DNA from: a virus
Virus record (IMG/VR): IMGVR_UViG_3300025108_000029
Span: 13,151 to 77,150 of that record
DNA length: 64,000 nt
Reading direction: 5' to 3' (one strand)
Shown: piece by piece, positions 1 to 64,000 of the stretch
How positions within the stretch are numbered: position 1 is the first letter of the stretch
Layout: the number at the start of each line of letters is the position of its first letter
Translations under genes and position numbers: made by a program
Notes under the pieces: generated by a model
Seen by the model: the letters and a program-made list of their open reading frames with translations, nothing else
The model's database searches: none
What the model was told of the DNA's origin: nothing

Positions 1-2
1 AA

Positions 3-581
3 CAAGAAGCAAAGAAAATACTTGGTAATGTCCGAACAACCTATTCTCCACACGCCCGACACAGCGCAAGGTCATTCACTGCTGGACCAACTGGCGGTGG
101 CCGCTTAACTGGACTACTACCGGGTCAATCCGGCCAAATGCGACAACCGGCTTTGCAAAGACTACGCCGACCTCGTATGCCACGGATGCCACGGATGCCA
201 ACCCCGCAGATGCCATCTATGCCGCAGATGCCCCCGCCAATGAGCAGTGTTCCAAGTATGCCAGCACCATCGTCTTCCATGATGATGAGTGACGAGCGCA
301 CTCAAAGTGATTTACTCAAAGCAAATCGTCATGCTAATCGAACTGAAATGCTTGCACTAATGCGTATGTTAATTCAAGCACAGCGAGCAAAAGCGAGCAT
401 GAAAAAATCAAAACCTAATTTTTATGATGGCAATGTACCTCAACATGCTTCACCTGTTCATAACTACGAGGATGAAGAAGAAAAGAATGACGGCCCTACT
501 CAAAACCTTGAAACTAATTCAAGCCGCTTAGGACTCGACCCTGCGGGTTATTTATCCGGTAAGCGGGGGCATTCGGGATGA
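3..581 (+). CDS. 5'-truncated Pro/Met-rich low-complexity protein (probably head-associated)
   Basis: Frame of the 138..581 ORF is open back to base 3 (QEAKKILGNV...). Contains PRM/PQM repeats and DLLKAN. Its stop overlaps the next ATG (ATGA). Confidence 0.7.
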   Translation, partial: QEAKKILGNVRTTYSPHARHSARSFTAGPTGGGRLTGLLPGQSGQMRQPALQRLRRPRMPRMPRMPTPQMPSMPQMPPPMSSVPSMPAPSSSMMMSDERTQSDLLKANRHANRTEMLALMRMLIQAQRAKASMKKSKPNFYDGNVPQHASPVHNYEDEEEKNDGPTQNLETNSSRLGLDPAGYLSGKRGHSG

Positions 582-2755
582 TTTTTGTCAAGGGTCGTTT
601 AATCCGAAAAGCATGGGGTATGACAGCCCATACACCGGAACACGGCTCGACAATGATTCGTAATCCACCTGCAACTGCATTTACACCACCTACAGAAGAA
701 GACATACCTGCTTTTGCACATGACGGTCATGGGGGTATTATACCGGGTGAATGGCAAAGCGGCGACCACGGTGAGCGTCATTGGGTTACTTCTGTTGGTA
801 GTTACCAACACGGTATTGATGCGGCTGTTACTCGTTTGGGTTGGTTTTTGAAAAAATATAAGAAAGACGCTAATCCTGTAGATATTATCAATCAAGCAAT
901 TACTAATTTTAATAAAAATCATACAAGTCATAAAGGTTTAGATGATTTAACACAGGGCGACCATTACTTACCACCTTTTGAAAGTATGGCTTGGAGAAAA
1001 ATTAGAGCAAGTATGTTACCTCCCGGTGGTAGTACACGAGAGATGTCCGACCGAGCAACCAAAACAAAAAATAATACTTTAATTACTCATTATACAAATA
1101 AAAACATTGATGGGCCGATGGGTCGTTTTGTAGAATCGGGGGCTATTCCTTTTAATGACGAACTGCAACACATCCTTGAAGACGAATACGACTTACCTTT
1201 TGATGTATCAAAACAACTTTCTTTTGTTCAAAAACCATACATCTACGCTCGTGAATTAGCACCTCAAGGTCGAATTGAGGCTTCATATCAAGAACACCCT
1301 GCGGATATATCACCAAAACAAATGGCAGGTGCGCCGGATGATTACTTTAATGAGCAAATACCAGTGTTTACCCATTCAGTTGCCCACCACTTACCCGACA
1401 TCATGTATTATCCCCATGTTGATGTACACGGTACAAAAACCGGTGGAAAACAAAACTTCGACCAAGAAGCAGGATTATACTCAATGGCTGAAAGAGCAAT
1501 TGATAAAGCATTAGAAAGTGGTATTGAAAACATTCCCGATGTCCCTGCAACAATTAACATTGGAACAATGGGTAGCCCCGAAATGATTCAACGCCCTCTT
1601 CGTGAGATTCTACAAGACCCTGCGATGAAAAGAAAATTGATTGAAGACATGGCTCATGTTCCAGCAATGATGTTTTTATTTGGTCGAAGTAATCAAGGTA
1701 ATTTCAAAAAACAATTTGACCGTTTAATGGAGATACACGGTGCTGGTGAAGAAGGTTTGTCTTACGACCAACACAAGCAGTTTTTCAAACCCGGTGCTGG
1801 TGGTAATAAAGGTAGGCATCTGTCAGCGGCTCGACTGATGGCTCTTGCACATAAATCCGGTGCTGATGATGACGACCCCGAAAGAAGTAAAATTGGCACA
1901 CATCCTATTACCAGTGAAGAATTAAGTGCTTTCAATGTCAATTATAATGAAAACCTCATGGGTCAAGTTGACCGCTTCCGTGGTATCATTGAAGCGTTGG
2001 CCGACCATCAATCCGAAGCACAGGGCCATCCTGTAAAAATGGCACTTGGTGATATTAACACGAAACCAATGCAAGGTATGACTTTTGCTAATTACCCTGT
2101 AGAGGGTGAGGATGTGTCACTTGAGCCACACATGGATGCCTACCTTCATGGAGTTGAAGACTTTGCTGATGCAAGTTCTATGCCAGTCCCGCCGGAATCT
2201 ACCTCCGCTACTACCGTAGATAAACCGGTTCCTTCACCGCCTCTTACCGGCGGGACACCCCCTCAAAGGGTTGGTGTAGTTCCTCAAGGACCACCGGCTA
2301 CGCCTCTTGACCCGACATTTCAAAGACTTAGACCGCAAATTGCTCAACAAACCCCGGAACAATTTAGAGAAATGATGGATGCTGGTGGTAGAGGTAGAAA
2401 CCCAAGTTTACCTCCCGAAGAGTTCCTTACACCCGTTGAAGCAAGAGCGCAACAGTTACTTGCTGACCCACGGCAACAATTACTCGACCAATACATGAGA
2501 AGTGAGGATGCACACCTATCAGTCATGGATAGAGTGATGAAAGCATTGGAAAGAATGCAACAAGAAGAAGCAGGTTTTGACGGGATTAAAATTAACAGTA
2601 ATCTTAACACCCCACACGCACTGGCGAAACATGTCGGGCTGACCGCAAGTGAAGTGGTGACAATCAACCAAACAATGGGTGATTGGCATAACATCGCTAA
2701 GTCCTACAATGTAGATGCAAAAATTGTCAAGGTTATCAAAACCAATATGAGGTGA
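578..2755 (+). CDS. Hypothetical 725-aa protein, putative internal/head-associated protein
   Basis: Long ORF coupled to the upstream gene. N-terminus MIFVKG..LIRKAW, Pro-rich linker, possible C-terminal HTH-like helices. Confidence 0.75.
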   Translation: MIFVKGRLIRKAWGMTAHTPEHGSTMIRNPPATAFTPPTEEDIPAFAHDGHGGIIPGEWQSGDHGERHWVTSVGSYQHGIDAAVTRLGWFLKKYKKDANPVDIINQAITNFNKNHTSHKGLDDLTQGDHYLPPFESMAWRKIRASMLPPGGSTREMSDRATKTKNNTLITHYTNKNIDGPMGRFVESGAIPFNDELQHILEDEYDLPFDVSKQLSFVQKPYIYARELAPQGRIEASYQEHPADISPKQMAGAPDDYFNEQIPVFTHSVAHHLPDIMYYPHVDVHGTKTGGKQNFDQEAGLYSMAERAIDKALESGIENIPDVPATINIGTMGSPEMIQRPLREILQDPAMKRKLIEDMAHVPAMMFLFGRSNQGNFKKQFDRLMEIHGAGEEGLSYDQHKQFFKPGAGGNKGRHLSAARLMALAHKSGADDDDPERSKIGTHPITSEELSAFNVNYNENLMGQVDRFRGIIEALADHQSEAQGHPVKMALGDINTKPMQGMTFANYPVEGEDVSLEPHMDAYLHGVEDFADASSMPVPPESTSATTVDKPVPSPPLTGGTPPQRVGVVPQGPPATPLDPTFQRLRPQIAQQTPEQFREMMDAGGRGRNPSLPPEEFLTPVEARAQQLLADPRQQLLDQYMRSEDAHLSVMDRVMKALERMQQEEAGFDGIKINSNLNTPHALAKHVGLTASEVVTINQTMGDWHNIAKSYNVDAKIVKVIKTNMR

Positions 2756-2759
2756 TATA

Positions 2760-3521
2760 ATGTCAAATAAAATATTGGTAAAACAAAGCGGCCCAACTGT
2801 TTTTCAATCTGTTGGACCTACAGGTACTCGCCCTTCTTTTATGGACATGGCTCGCACCACCTTTGCCCCTCGTGGACAAGTAGGTGTGGGTCAAAGACTT
2901 AGAGGGCTTGCTGGTATGGCGGGTAAAGGTGCGGCGGCGGCGGTTACTGCTCAACAGACAGCAGAACGAATGCAAGCCGGTGATGCATCAGCCCCACTTC
3001 AAGCAGGTATAACATATCAAGGTATAGACCCCACTGGAACTATCAATCCAAATATCGGTGAACAAATGTACAAACCCGGTCAACCTCAAGTATTACCAAC
3101 TCCGCCAAATCCCGCCGGTATGCAACCTAATACTACAGGTCAAAGACCCGGCGCAGTAGGAGTAGCACCAACCAATAGTACTTTTACATCACCTATTGAT
3201 ATGTCACAATATCCATCAATTGCTCATCAGTTTGACCCTAATCATTACATAAATCAAACTCTACAATTACATCAAGACGCAGTAACGCCGCAAGTACTCG
3301 CAGAACAACAACAAATGGGTGATGTTTTGGCGCAACAGGGTGGTAATCAGTCAGCATCACCCGGAGGAACAGGTAATATGGGTAGTGTTTTGGCGACACA
3401 ACAGATTAGAAACGCATTCGTTGGCACTCTATTCGATAAACTTGGACCGGACATGGTGTACAAAATGACTCCACATGAAATAGGTACTGTATCAGCACTA
3501 ATGCACTTAAAATTGAGTTGA
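2760..3521 (+). CDS. Gly/Gln/Pro-rich hypothetical protein
   Basis: SD GAGGTGA upstream; low complexity; N-terminus MSNKILVKQ. Confidence 0.75.
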   Translation: MSNKILVKQSGPTVFQSVGPTGTRPSFMDMARTTFAPRGQVGVGQRLRGLAGMAGKGAAAAVTAQQTAERMQAGDASAPLQAGITYQGIDPTGTINPNIGEQMYKPGQPQVLPTPPNPAGMQPNTTGQRPGAVGVAPTNSTFTSPIDMSQYPSIAHQFDPNHYINQTLQLHQDAVTPQVLAEQQQMGDVLAQQGGNQSASPGGTGNMGSVLATQQIRNAFVGTLFDKLGPDMVYKMTPHEIGTVSALMHLKLS

Positions 3522-3525
3522 TAGT

Positions 3526-5016
3526 ATGGGAGATGACATGAATGCGTTTATCCAAGAAATGGATAGCAAAATGGCGGCAAAGTCATTCAAGTACTTCTTT
3601 ACAGAAATACTGGGCTTTCATTACAGTCATCACCATGAATCATGGGAAACAGGACTAAACGAACACCGTTACTACTGTGTTAAAGCAAGTCGGGACCACG
3701 GTAAATCCACTTTGTTTATGGCCTATGCTCTTTGGATAGCCGCATTCAAACCGGGAACACACATCATGATTTTTTCTCACTCCCTTGAACAGACACTTGA
3801 ACACATGCGATTTATCCGCAATAACATTGAGAGTGCTGACATTTTGCGACACCTAAAGCCCGAAGGTGGGCGACCGTGGGCTAAGTCTTACTTTGAGTTC
3901 ACCAACGGTAGCCGTCTAATGGCTAAGTCGGTTGGTGGTGCAACTCGTGGTTTCCACCCCGATGTGGTAGTATGCGACGATATTCTTTGGGGTACAACTG
4001 GTGGAGAACTACAGCGAGCCGCTGACTGGTTCTACGGTGTTTTACTCCCTGTTCTGCACCACTCATCTCGTTTGATGATGGTAGGTACACCGTTCAGTTA
4101 CAACGATTTGTACGCCGAATTGGAAGAAAAAGAAACATTCCGTGTCGAGACATACCCTGCAATTGACGGTGAAGGTAACGCTCTTTGGCCGGAACGGTGG
4201 AATCTCGAAGCACTTGAACAACGGCGTATGTCAATGCCCGCTATCCAATTCAGCCGTGAATACCTGTGTGAACCTATTCACGATGTTGCGAGTATGTTCC
4301 CCGCTACTATTCTCAATGAGGCTCGTAACACAGATTTGGTATTACTCGATAGGGCTGATACCGAGTATGATGAAGAGGGTAATCCCGCTGGCGTATTCGG
4401 TCAACACTTTATCGGATGGGACACAGCAATCGCTTCGGATAAGAACGCTGACTACACAGCCATGCTTGTTTTGCGTACACCGCCCGGTGAGAATGTAAAA
4501 CAAATTGTTGGCATAGTTCACGAGAAGGGACTTGGTGGTTTGGCACAGAAAAAACACATTCTTACTCTCAACAGTCGTTTTCAGCCGGATTTAATTGAAC
4601 TTGAAGGTAACAATTTTCAGCGAATGTTTGCCGCTGAACTTCAAGACATGAGAGGGGATATTCCTATTCGCACCTTTATGACAACTCGCCAGCGCAAAGA
4701 AAGCATGTTCATGTCTTTGCTTATGGCGTTTGAACAAGGACAAATCCAATTACCATATGGTGATGAGCGAAGTCGTACATTTACACATAAATTAGAAGAA
4801 GAACTCAACCGATTCGGTATGCAAAAAAATGGGCGACTTGAATCGGTGGGAACGCACGATGACTTGGCAATGGCACTTGCTTTAGCGAACTGGGGAACGA
4901 AAGAGTTCAAAGGTTCAGTACAACTACTCGATGATATACTACCCGGATTGGATGAGTATATCGGCGGAAAAACACACAGAAACAAAGGAACTGGCGACGG
5001 ATGGTTAATACCATGA
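3526..5016 (+). CDS. terL: Terminase large subunit
   Basis: Walker A ASRDHGKS, Walker B VVVCDD, motif III VGTP, LWPERW, RNase H-type nuclease GWD...DYTA and HDDLAMALALA. Confidence 0.95.
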   Translation: MGDDMNAFIQEMDSKMAAKSFKYFFTEILGFHYSHHHESWETGLNEHRYYCVKASRDHGKSTLFMAYALWIAAFKPGTHIMIFSHSLEQTLEHMRFIRNNIESADILRHLKPEGGRPWAKSYFEFTNGSRLMAKSVGGATRGFHPDVVVCDDILWGTTGGELQRAADWFYGVLLPVLHHSSRLMMVGTPFSYNDLYAELEEKETFRVETYPAIDGEGNALWPERWNLEALEQRRMSMPAIQFSREYLCEPIHDVASMFPATILNEARNTDLVLLDRADTEYDEEGNPAGVFGQHFIGWDTAIASDKNADYTAMLVLRTPPGENVKQIVGIVHEKGLGGLAQKKHILTLNSRFQPDLIELEGNNFQRMFAAELQDMRGDIPIRTFMTTRQRKESMFMSLLMAFEQGQIQLPYGDERSRTFTHKLEEELNRFGMQKNGRLESVGTHDDLAMALALANWGTKEFKGSVQLLDDILPGLDEYIGGKTHRNKGTGDGWLIP

Positions 5017-5046
5017 TTTATCCGTTTAATGAATGGGGATTTTAAA

Positions 5047-5370
5047 ATGAAAGAAGACGATAAAAAGAAAAAGAAAGGTATGGTTGTTGTAATTGCACTT
5101 GGTGGTAAGCCGCCTAAGTCACCGGAACACACCGCTGACCCCGATGAAAAGAAAAAAATGGATGATGCTTGGCGATTTTTGAAAGCATATTACACCGAAG
5201 AACAAGTGGCTGAAATGGAAAATATGTCACCCGAAGACGCATGGAATCGTAAAAATGAAATAACTATGGATAGGAACGATAAATGCATGGGTTGTAATAA
5301 AACACTTAATTTAGGCGACCTTGAATACGGTGCTTGTTTAGAATGTAAAACATCTACAAGCGGTAGGTGA
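5047..5370 (+). CDS. Small protein with AWxxLK tag and C-terminal CxxC..CxxC Zn finger
   Basis: MDDAWRFLKA followed by CMGC..CLEC. Start placed at the second Met, after GGGGA. Confidence 0.7.
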   Translation: MKEDDKKKKKGMVVVIALGGKPPKSPEHTADPDEKKKMDDAWRFLKAYYTEEQVAEMENMSPEDAWNRKNEITMDRNDKCMGCNKTLNLGDLEYGACLECKTSTSGR

Positions 5371-5375
5371 ATGAT

Positions 5376-5570
5376 ATGAGTTGCGATTGCGGTCACTGTG
5401 TAGGCATGGATAGTGCCTTTGATTTTTTAGAAAAGAAACTATGCCCTGCCGGTAAAGCGGCGGCTAAGAAAAAGTTCGATGTTTACCCATCAGCGTATGC
5501 TAATGGATGGGCTGTTCAATACTGCCGTGGTAAGTTTAAAGGAAAAAAGAAAGGGGGTAAGAAAAAATGA
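5376..5570 (+). CDS. Small basic protein, YPSAYANGW family (DUF5872-like N-half)
   Basis: AAAKKKFDVYPSAYANGWAVQY motif recalled from marine viral proteins; SD AGGTGA; N-terminal CDCGHC plus SAFDFLEK. Confidence 0.7.
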   Translation: MSCDCGHCVGMDSAFDFLEKKLCPAGKAAAKKKFDVYPSAYANGWAVQYCRGKFKGKKKGGKKK

Positions 5571-5728
5571 AACTTAAGAAACCCTCTTGCTGTTGCGGTG
5601 GTACAAAGAAAACACCCTGCGTTTGCATGATAGAAGGAAACCAATGTTCCGCTTCTTCTCCGAAGTGTCCCTGTTACGCTCTTATTGACAAACAAAAAGA
5701 CATTAAGAAAATGGTCGGTGTTCTTTGA
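5567..5728 (+). CDS. 53-aa Cys-rich metallothionein-like protein (not in ORF track)
   Basis: Manual translation MKLKKPSCCCGGTKKTPCVCMIEGNQCSASSPKCPCYALIDKQKDIKKMVGVL (8 Cys). Exactly fills the gap: ATGA overlap upstream, TGA-ATG junction downstream. Confidence 0.75.
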   Translation: MKLKKPSCCCGGTKKTPCVCMIEGNQCSASSPKCPCYALIDKQKDIKKMVGVL

Positions 5729-6049
5729 ATGACACGCTGTTCTTGCTGTCATGATGTTCTTATTGTAAAGAACTTGAATCGCTGGTTCAAAGAAAAGTGG
5801 GTAGATGTATCACGCAAGAACAAAGACGGTAAGCATCCACCATGCGGGCGTTCTAAAGCAAGTAAATCAAGCAAAGGCTATCCTAAGTGTAGGCCAAGTG
5901 TCAAAGTCAGTGGTAAAACGCCAAAGACCAGCGGCTCAATGTCCGAGGGTCAAAAGCGAGCCGCTACAAAACGCAAGCGAGCCAAAAAGCAAGGCGTAGG
6001 TGGTAAGCCTACAATAGTCAAGAGTGTTTTGGTGGTAAGGACTAAATGA
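5729..6049 (+). CDS. Highly basic protein, RWFKEKWVD family (DUF5872-like C-half)
   Basis: LNRWFKEKWVD..PCGR..YPKCRP motif; very Lys/Arg-rich. Confidence 0.7.
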   Translation: MTRCSCCHDVLIVKNLNRWFKEKWVDVSRKNKDGKHPPCGRSKASKSSKGYPKCRPSVKVSGKTPKTSGSMSEGQKRAATKRKRAKKQGVGGKPTIVKSVLVVRTK

Positions 6050-6070
6050 TAGGACAATGAGGTAGTCAAT

Positions 6071-7369
6071 ATGTGGGGTAGTGCAATCGTTGGGGATGTG
6101 TATGATGCACCTGCTATTGTTGGTGATGACTTCACTAAAAGTGTGTACAACACTCTCACTCAACATCCCGATTATGTGCATAAGTCTGTACCGGTCAAAA
6201 AAGAATCAAGTTTATTTTTTAATGAAGAGATAAAATCATATAACTTTCCCAAAAATGGTGATGGTTGGCTTGAGTCAACATACGGTAAAAACGCAGATTC
6301 TATAATTCGTATGTGTCGTAAAATGCGAAGAAACGACAAAAGTAATCGAGATATGATTGATGCTATTATTGATGATGTGAGAACCATAAAAGCAATGGAG
6401 GTTGAAGCAACAATTAACAATTTATCATGGAGTGATGGACTACATGACACTATTCGCTACATGGGGTTAAACGACCGTTCATTAAAATCACTGCGAAAGT
6501 TTGGAGAGTCGAGAAGCACAGGACTTCAACAGGCTTGTCAAATGTTCTTGAAAGCCACATCTGTTCTTTCTATGTTAAATGAAATGGATGATTGGGGTGT
6601 AGAAGAACAAGAAAATTGGGTTGATGCTATGCAGATGCGTAAGGATGCTCAAAAAATGTGGCGTGGAACTTTACATCAAATTGATTCTATTTCAAAAGAC
6701 GATAAAACAACATTAGAGTTTGTTTCAAAACAATTGGATGAAAACGGTGAATTGAATAGTCGTGAAATTGTTCGTCGAGGTGTAGGTGTTCTACACAAGT
6801 CCGTTACGCCCAGTAAAGTCGGTATGTTGATAAAAATGTACGGTGAAGAATTAGACATATACCGAGGGCATAGTCGTGGCATGTTTGTAAAAATGGGTAC
6901 AAACGGTTTGATTATCAAAGACATTTGGGCTTATGCGGCAGGTTTTCTTGATGCTGATGGTAGTATATTTATCAGTGAAAGAGGTGAACCAAGAGCGACA
7001 TTTGTAGCAACTGGTGATAGAGGTAAAGACCAATGCGAAAGTTTGCATAAAGCACTTGGATGTGGTCGTTTAGTCCTTAATCAAAAAATACATAAAAATA
7101 GTAACCGAAGTCTTCACCGTCTTGTTTTTCAATCAAAAGACGATTTACGCCAATTACTCAAAGGTATTCTACCACACTTACAAATGAAATCGCTACAGGC
7201 AAAGGCTGTTTTGACATTCATTGATTCAAAAGACAAGTTGAGAAAAGACGAATTACATAAACTCGTAACCTTCAATAATTGGAAAGATGATAAAAAGAAG
7301 GCCGACAACCTCTTGTCTAAGTGGGGCTTGGATGCTGATACCATAGGTGGATTTGCGGAGGGATTGTAA
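6071..7369 (+). CDS. Protein with C-terminal LAGLIDADG endonuclease domain
   Basis: WAYAAGFLDADGSI motif followed by a typical LAGLIDADG fold (LLKGILPHLQMK..QA). SD GAGGT; stop overlaps portal start. Confidence 0.85.
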   Translation: MWGSAIVGDVYDAPAIVGDDFTKSVYNTLTQHPDYVHKSVPVKKESSLFFNEEIKSYNFPKNGDGWLESTYGKNADSIIRMCRKMRRNDKSNRDMIDAIIDDVRTIKAMEVEATINNLSWSDGLHDTIRYMGLNDRSLKSLRKFGESRSTGLQQACQMFLKATSVLSMLNEMDDWGVEEQENWVDAMQMRKDAQKMWRGTLHQIDSISKDDKTTLEFVSKQLDENGELNSREIVRRGVGVLHKSVTPSKVGMLIKMYGEELDIYRGHSRGMFVKMGTNGLIIKDIWAYAAGFLDADGSIFISERGEPRATFVATGDRGKDQCESLHKALGCGRLVLNQKIHKNSNRSLHRLVFQSKDDLRQLLKGILPHLQMKSLQAKAVLTFIDSKDKLRKDELHKLVTFNNWKDDKKKADNLLSKWGLDADTIGGFAEGL

Positions 7370-9144
7370 TGGCAGACGATGATAGTAGAATAAGTAGATT
7401 TTTAGGCGCACTTGGGAAACCATTCAAGCGTAAGCAATCCCCAACTCCTACCATGCCACTTTGGACAAGTGGTATTCAAGAACCAGTTATGGCGCAAGGA
7501 ATTACCATACCTGCTTTGTATGCTGTAAGCACAGAATGTTTGATTCTAAGAACTGTACTTTCAAAAATACGACAAGAGATGTTCCGAAGAGGACATTATT
7601 TTGAAAAGCGTTTTCATAAAAAATGTAACGATTGCGGTGAAGAATACCAACATGATGTTGAGTCTTGTACTACATGTGGCGGGCAAGTGCGTGACCCCGA
7701 CCATGATGAATTAACTTATGTGAAATGGTTACTCAATCAAGAAAACAGTATGGAACAAGCGTTTATTCATATTCTAAATGAAATTGAAAATGACCTTAAT
7801 ATTGTTGATGATGCGTTCTTAATTTTAGTCAAAGAGTATTATATTGACCCCGAATCGAAAGAAGTAGCGTTTTTCCGTGTTAAAGAACTTATTCGTGGCG
7901 ACCCTATTTTCATGCGTATTGTCGCTGACAAGCGTGGTGTTCGTGGTGGGCGATACAAAGTCTGTCGAATCCATAGGGACCAAGTTAAGACACATGCAGA
8001 AAGTGATACCTGTGAAGTATGCGGTAGCGATTTACATGATGTTCATTATGTCAATATGGCCGGTAGTGGTAAAACACAGTATTTCATTGAAGGTGAAGTG
8101 CTTCACTTGAGTAAATACAATCCGTCTAAACTCTATGGTCGTTCACCTGTCAATACAATGTGGCGACAAGCAATGACACTTACAGCAATGGACAACTACA
8201 TGTACACTTCTTATCAAAAGCGAAGAATGCCAAAAGGTATTATTTCAGTTACGACTGATAACCTTGAGTCAATGAAATCGTTTTGGAAGTCTGTTGATGA
8301 AAAAATGGAGCGTGACCCGCATTACATTCCAAAGGTTGGTATTGAAAGTCAAACAGGCCGTGGTGGTGTCAATTGGATTAAGTTTATGGACACCTTAGAA
8401 GAGATGCAATATATCGCTGTTCGTGATGAAATACGCAATCGCATCGCCGCTTACTTTGGTGTGTCAAGCGTCTTTATGGTTGACAGTGGTAAATCCGGTG
8501 GTTTGAGCAATGAAGGTATGCAAATACTTGTTACAAATCGTGCTGTTGAGTTTGGACAAAAAACTTACACCGAAGTTTTGTTTCCTAAAATGCTGAAACA
8601 AATGGGTGTTCACGATTGGAAACTCACACTTTATCCAAATGAAGAAGAAGACGAAATCACTCGACTACGCCGTGATGAACAAGAACTCAATGTTGCACAG
8701 CGTATGACACAACTTGGATTCACTGCTGATTTAATTGATGGTGAATCAAGTAGCGATATTCGATTCGTCTATCGTAAACCTCCACCTCAACCAGCCGCAC
8801 CTCCGGGCGGCGCACCACCTCCGGGCGGCGCACCACCTCCTATGATGCCACCGGGCGGCGGTATGCCACCGCCTATGATGGGTGGCGGTATGCCAATGGG
8901 TGGCGCACCCATGATGAGAGGTATGCCTCCGGGTATGCCAATGGGTGGTATGCCAATGCCACCACCTCAACCGGGTGGACAGGGTATGGGACTTCGTAAT
9001 AGAGGGCCAGCCGCACCTCAACGCCGTACATCGGCTGGTAGTGGCTCTCCTGTAACAAGTGTACAACAAAGAGGGCCACAGCCCTCAATAGGACAACAAA
9101 ATAGTAACGCTCTCATGAATGCAAGAAACTTCAAGGGTGCATAA
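7369..9144 (+). CDS. Portal protein
   Basis: Position between terminase and protease. Motifs LYGRSP, P.GII and IAAYFGVS resemble HK97-type portals. Two Zn-ribbon inserts and a Pro/Gly/Met tail. Confidence 0.85.
   Translation: MADDDSRISRFLGALGKPFKRKQSPTPTMPLWTSGIQEPVMAQGITIPALYAVSTECLILRTVLSKIRQEMFRRGHYFEKRFHKKCNDCGEEYQHDVESCTTCGGQVRDPDHDELTYVKWLLNQENSMEQAFIHILNEIENDLNIVDDAFLILVKEYYIDPESKEVAFFRVKELIRGDPIFMRIVADKRGVRGGRYKVCRIHRDQVKTHAESDTCEVCGSDLHDVHYVNMAGSGKTQYFIEGEVLHLSKYNPSKLYGRSPVNTMWRQAMTLTAMDNYMYTSYQKRRMPKGIISVTTDNLESMKSFWKSVDEKMERDPHYIPKVGIESQTGRGGVNWIKFMDTLEEMQYIAVRDEIRNRIAAYFGVSSVFMVDSGKSGGLSNEGMQILVTNRAVEFGQKTYTEVLFPKMLKQMGVHDWKLTLYPNEEEDEITRLRRDEQELNVAQRMTQLGFTADLIDGESSSDIRFVYRKPPPQPAAPPGGAPPPGGAPPPMMPPGGGMPPPMMGGGMPMGGAPMMRGMPPGMPMGGMPMPPPQPGGQGMGLRNRGPAAPQRRTSAGSGSPVTSVQQRGPQPSIGQQNSNALMNARNFKGA
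8798..8862 (+). repeat. Imperfect tandem repeat (CCTCCGGGCGGCGCACCA units) encoding PPGGAP
   Basis: Directly visible repeats in the portal low-complexity tail. Confidence 0.8.
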
Positions 9145-9187
9145 AGACTCTTAAAGAGCGACAACATGGGATAAGGCAGGGCTGAAT

Positions 9188-9544
9188 ATGGATTTAATCA
9201 AAATGGACCCAATGGCAAGAAAAATGGAAGAACACCAAAAAGCGTTTATCACCGCACTGACAACCGGTGATGCTAATTTGGCAAAACAACATTTGAATGA
9301 AGTACGCAAAGTTGCAGACTACCTTTCCGAAGACTTGTCTGCCGCTATTGCTAAATCGGAAAGTGGACTTTCACAAGGTCCAAACGACATTTACGCAGGT
9401 GGCGCACCAGTTATGAAGTTCGACAACCGACCTGCTTCGGCTCAATCTCTTCAAGGACAGCGACTACAAGGCTCAACTCGTACAGGTGTTAAACCTTCAA
9501 ACTATACTCGTGTAACTGGTACTTTTGGCCGTTACCAACAATGA
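9188..9544 (+). CDS. Hypothetical head-module protein
   Basis: ORF with MDLIKM start and AIAKSE motif. Confidence 0.7.
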   Translation: MDLIKMDPMARKMEEHQKAFITALTTGDANLAKQHLNEVRKVADYLSEDLSAAIAKSESGLSQGPNDIYAGGAPVMKFDNRPASAQSLQGQRLQGSTRTGVKPSNYTRVTGTFGRYQQ

Positions 9545-9554
9545 GGTGTTTATT

Positions 9555-9890
9555 ATGACTGAACAATCGGATGCGGAACGATTGATGGGTGTCCTTATTA
9601 CTAAAATGGAAAGCATGGATAATGACCTTGATTCACTCAAGAGAGAAAACATGCGCCTTCAAAAAATGATTTCAAACCCAACTAAAATGCTTAAAAAAAT
9701 GGGATTAGTCAAAGCAACTACCCCGCTTACAGAAAATGTCATGAACGATGCATTCCGAAATGACATGACTGATGATTCAATAATGAAAGGGGTAAACTCT
9801 TCTGTTCCCCAAACTAATGAAGAGTTCCATAACATGTCGTGGGAGGATATTCACGAAATGGCTCTATCAGCAAAAGAGAATGAGGTGTAA
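9555..9890 (+). CDS. Coiled-coil protein sharing the scaffold C-terminal motif (mini-scaffold candidate)
   Basis: SD GAGGTG before ATG 9555; coiled-coil heptads; ends NMSWEDIHEMA like the protease-scaffold. Confidence 0.7.
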   Translation: MTEQSDAERLMGVLITKMESMDNDLDSLKRENMRLQKMISNPTKMLKKMGLVKATTPLTENVMNDAFRNDMTDDSIMKGVNSSVPQTNEEFHNMSWEDIHEMALSAKENEV

Positions 9891-9892
9891 AC

Positions 9893-10366
9893 ATGAAGCC
9901 ACGATTTGAACCAATAAGTTACGAAGTTAAACAAATGCTTGAAAAAGCAGAACGACTAAACAATCGTATAGAATTACTTGAAAAAGCAAAGTGTGATTGT
10001 GGTAAAGAGCCATGTAAATGTAAAGACTGTCCTAAATGTGGTTCTAAAATGAACAAAATGGGTTGCATGAAAATGGGCTGTGGTGGTAAAATGGAAAAGG
10101 CTGACCCTTTGGCTGACCCAAAACCACTTCCAAAAGAAAAAATCACTGATGTAAACCCACACATGGTTACTGAATCCGGTGGACAAACAAAAACTGCTTA
10201 CTATACTACCAACGGTAACACCATTGAATATGAGGATGGTAAACCAAAGCGAGATAAACATGACAAGAAAGTTGACTTAAGTAAACTCGGTGGCCGCATG
10301 AATCCTCATGCTGGTACTGGTGCTGAAAGAGAAGACACAGAAGGCGGAACTGAACGAAAGTATTGA
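9893..10366 (+). CDS. Protein with Cys/Lys-rich internal segment
   Basis: SD GAGGTG; CDCGKEPCKCKDCPKCG..CMKMGC lies between LEKA and MEKA. Confidence 0.75.
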   Translation: MKPRFEPISYEVKQMLEKAERLNNRIELLEKAKCDCGKEPCKCKDCPKCGSKMNKMGCMKMGCGGKMEKADPLADPKPLPKEKITDVNPHMVTESGGQTKTAYYTTNGNTIEYEDGKPKRDKHDKKVDLSKLGGRMNPHAGTGAEREDTEGGTERKY

Positions 10367-10375
10367 GGTGGTTAC

Positions 10376-10546
10376 ATGACAAAGGTAGCCATTAAGAAAG
10401 CAAATCCAAGTTCCTCGATGCGTGAAGAGAGTGAAAGTGGCGCACCTATCGCTTGTCGCACATGTGGGGCTAATGCTCGTGAGGGTTGCAAATTGTATGA
10501 CGGAATGGATATTTTTGCTTGTCCAAAGTTTCAACCGCTATCATAA
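10376..10546 (+). CDS. 56-aa Zn-finger-like protein (not in ORF track)
   Basis: SD GAGGTGG; manual translation MTKVAIKKANPSSSMREESESGAPIACRTCGANAREGCKLYDGMDIFACPKFQPLS. Confidence 0.75.
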   Translation: MTKVAIKKANPSSSMREESESGAPIACRTCGANAREGCKLYDGMDIFACPKFQPLS

Positions 10547-10558
10547 GGCGGTGAAAAT

Positions 10559-13500
10559 ATGGTAGCAGAACAATTCAATATCGCTAAAGACGAATTACTC
10601 CTTTCATTAGCCGATGGTAATGACTTAGCGTTTAGTGCCGCTGAATACATTATTGCTTGGGAATCTCTTAACAAAGCCCCTACAGACACACTTTCAAAGT
10701 CGTTAAAATATACGGCTGAACTAATTCAAAAAGAAGAAGACAAAGCCGCAAAAGTAGAAAAAGTCAAGTCCTATAAAGAAGGTCCGGGTTTTCTTCTTGC
10801 ACATCATCATACTCATGGTGAACAGACAAACCATGTTTGGAAGGACAGTTTATCGGGTGCTGACAATGTGAGAGAATCTCACGCTGTATGGCCTCGGTAT
10901 GTACCTACTTCATCTCATCCATATCGAGAGCATAATTATCCTTTTCACCATACTAATCACCCTCTTTTGCGAATGGACTCAAGTAAAGGTAATGCTGGTT
11001 ATGTTGAAGTTTTACGAAGTCATATTTTTGGCGGTCATTCTAAAGAAGAAGCGCAAATGGAAAAAGAGTTTCAAAAGTATTTAGAAACGAAGAAAAGTCC
11101 ATTGGTACACGGATATAACGGTAAAAAAATCCTCGGCTCGTTGAGACATCATAAATCAAATTATAGCCATCAACATGACCTTTACGAGCGAGATTACCAA
11201 CGCTGGAATAAACTTAACAGTGATTTGAAAGACCAGTATCTCGCTGATGGTCGTTCAGCAGAAGAAACTGAAAATCGTTTACGAGTGGACCATTTTAATC
11301 AAAGAGCAAAGCAGTGGCAAAGCGGCGGGTATGTTGTAGATGAAAACGGTGATAATCATGCTGTTGGATTAGGACAAGAGGGGTATCACCTTGGTCTTGA
11401 ATGGCTTAATCCCGAAGAACGCACAGCCGTAATGCGTCATCTACATGAAAAAGGAGTTGACAATCATAATGAAATAAAGTTACCAAATGGTGAGTTTATC
11501 CCTACGGCTCGATTGACTTGGAACAATTTAATGCGTCGTACACCGGAAAAGAACTGGGCGTTAAGAGCAAGCGGTCACTTTGGCCCAAACGGTCATTTAC
11601 GACAAGAAACACTTGAGGGTGACTTTAGACAAGGTGATAACCGTTTTTCACAAGGTGTAATCGGAGAGGCGGCTCATACTTATGAAATAGGAGGACAACC
11701 AATTTCACATTACATTGCAGAAGCGATACATAATCGCTTTGGGATAGAACTGCCCGATGGTGATAATGAAGGAGTCGGGAAACCATTTGACATTCTACCA
11801 AGACTCGGTTTACATTCAAAGCCGGTTCAAGACAGTTACTCGTTGAAAGACTTACGGGCTGGTACATTTAAACACTATAAAAAATCAAAAGGAATGGACC
11901 CGAAGCATACTCGTATGCCAATGGAGGATGTTCTATTCCTTGCAGGTTATGACCCTAAAACACGAAAGCCGCTTCTTAATCACCCTATATACGGAGAAAT
12001 GGATGGTCCGATTATCCCGCTTCATGACTTAGAACAGATGGAGTCGGAGGCTAAATCTCATGGCTCTTTGTCTTCATTGGCTAAAGAGATGAGAACTGAC
12101 CTCGCTTATTTACAATCTCCGCATGGTCCTCATCCCGATGAAGAAAAACCTAAGTTTTGGCGATTTGATAAGGGTGGTAATCATACTATAGGACCAGCAA
12201 AGTTTTGGAGTAAACCTTTCGCTCAAGTTGGTGGTGCTGATATGACTTTGGCTACTTACAATGAGAATGTACACAGTGTTGCTCATAATGAAGACGAATT
12301 AACAGAAGAAGAAAAAATCGAACAGGCGTATGCAAACATAGCGAGTAATGAGCCTGTGGATATTACCGGTGGGGCGCAAAACGAAGACACTGCACACATC
12401 CCAACTCCGTTTCAACAAAAAAAGAAAGACATGTCATCCCCCTCTACTTCGGGGTTATTTGAAGTAAATGAGCAACATCACGGCCAACTACACCCCAATC
12501 CAATTAACATGGCTTTAGGGATGCACTTTGGGCCGGAGAAATCAAGAGAAATAGGACAAGTTGAAAAACAAAAAGGAGGTGCTACCAAGTTTGTAAGGTT
12601 TCAAGACGGTGATATTCTACAAAATCTATTCTCACCTGCTAATGCCTTTACAAAAACCAGTAGCGGTGATAAGCATAATTGGACATTACATCAATCAACT
12701 TACAACCCTCAACTACTACATTCTCTCCGTACAATGAGTAATGATGAAAAAAAGAAACTTAAAGTTGATACTATTAAACAAACTTTACATTCACATAATC
12801 CATTAAAAACATCTCAACCCGAAAGCACCTATGGAGCGCATACATCGGATGCACCTATTGGTGAGAAAGCAAGAGCAAATCATTGGCGAAAAACAATGTT
12901 GGGGCAAACATTAGACCCCTACAAACCGCAGAAAAACTCGGTTCAACCATTGAAGGACTTAATGAGTGGAAACATTCCTGTAAGTTTTGGAGTGGACCAT
13001 GAGGATTACATGGATTTTTTGGGGTGGGGTGTTAAACAACCCAATTTTAACAATGTAAAAAACTACATTACTTCGCCGGATAGCGCAAAAGCCTTGCGTA
13101 TTTTGACAGCAATAGCAAAAGAAACTGGGAGTAATTCTCCTAATCGTATTCTAAACAACATTAACGATTTGACAGAAGACAACCCAATGTATGCTGATAT
13201 TAAACATCGTATGGAAAAAGAGGGTTCATACCTTAACGACGGGGATATAGACGAACTTAAAGGGTGGTTAAATAGTTTTGAAGTACAATTACGGCAGAAA
13301 AAGGGTAAAGAGGCGGAAGCGAAAAACCAACGCAGTAAAACCAGCATTCAAGCAACAGAAGACACAACATTTACTACAAGAACTATTGACTCCGCATTGA
13401 AGTTTGGTGGTATGCTTCCTGCAATGCAAAAAGAAAAAGAATTGAGTGAGCGATTGAATGTTATTACTGAAATGATACAATACATGGATTCACCGGAACA

Positions 13501-16405
13501 GGTACAATCATTAAGACGGGAATTAGATGAAGGGCAAGTAGAATTGAATAGGTTACAACGCCGTTCAAGTGAATCTGCTCTTGGTAAACAACCTACACGC
13601 TGGAAAACCGATGCTGGTTTTATTGACAAAGTGGCTAAAAATAGTCGTAACGCTGTCCTTGAAGCCGCAAAAAAATTATTACCTATAGTTATGGAACATG
13701 ACCCAAATCATTTTGACATTAACGACCCGGAGAAGTTTATGGCGAATCATAACCGTTTAATGTATGACGCTGAACGGTGGCTTGCAAATGCAGACCATAG
13801 TGTACACGGTATCAAAGCACCTGTTTACAGAACATCGGATGAAAGTAAAACAGTTACTTCAAAGCAAAAAGGCTTTCATCGTGATGTAATGAGTCACATG
13901 CTCGACAACAGTTTTGAATTAAACGGTAACATGACACCCGATGAAGTCTTAGAAGGTATGGGATTAGAAGGTAAGACAAGTCAACAAAAAGCACGATTAA
14001 GAGAACATGTACAAAAAATAATTGATGAGTCAAATGTAAGAGAAGTTCCGTTGCGTGTTGCGACTGTCGGACAGTTAATGACGAGTGGTAATTTTGATGA
14101 CGAGTTTTCACTTCATCGTATTCACGCTGATGAACAATTCGCTCAAGACTATCAAGACGGTGGAATACACACTGCTATTGATAACGCTCAATCGAGAACT
14201 AAAAACTGGAAAGCACATCCTATTCATGGTATAGTAGGTACTGTCGGACAGCATAGATTTGACTCATCGCAATATGGTAGTAATATGTCAAACAACGGTT
14301 TATCCTACTATCCAGCCGGTGGTAAACTCGATGTGCATAACAGATTAGGTGCTGGTAAAGGTGGTAAAAAGCCTTACACGAGAAGAACAAAAAATTACCT
14401 TGATAGTATTGTAAGTTTAGATATTGATGCTGTAAATGCTGATAATATGACACCTACGCAAGAAATTGTGAGAACGCTTGGTATTAACGGTGAACCAGTA
14501 CCTATTGGTGGGGTTAATCCTTCTTCATTCGGAATTATGCCTACACACACTGGTGCTGATGTAGTCCACTCTTCTGCTGTCCCTCAACAGTCATCATTTG
14601 GTATCGAGTTTGATTCTCAAGGACAACCATCGGTCGGTACTTACACTGAACCTCAATTATACCATCCTACTTGGCAAGGTGCATTAGAGGAACTCCACGG
14701 CACAGATATGACAAATCATTTGTTGGAAACATTACCACCACATCAAAATCCTACTCCACCTTTTATGGATTATGACAAAGAAACTTTTGATATATTCGGA
14801 GAAAACAACCCTACTGCTCTTAACTTGAGTGAAATGAGTGAATATATTACTTCTCTTTTAAATCCCGATGTGCTTTTGACAAAAGCCGATGATGCTGAAT
14901 GGTGTCCTCCGGTAAGACCGATGCACCGCATATTCGATTTAAGTGACCTTGAACACCTAAGAGGGTTTAGCGGTTCATGGGTAGTCAGTAAGTGGTACGA
15001 TGGTAAGCGAGTTATTATCGTACAAAACGATAATGAAATCACTACTTATGATGAAAATGGGCGCAAGGTTGGATTAAAGAAAGCATTCAAAGAAAGCCTC
15101 GCTGAATTAAACGACAATAACTTTGTCATTGATGGTATTGTAGGTGAAGAAGACTTGAACATTATTGATATTATCAACTATGATGATACCAATGTTGCTG
15201 AAATGTTAATGCATGAACGCATGAAAGTTCTAAGAGGGCAGTTCGATAGCCATGAAAATGTCATCATTCCCGGCCCGCATGATACAAAAATGACTGATGA
15301 TGAGGGTCTTGAAGACGCTGTTAAAATCCTACAAGAAGACCACGGTATAGTTTTGTTACGAGATAATAAATCCACATACATGAAAGGAGAGCGTCGTCAT
15401 CCTAAGTGGTTGTTATTGCGTGAAAGTCGTGATTTTAACTTTATCATTCTTGACCGTCGAGGTAAAGGACCATACACATATCAACTTGGTGCAGGGCCGA
15501 TTCTTGACGGTGAAGCATTAGGTAATCGTGCCGTCACATACAAGAACAATTTCTACATGGATGTAGGTACAGCCCACAGACAACAAAGAACCTTCAAAGT
15601 TGGCGATATAGTAAGAGCAACTGTAACAGGAGTTACAAAAAAGCGTAGAAAAAATCGAGATGTGTTCAATGTACAAGTGCGTGAAATAGAAAGTGAAGGT
15701 GAAGGTGAAGGTGCGGCCAGTGCTGAATCATTAGACCTTATGACAAAATCGTTTGCACCTTTGCTTATACCCCATGATATAGAATACAATGATGGTGTAT
15801 TACAAGTTATACTCAAAGGTGTAGATACAGTATCGTATCAAGTTACACATATGGATGACAACTGGTATCTACATGACCCTTCTTCGGCTTTAGGTGATTT
15901 GACTAAATCGAATTATTCTCTCACTCTTGCTGAAAGCCTTCATCCGTTTTGGCATTCAGTAGCACCGTTGATGCTTGACGGTCATCTCGTAAAAACAGAA
16001 ATGGATGAAAAGAAAGTGCCAAGTCGTAAAAGACAAGAAGAACAATCAGCCGGAGTTCTTGATGCTAAAGACGATAACCGCCTTCTTAAACCATCAACTA
16101 AGAAGGCTCTTGATGTAATTAGTCGTGCTTTAGACAGACTCGCTAAAGAAAAACTTACTTGGACAGGGCCGAAAGGTTTGGGTATTGACATGGCTACACC
16201 GGTAGAATCACCAAGTGGTCCTACGAGATTAACAGAAGAAAGTAACTTACCCGACTATGATGGTAAAGTAAGACCGGATGAAAAGGATGGTGTTGATTCG
16301 GATGATAAAAAGAAAAAACCCATTACGCATGTTGAAATGAAGACTGATGCAGACGAGTCTATCGTTTTAGATGATGAAGACGGTACTCCTACTCTTTCAG
16401 TGTGA
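10559..16405 (+). CDS. 1948-aa multidomain head-module protein with C-terminal ATP-dependent DNA ligase-like (NTase + OB) domain
   Basis: From about 14890: SKWYDGKR, FVIDG, NIIDII, GIVLLR, YMKGERRHPKWL in ligase motif order, then an OB-like region (MDVGT, KVGDIV). The N-terminal ~1440 aa are unrecognised. Confidence 0.8.
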   Translation: MVAEQFNIAKDELLLSLADGNDLAFSAAEYIIAWESLNKAPTDTLSKSLKYTAELIQKEEDKAAKVEKVKSYKEGPGFLLAHHHTHGEQTNHVWKDSLSGADNVRESHAVWPRYVPTSSHPYREHNYPFHHTNHPLLRMDSSKGNAGYVEVLRSHIFGGHSKEEAQMEKEFQKYLETKKSPLVHGYNGKKILGSLRHHKSNYSHQHDLYERDYQRWNKLNSDLKDQYLADGRSAEETENRLRVDHFNQRAKQWQSGGYVVDENGDNHAVGLGQEGYHLGLEWLNPEERTAVMRHLHEKGVDNHNEIKLPNGEFIPTARLTWNNLMRRTPEKNWALRASGHFGPNGHLRQETLEGDFRQGDNRFSQGVIGEAAHTYEIGGQPISHYIAEAIHNRFGIELPDGDNEGVGKPFDILPRLGLHSKPVQDSYSLKDLRAGTFKHYKKSKGMDPKHTRMPMEDVLFLAGYDPKTRKPLLNHPIYGEMDGPIIPLHDLEQMESEAKSHGSLSSLAKEMRTDLAYLQSPHGPHPDEEKPKFWRFDKGGNHTIGPAKFWSKPFAQVGGADMTLATYNENVHSVAHNEDELTEEEKIEQAYANIASNEPVDITGGAQNEDTAHIPTPFQQKKKDMSSPSTSGLFEVNEQHHGQLHPNPINMALGMHFGPEKSREIGQVEKQKGGATKFVRFQDGDILQNLFSPANAFTKTSSGDKHNWTLHQSTYNPQLLHSLRTMSNDEKKKLKVDTIKQTLHSHNPLKTSQPESTYGAHTSDAPIGEKARANHWRKTMLGQTLDPYKPQKNSVQPLKDLMSGNIPVSFGVDHEDYMDFLGWGVKQPNFNNVKNYITSPDSAKALRILTAIAKETGSNSPNRILNNINDLTEDNPMYADIKHRMEKEGSYLNDGDIDELKGWLNSFEVQLRQKKGKEAEAKNQRSKTSIQATEDTTFTTRTIDSALKFGGMLPAMQKEKELSERLNVITEMIQYMDSPEQVQSLRRELDEGQVELNRLQRRSSESALGKQPTRWKTDAGFIDKVAKNSRNAVLEAAKKLLPIVMEHDPNHFDINDPEKFMANHNRLMYDAERWLANADHSVHGIKAPVYRTSDESKTVTSKQKGFHRDVMSHMLDNSFELNGNMTPDEVLEGMGLEGKTSQQKARLREHVQKIIDESNVREVPLRVATVGQLMTSGNFDDEFSLHRIHADEQFAQDYQDGGIHTAIDNAQSRTKNWKAHPIHGIVGTVGQHRFDSSQYGSNMSNNGLSYYPAGGKLDVHNRLGAGKGGKKPYTRRTKNYLDSIVSLDIDAVNADNMTPTQEIVRTLGINGEPVPIGGVNPSSFGIMPTHTGADVVHSSAVPQQSSFGIEFDSQGQPSVGTYTEPQLYHPTWQGALEELHGTDMTNHLLETLPPHQNPTPPFMDYDKETFDIFGENNPTALNLSEMSEYITSLLNPDVLLTKADDAEWCPPVRPMHRIFDLSDLEHLRGFSGSWVVSKWYDGKRVIIVQNDNEITTYDENGRKVGLKKAFKESLAELNDNNFVIDGIVGEEDLNIIDIINYDDTNVAEMLMHERMKVLRGQFDSHENVIIPGPHDTKMTDDEGLEDAVKILQEDHGIVLLRDNKSTYMKGERRHPKWLLLRESRDFNFIILDRRGKGPYTYQLGAGPILDGEALGNRAVTYKNNFYMDVGTAHRQQRTFKVGDIVRATVTGVTKKRRKNRDVFNVQVREIESEGEGEGAASAESLDLMTKSFAPLLIPHDIEYNDGVLQVILKGVDTVSYQVTHMDDNWYLHDPSSALGDLTKSNYSLTLAESLHPFWHSVAPLMLDGHLVKTEMDEKKVPSRKRQEEQSAGVLDAKDDNRLLKPSTKKALDVISRALDRLAKEKLTWTGPKGLGIDMATPVESPSGPTRLTEESNLPDYDGKVRPDEKDGVDSDDKKKKPITHVEMKTDADESIVLDDEDGTPTLSV

Positions 16406-16413
16406 AAGAAACA

Positions 16414-16424
16414 TTCTATATACC
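16414..16424 (+). promoter_or_regulatory. Possible archaeal TATA box upstream of the protease/capsid operon
   Basis: TTCTATATAC, preceded by purine-rich AAAGAAAC, about 24 nt before ATG 16446. Confidence 0.35.
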
Positions 16425-16445
16425 ATGACAATGAATCGGAGGGTA

Positions 16446-17837
16446 ATGTTGTCCTTAAAGCGACCCACCTCCGGCATTGCTCTCATTAAGGGCAGTTCCG
16501 ATATGGTTATCGCTGGCTACGCATCAGTTGAACTGGTGGACAAGCAAGGCGACCTTATTACTCGTTCAGCACTAAAGGATGCATTTGGCGGATTCATGAA
16601 GAGTGAGAAGTTCCGTAATGTTCAACTCGCTCACTCAAATATTCAAGTTGGAGAAGTTATTGACTCCTATGTAGATTCAAATGGTCGGATGTGGAAGTCC
16701 GAAGTTGATGATGCCGGTATGTTTGTCGTTGTTTCACTTCGCAACGATATTGAAAAGGCTCGTGAAGTGGCCGCAGAAATCCGTAAAGGTAATCTGCAAG
16801 GATTTTCCATCGGTGGACAAGCATTCAAGAGAGTGCGAAAATCGGATGGGGAACATGGAGACTACCAAGAAATTAGTAAAATGGAACTGCACGAAATAAC
16901 GATATGTGAAAAAGGGATTAACCCCGAAGCGCAGTTTCGTATTTTAAAGGAGGACACCCACATGACAACAGAAAATGATTTGAATAATGTAATGAGCAGA
17001 CTTGAAGCACGACTTGACGCTATGGAAAAAGGCGAAATGCCTCCCGGCCTTAAGGAACATATGAACGATAAAAAAGACGATTCCGACGATGAAAAGAAGG
17101 AAAACCCATTCGCCGCAAAAAAAGACGAAGAAAAGGATGACGAGGATATGAAAGACGACAAAATGTATGCAAAGAGCGAGTACAGTGATGTAATTACTGC
17201 TGAATACCTAAACTGGATGGAGGACACTCTCAAATCCGCTGGTGTTGACACTATGCAAGCACGAACACACTTCGATAATTTGGAAAAGGCGCAACTTGGC
17301 GGCTTCGACAACCCCGATGCTGTTGATGGTGCTGACTACTTCGCCGGACAAGTCCGAGGTCGAGGTCAAGAAAACGGTTCACCTTCAACCGGTGCAATCT
17401 CCGCAATCTCTTCAACTGGTGGTAAAACACCATCCGGCGCACTTGGGCCTGTTTCAATGGCTAAGGGTTACATTAACCCAAGCAATGTTTCAGCATCCGA
17501 TGTTGAAGCCGCTTACGAAGTTTACAAAGCCGCCGCAATGGAACAAGGATTCCGTGGCGACCTTGAATCTCAATTCGCATCTCGCTTTGCAGAAGAACAA
17601 AAAATTGCAAAGCATGAAGCAGAAAAAGCCGAGTTCGACGCTCGTGCGCCTCTTAACGAAGTCATGAAGTCAATTAACGCACTAAGTGAGCGTATTGATA
17701 ACATTGGTATTCAAGGAACATCAATTCAAAAGTCGGCTTCTTCATCTAATGTTGAAGTCCCATCCACACAAGACTTGAGTAACATGTCTTGGGATGAAGT
17801 ACACAATCTCGCCGGTTCGGTCATTCGAGGGGCTTGA
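16446..17837 (+). CDS. Prohead protease (HK97-type) fused to scaffold
   Basis: IAGYASVELVDKQGD, catalytic-type H (LAHS), GFSIGG, EITIC..GINPEA, followed by an acidic/coiled-coil scaffold region. SD GGAGGGT before ATG 16446. Confidence 0.9.
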   Translation: MLSLKRPTSGIALIKGSSDMVIAGYASVELVDKQGDLITRSALKDAFGGFMKSEKFRNVQLAHSNIQVGEVIDSYVDSNGRMWKSEVDDAGMFVVVSLRNDIEKAREVAAEIRKGNLQGFSIGGQAFKRVRKSDGEHGDYQEISKMELHEITICEKGINPEAQFRILKEDTHMTTENDLNNVMSRLEARLDAMEKGEMPPGLKEHMNDKKDDSDDEKKENPFAAKKDEEKDDEDMKDDKMYAKSEYSDVITAEYLNWMEDTLKSAGVDTMQARTHFDNLEKAQLGGFDNPDAVDGADYFAGQVRGRGQENGSPSTGAISAISSTGGKTPSGALGPVSMAKGYINPSNVSASDVEAAYEVYKAAAMEQGFRGDLESQFASRFAEEQKIAKHEAEKAEFDARAPLNEVMKSINALSERIDNIGIQGTSIQKSASSSNVEVPSTQDLSNMSWDEVHNLAGSVIRGA

Positions 17838-17869
17838 AAATAAAAAAAAAATAATGGAGAGTGAAATAT

Positions 17870-18970
17870 ATGGCACGAGACTACATACGAAGCGTAACTG
17901 ACATGGAACGGTACTTTTACGGTGCTGGTAATGCAATGGGATATTCCTACAGCGGTAGCGAATTGCTCAAGGCTGACAGCCCAATGATGAGTACTACAGC
18001 AGGAACTTACCAAGCGATTTATGGTCGCAAGGTTTGGTCGCAATTGAACCAAGAGTTCAATGCATTCTCAATTCTACCAAAGCGACCTTGGGAACGCAGT
18101 GGATGGCGAGTCATCACTGAACGACCTTCGTTCAGCGTTGGTGGCGGTGTTGCAGAAAACGCAACTCTACCGGACACTACCAAGCCTACCTTCCAACACA
18201 TTGCCGCAAAGCCAAAGACGATTGTTCACACATTCGACATGAGCGAAACCGCAATGTTCCTTGCTGACAAGGATGACGGACTGGGTGACATTCGCTCAAT
18301 CCTCAAAGAAGAAATGGGTAAGCACCACGCCGAGCATATCAATAAAATGTTGCTCGTTGACAAGGCTACCGTTGCTGGAAACGATTTCGAGTCTCTTGAC
18401 CGTATCGCTACTGGCCTCGTTGCTGGTTCAGCAGAAGACATCTACTCGATTGACCGAAGTGAAAACTCTTGGTCTGTTGCAGAAGAAGACTCCAACGGTG
18501 GTACTGACAGAACTCTTTCTCTCGACCACTTGGACAGTATTTTCCAAAAGTGTTGGACTCGTGGTGGTAATCCAAAGGTTATCCTCACTGGATATGACAC
18601 TTTGATGCGCCTTCAACAACTTCTACAATCGCAACAGCGTTTCATGGAAGAAAAGCGTATCACCCCTACCTACAATGGTGTTAAGGGTGTACCGGGAATT
18701 GAAGCAGGATTTATCGTTGCTACTTACAACGGTGTTCCTATCATCCCATCTAAGGATGTTCAAGCAGACACATTGAGCCGTATGTATTTCCTCGACACGG
18801 ATTACCTCTACTTCTCTACTGCTATCCCAACGCAATACTTTGAGTCCGGTATCGAAACCGGCGACCCATTCGCAATCAACCGTCTTGGACAAGAAGGAAT
18901 GTATCGAACTATGGGAGAACTATGGACTACTTTCTTCGGAGGACACGCTTCAATTCGTGACCTAAAGTGA
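17870..18970 (+). CDS. Major capsid protein (HK97 fold)
   Basis: Follows protease; ~366 aa; GGVAENATLP and YNGVPIIPS motifs typical of archaeal tailed-virus MCPs; strong leader. Confidence 0.9.
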   Translation: MARDYIRSVTDMERYFYGAGNAMGYSYSGSELLKADSPMMSTTAGTYQAIYGRKVWSQLNQEFNAFSILPKRPWERSGWRVITERPSFSVGGGVAENATLPDTTKPTFQHIAAKPKTIVHTFDMSETAMFLADKDDGLGDIRSILKEEMGKHHAEHINKMLLVDKATVAGNDFESLDRIATGLVAGSAEDIYSIDRSENSWSVAEEDSNGGTDRTLSLDHLDSIFQKCWTRGGNPKVILTGYDTLMRLQQLLQSQQRFMEEKRITPTYNGVKGVPGIEAGFIVATYNGVPIIPSKDVQADTLSRMYFLDTDYLYFSTAIPTQYFESGIETGDPFAINRLGQEGMYRTMGELWTTFFGGHASIRDLK

Positions 18971-19006
18971 TGGTGATTGAGAAAAAAATAATGGAGATGA
19001 AATATT

Positions 19007-19471
19007 ATGGCAACACAAACAGAAGTACACAAAGGCATGACAATCAGTTACGAAACTGGTGACTTTACTGACGGCACAGTTGATGTCCTCTTGGACCTTG
19101 ACTTGCGAACAGGAACACCAAATAGTGAAACAGGTTGGTTGGATGGTAACTCCGGTGGTTCTTACCCCGGTAATCTTACAGGTTTCAAAGCAAGTAACGC
19201 TGACGGCAATGCCGCTGGTAGTATGCGCTTGATTACTGTTGCATTCACACTCGCTGATGCGGCTGAACAAACAATGGTTTTCACCGCTGGTGTTTCAAAA
19301 ATTATTGGAATCCTCGGAACTACTTGTGCAGTAGCAGATAAGACACTATCCGCTACCTTTACCAATGTAGGTACTGCGGCTTTTGCTAAGACTGGTGGCG
19401 CACTTCCGGGCCTCACTCTTCACGGTGAAGCGGCTGGCGCAGGAACAGTTACAGCAATTGTACTCAATTGA
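19007..19471 (+). CDS. Putative capsid decoration/minor head protein
   Basis: Gly/Thr/Ala-rich beta protein immediately after MCP, with a near-identical leader sequence. Confidence 0.55.
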   Translation: MATQTEVHKGMTISYETGDFTDGTVDVLLDLDLRTGTPNSETGWLDGNSGGSYPGNLTGFKASNADGNAAGSMRLITVAFTLADAAEQTMVFTAGVSKIIGILGTTCAVADKTLSATFTNVGTAAFAKTGGALPGLTLHGEAAGAGTVTAIVLN

Positions 19472-19481
19472 GGTGGGCTAA

Positions 19482-19862
19482 ATGCCTACTGTTACCTTTT
19501 TAGGTCCGTTCTTTGAGCGACCGATGCGACATACAATGGGTATGTGGACTCGTGGTGAAATAGTCGAAGTAAGTCAACAATGGCTTGACGAATGGCGACA
19601 TACACTGCCTACTTCACTCTTTTTGATTGAAGGTGAAGAAGAAAATACCACAGACGCAGGTAATGACGGTTTACCCGACACAGGGTGGAGTCGTAAAGAC
19701 ATTATCACATGGTTAAGGAATAAAAATATCTCGACAGGAAGCGGTTATCTCACGAAGACAGCCGGACTTAAACTTGTAGAAGAATATTTGAATCCCGCAC
19801 CCGTTGAGGAAACTTTAAGTCAAGTCGAAGACACCACAGAAACAACAGGAGATGAAGAATAA
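19482..19862 (+). CDS. Hypothetical protein with HeH/SAP-like helical motif
   Basis: WSRKDIITWLRNKNI....TKTAGLKLV pattern; SD GAGGTG. Confidence 0.55.
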   Translation: MPTVTFLGPFFERPMRHTMGMWTRGEIVEVSQQWLDEWRHTLPTSLFLIEGEEENTTDAGNDGLPDTGWSRKDIITWLRNKNISTGSGYLTKTAGLKLVEEYLNPAPVEETLSQVEDTTETTGDEE

Positions 19863-20188
19863 TGGCCGCAAGCACAGCAACAATTGACCCCCGACCAAGC
19901 GTATTTGGAGATAGAATGATTATAACCGGTAGTTTTACTGCTGGTGACACAGGAGTTCTCGCAATTGATTTAAGTTCCCACTTTTCAAGCATTGATATGG
20001 CACATGCTAATTTTGCAGGTGACATCGCCCCAATGACAATCAATGATACAGGTGGTGCTGGCGACCAACAGGATGTCTTTATCAACCCACTTTGTAACAT
20101 TGATGGAACAAATGTACGCATCGCATCCGGTTTAGTCGGACACCCTCTAATCGCCGGAACTTTCATGGCAATCGGTCGTCGCTCTTGA
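19862..20188 (+). CDS. Small virion protein (hypothetical)
   Basis: Coupled ORF in the head-neck region; beta-rich. Confidence 0.6.
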   Translation: MAASTATIDPRPSVFGDRMIITGSFTAGDTGVLAIDLSSHFSSIDMAHANFAGDIAPMTINDTGGAGDQQDVFINPLCNIDGTNVRIASGLVGHPLIAGTFMAIGRRS

Positions 20189-20199
20189 GGTGATGACAA

Positions 20200-20403
20200 A
20201 TGGCTTCACTGACTAAAGTAGGCGTAAAGTGCTTTGGCCCTTTTTCACCTAAAGAAGTAAGCGCACCTGCTACATGGGCGGCGACGGTTGAAGACCTTAT
20301 CCAAGCGGTTGCTGATTCAAGCAGTACGAGTTCTGTAATTGATACCGAAGTGTTTCCTGTGTTGGGTAACATTTTTGTTATGGTGACATACCAACTCGCT
20401 TGA
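20200..20403 (+). CDS. Small hypothetical protein
   Basis: SD GAGGTGA upstream. Confidence 0.7.
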   Translation: MASLTKVGVKCFGPFSPKEVSAPATWAATVEDLIQAVADSSSTSSVIDTEVFPVLGNIFVMVTYQLA

Positions 20404-20414
20404 GGTGAGTAGGT

Positions 20415-20714
20415 ATGGGATTCGATGTTCGTTCTCTTGACCTTAGTGACATGGTTCGCTCGAAGAAGCAAGGCGTTAAAGTTGATACTGACTACGGTTC
20501 TTCGGCTGTAACGAATGAACAAAACCCACTTAAGGGTATTACATCTCAACAGCGTAACCGCAACCGTAATATCGGTGATGTGATGAACATAGGTGCGGGA
20601 ACACGCTGTAAGCACTGCGGCTTTCTTCATTTTCTATGGAGAGCCACATGTGGTAGTTGCGATAAACCAATGGAATATAACTTAGAAAATCGTGACGAAA
20701 AGAACAGGTTGTGA
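20415..20714 (+). CDS. Zn-ribbon protein (RanBP2-like spacing)
   Basis: RCKHCGFLHFLWRATCGSC; SD GAGGTGA. Confidence 0.7.
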   Translation: MGFDVRSLDLSDMVRSKKQGVKVDTDYGSSAVTNEQNPLKGITSQQRNRNRNIGDVMNIGAGTRCKHCGFLHFLWRATCGSCDKPMEYNLENRDEKNRL

Positions 20715-20718
20715 AAGG

Positions 20719-21402
20719 ATGAAAGTACTAATTAAAGCCGTAATGCCTCACCGACAAAAAGTTCTTACTCAAGACGGCCAAGAAATGCGCCTTCAACAAT
20801 GGGCGAACAAGCAAGCCGCTTCTGCTCTCCGTGGTGCTGGCGGCGATGCTCAAGGTGAACAATTCTCACAGTCTCGTGATATGCTCATGAGAGATGCTGT
20901 AGAGAACCCGGAGAAGCATGGACTAAAGTTTATGGGCGAGAGGCTACCCTTTGAGGGGCAAAACCTCCAAGAATCGCTTAGTGAACCTACTTTTGACAAC
21001 GAGGCTGATAAAGAAATAGCGGATTTTCACCATGAAGAAGAATTACGCACTCATGGTAAGGATGAAAGCGAAATAGAAAGGGATGCTCGTTATCCGGGTG
21101 GTGTTAAATTACCCGGAGAAGAATTGCCTAATTTGTTTGACAGTGAAGGTAAACTCCGTGATGGTATGCCGCCCGAAGAAGAAGAGTTCGACCCCGATGC
21201 CGAGGCTGAACACATGCGTCGTATCATGAACTCTCGTGATGTTCCTATGCGTGATGCTTGGAGTATATTGAAAAATGACGAGAAATGCCCGATTCATGGT
21301 GATAAATTAGAAATGACAGGCGACCATGCTCTTGATAATGAGACAGGACCATCGTTCTGTCCTACTTGTGCTAACATGACAGATAAAGAACGGCGAATGT
21401 GA
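20719..21402 (+). CDS. Acidic protein with AWxxLK tag and C-terminal Zn ribbon
   Basis: MKVLIKA start; MRDAWSILKN followed by CPIH..CPTC. Confidence 0.7.
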   Translation: MKVLIKAVMPHRQKVLTQDGQEMRLQQWANKQAASALRGAGGDAQGEQFSQSRDMLMRDAVENPEKHGLKFMGERLPFEGQNLQESLSEPTFDNEADKEIADFHHEEELRTHGKDESEIERDARYPGGVKLPGEELPNLFDSEGKLRDGMPPEEEEFDPDAEAEHMRRIMNSRDVPMRDAWSILKNDEKCPIHGDKLEMTGDHALDNETGPSFCPTCANMTDKERRM

Positions 21403-21415
21403 GGGGGGGTAATGT

Positions 21416-22990
21416 ATGCCAATAGTATTCAGTCCCGGTGAGCCGGAAACTCGGCCTCTCTACCCCTCCGAGACTGTGTACACTACCGCCCAAAAAGTCG
21501 CTGACCTACTCGACATTGGCCCAAGTGAGGCTGTTCTTGTCAGTTCCGACAGTGCTACTGATGGTGTGTTTGTCACTGGCGGCGACTATCGAAGTATAGG
21601 ATTCAGTGTAGGTGATACCATACTGATATACTCCGATGCTGACCCTATGGGTTTTGAAAAAGTTATTACTGCTATTACCAGTTCAGCCAGCGGTGTAAAA
21701 CTGGCTTTCAGTGGTAGTATTACGGCGGCTGACTACCAAGCGGCTGACAATACATATGTGCAAAATCAAGCATCGTTTACTGATGGGCGCACTCGTGGAA
21801 TGACGAAAACCAAAGTGGACCATGTTATTCTCAAAATGCAAGACCGCATAGACAATCTTACTCGCAACGCTTGGCGACCTTATTTGGTTTCAGCCGAGTA
21901 CATCAACTTCGATACCTACAAGCCATACCGACGACGATACTATACTGATTATGTCGGCACTGCACCCCTGCTTTTTAGGAATATTCAGCAAATCCTTCGC
22001 CTTGAACTATGGCAAGGTGCTGATTATCGTGAAATTGGTGCGGCAGAAGCCCGTATCAAGTTCAATGATGTTTCCGCCCTTGCTTCGGCGGCTGTTTACA
22101 TGTCACCCGGTAATGGTAAAGTAGCCACTCTCGCTCAAGGAACGGGTACAGGACAGTGGCGTGATGACTTTGATGCCGCTACCGTTGCTCAAAACTTTGC
22201 TGATTTAATCAATAAAGAAGACCGTGTAAGTAAAGCGGCTGTTGACTTCTTAACAACGGGTGGTACAGGTTATACTTTAGAAGGCTCAACATCTAATGTT
22301 GCTGTTCATAACGAGTTCTATGCTACTGCAAATGCTGACTATGGTACTGGTGTAGTCAAAGTTACAAGTATGCGGGGTGTAAAAAGCGGTGAAGTATGCA
22401 GTATGGTTACTACATCCTCGGACATCGAGATAGACCAAACGCAGACAAACAGCACTACTTTTTCAAGTCTTGATTCTACTACAGTCAATGTAGCATCTAC
22501 CACAGGTTTCGTAGATGCTGGCGTGGCTATAGATGCAAGCGGTGATGTGTTCCAATATACAGGTAAGACCGCTACATCATTTACAGGATGCGTAGCGGTC
22601 ACAGGTACTTTAGGTGCTATAACAGGGACTATCACTCAACAATCACTCTTGGTTGACCTACAGGGTGGTAGTGGTAGCGGTGACAGCGCACGACTCCGTG
22701 ATTGGTGGCTCGACCATGAAATGGGTATTATTTACTTCAACAACTCTTATCCTTTCTTTGAATGGAATGCTATTAAAACAAGTTACATTTACGGTGAAAG
22801 GTATTTAGAAAAGGCCATTGAAGACATCTGTACAAAAATGGTAGCAATTGAATTACTCATGTCCGATGACCGTTCAGTGCTTATTCCCGAAGGAACTCAA
22901 AACATTGACCTTGCCAGCAAGGTGCAACTCTACCAAGCCGAGATTGACCGAACCCTACCAAAGTATGTTGAAATGGTGGTCTTTGAATGA
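21416..22990 (+). CDS. Putative head-tail adaptor/neck protein with inserted beta domains
   Basis: YTTAQKVADLL N-terminus and SYIYG..IEDICTKMVA C-terminus resemble gp6/gp15-type adaptors; position after the capsid genes. Confidence 0.6.
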   Translation: MPIVFSPGEPETRPLYPSETVYTTAQKVADLLDIGPSEAVLVSSDSATDGVFVTGGDYRSIGFSVGDTILIYSDADPMGFEKVITAITSSASGVKLAFSGSITAADYQAADNTYVQNQASFTDGRTRGMTKTKVDHVILKMQDRIDNLTRNAWRPYLVSAEYINFDTYKPYRRRYYTDYVGTAPLLFRNIQQILRLELWQGADYREIGAAEARIKFNDVSALASAAVYMSPGNGKVATLAQGTGTGQWRDDFDAATVAQNFADLINKEDRVSKAAVDFLTTGGTGYTLEGSTSNVAVHNEFYATANADYGTGVVKVTSMRGVKSGEVCSMVTTSSDIEIDQTQTNSTTFSSLDSTTVNVASTTGFVDAGVAIDASGDVFQYTGKTATSFTGCVAVTGTLGAITGTITQQSLLVDLQGGSGSGDSARLRDWWLDHEMGIIYFNNSYPFFEWNAIKTSYIYGERYLEKAIEDICTKMVAIELLMSDDRSVLIPEGTQNIDLASKVQLYQAEIDRTLPKYVEMVVFE

Positions 22991-23358
22991 GCGTGAGAGA
23001 GTTCACCAAAGCCGGAGACAACTTTCACACTCAACTTACTCAAATGTATGTTAAAGACAAGCAGTTGCAACAGCAAATGCGAGATGAGTTTACTCAAGAA
23101 CCCGAAGACTTTCGGAAAAGAATGATGGACATAGAGGCTACTGCTCAAGGATTACAGAAAACTGATAGTGGTTACTTTAACACTTCAAGTAGAAAACAAG
23201 CCACTGACAAAGAAATGGAAAAGTTACTGAAAGCCACCGATGATGCCATGCTACGGCAAAATCCAAAAATGGCGGAAAATAACCTTCAATTTAAGGATGG
23301 TTTTATTATTCCTTTACACTTCAAAGAACTTAGCGACAAAATAGAAGGTGGTATCTAA
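22987..23358 (+). CDS. Hypothetical neck-region protein
   Basis: Overlaps both neighbours (ATGA, TAATG). Confidence 0.65.
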   Translation: MSVREFTKAGDNFHTQLTQMYVKDKQLQQQMRDEFTQEPEDFRKRMMDIEATAQGLQKTDSGYFNTSSRKQATDKEMEKLLKATDDAMLRQNPKMAENNLQFKDGFIIPLHFKELSDKIEGGI

Positions 23359-23807
23359 TGGTAGCGACATGGACTGAATCACTCGATGTTGTCATAGGTT
23401 TATTTCAAACTGAATGGAATAGGGCGAACACCAGTAATGTACGCCCCGTAGTGCTTGATATTGCAGACACTTCGCCGGAAAGAGGAAAGCGGCTTGACCT
23501 TCAACGGCATGATTATGTCCTGTGCTACGAGACAGCGCACAACGAAGAAGCACCCGAATTATTCTACGATTTTGTCACTTCTCGTATCAATATCACCGTT
23601 GACATGCGAACAATTAAGGGTAGGAAGCATCTGCAAGCACTTGAGAACGAAGTGCGTAGGGTAGTTCATAGTAAGCGAAAGGGGGATGGAGTAAGTTTTG
23701 ACCGTTTAGTTTTCAAGACCCGCACCGACCTTTCCGACCGTAGCAAGCAATTATTCCGCATGACATTCCAAATAGAAGTAGTAATTCTCGCAGAAGCAAT
23801 ACCATGA
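23358..23807 (+). CDS. Putative tail terminator/completion protein
   Basis: 149 aa, directly before the tail tube; alpha/beta pattern ending FRMTFQIEV. Confidence 0.55.
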   Translation: MVATWTESLDVVIGLFQTEWNRANTSNVRPVVLDIADTSPERGKRLDLQRHDYVLCYETAHNEEAPELFYDFVTSRINITVDMRTIKGRKHLQALENEVRRVVHSKRKGDGVSFDRLVFKTRTDLSDRSKQLFRMTFQIEVVILAEAIP

Positions 23808-23817
23808 GTTGATTAAC

Positions 23818-25710
23818 ATGCCAAGCACAGTGTATAAGGGAGATTTAGCAGAAGTATCATTTGCACCGGAAACGGGTATGGTAATTCGTGATAACACTGA
23901 TGCGTCAATCGCTGTTCAAAACATCGGAAACAACATTACTAAAATTACCTTTTCAAATCAAAATAATTCTGCTCTTTTTGACAGTAGTGCTAAGTTGAGA
24001 TACCCGAAAAATATGCTTGTAGGTTCGCAATTGATATTTGAAGCGGCAGGTAGTAGTGCTATAAATGTAGGAGATTTACCCGATACTGGTAACGGTGGTC
24101 GTGTTTTTACTATTGTAGAAAACGATGGTGTTACTATGAAAATTACACCCGCTATGATTACCAGTATTGGAGGGAGTGTTAATTTTAGTAATAACGATAC
24201 AATCCATATTTTACCCTACAAAACTCCACCAATGAATGTAGATATGACACACACGACAGCAGGTGAATCAGTCAAAACAGACCAGTTCTTGGGTATTGCT
24301 ACGGCTCTTACTCTACCGGAAACTAAAGTGGACTTGAAGCGATTTCATGTTGTAGGGCTTGGCCGAGATGTAAGTGTACAAGTTCCCGGCAAACTTACCA
24401 ATGAAGGTGGCTCATTTGAAGTCGCTATGCATTCTGCTCGATGGTTGAAATACTGTCTTGGACATGAATTGATTTCATCACCCGATAGTGGCAGTGTAGC
24501 AACTACTCTTTCTGCGGAGTCTTTTGCTGGACAATCACATATCGTTGTAACGAATAAAACGGGCATTGCGGTGAATGATTATATTGAAATCCGTGATGAA
24601 GCACCTCTCGTACCTATTGTAAGCGACCATGAACCCGATGCAGACTCATCATCAGCATGGGCAGGGAATATGACTGATTTTTTGTTTGACAACGCTAAAC
24701 CGCATGAAGTACGAAGAGTCATTGGTATTTCATCAGTTGACAACAGACTATACTTGGATGAACCGTTGCTTTACCCTCATGCAAACAGTACTGATATAGA
24801 AGTTCGTGACCCCGATACTACGGGTTCTTTACCTGTTATAGTAACATCAGCAGGTGTCATTACTAATCCAGTTAAAAAATTACTTTTCTCACGCACTACT
24901 CAACCTTCGTTTGCTCTTGAAGTATCTCAACGCCGAAGAGACATGGACTCCGATGAATCAACTACAGATGGTGGAGTTGGAGATACAAAAGAATTGACTC
25001 GTGTTTTCCGTGGTTGTAAGGTTACAGACTTTACCATGACAACCGACAACGATGCGGCACTGCGCCTTGCCGTTAATTTTAATGCGGCTCTTTGCTACAC
25101 CGATACTGGTCGTTTAGAGGCAACACCAATTACTCGCTACGCTTCTCACCGTATGTTTGACGATACCGCTAATACAGCGCAAGGTCGTATTAACTCCGGC
25201 ATTGCATTGGGAACACAGAAACCGTTTATGTTTTACAACGGTAGCATTACATTGGCCGGACAACAAGTTGCTCAAGTCATGAACTTTTCATTAACAGGAC
25301 AAACAGGTATGCAAGCGTTCCATACCATTAACGGTCACTATCAAGCAAGTTCGGCTTCTACCGACCAAGTGCCATTTGCTGGTGCAAGGAACGCAAACCT
25401 CATGGTTGAAGGTCAAACATCGTATGAAATGACTATGGAGATTGCAGTTGATGACCCACTTTTCTATCATAAAATGCGTACAGGAACCGAGTTTAGTGTT
25501 AATGGTGAAGGTGATTCAACAACCAATCAAATCCGTATTATATTTGAAAAGAACCTTACTGGTGAAAAAATGGTGTTATTGATTGATGATTACTACATTA
25601 TCGAAGCACCGTTACAAATCCCCGAAGACAAAGGTGTAGTAAAATCAACACTCAAGATTATGCCAAAATCAATCAAGGTTTTAGCAAGTGACGCAGTACC
25701 AAAGTATTGA
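23818..25710 (+). CDS. Major tail (tube) protein with inserted accessory domains
   Basis: PSFALE, RVFRGCKV and PFMFYNGSITL motifs of siphoviral tube proteins; position before chaperones and tape measure. Confidence 0.7.
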   Translation: MPSTVYKGDLAEVSFAPETGMVIRDNTDASIAVQNIGNNITKITFSNQNNSALFDSSAKLRYPKNMLVGSQLIFEAAGSSAINVGDLPDTGNGGRVFTIVENDGVTMKITPAMITSIGGSVNFSNNDTIHILPYKTPPMNVDMTHTTAGESVKTDQFLGIATALTLPETKVDLKRFHVVGLGRDVSVQVPGKLTNEGGSFEVAMHSARWLKYCLGHELISSPDSGSVATTLSAESFAGQSHIVVTNKTGIAVNDYIEIRDEAPLVPIVSDHEPDADSSSAWAGNMTDFLFDNAKPHEVRRVIGISSVDNRLYLDEPLLYPHANSTDIEVRDPDTTGSLPVIVTSAGVITNPVKKLLFSRTTQPSFALEVSQRRRDMDSDESTTDGGVGDTKELTRVFRGCKVTDFTMTTDNDAALRLAVNFNAALCYTDTGRLEATPITRYASHRMFDDTANTAQGRINSGIALGTQKPFMFYNGSITLAGQQVAQVMNFSLTGQTGMQAFHTINGHYQASSASTDQVPFAGARNANLMVEGQTSYEMTMEIAVDDPLFYHKMRTGTEFSVNGEGDSTTNQIRIIFEKNLTGEKMVLLIDDYYIIEAPLQIPEDKGVVKSTLKIMPKSIKVLASDAVPKY

Positions 25711-25719
25711 GGTGAAAAT

Positions 25720-26205
25720 ATGAAGCAATCACTACAGAAATACCGCCGCCTCGGACCAGTTGGATATGCTAAGTGGATGATTAAGGCAAACGGTCTTGAC
25801 TTAGTGGAGGCTGACATTGACTGTGCTTCAAATCACACCATTCACGCCGCTATTGCTGACATCCTCAACAACCCCGTTGAAGTGATTGAAGAAGAAATTA
25901 ACCCACTGGTGCAAGAAGAAACACCATCCCCCTTCGTCGTTGACGAAGTACAATACGATTCCCTTACTGTCGCTGAATTGCGAAAACTATGTAAAGAACG
26001 AGGCTTGCCTGTTTATGGCACTAAAGCCGAGATAGTTTTGCGACTCAACCAAGACGACGAGGGTGTGACTGACGGCCCTACCGAAGAGGTAGCCCCCGAA
26101 GAAACGCCGGATGCCCCCACCGAAGAGGTGGCCGCACCCAATGGAAGTGAAATAGATGAGCAAGAAACAAGTAGTGATGAACAAGAGCCTATTATTGAAG
26201 AATGA
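25720..26205 (+). CDS. SAP-domain protein with acidic tail
   Basis: YDSLTVAELRKLCKERGLPVYGTKAEIVLRL matches the SAP consensus. Confidence 0.8.
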   Translation: MKQSLQKYRRLGPVGYAKWMIKANGLDLVEADIDCASNHTIHAAIADILNNPVEVIEEEINPLVQEETPSPFVVDEVQYDSLTVAELRKLCKERGLPVYGTKAEIVLRLNQDDEGVTDGPTEEVAPEETPDAPTEEVAAPNGSEIDEQETSSDEQEPIIEE

Positions 26206-26530
26206 CGATGTTACCAAGCACACGATTCGGGTTGACCCCGATGACGAAAGTGCCGTAATTGAAGTATGGGTTCGTGAAATATCATTCCTTGACATCCAAG
26301 CCGCCGCACAAGAAATGTTCCTTGTATCAAACGGCGATGTAGCATTGAACTTGAAAGGCTACTGGCAATTCGCATTCACCCATTGGGTTACTAAAACTAA
26401 TCCATCCTTGACTACAGAAGAAATGCTGTCTCTCAAGGGTTATGTCGGTGAGCAACTCTCCAAAGTGCTACCGCAACCTAATGAGATGGCGGAGGCTTTG
26501 CAAGGGGGGTTTACGAAGCCGACCGAGTGA
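26156..26530 (+). CDS. Putative tail assembly chaperone (G-like)
   Basis: Located between tube and tape measure; ends at a GGGGGGTTT run. Confidence 0.6.
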   Translation: MSKKQVVMNKSLLLKNDDVTKHTIRVDPDDESAVIEVWVREISFLDIQAAAQEMFLVSNGDVALNLKGYWQFAFTHWVTKTNPSLTTEEMLSLKGYVGEQLSKVLPQPNEMAEALQGGFTKPTE

Positions 26531-26811
26531 GGGTCGAGAAGTTTCTTCGTAAGGATAAAATTGACAGTGAAAGTGATTTAACAACTCAAGTAGAACTTTG
26601 GGCCTATACAATCGCTAAACATTATTCAATATCCTTGCTTGAAGTTTACTCAATGCCCCCTCGGTTATTCAAGCAATCACTCGTTTGGGCGATGGTTGCA
26701 ACCGAAGAAGAGAAAAAGAAAACCGAACATAGCAAACAACAGGCGAAGGCAGGTGACAGGGAGATGGTAAGTTTGGATTACTCGTTTTTGGATTGGGAGG
26801 GTACTGAATGA
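26527..26811 (+). CDS. Putative tail assembly chaperone extension (T-like), in the -1 frame
   Basis: IAKHYSISLLEVYSMP is typical of T-type chaperone segments; frame open from 26485. Confidence 0.55.
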   Translation: MRVEKFLRKDKIDSESDLTTQVELWAYTIAKHYSISLLEVYSMPPRLFKQSLVWAMVATEEEKKKTEHSKQQAKAGDREMVSLDYSFLDWEGTE

Positions 26812-27845
26812 CACTCTTAGCCACCCTCGCCTCCATGTCAACGATGGTAAACAGCATCGGACCAGCGTTCAAAGGTATAGGCCAAATTGCAAAGAAAATG
26901 TTCAGCGACCTCAAAACATTCGTTAATGATAAGTTCATCAAGCCACTCAAAGAGCAACTCGACGGCATCAAAGAATGGTGGGGTGGATTCAAGGAGACTG
27001 TCATTGAAAAGTGGCAGGGTATCAAGGATTTTATTAGCGACAATGTAGTTGCACCCATACAAGAAAAATGGCAGGGTATCAAGGACTTCATTAGTGATAA
27101 TGTAGTTGACCCTGTACAAGAAAAATGGAATGGGTTGAAGGAATGGTTTGGTGGACTTAAGGATTCAGTTGTTGAAAAGTTTACTACGATTAGAAACTTC
27201 ATTATGGACAAAGTAGTTGGCCCTGTTATGGCAAAATGGGAAGCACTTACAGGTAGAATTACAGGTCTTAAGTCGAGTGCAATCGCTACATTTGGTAGCA
27301 TTAGAGATACTATAACAGGCGTTTTAAGTAATTTATGGGATGCAATACCCACCATACCGGATTTTTTAACTCTCGATTATTGGAAAGGGCTTGCTAAAGA
27401 CATCGGTGCTTCGTTAAGCGGTATCGGTGATTCAATTATTAGTGGTATCAAAACGGGTATCAACGCTCTCATTGGTTTGTTTAACGACCTATTGGCGGGT
27501 ATCAACTTCAATAAAACTGTAACCAATCCCTTTACCGGTACAGAATATTCATTTGGAGTTGATTTGTCCGACTGGCAAATACCTCAATTAGCCAAGGGTG
27601 GTATCGTCAACAAGCCTACACTCGCTATGATTGGTGAGGATGGGCCGGAAGCGGTCGTACCTCTAAGCCAACGCAACAACCCCGGTGGGGCTGGTATGGG
27701 CGGTGGTACATACAACATCACCGTCAACGCCGGAGGTATTACAGACCGCACAGACAAGAGAGCATTAGCGAGAGAGATTGGTAACATGATTCAACAAGAA
27801 CTCGCTCGCAGTATTGGCGGCTCAACCATGAGAGGGCGATACTGA
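26808..27845 (+). CDS. Tape measure protein (short)
   Basis: 11/22-aa Trp-periodic amphipathic repeats (EKWQGIKDFISDNVV); C-terminal LAKGGIV..PT.AMIGEDGPEAVVPL motif. Confidence 0.8.
   Translation: MTLLATLASMSTMVNSIGPAFKGIGQIAKKMFSDLKTFVNDKFIKPLKEQLDGIKEWWGGFKETVIEKWQGIKDFISDNVVAPIQEKWQGIKDFISDNVVDPVQEKWNGLKEWFGGLKDSVVEKFTTIRNFIMDKVVGPVMAKWEALTGRITGLKSSAIATFGSIRDTITGVLSNLWDAIPTIPDFLTLDYWKGLAKDIGASLSGIGDSIISGIKTGINALIGLFNDLLAGINFNKTVTNPFTGTEYSFGVDLSDWQIPQLAKGGIVNKPTLAMIGEDGPEAVVPLSQRNNPGGAGMGGGTYNITVNAGGITDRTDKRALAREIGNMIQQELARSIGGSTMRGRY
27005..27130 (+). repeat. 66-bp tandem repeat within the tape measure gene
   Basis: GAAAA(G/A)TGGCAGGGTATCAAGGA(T/C)TT(T/C)ATTAG(C/T)GA(C/T)AATGTAGTTG occurs twice, plus a partial third unit. 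Confidence 0.85.
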
Positions 27846-29053
27846 TGCCGACAAATATTCCTGTTCGATTGGTGCGTAAAGACGGTGGATTGATACCGCT
27901 GAATGTTACCACCCTTACACTGGATGTTGACCGTAGTATCAACCCGCATACCATACCCTTTGCTGGTGGTGAGCGTTTTGCTTTTGATTTGAACATGGCT
28001 AAAGCGGTTATTCTTTTAGAAGGTGTCATTACTGATGATGATTTAGTAAGTGTGGAACTTGGTAGAAGTGCAAAAGCGAGTATTGATTTTTCCACCACTG
28101 GTACAGAAGGAGTGAGAAGTGCTGTATCGGGTAGAATAAACCAAATCCATCAACCGTTTGTTGGTAGTACATTAACAGCATTGGTGGCAGGATTAACTGC
28201 TGATGATTTTGCAGATACAGGAATACCTCAACTTACTATACAAGCAAAAGACGGAACTTCTTACATAATTTTCTTTATCAAATCCAATACAACATACGGG
28301 TATGATTTAGGTAGTAGTGGTAAATATCATGTTTCGATAGGACAGGCTGATGGCACTATGCGTACAGCCGTTGAAATTGCTGGATATTTAAGAGATTTAA
28401 TCAACAGTAGTGCAAATAGTAATGCTCTTAGTAGTAGATTTACGGCTACAAGAGTTGACTCTACCAATACAGACGAAGCAGACACCACCGTAGTTATTAC
28501 CCTTGATACAGCGGGTAGAGTAAACGGTAATAACACACCTACTTGGGAGGCTAAAAACCGCCGACCACCACTTTCGGAGTTTTTTACAGGAGGTGTTGAT
28601 ACTGCTTCGGAGTTTACAAGTATGAGTGCGGGTGACAAAGTAATGTCGCTTTACGCTACACTTAACAATTCCAATGACGGTGGTTCTATTGTACCTTTAG
28701 TAGCAGGGGCGCAATATGCACAACAAGTGTTTACAGGTGGTAGTAAATTAAACAAAAAATACGGTGATTACATAAAAGGTATTCAAATACCGTTTAATTC
28801 AACCGTTAATAATACAACAGGTGACAAATATGTGGCGAAAAACTTCTTTATGCCTACTGGTCCATTTCACGACATAGATTCAAAACATCCAAATAAAGCC
28901 AAGGATGCTTCTTCAAGAGTAGTAAATCCAAACGCTACTGGTGATAAAGCGTTCATTAAAGGTACGGTAACTAAAGCCACTTTTGTACAATTGGGTGGCG
29001 AGCCTATCTATCAATTTAACATTCAATTTGTTCCTGTAGAGCATATCATATGA
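27845..29053 (+). CDS. Putative distal tail/tail-tip protein
   Basis: Directly after the tape measure; N- and C-terminal beta segments flank an insertion. Confidence 0.5.
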   Translation: MPTNIPVRLVRKDGGLIPLNVTTLTLDVDRSINPHTIPFAGGERFAFDLNMAKAVILLEGVITDDDLVSVELGRSAKASIDFSTTGTEGVRSAVSGRINQIHQPFVGSTLTALVAGLTADDFADTGIPQLTIQAKDGTSYIIFFIKSNTTYGYDLGSSGKYHVSIGQADGTMRTAVEIAGYLRDLINSSANSNALSSRFTATRVDSTNTDEADTTVVITLDTAGRVNGNNTPTWEAKNRRPPLSEFFTGGVDTASEFTSMSAGDKVMSLYATLNNSNDGGSIVPLVAGAQYAQQVFTGGSKLNKKYGDYIKGIQIPFNSTVNNTTGDKYVAKNFFMPTGPFHDIDSKHPNKAKDASSRVVNPNATGDKAFIKGTVTKATFVQLGGEPIYQFNIQFVPVEHII

Positions 29054-29062
29054 GGTGTAATT

Positions 29063-32000
29063 ATGGTAGGGATAGGTAGAACAAGCAACGCTTTCTTTTT
29101 TGATGGCGTTACTGATTCAATACTTATCCCTCAAGGTAACTTTACCAGCGTAGGACCAGCACGAGATATACTTGGGAAAACAAGTAGAGGCGGTGACGAG
29201 TTTACACATATCAACTCTATCATGGATGATAGTTTTGTTATCGAAGCGTGGGTAGTACCGGACTGTGGTGGTATAGTCGCACACCGTGATGAACAATTTA
29301 CTCTTGAGTTTGGTACAGTAGATACACCCGGCCCTGCTAAGTTTACTGTACAATTAAAAACACAAAGTGGTATGCATCCTGTTTCCTTAAGCACAGCCAA
29401 GGCTACATCAACACGATGGGATGGAGTGGTTTACCCGCCGCAAGAAGTAGGTGGAATACATGATACCTACAATAGATACTTGAAAGACAATACCGCTTAC
29501 AACGATGCTACAAACCTCAATTTCAAACACCGTGGATTGTATCATGTAGTAGCAGGAGTTACAGCGGGTTCTGTTTTTTTGTATGTCAACGGACATGTTG
29601 TAGCAACGCAAGAAATTGACATTGAAAGTAGAATAGCAGACTCAACAGCACATGTGTACATCGGCGGTAAAGGTGGAGAGTTTAGAGGGGCTATCGAGGC
29701 TATTCACTTTAATAGTGAGTTCGATTCGCAAATGGCTGTAAGTACTGTACCCGTCAACAGTGATACAACAAAAGGTATGTATCGCTTTGAAGAACCACTG
29801 GATATTGTAGAAGAATCCTATGACTTTAACGCCTTTACTGTAGCCGCTGATGGTACGACAACTACCATTACCGTAGCCGCTACTGACGCTCAAGCCCTCA
29901 TTGCTCGCTTGACCGGTAAACCGTATGACAGCACCAGTGCTACAACTACATTCACAGCCACTCCTTACAGTATGGGTAACTACAAAGTTACCGATTTTGC
30001 CACCACACCCGGCACAGAAGCGACACTTGCTATACCTCATACCCCATACAACATTCTCATCAATCCGGGTTCTATTAACCGGAATACGGAAAAACCAAAC
30101 GCTTCTCCGCCGGAAAGAGCAAGAATAGAGTCAATTAACGGTTCTACTGGGGTAATCACAGTAAGTAGTATTCACATTGATTTTAACATTAGTGGGGGTA
30201 AGCGGGGGCTATTACATTCCCGTACTGCTGATATTGACAACTACTTTGTCGTTGTAAATGCTGATTTGTTGATTGATAATGGAACAGGTAAGCCGTATCA
30301 ACCTCCACACTACGGTAGTCAAATATTTGATAAAACGGGTCAAATGGTGATTGACGAGAGTAACTTTTCACAACACGCATTAGTGTACTCTACTCAAATG
30401 GCTACTACTGATAATTCACCAAGCAACCCGTTTGCTGTTTCTTGGCCTTCTACATTGGATGTTTTGTATCAAGTAGGACACAGTGGGCGACATAGATATT
30501 CTCATATCACAGGTCATGAGTATATGCGCCGCTATCCTCAACCCGCATACCTCTCAATAGACCAAATCATGGGTGGAACGGCAGATGTTGTTGAAATGGG
30601 ATATGACAGTAATACAAAGGGTATTGCTGATTTGTTTGCAATGAACGCTCTATCCGACTTCTATGAAGAAAGTACACAGGTGACAGTGGCTAATTTTATC
30701 AATTCGACACCTGCAACTTTTGTAGTGTCAAATGGTTTAGCAAAAAGTAAAGAGCAAGCCATTGCTATTGGTGGTACAAACTTTGATTACCGCCCATTTA
30801 TGCTAAAAGGTCCAGTACCGGAGTTTGAAGGTGACATCAATGATGATACACGGTTGTATCATTTGCGACCGGAAAGTGTGAGCCGTATTGCTTTACTCAA
30901 AGTTCCTACTCTTCAAACCACACATAGCCTTGCACCGTATGTTGAGATACACTACAATGCGGTTGACTTGACTGGTGCGAGTATGGGTAAAACAACACCT
31001 TGTTTGATGATAGAAAAGACTGTACCGAGTGGTAATTATGTTCTTACCGGCTCTACTACAGTGCTTGATGTCATTGAGGCAGACTTAGCCGATGCTACAA
31101 AAGACACCACATTGTTTGCACCCGGTGGCCTCATTATGACAGGTAACAGTCAAACGACCACTACACATCATTTAGAGACAGAACATTCGTTAATCGGTGA
31201 TAATACCGGAGGGTATGAACTTGACAGTGAAGTAGATTTTAGTCGTTGTCCTGTCAATTATACGCCACCCGGTAACGCAACAACAGATGGTAATACAACA
31301 CCTCAACACCTTACAGCGTCACATAATAACGGCGTACACGATTCAGCATATCATAAATTATGTATAGAACCAAATGCTGATAATTCTGTTAAAAATATGA
31401 CTGAAATAGGTTTACAGTCTATTAAACCGGCGGCTGTAATCAATACTGGTACAGGAGTATTCGATGAAGGTTCAACTACTGATGCGAGTAATAACTTTGA
31501 AATGTTTGACATTATAGATAATGTCGTCTATAATACACACGAGTATTCCGGTATTATATTTGTTCAGCCATCCGACAGAACCCGAACAAATCAGTTATCG
31601 AAAATGCGTACAAATCAAACAGAAGGTAACTCACCAAGTATCGCATCGTTACTGTACCTCATGAGCCGCACTCGTATTCGCTCAATAAAAGAAGACGAAG
31701 ACCCCGGTACAAATGAAAAAACCGTCACTGTATTGGCGACGGGTATCGCAGAAGGACTCGCTAATCAAAATGTCAACATCACCGGTAGCGGCTCACCGGA
31801 TTCACACATCGTCAAAGAGATTGAGCCAAACGCCCCTGTAGTTACTGTAACACTTGGCGGGCCGGGGCAGGGTGCGATTAACACCAAACCTACCTATGAC
31901 CCAAGCCCGCTAATGCGATTACCCGGCTCAACCCGCCGTAGTTGCGCTGTACAGGCTGTGAGTGTCAATACTGATACCGATAGGATATACATGTCAGTTC

Positions 32001-35000
32001 AACCCCTCAATAACCTGTCAACAGATATGGCATCGTGGGGAACATATTGTTTTCCAAAAGTAGGTCGTGTTTACCTTGAAGACGGGGCAAGTGCCGCCTA
32101 TAGCGAAAAAACTGGTAGTGGGTTTGTGTTTACTGTTGATACAAGCGGTGGGGCAAGTATAGAAGAACTAAGGTCGTTTTTAGATGCAAACGGTACAGCC
32201 TACACATCATTTCATGAATGGTTAAACGGTGTTGGTATTATTACAAATGCCACAGAAGATGAATATGAAATAAGTGTAAAACTATTCAACGACCCTCACT
32301 TTGGTGATGACAACCTTTGCGAAGACGGTAGTACAGTAAACGATAGAATGTTCCAAAGTATGGACACTGTTAATCATGATTATCAATTGGGTACGCAATA
32401 TGCCAGTACTCGTGCAATGGTTGAAGTTCCTCTTTTCCCTAAGCAGTTTTTCGACCACGCACCTACTGGTATTTTCCCCGGACCGGACAACAGTATGAAA
32501 ATACACCTTGATGCTACCTATACCGCACACTCATGGAATCCAACTCCTGTCGGTCGTCGGGCAGACGACATCGCTGTAAGCGACCGTAATGCTCATTCAG
32601 CATACGGGTTTAACGCAAATAGTAACGAGCATGTATCATCAACCACTATTACTCAAATCGTAGTAAGTACTAATCACACTGACATATATGTTTCACACCC
32701 AAAGTTATTCCCAAGTGCTGAATCAGCGGAGAATCAGCATAGAAACATGAAGGATGTAATACGCTATCGTCGTGTTTTCCTGTCAAACAACCAATGGGGT
32801 ATATACCAAAACGACCCTGCTACTGATGGCTATATTCGCATCCCGACCAATGTATCGGGTGGTTTTACTGGTGGCTTTTCGGAGGACTTCTTCGCAGATG
32901 CTATTGTAGGTGCTTTACTGTATGTAGCGGGTGGTTATCGAAACGAAACGCTTATTCCAATTGCATCGGATGAAAGTACACCGTCATCCGACTTAGAAAA
33001 TCGCTCACCTTACTATTACGACCCCGCCAACATGCAAACTCAAGGCGGCAACCTCGATTACGGATTGCGTCAATATGTAAGCGCAGTGGAGTTCAAAGAA
33101 GGACCGCTTACCAATCCCCACGCCCCTCGCATACAATCAAAGAACGCTTCATCAACTATTTTAGAAGTAAACAAAGTATCTGCGGGTTTAGACAATAATC
33201 AGTCACTATATTATTTTACTGTTGATGATGCATCTACATTCCCCGAAGTGCCGTTTAGTAAAATAGGTGGTTATGAGACTGATTCCAATAATCCTACATT
33301 CGGGAATGGTGATATGATATTTGTTGCCGAAGTTCTCACTGACACGCCTATCGAAATGATTTTTCTCGGAAACATTGCAAGTGTGAGTGAAACGGCAAAT
33401 CAATTTGTCTGCGCCGCACCTTCAAGTTTTTCTACAACTAATTTTAAAGGTAAAACAATACGATTGAAAAAAGCCTGTCGTGCTTTGTATTCACTTACTG
33501 ACCCTGCTAATGCTTACATCAATGAGTTTAGTGCGACAACTTTCAAACCATCGGTAGGTGGTGAGCAATGGACATTTACAGCGGCGGGTGCGGTAGGTGC
33601 AACTACTCTTTCGATAGCACCTGCAACTGCTACTCTTATGCCACAGGCCAATACTGTAGGTATCAACCTTCGACCGGGTGATGAACTCTTTATAGAGGAT
33701 GTGAGTGACGCTAATCACATCAAATATGTAGGAAAGGTTGCATTTATTGAATCACCGTATGCTGGTAGTGGACACGCTACAAACACAGTAATTACACTTG
33801 ATGGTACTAATGCAACTACTATTGCATCCGGCGACCCGTTGCGAGTAAGTTTTGGAACTGTTACTGAAAACGACCCCGATGCTATCCTCAACCGTACATG
33901 GTTATACCCTTATGCTCAAGGCGGGCTACGAAACGGTGATACCATATGGATGAACATGACAATGAATAACCCTCATGCTGTTGAAGGGTTGTTTGCTAAA
34001 TCTCGTGGTGTGTTAAGCGAAGGTCAAGTTTGGACAGGTTTTAATGGCGGAAAGGGTGCTTTAGCGACTCGACCTCGTGATTCTATACCACTTGAAAACT
34101 TTTTAATTGGAGATTCATGTCTTGAAACCGCCAACAACTTTGTTCAACATGTAAACAAAACCATTGAATTAAATTACGAATCAATGGGACTATCATCATC
34201 TCAAGCACCGACTGTTGCTTATCTCGACCCTTATCTCGCTACCAAAGGCCACGCACGAGTTTTGATGTTTGATGTAGCACACGACCGTGAGTTCATTGCT
34301 TTCCATGATTTACATATGCAGGTTCAATCGAGTGCCGCTACACCGCACATCGGTTTCGGTCGGCACATTGTTACTGCTGATGGTATTGTAGATATTGACC
34401 GATACTTGGTGCAACAGAATGGTGGCGCACCGCATTACTTTACTACTCAAATAGATGTAGCAAATGGTTTCCCAAGTGAAAATCCATACATGCGTAGAAC
34501 ACAGCAATCAAAGTTTATTGAAAGTGCATATGTGCATAACATAGCAGGTAACACATCCGAAGATGTAATGGGAACGAATGCTGGTGGTGAAAACCCAATT
34601 AGTAATTTCTTGAATCATGACTCTTATGCTATACCCGGTCAAGGGAAAACAAAATTAGCACTAATAGGAAACTCGTTTACCGAAGCATGTGATACCGACC
34701 ATGCCGCTACGGGAACTGATACTCATGTATTTGGTGGTAATGTAAGAATTATACGATTGAATGGTACTATTGGTATAAGATTGAGTAAGTTTTCAGTGGG
34801 TATGACTGTAAGCGGAACGGGTATAGCAAGTGGTTCTAAAATTATTGAAATAGATATCAATGCAGGTTTGTTGTATCTTGATAAGGACACTACGGCAACC
34901 AATTCAAATCAAACATTAACATTCACTACGACAAATAATTCGTACTTTATGGGTAAGGGTCACGGTCATTATGTTCATACTGGTTTTATGAATGAAGGAA

Positions 35001-38000
35001 CAAGTAGTTCTTTCACTGTTGCAGACAGTACATTACCTCGTGTTCAGCCAGCCGTAGCCTCACCCTACTGGGCTGACCGATTACACGCTTTATCAAGAAA
35101 ATCACTTGGTGCTACACAAACACTCGCTGGTGCTTTGAAAAAGTCTCGTCTTGCAAACAATCCCGATACATTTACTCTTCGTGATGCCAGTACTATGATG
35201 GACACACCGGATGGCACACGAGCCATTTCAGCATTCCTTTGCTTAAAGGGTATTCGCTCTCAAAGTCTATTACTTTCTAACCATGAAGAAAGTCGTTTGC
35301 AACACCTCGACCATTGGAGTAAAATGGATTTCGTGCGTCGTCTTACTATTGACTTTGGTGAAGTAGGTATCAAAGAAGGTGTTACAGATATTGAAGCCGC
35401 CGCACGAGAGATTGTTCGTTTAATCAATCAAGGTGGTGCAAAGAACGCTCTTACTACCGGTGCTATGAACGCTGATACTGGTTCTATACACGACCCTGCA
35501 CCTTGGTGGTTTGCTGACGAAGCATTTGATACTCAAGACCGTGGTAGCCATATGGGTTATTTACGAGCGCATTTGGGTCGAGTTGTAGAAGACCTTGACG
35601 GTAACACAGGTCATTCTATCGTTATACATTCTACCATACCGGGTGCAAGTGGTCGTAACTTCTGTACATGGTTGGACAACAGTAAGGGTCAATCTCAATA
35701 CAAACCCCAATTCCTTATCGGTCACGGTGGGCGTTTCCGAAACTTTTGGTGTCAACCCGACGAAACCAGTGGTGAGAATATGCACCCTGCACCTATGCCT
35801 ATTAACAAGCATGGCAGACCATTTGCACCGATTACTACACTCCGAGAGTATGTTACGCAAGAAGAAACAGATGATAATTTTGTAAGTAATGGTGACTTTG
35901 ATGTAAGGCAAAATGATTTGTCCAGTACCATACAAGGAAGAAATACAAAAAGAAGTATTTCAGCGTTTAATGGTAGTGGAATGAATGCCAATACAATCAA
36001 TGATGAGTCTTTTGAATCGCAAAGCCCGTCAAAGACCCTTGTTGAAGGATTACGAACTGGTACACAGGCCGTAGGTAGAATCAACTTTGGTGGTATGGTA
36101 GCCGCTGGTATTCCGGGTTTCGCCCCCGATGCAGGTGTATGGGGTCTTGGTGAGCGAGGTAATACAGACTTTGATACTCGCTACTCTAATGCTATTTCTA
36201 CAGGTAATACAGCACCTACATCAATAGCAGACTATTCGGACCATGTGACAGATTCTCAAGTTGAAAATGTAGGTGATGGACAACTATATGGATTCCAATT
36301 TGAAGACCACCGTGGTAATAATTACGGTGTACGCTACATTTATCGAGATATGGGAACTAATTTTAGTAATGATAATACTATATTACCGCCTACTCTTGAC
36401 AATGAAATATGTGTATATTTTGATGACCGAGATGTAGGGCAAGGAGGATTTACCATTGGTAATCACATGCTCGGTTTTGGTGATGTTACTGGTCGCATTG
36501 ATACAACAGGCGACCTTACAGAAGCGTCATACCGTGGTAATCGCTGGAATGGTGTACCCGCACCTTCTGTTGGTATTGATGCAAGTGTTACTTGGTCGGG
36601 AACAGAATTAACAGTTGTACTACAAGCACCGTTTGATACTGGTGGAGTTGGCGACGGGGTAATGGGTAATCACCCCGATGTTCTCGGTTATCTCGGATTC
36701 CCGAAAACAAACGGCCTTCTCCAAATCAATGATACCTTTACCGGCACTACAGGATATACTGACGCTGATGGTAATGCCGGAATAAAAGGTATTGTCGGGC
36801 ATACCGTTTCTTACACACACCGTACACAAAACGATAACAACGGAACACATATTTTCTACGGAGTGGTTGGAGATACATTCACTTCTTCTCACTTTGTAAA
36901 CAGCGGAACAGTAGACGATACTACCAAAGTAAATCCAACCGACAATGTGCAACTGCGTGTATTACTTTCACCTCGAATTAACTGGACAACGCTTGTTACT
37001 GATGAATTGATGGCGGCTGTTACTGCGGCGGCAATTAACCATGAAGACCCAAACCGTTTACTCAACTTTGATTGCCGAGAGATGTATGCCGCAGATGGGC
37101 GTACATTTGGGCAATGGGGTGTAGCCCCCGATGCTATCAAAATACGAGCGCATACTCCATCAAGAAACACATTACCGCTTTCTCAAATGTTTGAGGCTAC
37201 ATTGCATAAAGACTGGGGTATTCAAGCCGCCCACCTTGAATATGGTGAATATACAACTTTACATGAAACAACAGTAGGTTGGACTCTTGTTGCTACTGAC
37301 CCTATTAACAAACCGTATAGCGATGCTGAACTTGATTCACACCGTCGAATGGATGTAGGATATTTACCATACACTGTACTTCAATTACGAAGTAAGGGTC
37401 GAGGGTTTAATGCAAACACAGCCACTCCTGTACTGGTAGATTCATCTAATACTCCTTTATCGGTTACTTCTTGGCGAAGAAATCTCAAAGGTGAAAATTA
37501 CACATCTATTACTGGCGACCATATTCTACCTTGCTTAAACAATCCGATTTTACTGTTTAATAATTATGACTCAACAGGCGGCAACATAGAAAATGAGTTT
37601 GTTTCAAAAACCAATAAAATAGCACACGCTATAATTCCAGCCGGACAAGAAGCGGATTCAATTGATAGTCTTGCTAAAGAAGGTTCATTCGGAGAAGAGT
37701 TGGTATTTTCATATGCTACCGCTGATGGTATAGCGAGAGGTGCAGTTAAATCAATTAAAAGCACTGTATCGCACACCTCTTTGACATATACCGATGGACA
37801 CGGTAATGGATTATGGCGAACAGCGTTTAACGGTGATGTAAATGATGACTTTGTTCTTACTCGCTTTGCTGAACCAAACCAACCCGGAATTGAGCGTGAA
37901 GCAATATGCGGTTATCGTTCATATGGTAGCGTTGACAGTGAACCTATCATTTTCTTCCGTGGTGCAAGAGACAGTATAGACCACAGTGTACCGCTTTACT

Positions 38001-41000
38001 TTGGTGGTGGGTTCACTGGTGTTACACTCGACATTAACGACGGGACACAGAACGACTACTCGCCGTTCTACACTCACCCGTATTCCGGTGGGCCAACAGG
38101 AACAGCGGGTATTCAAAACGCCAATGAAATTAGCGGGTCATTCGCTATGGTGGATTGTAATGCACTGCTCGCTTTCTTCCCCGGCACAGCCCTTCTCAAT
38201 CAGCACCGAGGGTCAATCAACAGCCCAGTGTCGAACAAAGACAGCATCCTATCACCCGACCTACGAGGTGGCAATTTGGATGCCGACTTCGCTTTATTGA
38301 ATGCGGCGGCGGCAGGTGATGTACGAGCAAGATACGCCGCAGGTATTGTTCGCCAACAGCCTGTACCGTTGGTGCTTCGCTTCGCTCATCCTACCGCCCG
38401 CTATCACGACAGTCAGCCTATCGTTGACGCTACCTGTGACATTAACAGTAACACTACCGTCAACATGGATTCAACAGCCCAACTTGTTGTTGGTATGACA
38501 GTGACAGGTGCAGGTATTCCCGATGGGGCTACAGTAGCATCCATCACCGACGCTACTACATTTGTATTGAGTGCCGCCGCCACTGCAAGCACAGACCCGG
38601 TTACTTTAACATTTAATTATATTGAAAACAAAACCACTTACCTTGTCTATGGGCCGGGTCAAGCATTCCCATTCACCGAAGACGACAACTCAAATGCGGC
38701 TGTCGAACCACACCCCGGATATGTTGTTACTACTGGCAACACTTGGAGTAAAGTACCTCATAGTAAGTTCTTACCAAATGAAATTACCAACAGTGACAAT
38801 TTGTATGGCCCGCCCGATTCAACATATCAAACCGCAAGACAGCGTTACCATTGGCGTACTACGCTAAACTGGTCGCCACCGCAAGGAATACCAAATGTAG
38901 GTTATTTACAACAGCGACCGGAACACGGTTCTCATTATGGTGAAGTATTTACAAACCCAACCGCTGGTAAATTAACAAGTGATAACGCCGCTGATTATTA
39001 CAAAGCCCATCCTTACAAACATAGTGCTGTCGCATACTACGGTATCGCTATGAGTGCAGACATGACATTTCATATGGATGGTGGGTATCATCCGGGTGGT
39101 TCATGGCTTGATAATCAAATGTCTTTCAACGCACCAAACCCCAACAGTAACTATCGTTACGCTTTGGAATCATGGAATCAAGTTAATGCCACAGCATTCC
39201 GTGTTTCGGGTGTTATGGCTAAAACTATTCTTGAAGGTGCGAACAGCGAAACAGCACTTAACTTTGACAGTGATTACATCGTTGTAGATGGCACACGATG
39301 TCAAAACGGTGAGGAACTGGCGACTATCATCGGCCAAGCCATCAATGAAAACCCCGGTAAAGGTGCGCTTAAAGCAATGGGTGGAACATTCCTACCGTCT
39401 ATGGGTAACGCAATGCGTCAAGACCGATACGGTTGGATTGAAACCAACTTTGTTTCATATAATAATCTCGCTGATGATTTACTCGGTAAGGTATTCAGTG
39501 GTGAAGCATTCGATGATACAACCGGAGATGTTGATAATTCCGAAGTTCATATTGTAGCAACTATTACAGGTGCTACGCAAGCAGAATTAGAACAAATACC
39601 AGCGTGTGGTTGGATAAGAACCGATACAGGTGGAAGAGATTATACCGAAACAGATGTTGCAGAAGCAGATAGATACATAAAATCCTCTTTTGGGTGTTAT
39701 CACAGCCGAGAAATATGGAATGATAGCGGTACATACAAAATCAAGTTTTACCTCGCACCGAATAGAATAAGCGGATTACCTCTTTTAGAAGACATAACCA
39801 CTTGGCATAACAAATGTCAAAGTGCAACTATGACTTTCCCGACACCGGGATATGACCCCGGCGGTGGTGGCTTAGTTCACCCTTCTCCAAGTAATATCTA
39901 TGTATGGTCGAAAGCGGGCGTACACCGTTTCAACAACGAAAATGAATCATCTCGTAACCACATGACTCAAGTTCACTTTGGTGGTTTAGTAGATGCTATT
40001 GACCGTACACGCCCTGTAGGGGCTGTAGGATGGGCGGGAGAGCGTTATTCTTACCTCAACTCCCTCAAGGTAGGTACAGAAGGATATGGTGCTGGAAAAG
40101 GTGCTTGGCATCCTAAAATGGGTTTTACCCCGTATGGCTCATCAGCCTCGTGTATGAGTGTATTGGGTCATCTACCAAGTTCGTACCCAATGTATAACAG
40201 CCCCGAAGCAAGTCCAAGAGTCAACGGACAAGAAGCATCTAATGTATCATATGATGTTGCGCTTACCACACCGTACACTTGGAATATCGGTTTAGTCGGT
40301 GGTGACACTTGGTACGATAATTACGATTTCACTGATGTTGAAAGTACAAAGGACATAATGAGTGCTAAACCACCTCACATATTAGAAGCAACAGATTCCA
40401 ATACATCGTATATTCTTGATAAGAAACTCCACCATCAACAGGGTGTATTCAGTCGAGCAATGCTTGTTATCAGTAATGAAAGTGAGTTGGCACTTGTAGC
40501 CAAGACCGACCGTGACGGTATAACAGCAACCGGTGATTGGCTTTCCGTAGTATCAAAAACTCGTGCCGGTGTAGCCGCCGCTACTGCTATCACTTTTGCT
40601 GGTACAACACGGTGGGATGAACGATTCCATAATGCTGAACGATACATAGCCCCCGCCAACGCTGGTCCTAATGTAGAAGCCTTGATTGCTACAGGAACAG
40701 CAACACCTACTGCTGATGTACCAAACGCCGCCTATGTTTTACACACTGCATTAACTGGCGACCAAGACGCAAATCTCTACAACGCAGAACCTTGTTTTGC
40801 TGTCACAGGTGATTTATTCTTTGACACTGATATTAGCCCCGGTACAATGCTACTTGAGGATGTCACCAATGTGACTCGTAATATTACAAAAGAACTTGAG
40901 TTATCAAGCACTGATGCTGAAATTGATAATTACGATTACACTAATGATGATTACTGGCTTGGTGATACCAACGGTTACAAGTTATCACAGCGTACACCTG

Positions 41001-44000
41001 CTCAAAACTTTAGTATCGAACATGTAGTTTGGAAGCGAATGGATGGTGGCAACCTTAGCCTTCCTGCACCAAACGCACGAGGGTTGGGTGCTGTACCGTT
41101 TGTTACTCGTGTAGCAGGTGGTAACGCTTACACCACTGGTGAAAAACTGTACGGTAATAACCGCTTTACCTTTGAATCTACCAACAGTGCTATGTTCCCT
41201 ATCATCCAAGCCCAAGAATTATCACACCCACAGATGGCATCTCGTCACCCCGATTTGTTGCGTAACATTCTTGAAATACCAAATGAAGAGATTCAGTTTG
41301 AAAGTATTACAGTAGTAGATGATACAGGGCAAGAACATACAGTAGAGGGTGGCTCACCGTTTGGGACAATCATACGAGCGTTTACTCAACTATCCAACCG
41401 TTCAGCGCAAGGATTAGCCCCTGCAATCTCCGGTAGCGGTGTTGAACCGAACATGAAAATACGCTTACCCGACCCCGATTCTATACCGGGTAACTTGATT
41501 GTTCGCTCCGGCTTTGATAGACTCCAAGCCTATCAAACTGAAACAATGGGTACAGGTGGTATGATGACTAAATCCACTGTAGAACATATGTTCGATAACA
41601 GTTTGGTGAGTCCAAACCTCGGCCCTACTTACAGCGACCATAATTGGGAACACCTCAAACAAGGCAGTGATAACCCCGAAAGCACGATGTCGGGCTGGCA
41701 AAGTTCCACTGGAAACGCACCCCTTGAAACAGCATACGAATTACACGACCGTACCTTGTTTTTCCATGTAACAAAAATGGGTAATACCAACACTCACAAG
41801 CATCCAGTCATCTATTCTCATGCAGATGGTGTTGTTAATCACGAACTTACAGGCGTGTCTTTTAGTGGCACTACTTTAACAGTGAATACAAGTGTAAACT
41901 CCGCTGTTTATGATTCTACATTCGGTAACAAAGAGCGAGTCGGAGAGCGCAGATTCCTTCGCTTGTATAACCCTACCACCGATGAAGGTGGCGTAGCATC
42001 CTTTACTGGTATCAGCGGTTCTACATTTACAGGTTGCGTAGGCGATGAAGCGTTCAACAAACTTGTTCTTAGTAGTATTACTACACTGAAAGTAGTTCCT
42101 TCGTATTACATTCCTGCCGGTAGCACCCGATTCTATGGTTCACGCCGTATTCGGGACCATGCCGAAGTAAGCGGTAACAGCCCCGACATGGCACATACTC
42201 ATTATGTCAATTACTCGGTAACAGCCGAAGAAGCCATGACTGGTTATTCAATATACAAAAAGCCGCAATTGACACCTGCACCTATCCCCCGTATGGGTCA
42301 TCACTTTGTCAACGCAACAATGGCTATGCTACCCGGACATTGGGCGCATCCTGCCTACCAAGGATTATACGACAAACACCGAGCCTGTCGTGCGGCTACT
42401 TTACAATCGGATGAGTTTACTATTCTTGATGAGCGTTTTGATATGGATGATTTAGTTACATTAGGAAGTGCTTCTGTTCATCGTTTCCCTACCTATGACC
42501 CGTTGTTGGTCTTTGGTTCATTAACCGCTACACCAAGCGGCCCAAGTGACATACACGGTGGTGGATTCTCACTGATGTTTGAAACTAAGTTGCGTAACGA
42601 CGGTTACGGTGTTCTTGCATCCGAGGGTGATGCGGGTGTTACAAACTCAAAGGGTGGACACACTGTTGTTCTTGAAGCCGCAGGTAATTACACACTGAAA
42701 GAACATTTCCCCGACCCTGCCGAGGTTGGTGCGTATCAAATCATTATACAACCAAATATGCATAGTTCGCAATTTATCGGTTATCATGCAAATGGCCCTG
42801 CTAATGATGTTCCTAATGGTAGTGTAAGTGAATTAACAAGCCAACAAGTCGCACTGGTTGTAGGTATTCGTGAACCCGATAGCAGGTATGGTGCTTATGC
42901 GCTTGTACTGGCTAATGCTACTATGGCTGATGTAAGAGGCTGTGAAATATTTGTCAATGAATTGATGATAGACCATGACCCCGACCACGGTAGCCATTTC
43001 ACTAATATACCACCGTTGATGTTATACAACCCACTTGGTGTACAAGCCACGGAGTCACCAGCCTTTGTCCGTCGCTCTCTACCGTATTACCCCAGTATGT
43101 TCGTAGATGCTACGCCCGGTTTCACAACCAACATACCGTGGTGGTCTATTGTTCACAAGGTTGGCCCGGATAACGCTGATGCTGACCGCTTCAACCATTT
43201 GTCTTGGCATCGTCTTGACAACTACTATGAGTTCTTGAGAGCAAGTAGCGGCTCGATTGCTTCTCAAATTACGCTTGCTGGCTACCCAAGTTTCTATCCC
43301 GACTTATATTCCGAGATACTTGAGAATATCAGTCTCACACCTGTATGTTCTGTAGTGAGTGTAGCATCTACAATCATCACAGTAGATGATGCACGAGGAT
43401 TCCCTAAGCAACCTTACTACGGTATGGTGCTTGAATACACCGATGCTACAGGTACACGAAGAACACACACTTACACTGAACGCAGTGGTTATGATTCATC
43501 ATTGATGAATAAGCCTAAACAATTTACTATAGTAGCCAACTCTACTTTTACAAATAATTTAACAGTAGGAACAAAATTACGCTTATCTCGTGCGTATGAT
43601 TTCCGACCAGCGAATACAATTTTAAGTGACAGTAAAACAAGTATTATCAATCAAACCTTATCTCAAACTTTAGCAGGTAGTCGTGATACCAACAGCCTAC
43701 ACATGGCTGATGCTTTCCTTTGTCTGTGGCATCCAAACCTTGGTCGCCCACATACTTTCTACAGTGATGCAAGTCGAACATGGTTGAACCCACTGACTGA
43801 CCGAGCCATCAACCAAAAACCACTCAACAGTATGCCGGAACATTTTGAAACGGTTCATTACCATGACGCTACTTACTATGCCAGTATAGGGCCGTTTGCT
43901 TTGCGAATGAAAACAGCCATGCCACCTACCGAAGCACAATCAACATACTACACTGCTACATCTGCGAGTGTGAGTGGTACAACTGTAACTGCTACAGGTG

Positions 44001-50039: not shown

Positions 50040-51587
50040 ATGGGAAACGGTAATCCAGTATCGGGGCATACGAATCATAACTTGACAGTAGCGACAGCAA
50101 CGAATGTTGACGGCTTAGGTGACGGCGACCATATCCTGTCACCCACACTCACCAACATGGTAGAGGGTATTCACGGTAATGGTGTTATCATGTATGATGA
50201 TACATCGGGTGGAGAAGGTGATAGAAACATTCCCGCAAATATACCCGGTGCTGTCAATTACGCAAGTGGAACTACTTTTACTGTTAAAGGGGGCTATGCT
50301 GTACTTGATGGTATCATGTATCAATTCGCAGGTGGTGTAGGTGCAACAACAACATACACCCTCAACACGAGTAGTGCAAGTGCGACTGGCTCGCCTACTG
50401 CTCTTACCAGTGGTAAAGAAGCATTAGTTGTAGTGTATGTTTCCGCTGATAATACTTCTACTGTTAAAAATATTTATTGGGAATTAGGAACTGCTATTAC
50501 TGCCGGTACAAACAGTTACCCTGCTACTCCCACAGGATTCCTTAACACACCTACCGCAACAGGTAGTAGTGCATTAGCAAACACTCAAACAGTTGTTCTC
50601 GCTGTATTGCGTGTAGTGTATGATGCAGGAGGTGATGACCTCAAATTATCAATCACAGAAGTAAATGATAAGCGGGTATTTGTTCGACCATCACCTATGT
50701 ACTTCTCACCTGTTACCAGTGGAGATGTAGCATCAACCGATGAACTGCTTGACCTTGACGCTTTTCACAGTGGGATAGGTAATGGTGCTTTAGGTGCATC
50801 ACGCTTTGGTGCAATGTGGCAATCATTCGGTGCGGCTGTGACAGGTGCTACTGTACCCGATGATAACAAAGACACATTATACTACAGCGGCACACACGCC
50901 GCACGATACACCCGTTCAGTTTTCAACCGTGTATTGACAAGTACAGCAACAAGTATCACACTTAAATCAACTGATGCGAATATCCTACTCTTGACCCCCA
51001 GTGGTAATGCTACTGTAACTACAAGTGGTTCATTCCCTGCTGGTTACATCATAGAAGTAAGAAACCTTCACGCAACCCGCACTGTTACTTTTGTTCGTAG
51101 CAGTAGTTACACTGTAAACGGTGGCACTCTTACGAGATTTATTTGCACTACGAGTCATGCTTCTACACCTGTATTTAGTGTACTATCCGATGATTCGGGC
51201 GGTGGTGGCACTGCCCCGGCTATTGAAGACAACAGTGGAACGCCTGTGTTTGCTTCGGGGATAACCAAAGCAGAAGTGCTGACACTACTCAATGTTGAAG
51301 ACGGTGCGGATGTGACTGATGCAACAAATGTCACTGCGGCGGGTGCGCTCATGGATAGTGAAGTTACCAACCTCGCCCAAGTCAAAGCATTCAACTCCGC
51401 CGACTACGCTACTGCGGCTCAAGGTGTTTTAGCCGCCGCCGCTTTGCCAGCCGGACAAGGTGGTGCTGAACCATACAACCCCGGCGCAGGTGCAGGTAAT
51501 TGGGCGGGCGGCCCTCCCCCCGATTTAGAGACAGCAATACAACGATTAGCGGCGCAACTCTTCACATTAGGAGGGCCGATACCATGA
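50040..51587 (+). CDS. Tail fibre-like protein
   Basis: Thr/Ala/Gly-rich; ADVTDATNVTAAGALMDSE motif; last gene of the structural arm. Confidence 0.6.
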   Translation: MGNGNPVSGHTNHNLTVATATNVDGLGDGDHILSPTLTNMVEGIHGNGVIMYDDTSGGEGDRNIPANIPGAVNYASGTTFTVKGGYAVLDGIMYQFAGGVGATTTYTLNTSSASATGSPTALTSGKEALVVVYVSADNTSTVKNIYWELGTAITAGTNSYPATPTGFLNTPTATGSSALANTQTVVLAVLRVVYDAGGDDLKLSITEVNDKRVFVRPSPMYFSPVTSGDVASTDELLDLDAFHSGIGNGALGASRFGAMWQSFGAAVTGATVPDDNKDTLYYSGTHAARYTRSVFNRVLTSTATSITLKSTDANILLLTPSGNATVTTSGSFPAGYIIEVRNLHATRTVTFVRSSSYTVNGGTLTRFICTTSHASTPVFSVLSDDSGGGGTAPAIEDNSGTPVFASGITKAEVLTLLNVEDGADVTDATNVTAAGALMDSEVTNLAQVKAFNSADYATAAQGVLAAAALPAGQGGAEPYNPGAGAGNWAGGPPPDLETAIQRLAAQLFTLGGPIP

Positions 51588-51652
51588 TGAGATGGACTAA
51601 GAAAGGGGATATGATATATGGGCGATTCAAAATAGAAGAAAGAAAATTATTT

Positions 51653-51838
51653 TCATTTACTTTCACTGTTATTTTTCTTAATTGCTGTGTCTTGCCAATA
51701 ATGACCGCATCGCCTACATTGTAGTAACAGGAAACGCTCACGCTCATCATCAAGGAATCGAGCCGATATGCGTCGGGCTATGTGCCAATGAGCGCAAGCC
51801 CTACACTTTACTTTTAACTTCTCTATTAGCCGCCCCAT
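51653..51838 (-). CDS. TFS/TFIIS-C-like zinc ribbon protein
   Basis: CRAC-x25-CRRCGHYW with an acidic DDE at the hairpin position. Start placed at MGRL after GAGG. Confidence 0.6.
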   Translation of the reverse strand: MGRLIEKLKVKCRACAHWHIARRISARFLDDERERFLLLQCRRCGHYWQDTAIKKNNSESK

Positions 51839-51913
51839 CGTAACAAGCCTCGCAAAAATCTCCATCAACAAGAACCTTACAAGGCTCATCGCAGAATACG
51901 CATATGTAAGTCG

Positions 51914-53416
51914 TCATTGAGGTGGCCTTCGTGCTATTATATCGTCAATACGGAGTATTGAATTAGTGACTTCACTGGCACTTAGTACTGCTTGACGAAC
52001 CAGTTCTGTAGGCTCATAAACACCAAGTTCCATCATATTACATACACCGCCGTTGTGTACATCCGGCCCGATTTCACGGTTGCCCTGTAGGATTTCGTGG
52101 CGAATAGCAAGTACGGTGTCGAGTGGGTCATGCCCCGCATTTTCGGCAATAGTGGCAGGAATGCACTCTAATGCGTCTGCAAAGGCTTCTATTGCCATCT
52201 GCGCTCTACCACCTATCTGTGCCGCATGTTGGCGTAGGTGAGCCGACATACGAGCGTATGCGTTTCCACCACCAACAACAAAGTTGCCGTTCTTTAACAC
52301 TAAAGAAACTACACCGAGTGCATCATCAAATCCACGCTCAACTTCTTCAAGCGTGTGAGATGTTGCACCCCTTAGCACGAGTGTTGCCTCATCGCTCTTG
52401 ACATCACCTTGAACGAAGAGATACCAAACATCGTTATGCTTCTGTCGCTCTACGATACATTCTGTGTGTCCTTCTACCTCTTCGGGTGTTTGATAGATAG
52501 TAGCACCTGTAACTCTACTCAATGAGCGAAGTGTTGATTCGGGTACTCTACGAGCAACCATAATGTTATGCTTCTTGAGGTGAGCGCATACATGGTCGTT
52601 GACGGCATCACGGACAAAAACAACACCACCTTTCGGTAATACTTTCACAAGTAATTTAGCCGTTGAGATGAGGTTTGCTTTACCCGACGATTTGTATGAT
52701 TGGAATGATTGAGCATCAAGTTGTACCTGTACATTGTCTTCACTCTTTTCATTCTCAAGCCCAGTATTCAACAACACTACATTCGAGTAAGCATCCTCGC
52801 CTTCAAGCACATAATCCTTGTTTACAATCGAACCTTCGTAAAGGTAGGAGTCATCAAGTGAACCGCCGGGGAATGAAACAACCTTGACGCTTTCAGCATC
52901 ACCGGCTTTTTCGACAGCGGCTACGCAAAGTTCAGCAACAGCATTAAGTGAGTTCTCAAGTGCTTTACCAGTGATAGCAGTTTTAGCCACCGATACCAGT
53001 ACATCACGCTTATCACTTGTCAGTGATATATTAGTGCGAAGGTATTCAATAGCCATTTGAGATGCCTCGTGATAACCACGACAAATTACATTAGGGTGCA
53101 ATCCCTTCTCAAACAGCGTTTCACTGTTACCAAGTAGTTGACCTGCAAGAATGACAGTACTCGTTGTACCGTCATAGCACAGGTTTTCTTGAGTCTTCGC
53201 TACTTCAACAATCATTTTACCACCGGGGTGTGATACATCAAGTTCACGCAGGATAGTAGCACCATCGTTTGTAACGATAACACCGCCTCCACCATCAACC
53301 ATCAGTTTATCCATTCCCATAGGGCCAAGCGTTGATTTGACGGTATCTGCTACCGTCTTTGCCGCCCGTATGTTGTGTATCTGTGCTTTACTTTTCGTAC
53401 TTTCAATCTCCGTCAT
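51914..53416 (-). CDS. Group II chaperonin (thermosome-like)
   Basis: [38 protein letters not shown] motifs; helical-protrusion lid region present. Confidence 0.95.
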
Positions 53417-53418
53417 AT

Positions 53419-54024
53419 CTACCATTCCACTTCTATTTTTACTATTTCGCCTGTATCTAATTGTCTTGATTTGATATAGCCTTCACTCTTTCCAAATTGA
53501 TACAAGTCGAATGTTAATTGAGCATCGCTAAGGCAGTATTTGGCTACCTCATCGAACTTACCTGCTCTCCATGCTAAGGGGGCATCCTCACTGTTCATAA
53601 GTTTATTGTCCTCTAAAGTGGTCTTTGTCAGCATTCCCAGTGTTGTTGATACCTTACCAACGGCAGTTGCCGCCTTCTGTACCAAGTGCTTCGTGTCAAT
53701 GACAGCATCGGCTTTACCGAGTATATCACCGGCTGTCCAACAGTCAAGTGCATCACGCAGTACAGGTAAATCGAATCCTTTGATGTTATGACCGATGACA
53801 ACGCCACCGCCAGCAACATGCTTTGCTAAGTCCTCGCCCAGTGTACGAGGGTGAAGTTCTTTCACTGTGGCATCAATGTCGAGTGACTTGTTACAATATA
53901 CCGTTCCATCGTTGCCGTTCCATGTAGCGACCACTGTAGGCTCAAAGGAGGCGGTCTTATCCCATCCTCCAATCTCCCACGAGTAATTACCTGTTTCAAT
54001 ATCTAATGCCATTATGTTACTCAT
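53419..54024 (-). CDS. DEDD/RNase H-like 3'-5' exonuclease
   Basis: [13 protein letters not shown] and YCLSD motifs. Confidence 0.85.
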
Positions 54025-55430
54025 TTCTTAGCCACCTTATGTCTGTAGTAAACCCGCTTACCTTGTTTACGGTTTACAAATACCTTACTACTATAGTCTT
54101 TAAAGTGTCTTTGGGCTGTGCTTTTACTTACACCTGTATCAGCCATGTATGTATTCCATACGGCTGACTGTCTGCACCAACCATCGCCGTGACCTTCAAG
54201 TTCGTAACCTGCACATTGCTCGTATGCTTTCTGCATGTCACCAAGGATTTTACCTTCTTTGGCTTTGTTACCACCAATTTCAACTGAATCCTCAAGCCAA
54301 GAGATGAGGTTTTGAAACAAGTCAATCAGTATCTCGTGAGCCATATCTACATGCTCATCATTAATCTCCCATGACTCATCAAGTAGTGCCATGTGAAGTG
54401 AGATGATGCCAAGGTAGTTCTCAATACCGGGCGTGAATGATGCTACAATCTCCGACATAGATGGGTTCATGTCCATCAGTAAACCGTAGATGTCTTCGGA
54501 TGCTTGATACAATGCGGTGGTATAATTCAAACTTGGTTTGAACATATCCCACATATGACGCTGTACAATTTCTTCTCGCTCATCATCAGTCATTTCACCC
54601 CACTGTGTGAATGTTACTTCACTCATGTTGAGTAAGCGGTCACGAATACGCTTTTCTGTATTCTTGAAGTAATCGCAAATGTCATCCTTAGACAAATCGT
54701 TCTCTTCGGGCTTCTGCCAAAAAGTTCCAAGACGGGTAGTACTCACTTCTTGTCGCATACCCATGTCCCAGTGCGCCCAGTAAAGCAGGACACGCTGAAA
54801 AATACCCTTTGTTAATACATAATCCTTGACACCCTTCGGTGGATAAGTAGTAATCCAAAGAGACACTAAAGAATCACACTCAATTTTATTCCCCTTCATG
54901 TGCTTTACCAGTACATTGCTGTTGCTACCCACTGCGTTACACGCTGTCTGTAGATACAATACTGTTTCTTGGCTGTGTTTATTGGGGGTGAGAAGGATTG
55001 AACCTTCATCGAAATTGATAGCCTTGCGACCTGCGAGTAAACCCGGAACGGTTTCAAACTCACCCGTAGGTTTCATGTTTTCATCAAGCACTGCATTGGT
55101 AGAACCAATCAAACCTGCATCTGTACCCGAAGCAAACGAATCATAAGGTACTTCGATTTGTTCCATGATGTCACTAATGAAGTTCCATGCTATGGACTTA
55201 CCAGTACGAGAAGGTTGAATCCAAAATACATGCACACGAGGGTCAAGGTGAGAATCACCAGTAGGAATGCGAATGTAAGGTAGAGCCACTTGCCCTTGAA
55301 TGAAAAAGAAAGACAGTAAGCCCGGAATCTCATTCATCATCGAAGTTCGTGAAAAGTGGTGTAAATACCCTTCAAGAACAGGAAACTTTTGTACGGCCTT
55401 GTAATTTGATAATTGTGTCATGGTTTTCAT
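54021..55430 (-). CDS. AAA+ ATPase, MCM-like putative helicase with C-terminal wHTH
   Basis: Walker A PSRTGKS, GTDAGLIG (cf. MCM S.AGL), Walker B INFDE, arginine finger IFQR. Confidence 0.65.
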   Translation of the reverse strand: MKTMTQLSNYKAVQKFPVLEGYLHHFSRTSMMNEIPGLLSFFFIQGQVALPYIRIPTGDSHLDPRVHVFWIQPSRTGKSIAWNFISDIMEQIEVPYDSFASGTDAGLIGSTNAVLDENMKPTGEFETVPGLLAGRKAINFDEGSILLTPNKHSQETVLYLQTACNAVGSNSNVLVKHMKGNKIECDSLVSLWITTYPPKGVKDYVLTKGIFQRVLLYWAHWDMGMRQEVSTTRLGTFWQKPEENDLSKDDICDYFKNTEKRIRDRLLNMSEVTFTQWGEMTDDEREEIVQRHMWDMFKPSLNYTTALYQASEDIYGLLMDMNPSMSEIVASFTPGIENYLGIISLHMALLDESWEINDEHVDMAHEILIDLFQNLISWLEDSVEIGGNKAKEGKILGDMQKAYEQCAGYELEGHGDGWCRQSAVWNTYMADTGVSKSTAQRHFKDYSSKVFVNRKQGKRVYYRHKVAKK

Positions 55431-55447
55431 CTCTCATTTCTTTTAGT

Positions 55448-55458
55448 ATTTATATATG
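55448..55458 (-). promoter_or_regulatory. Possible TATA box upstream of the MCM-like gene
   Basis: ATATATAAATA on the minus strand in a short AT-rich intergenic gap, about 20-25 nt from the start codon. Confidence 0.4.
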
Positions 55459-55461
55459 ATT

Positions 55462-56157
55462 TTACCGTTTGACCTTTCTTTCTTGCTTTACAGGGTCTTC
55501 ACTTGTAAGTATTTTAATAAGTAATTTTCTTCTTACCTCGCCTAAGCCTTTGATTTGCTTAAGTGATTCGGGAAAGCACATTTCTTCTATGTTACCGCAT
55601 GATTCTAAGAGGCGTTCCGCTACTTCACGCCCTACACCCGGAACAGTCATTATCATGTCCAAGCGTAGGTCGTTACTCGCTACCCTACGGATTGATTGCG
55701 CCCCATGCTTACTCGCTGGCTTGTGTAACTTGTCATGTAATTTTACTACGAAAAGAGCCGCACTACTTACATCGGGTGTGAAGAAAACTTGGCATTCAAA
55801 ATCACTCATTATCCGAGCGATAGTACCAGTCAGTTCACTTTGCACCTTGGAGTAACTTACCTTCTTACCGTTGCGTTTAGCCATAGTAACATACTTTTCA
55901 ATTGAGCCGTGAATGACAAGAAAGAACCGTTCAAAGTTTGCATCCATGTTGTCAAGTTGTCTCCACAGGTGGCCGGAGTGTGACGACTGAAACAGGTCGG
56001 GAATACTTTTAGCCTCAACTAAAGCACCGCCTAATTGATAATCGCCTACCACCAATGTTTGTCTTACGACAGTAAGACCGGCCTTCTTCGCTTTACGCTC
56101 AATAGATTCACACAGTGAACCTCTTTCGTTGCTATCAATTATCAAGTCCGGCTTCAT
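55462..56157 (-). CDS. ERCC4 (XPF/Hef-like) nuclease with HhH motifs
   Basis: IIDSNE, GDY..VEAKS..DL; HhH motifs VPGVG and IKGLG. Confidence 0.9.
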   Translation of the reverse strand: MKPDLIIDSNERGSLCESIERKAKKAGLTVVRQTLVVGDYQLGGALVEAKSIPDLFQSSHSGHLWRQLDNMDANFERFFLVIHGSIEKYVTMAKRNGKKVSYSKVQSELTGTIARIMSDFECQVFFTPDVSSAALFVVKLHDKLHKPASKHGAQSIRRVASNDLRLDMIMTVPGVGREVAERLLESCGNIEEMCFPESLKQIKGLGEVRRKLLIKILTSEDPVKQERKVKR

Positions 56158-56437
56158 TTGCCAACCCCCATACCATGATGTCATAATGACCCGATACACC
56201 ACTTGATACCTTTTCACTACCTATTTTTACGAACTCTTTGTTACGACTTAGAATGTTACCTAAACGAGTCATACCCGGACACCACCGAGGCCATGTTCGA
56301 TGTAATGCTTGATGAATCTCAATAGTGTTCATTTCACATTCGTCTTGAAGTAATTTAACAACTCTTTTAATTGTGTTAATGTTGCGTCTTTTTTTAGGCT
56401 TAATTTTATCGTCATGTGCGTCGAATATGTTGCTCAT
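56135..56437 (-). CDS. Winged-helix DNA-binding protein
   Basis: MNT.EIH..L....P...RLGNIL.R...F pattern; SD GGAGTGA before ATG 56437. Confidence 0.55.
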   Translation of the reverse strand: MSNIFDAHDDKIKPKKRRNINTIKRVVKLLQDECEMNTIEIHQALHRTWPRWCPGMTRLGNILSRNKEFVKIGSEKVSSGVSGHYDIMVWGLANEAGLDN

Positions 56438-56441
56438 AATA

Positions 56442-57533
56442 TCACTCCATATCGCCGGTTTCATCGTAGTATTTACACTTACCCACACAGAAACCCTCTT
56501 GGTAAAGTGTAGCACAGGTAGCATGTGGATAACCAGCCATCACTATACTGCGTACTTGTTCTTCTGTCTTCTCTTGTCGGTAGTCAACCCATCCTTGACC
56601 GGATATAATTTTTGAAATCATACCTACATGCTTCTCTTTTTCTTCATTGGCTATGCGCCAAGCGGGAAAGAACATGCGAAGCCGGTCGGCTAAGTAAGAG
56701 GCAAGGTGAAACCTCGCCCTGTGAGTAGGATTACCGCCACCCATAGCCGCTTGAGATAGGCAGGGTAGCATGTGTAGGTCATCAAGTGATACAGTCGGTA
56801 TATCCACCGTCTTGATATGCCCCATTGTCATAATTTTACTTTGTATAACTTTTAATTTAACAGGTATATTACCTAAAGTAATGTAACCGTAATGCGGTTC
56901 TTGTCCTTTATTCATTAAATCATCATACGATAGATTGAGAAGGTCTTCACTGTTCAAAGGGAACGACCAAACTTCTCGCTTGGCGTTATACGAATTAGGT
57001 ATGCGTATCATACCACTTGTATCGAAGGCAACAGCGGGGTCGTTACACCTTAACCCTCCCAGTTTACTTTCCCATTCATTGATGAGTAGTTTACCGGAGT
57101 GCTTTATGCGTGAAAGTTCTGCACCATTTTTTGGCTCTATTGTTTCATCAAGCGGAATCCAAACATGAAAACCACCACCGCTGAACCAAACATAGTGTAG
57201 TATGTCTTTGTCCATCAACAAGCGATGTAGTTTTTTTACCTCACTATGTGGTATTTCAAACGGTAAGTCTCTACCTTTGTCCTTGAAATCCTTACAGTCA
57301 AAGTCCAGTACGAAGTGGTGTATTTTGGGTGTGTTGTAATCTACCCTGTGGTGCTTGGGTGCTTGGGTTTCATTGTAACCATAAGCGGTAAAGTAAACAT
57401 TACCACTCCCGTTCTTACCCGACCAGTAGCGTTCTAATTCGGAGGCATTTTTGACGAGTCTTCGCCAGCCACGCTCACCGCTACTCGGTAATTCAAGGAC
57501 TTCACGAGGGAAGTCTATGGGTAAGAAAGCCAC
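56442..57533 (-). CDS. Archaeo-eukaryotic primase, PriS catalytic domain fused to PriL C-terminal Fe-S domain
   Basis: LDFD, SGGGFHVW and D..GMIRIPNS, then LPC, H.AR..LASYL, C..L...C...C. Confidence 0.85.
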   Translation of the reverse strand: MAFLPIDFPREVLELPSSGERGWRRLVKNASELERYWSGKNGSGNVYFTAYGYNETQAPKHHRVDYNTPKIHHFVLDFDCKDFKDKGRDLPFEIPHSEVKKLHRLLMDKDILHYVWFSGGGFHVWIPLDETIEPKNGAELSRIKHSGKLLINEWESKLGGLRCNDPAVAFDTSGMIRIPNSYNAKREVWSFPLNSEDLLNLSYDDLMNKGQEPHYGYITLGNIPVKLKVIQSKIMTMGHIKTVDIPTVSLDDLHMLPCLSQAAMGGGNPTHRARFHLASYLADRLRMFFPAWRIANEEKEKHVGMISKIISGQGWVDYRQEKTEEQVRSIVMAGYPHATCATLYQEGFCVGKCKYYDETGDME

Positions 57534-57537
57534 TGTA

Positions 57538-57846
57538 TCACCGATGCTCGTGTAGATAAATGTCGAGGTCTTTCATCAAATCGTCTATCAAGTCGTTGAG
57601 ATTATCGGCTCGCATGTGTGATGGGTGTACAGTATAAGTAATCGTCTTAGGGTGTCTGTATTGAGCCTCACCGTCTATATCAGCGAACTCATCAAGAGTT
57701 GTCTGCCGTACAACATTACGCAAATACTTCTTACGACCTGCACCAGTTGACTTTTGTACTTTCACCACATAGTTGAAATTACCTACTTTTTCATTCATCA
57801 TTCTTTCTATTAACATTATTATTTCAATCATTCTTTTCATCCTCAT
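57538..57846 (-). CDS. Small protein with PIP-box-like motif
   Basis: Contains RQTTLDEF; start codon uncertain. Confidence 0.6.
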   Translation of the reverse strand: MRMKRMIEIIMLIERMMNEKVGNFNYVVKVQKSTGAGRKKYLRNVVRQTTLDEFADIDGEAQYRHPKTITYTVHPSHMRADNLNDLIDDLMKDLDIYLHEHR

Positions 57847-58865
57847 TTATTTTTTTCTTCATTTGTATTATCCAAATATGTGTCCATATCCCAAAACTCG
57901 CAATGGGCTTTGTAACTACACCAGTTGCATTTCAGTTTTTGTTCCTCTAAAGGTAAACCTTCTACCAGCCTACCCAAATACGGTGTGGGTGGAAACTCCA
58001 TGTTTATGTGTGCTTCAAGTAGACGCACCAATCCTTTCTCTATACTCTTAGATGAGTACTTACCACCTTTCTTGGTGTCTTCATAGAATACTGTAGGGCC
58101 ATCACCGCCGTTAATACCACCGCCGGGGAACTCCCAGCCCCAATGGGTGATAGGGAGGAACTCGTGATGGGGGCTGTGTTCAAGCATCATTTTGTAAAAC
58201 TGCATTTCTTTACGCATAGAGCCGGGTTTGCTCTTGTTATACTTACCAGTCTTCAACTCCATGAGAGCGAAGCCATCATCATCAGCGAACAGTCCATCTA
58301 TGAAACCGTTCATGTGAATAGGAATGTGTACACCATCTACTTCAACGAAGCGTGTGGCCTGTATGTTTGCTTCAATAGCGACAGGTCGCCACTGATTACC
58401 GTTGGTGATAACCAAGCGGTTGAATTGCCATTTCACCCACTGTGCTATTTGTTCATCCTCACCGAACTCATACGGTTCGGGAGGGGATGGTATAGCACTG
58501 TTGAACAACTTTTCAGCCTCAAGTAAATCACCTTCATCAATTAACTTTAACACTGATTTTTCTTGTTCGTCGGTGAAGTTACCCCAAAACCACTCCATCA
58601 TGTCGTGAACATTTAGCCCTCGTATATGGTGGTCCACTGTCTCTCCACGCAAACCCTTGAACTTCTCAAGGTAGTATTGCTGTGGACACCAGCCGAATGT
58701 GCCATAACTTGACTTGGTAACTCTTAGGATTTTACTTTCATCCTCATTCGGATTCCAAGCGTAGGTGCTACTCTTGTATGAGTCAGCCTCCAATTGGTTG
58801 CCGGTAGCCTCAAGGTAATCGTCTATGCGTGGGCGACTATCATCACCAGTAGGATTCCATCTCAT
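57843..58865 (-). CDS. Cas4/RecB-like PD-(D/E)XK exonuclease
   Basis: CPQQY, GFID, ELKTG, Q..FY and CNWC....C Fe-S ligands. Confidence 0.85.
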   Translation of the reverse strand: MRWNPTGDDSRPRIDDYLEATGNQLEADSYKSSTYAWNPNEDESKILRVTKSSYGTFGWCPQQYYLEKFKGLRGETVDHHIRGLNVHDMMEWFWGNFTDEQEKSVLKLIDEGDLLEAEKLFNSAIPSPPEPYEFGEDEQIAQWVKWQFNRLVITNGNQWRPVAIEANIQATRFVEVDGVHIPIHMNGFIDGLFADDDGFALMELKTGKYNKSKPGSMRKEMQFYKMMLEHSPHHEFLPITHWGWEFPGGGINGGDGPTVFYEDTKKGGKYSSKSIEKGLVRLLEAHINMEFPPTPYLGRLVEGLPLEEQKLKCNWCSYKAHCEFWDMDTYLDNTNEEKNK

Positions 58866-59050
58866 TCTTTCATCTCCATTTCAATCAATTTCTGCAAGTA
58901 CACGGCCAAGTCCATCGCTTCTTCTTGAGCATGGATGAGCCATTGAAGACGAGAGAGTGGTGCGGTTTCCATAGTGACCCCGTACTTCGCTTTGCCTACT
59001 TCTGCTCGCTGTGCAATTTTCTTGCATACTTCGTCTTCTATTCTGCTCAT
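58862..59050 (-). CDS. Small MazG/dNTP-pyrophosphohydrolase-like helical protein
   Basis: G.AKYG..M..W..HAQEEAMD..VY motif common in phages. Confidence 0.5.
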   Translation of the reverse strand: MSRIEDEVCKKIAQRAEVGKAKYGVTMETAPLSRLQWLIHAQEEAMDLAVYLQKLIEMEMKE

Positions 59051-59054
59051 TTTA

Positions 59055-64000: not shown

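Follow-up and report, generated by a model that had tools for sequence, protein, structure and literature searches.

Among the archaeal viruses of the surface ocean, magroviruses rank with the most abundant, and since 2017 the second ligase encoded in their head-gene module has remained an unexplained oddity. The stretch of DNA analysed here (64,000 nucleotides, referred to as the window) stems from a magrovirus-like marine archaeal tailed virus and carries such a gene, which encodes a protein of 1948 amino acids with a ligase-fold domain. A sequence-only reading of the window had described the catalytic motifs of this domain as degenerate. This raises the question of whether the domain can still act as a ligase and, if it cannot, what it might do among the head genes.

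Gene neighbourhood

The gene and its neighbours in the head module are listed below.

7369..9144, plus strand: portal protein (PF04860 and phrog_18178, E = 2e-66)
10559..16405, plus strand: 1948-aa head-module protein with the ligase-fold domain, one open frame
16371..17837, plus strand: prohead serine protease (S78) with a long C-terminal extension (PF04586, E = 1.6e-9; phrog_23555)
17861..18970, plus strand: HK97-type major capsid protein (phrog_24667, E = 2e-60; the HVTV-1 capsid protein is 37% identical)

The sequence-only reading had placed the gene directly before the prohead protease, and this was confirmed: the portal gene lies upstream, and the protease and capsid genes follow downstream. 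The order terminase, portal, ligase-fold protein, S78 protease, capsid protein is common to three diverged virus types (those of the window, L012 and L171), in each of which the gene belongs to the head module between the portal and the prohead protease and capsid genes. L012 is a canonical-motif relative, with this gene at 10001-12739. This invariant synteny suggests that the product is probably associated with the virion or the prohead. In HVTV-1, a haloarchaeal relative, proteins of 1048 and 1313 amino acids (the latter a 'zeta toxin') are encoded at the analogous place.

Apart from a weak match to PF01068, the whole protein could not be assigned to any Pfam or PHROG family, and neither a MuF domain nor another known capsid-targeting domain was detected in it with Pfam, PHROG or the protein atlas. 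The atlas gave no usable match for the N- or C-terminal parts, and a tblastn search of the phage collection returned no match to the ligase-fold domain or to the whole protein. A Pfam hit to Intein_splicing (E = 0.1) was regarded as noise. A fusion of three genes of a canonical-type virus (794, 214 and 912 aa) was rejected as the origin of the protein, since in BLASTP the ligase domain alone is shared.

Structure of the domain

The C-terminal half of the protein contains the following parts.

14006..14443, plus strand: helical domain (aa 1150-1295), no fold assigned; helices at pLDDT 60-89 in the AlphaFold2 model of aa 1150-1734
14447..14896, plus strand: low-confidence, probably flexible linker (aa 1297-1446) that enters the ligase-fold domain; pLDDT below 50 over most of it
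14891..15433, plus strand: nucleotidyltransferase (NTase, adenylation) domain, catalytically degenerate; model residues 8-189 superimpose on residues 533-750 of human LIG1 (2.2-2.5 Å, Z about 20)
15434..15697, plus strand: OB-fold domain, motif VI missing; residues 190-277 of the model can be aligned with the OB domains of 2cfm, 4eq5 and 3gde
16076..16258, plus strand: second conserved block (aa 1840-1900), in which the SP.GPT.L and PD motifs are invariant and majority identity reaches 0.59-0.70

Residues 1445-1713 were modelled by AlphaFold2 as a ligase NTase and OB module with high confidence (pLDDT 89.6, pTM 0.84). A Foldseek search with the domain model retrieved archaeal ATP-dependent ligases (probability 1.0, E = 3e-13), and VIA-align superimposed 267 residues, covering both NTase and OB domains, on residues 217-556 of the Pyrococcus furiosus ligase 2cfm (Z 22.8). 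A profile of the family matched ligases in the PDB with E = 3e-11. The Pfam model PF01068 scored below its gathering threshold (23.6 versus 26.2 bits) and matched at model positions 120-201 only, i.e. its C-terminal half. The proposed NTase and OB fold is therefore borne out; a model that was not ligase-like would have spoken against the whole interpretation, and the AlphaFold2 model is clearly ligase-like.

The topology is the same as in P. furiosus 2cfm, T. sibiricus 4eq5 and human LIG1 (Z 19-23; NTase 2.2-2.5 Å), and motifs I, III, IIIa, IV and V can be recognised in the same order. However, sequence identity to these three enzymes is only 15-18%, catalytic residues are replaced and motif VI is missing. 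In a further difference from the three ligases, a ligase-type DNA-binding domain was not seen directly upstream of the NTase domain. The helical domain sits about 150 aa away, behind the low-confidence linker (pLDDT below 50 at residues 148-201, 212-223 and 246-297 of the aa 1150-1734 model, and at residues 1-10 of the domain model).

Catalytic residues

Motifs were placed with HMMER, by aligning the domain to the ligase structure 4eq5 and the family profile to PDB ligases.

14987..15010, plus strand: motif I remnant S-K-W-Y-D-G-K-R (S1477-R1484), W1479 at the position of the adenylated Lys
15122..15142, plus strand: motif III remnant F-V-I-D-G-I-V, aligned to EGE/DGE, with Glu replaced by I1527
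15155..15175, plus strand: motif IIIa L-N-I-I-D-I-I, D1537 invariant
15341..15364, plus strand: motif IV remnant H-G-I-V-L-L-R-D, aligned to H-E-G-L-M-A-K-R of 4eq5
15404..15421, plus strand: motif V remnant K-W-L-L-L-R, aligned to KWLKIK or KWVKWK

The degenerate motifs that had been read from the sequence were all found again, SKWYDGKR at its proposed position in the open reading frame, with Trp in place of the lysine, IDGI for DGE, GIVLLR for motif IV and KWLLLR for motif V. W1479 aligns with the KYDG lysine of ligases; this column holds W, F, Y, M, L, I, H or Q instead of Lys in 99 of 112 representatives. In motif III, the Glu column is I, V or L across the clade of dead domains, and in the lineage of the window Ile takes the place of the motif IIIa aromatic residue. 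About 30 aa between these two motifs are deleted relative to canonical relatives. The motif IV lysine is replaced by R1601 (Arg in 117 of 121 homologs). In motif V, Leu stands in for the first lysine and R1621 for the second, the latter in a variable column where Arg occurs only in the window's lineage. Motif VI (RxDK) is absent from the OB domain here and also from the head clade with canonical motifs; it is present in the replicative ligases of genomes G002 and G005. Several pocket residues are still in place: G1482 and R1484 of motif I, D1525 and D1602 are, like D1537, invariant.

Evolution of the domain

The 1948-aa protein has 245 homologs, nearly all of 1700-2500 aa. In a tree of representatives sampled from 1.84 billion proteins and rooted on replicative ligases, the head-module ligase family forms one group (support 100), within which every dead domain falls into a single clade of 104 representatives (support 100, stem 0.81). 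Its sister is a virus clade with intact motifs I-V, whose protein is encoded at the same locus and which is clearly homologous (phmmer to members P0224-P0230, E = 1e-22 to 1e-25, with about 1e-25 for P0224). In contrast to these canonical-motif magrovirus members, the window's clade has neither the Lys nucleophile nor the residues that matter most in motifs III, IV and V, carries the deletion of about 30 aa, and has a protein of about 1900 aa instead of 700-940 aa. As had been recommended, the substitutions were checked in homologs: the motif I Lys, the motif III Glu, the motif IV Lys and the motif V lysines are absent across the 104-representative clade, as is motif VI. Judged from the tree and these alignments, the catalytic residues were lost once, long ago, at the base of a large clade. 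Sequence, fold and phylogeny together make it very likely that the domain is dead for both adenylylation and ligation.

The dead domain is nevertheless the slowest-evolving and best conserved part of the giant protein. In all 143 homologs compared, its conservation exceeds that of the N-terminal region (median identities of 0.53 and 0.17, respectively), and many invariant residues are specific to the dead clade (PMHRIF, GERRHPKW, YxLGxGP). Since the catalytic residues have been lost and yet the domain is under strong purifying selection, the pseudo-ligase most likely works by binding rather than catalysis. We consider it probable that a ligase fold has here been conserved without catalysis, for a role associated with the head.

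The canonical-motif viruses also encode a separate replicative ligase of 516-521 aa, so that replication is served by an enzyme other than the head-module copy. In a complete relative genome of 107.6 kb with terminal repeats, no other ligase could be recognised (PF01068, PF09414 and PF01653 negative), which may leave room for some non-canonical activity of the domain.

Putative processing sites

It had been proposed that the domain is bracketed by three lysine cleavage sites. Two of these, together with a comparable motif in the capsid protein, are listed here.

14867..14884, plus strand: N-flank motif D-V-L-L-T-K (K1442), candidate protease site, Lys in 97% of 144 full-length homologs
15719..15751, plus strand: C-flank motif S-A-E-S-L-D-L-M-T-K-S (K1730), candidate protease site, Lys in 100% of the 144 homologs
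17960..17977, plus strand: E-L-L-K-A-D in the N-terminus of the capsid protein, candidate propeptide site

The sites LLTK|A (K1442) and LMTK|S (K1730) thus stood, but the third, LTK|SN (K1783), is not conserved among homologs and was dropped. In the 144 homologs, the K1442 site has a hydrophobic residue at P4 in 88% and at P3 in 99%; at the K1730 site, P4 and P3 are hydrophobic in 99-100% and P1' is A, S or G in 98%. They are the only conserved lysines in the 1948 aa with hydrophobic P4/P3 and small P1' residues. In alignment A1, where canonical-motif relatives are included, K1442 hardly varies. The K1730 lysine is lost in distant members of 2000-2500 aa, and in the AlphaFold2 model it lies inside a helix. 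The hydrophobic-x-K-[ASG] pattern itself is not enriched in the protein (7 occurrences, 5.6 expected from shuffles), and it may be that the two flanking motifs just belong to the fold.

In the capsid proteins of both virus types, an [LIM][LM]K island is kept. The HVTV-1 capsid protein has GGMSK-ADNLL at a place that, judged by eye, seems to match, and the capsid alignment covers this region. The register differs between the flanking sites (LLxK) and the capsid protein (LLK). The searchable literature yielded neither HVTV-1 virion proteomics nor an N-terminal sequence of its capsid protein. On this evidence, the S78 prohead protease may release the domain by cutting at the bracketing hydrophobic-hydrophobic-x-Lys candidate sites, at odds that we put slightly below even.

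Possible roles

Binding of DNA nicks or ends, or of a nucleotide, in the capsid or on entry, is a possible role of the domain. Invariant Arg, His and Lys residues that might line a DNA path are R1457, R1484, R1554, R1559, R1601, R1613, H1614 and K1616. The most specific form of this idea, which we put forward tentatively and as rather unlikely in its entirety, is a virion-delivered nick- or end-binder that is cut from a capsid-packaged polyprotein and clamps DNA without sealing it. Such a domain would enter the host together with the linear, terminally repetitive genome, and clamping would shield ends or nicks from host nucleases or keep the ends together. It would be descended from an injected active ligase that the sister virus clade would still carry. 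We infer the release from a packaged polyprotein and the role at genome ends from the flanking sites, the capsid site and the linker. In evolutionary terms, the pseudo-ligase probably descends from a ligase that magroviruses had among their head genes beforehand; the residues for ligase-AMP formation and nick sealing were lost at the base of the clade, and strong purifying selection has since maintained the domain at the heart of a giant head-module protein, about 1900 aa long.

A known parallel is the head-packaged multi-domain cargo of tailed phages ('polyvalent' or MuF-fused proteins, PMC9503650), in which, as here, a large multi-domain protein with an enzyme-derived domain is encoded beside the portal and protease genes. 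The present protein differs in that no MuF or known packaging anchor was detected and that the effector domain is predicted to be inactive; it comes from uncultured viruses, and its packaging is a prediction.

Morphogenetic factors are just as typically encoded between portal and protease. The protein might be active solely in the infected cell, while heads are assembled or DNA is packaged, for instance by holding DNA or the portal, and be neither cleaved out nor delivered to the next host. The lack of enrichment of the Lys-site pattern and the variability of K1730 in distant members fit this explanation. However, the size of about 1900 aa, the fast-evolving N-terminal region and the long disordered linkers resemble packaged multi-domain cargo more than chaperones, and K1442 is kept even in the canonical-motif clade. 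We consider a pure assembly factor somewhat unlikely.

The invariance of part of the pocket (G1482, R1484, D1525, D1537 and R1601/D1602) would also suit a sensor or sponge that still binds a nucleotide (ATP, NAD or a signalling nucleotide) but does not transfer it, e.g. to blunt nucleotide-based host defence after injection, and nucleotide-processing domains packaged in phage heads have been described (PMC9503650). This appears improbable, as the Glu that contacts the ribose and the lysines that contact phosphate are gone and the motif IIIa aromatic residue is Ile in the window's lineage. An active ligase or adenylyltransferase with a relocated nucleophile (K1478, or a conserved lysine such as K1556 or K1616), as implied by the suggestion of catalysis rewired through a Lys shifted by one, is very unlikely: K1478 is found in 90 of 121 close homologs, G1482, R1484, D1525 and D1537 are kept and the complete relative genome has no other ligase, but outside the window's own subclade K1478 gives way to A, S, T, H, V, L or I, K1556 and K1616 are equally conserved in canonical ligases without being nucleophiles there, and the motif III Glu, both motif V lysines and motif VI are gone.

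Implications

An 'ATP-dependent DNA ligase' in the structural module of magroviruses was described by Philosof et al. 2017 (PMC5434244), and the gene considered here is of the same class and in the same position. In the text searched, that paper treats the structural-module gene as a ligase and does not mention a loss of catalytic residues; the loss of catalysis in this ligase appears to be unreported so far. The warning that an automatic 'DNA ligase' label would mislead was justified, as this is the name in the literature. The present analysis corrects an annotation that pipelines would spread, and the domain is better called a pseudo-ligase.

The head-module gene exists in two states, one with NTase motifs I-V kept and one that has very likely long been catalytically dead, and the two clades provide a predicted natural pair of active and inactive forms for experiments. 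The question is thereby moved from why these viruses have a second ligase to the role of a non-ligating ligase fold in or near the capsid. If the protein is indeed packaged, a nucleic-acid-repair fold would have been recruited as non-catalytic virion cargo in archaeal viruses.

The ligase-fold domain and its place in the head-gene module

The domain is part of a very large protein encoded in the head-gene module of the window, which is arranged as follows.

7369-9144: portal gene, upstream of the 1948-aa open reading frame
10559-16405, + strand: open reading frame of the large protein (1948 aa)
14867-15760: flagged stretch, aa 1437-1734 of the large protein
16371-17837: S78 prohead protease gene, its start overlapping the end of the 1948-aa frame
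17861-18970: HK97/SU10-type major capsid protein gene, next after the S78 protease gene

The gene thus lies directly before the prohead protease, as the sequence-only reading had stated; counted from its first ATG, the protease frame overlaps the preceding one by 35 nt (16371-16405), in a different frame. The capsid protein has its nearest matches in HVTV-1 and HCTV, siphoviruses of haloarchaea (34-37% identity), the large protein has homologs in marine metagenomes, on contigs as long as about 115 kb, and the record itself is a 77-kb IMG/VR contig with an estimated completeness of 72%. These data fit a magrovirus, one of the tailed viruses that infect Marine Group II archaea. The head module of HVTV-1 (L001, 64229-72563) has a 1048-aa and a 1313-aa protein (“zeta toxin”) and a “head assembly” gene upstream of its prohead protease, and large enzyme-derived head-module proteins may be a general trait of the lineage of HVTV-1 and the window's virus. 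Residues 1-580 of the large protein (10559-12298) are His-rich (6.9%, with runs such as HHHTHG and FHHTNH), and its sole Cys sits inside the ligase-fold domain.

The motif strings and coordinates first read in the flagged stretch were reproduced when the sequence was read again. Pfam gave only a match below threshold, to PF01068 (23.6 bits, cut-off 26.2; profile positions 120-201). A phmmer search of the PDB matched the T. sibiricus ligase 4eq5, W1479 being aligned with the Lys of KYDG, and a profile of 30 family members matched nine solved ATP-dependent ligases (best E 3e-11). In the alignments from this profile, kpeGkR corresponds to KYDGAR, vlDail to vEGEL and hiiDil to LFDIL, and the segment evlLRDakSTYmkGekrHPKWvllk, from the region of motifs IV-V, was also aligned with solved ligases (24 letters of the partner). 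An AlphaFold2 model of the domain, computed from the family alignment, reached a pLDDT of 89.6 and a pTM of 0.84. Archaeal and human ATP-dependent ligases took the top Foldseek ranks (probability 1.0, E 3e-13), and VIA-align superimposed 267 residues on the adenylation and OB domains of P. furiosus ligase (residues 217-556) with a Z of 22.8; the nucleotidyltransferase part by itself superimposed on human LIG1 533-750 at 2.2-2.5 A. Given these PDB matches, the model and the structural comparisons, the assignment of a ligase fold is solid.

The domain is the best conserved part of the large protein: in an alignment of 144 full-length homologs, majority identity was 0.55-0.85 in the domain versus 0-0.5 in residues 1-1420. 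In all 143 of 143 homologs, the domain is closer in sequence to the window's protein than the N-terminal region is, with median identities of 0.53 (domain), 0.17 (N-terminal region) and 0.37 (C-terminal region); as the homologs were retrieved via the domain, the absolute values are inflated, while the contrast within the protein is independent of this. Many residues outside the ligase motifs are invariant, e.g. in PMHRIF, GFSG.W, STYM.GE.RHPKW and Y.LG.GP. This pattern rules out a decaying pseudogene remnant; it points to purifying selection and, as judged from the alignment, to a maintained, non-catalytic job.

Loss of the catalytic residues

When 1.84 billion cluster representatives were scanned exhaustively with HMMER, only 163 relatives emerged. 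Most of the complete ones are about 1600-2500 aa long and have the domain in their final quarter; many shorter matches look like gene fragments. Among the 121 closer homologs, the column of the catalytic Lys is occupied by W (98), F (15), Y (5) or I (3), and in more distant members by M, L, H or Q. G1482, R1484 and D1525 are invariant in the closer set; the Glu column after D1525 holds I, V or L, Arg replaces the motif IV Lys in 117 of 121, and motif V reads K-W-x-x-x-R with neither lysine kept. The substitutions seen in the window are thus conserved, and the domain is probably catalytically dead. The alternative proposed alongside, a nucleotidyltransferase “rewired” through the shifted K1478, is not supported, as this Lys is limited to the window's own subclade; other members have A, S, T, H, V, L or I at that place.

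Two replicative ligases encoded by related viruses served to root a maximum-likelihood tree of 112 representatives, in which the head-module family comes out as monophyletic (support 100). A small clade keeps motifs I, III, IIIa, IV and V intact. The residues of motifs III, IV and V were lost once and anciently, in one clade comprising 104 representatives (support 100, stem length 0.81), where the stretch from motif III to motif IIIa is also shorter by about 30 residues; Lys occurs at the catalytic column there only within a nested long-branch subclade, varying between K, R and M. P0253, a distant metagenomic member of 1079 aa, has a metallo-beta-lactamase-fold domain (PF12706, E 8e-13) fused to a ligase domain in which most of the canonical motifs are kept; its branch is long and its placement unsure.

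The canonical-motif proteins (e.g. P0224, PF01068 E 1e-28) are encoded at a position equivalent to that of the window's frame, in terminally repetitive viral genomes of about 95 kb. One such locus, L012, has the order terminase, portal, 794-aa and 214-aa genes, 912-aa ligase protein, S78 protease, capsid protein. The synteny also holds for a third type of about 1160 aa (P0226-like, locus L171), in which the residues of motifs III, IV and V are missing as well. Between virus types, the ligase domain is the sole detectably common part of these proteins. Complete canonical-type genomes (G002, G005) carry two PF01068 genes, the head-module copy and a replicative ligase of 516-521 aa. In G001, which belongs to the window's type and is complete at 107.6 kb, searches with PF01068, PF09414 and PF01653 recognised no active ligase, the degenerate copy being the only ligase-type gene recognised.

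Motif VI (RxDK), present in the replicative ligases, is absent from every head-module member, canonical or dead. As P0224, P0225, P0227, P0229 and P0230 (e.g. L012 10001-12739) combine intact motifs I-V with an OB domain without RxDK, their predicted activity may be unusual.

Candidate cleavage sites

Two of the proposed Lys sites are conserved: K1442 (97%) and K1730 (100%), one on each side of the fold, are the only lysines of the large protein whose conservation goes along with hydrophobic residues at P4 and P3 and a small one at P1'. The third, K1783, is not conserved and was dropped, and the site pattern is not enriched across the large protein (7 observed, 5.6 expected). K1442 stays nearly invariant when the canonical-motif relatives are added; K1730 is missing from the most distant members. 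In the models, the ten residues surrounding K1442 have pLDDT values below 50, as does a large part of the roughly 150 residues that precede them. In both virus types, an [LIM][LM]K island is conserved about 30-36 residues from the N-terminus of the capsid protein. The HVTV-1 capsid protein has GGMSK-ADNLL at a place that, judged by eye, seems to correspond to SELLK-ADSPM in the window's capsid protein and is spanned by the alignment of the two. These features are consistent with a Lys-specific maturation protease that would trim the capsid protein and excise the domain. However, the registers differ (LLxK at the domain flanks, LLK in the capsid protein), and the flank motifs could be part of the ligase fold itself.

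In the genome bases before the window, a 705-aa protein (L196 5630-7747, +) contains three 15-aa linkers, [FY][RK][SG]E[PL]MD[IL][TA]M[RQ]LLK, between unrelated modules, and the adjoining frame (L196 4096-5568, -) has the related SQPMDLAWQMLFK. In their E-x-[LM]-D-[LI]...K shape the linkers are similar to ESLDLMTK on the flank of the ligase-fold domain, and possibly represent a repeatedly used boundary or processing element.

Published record and possible function

Philosof et al. 2017 (PMC5434244) reported a “DNA ligase” gene in the magrovirus structural module; the passages of that text with wording on inactivation or catalysis make no remark on lost catalytic residues. In the ligase passages of later magrovirus and archaeal-virus papers, the ligase is a replication or RNA-repair gene only, and the structural-module copy is not discussed. 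The presence of the gene was therefore already known, while its pseudo-enzyme state appears, from these passages, to be new. The central inference of the sequence-only reading, a catalytically dead domain that a “DNA ligase” label would misrepresent, is supported.

We propose that an ancestor of these viruses recruited a ligase into its head module. With the replicative ligase encoded by a gene of its own, the recruited copy was presumably a virion-associated enzyme. On the lineage to the window's clade, the catalytic residues were lost once and the fold was kept, becoming the conserved core of a giant protein that otherwise evolves fast. Packaging of the domain and a role at genome ends, both suggested by the sequence-only reading, are plausible hypotheses. 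The most economical function would be binding, of DNA nicks or ends and possibly of a nucleotide, in the capsid or on entry.
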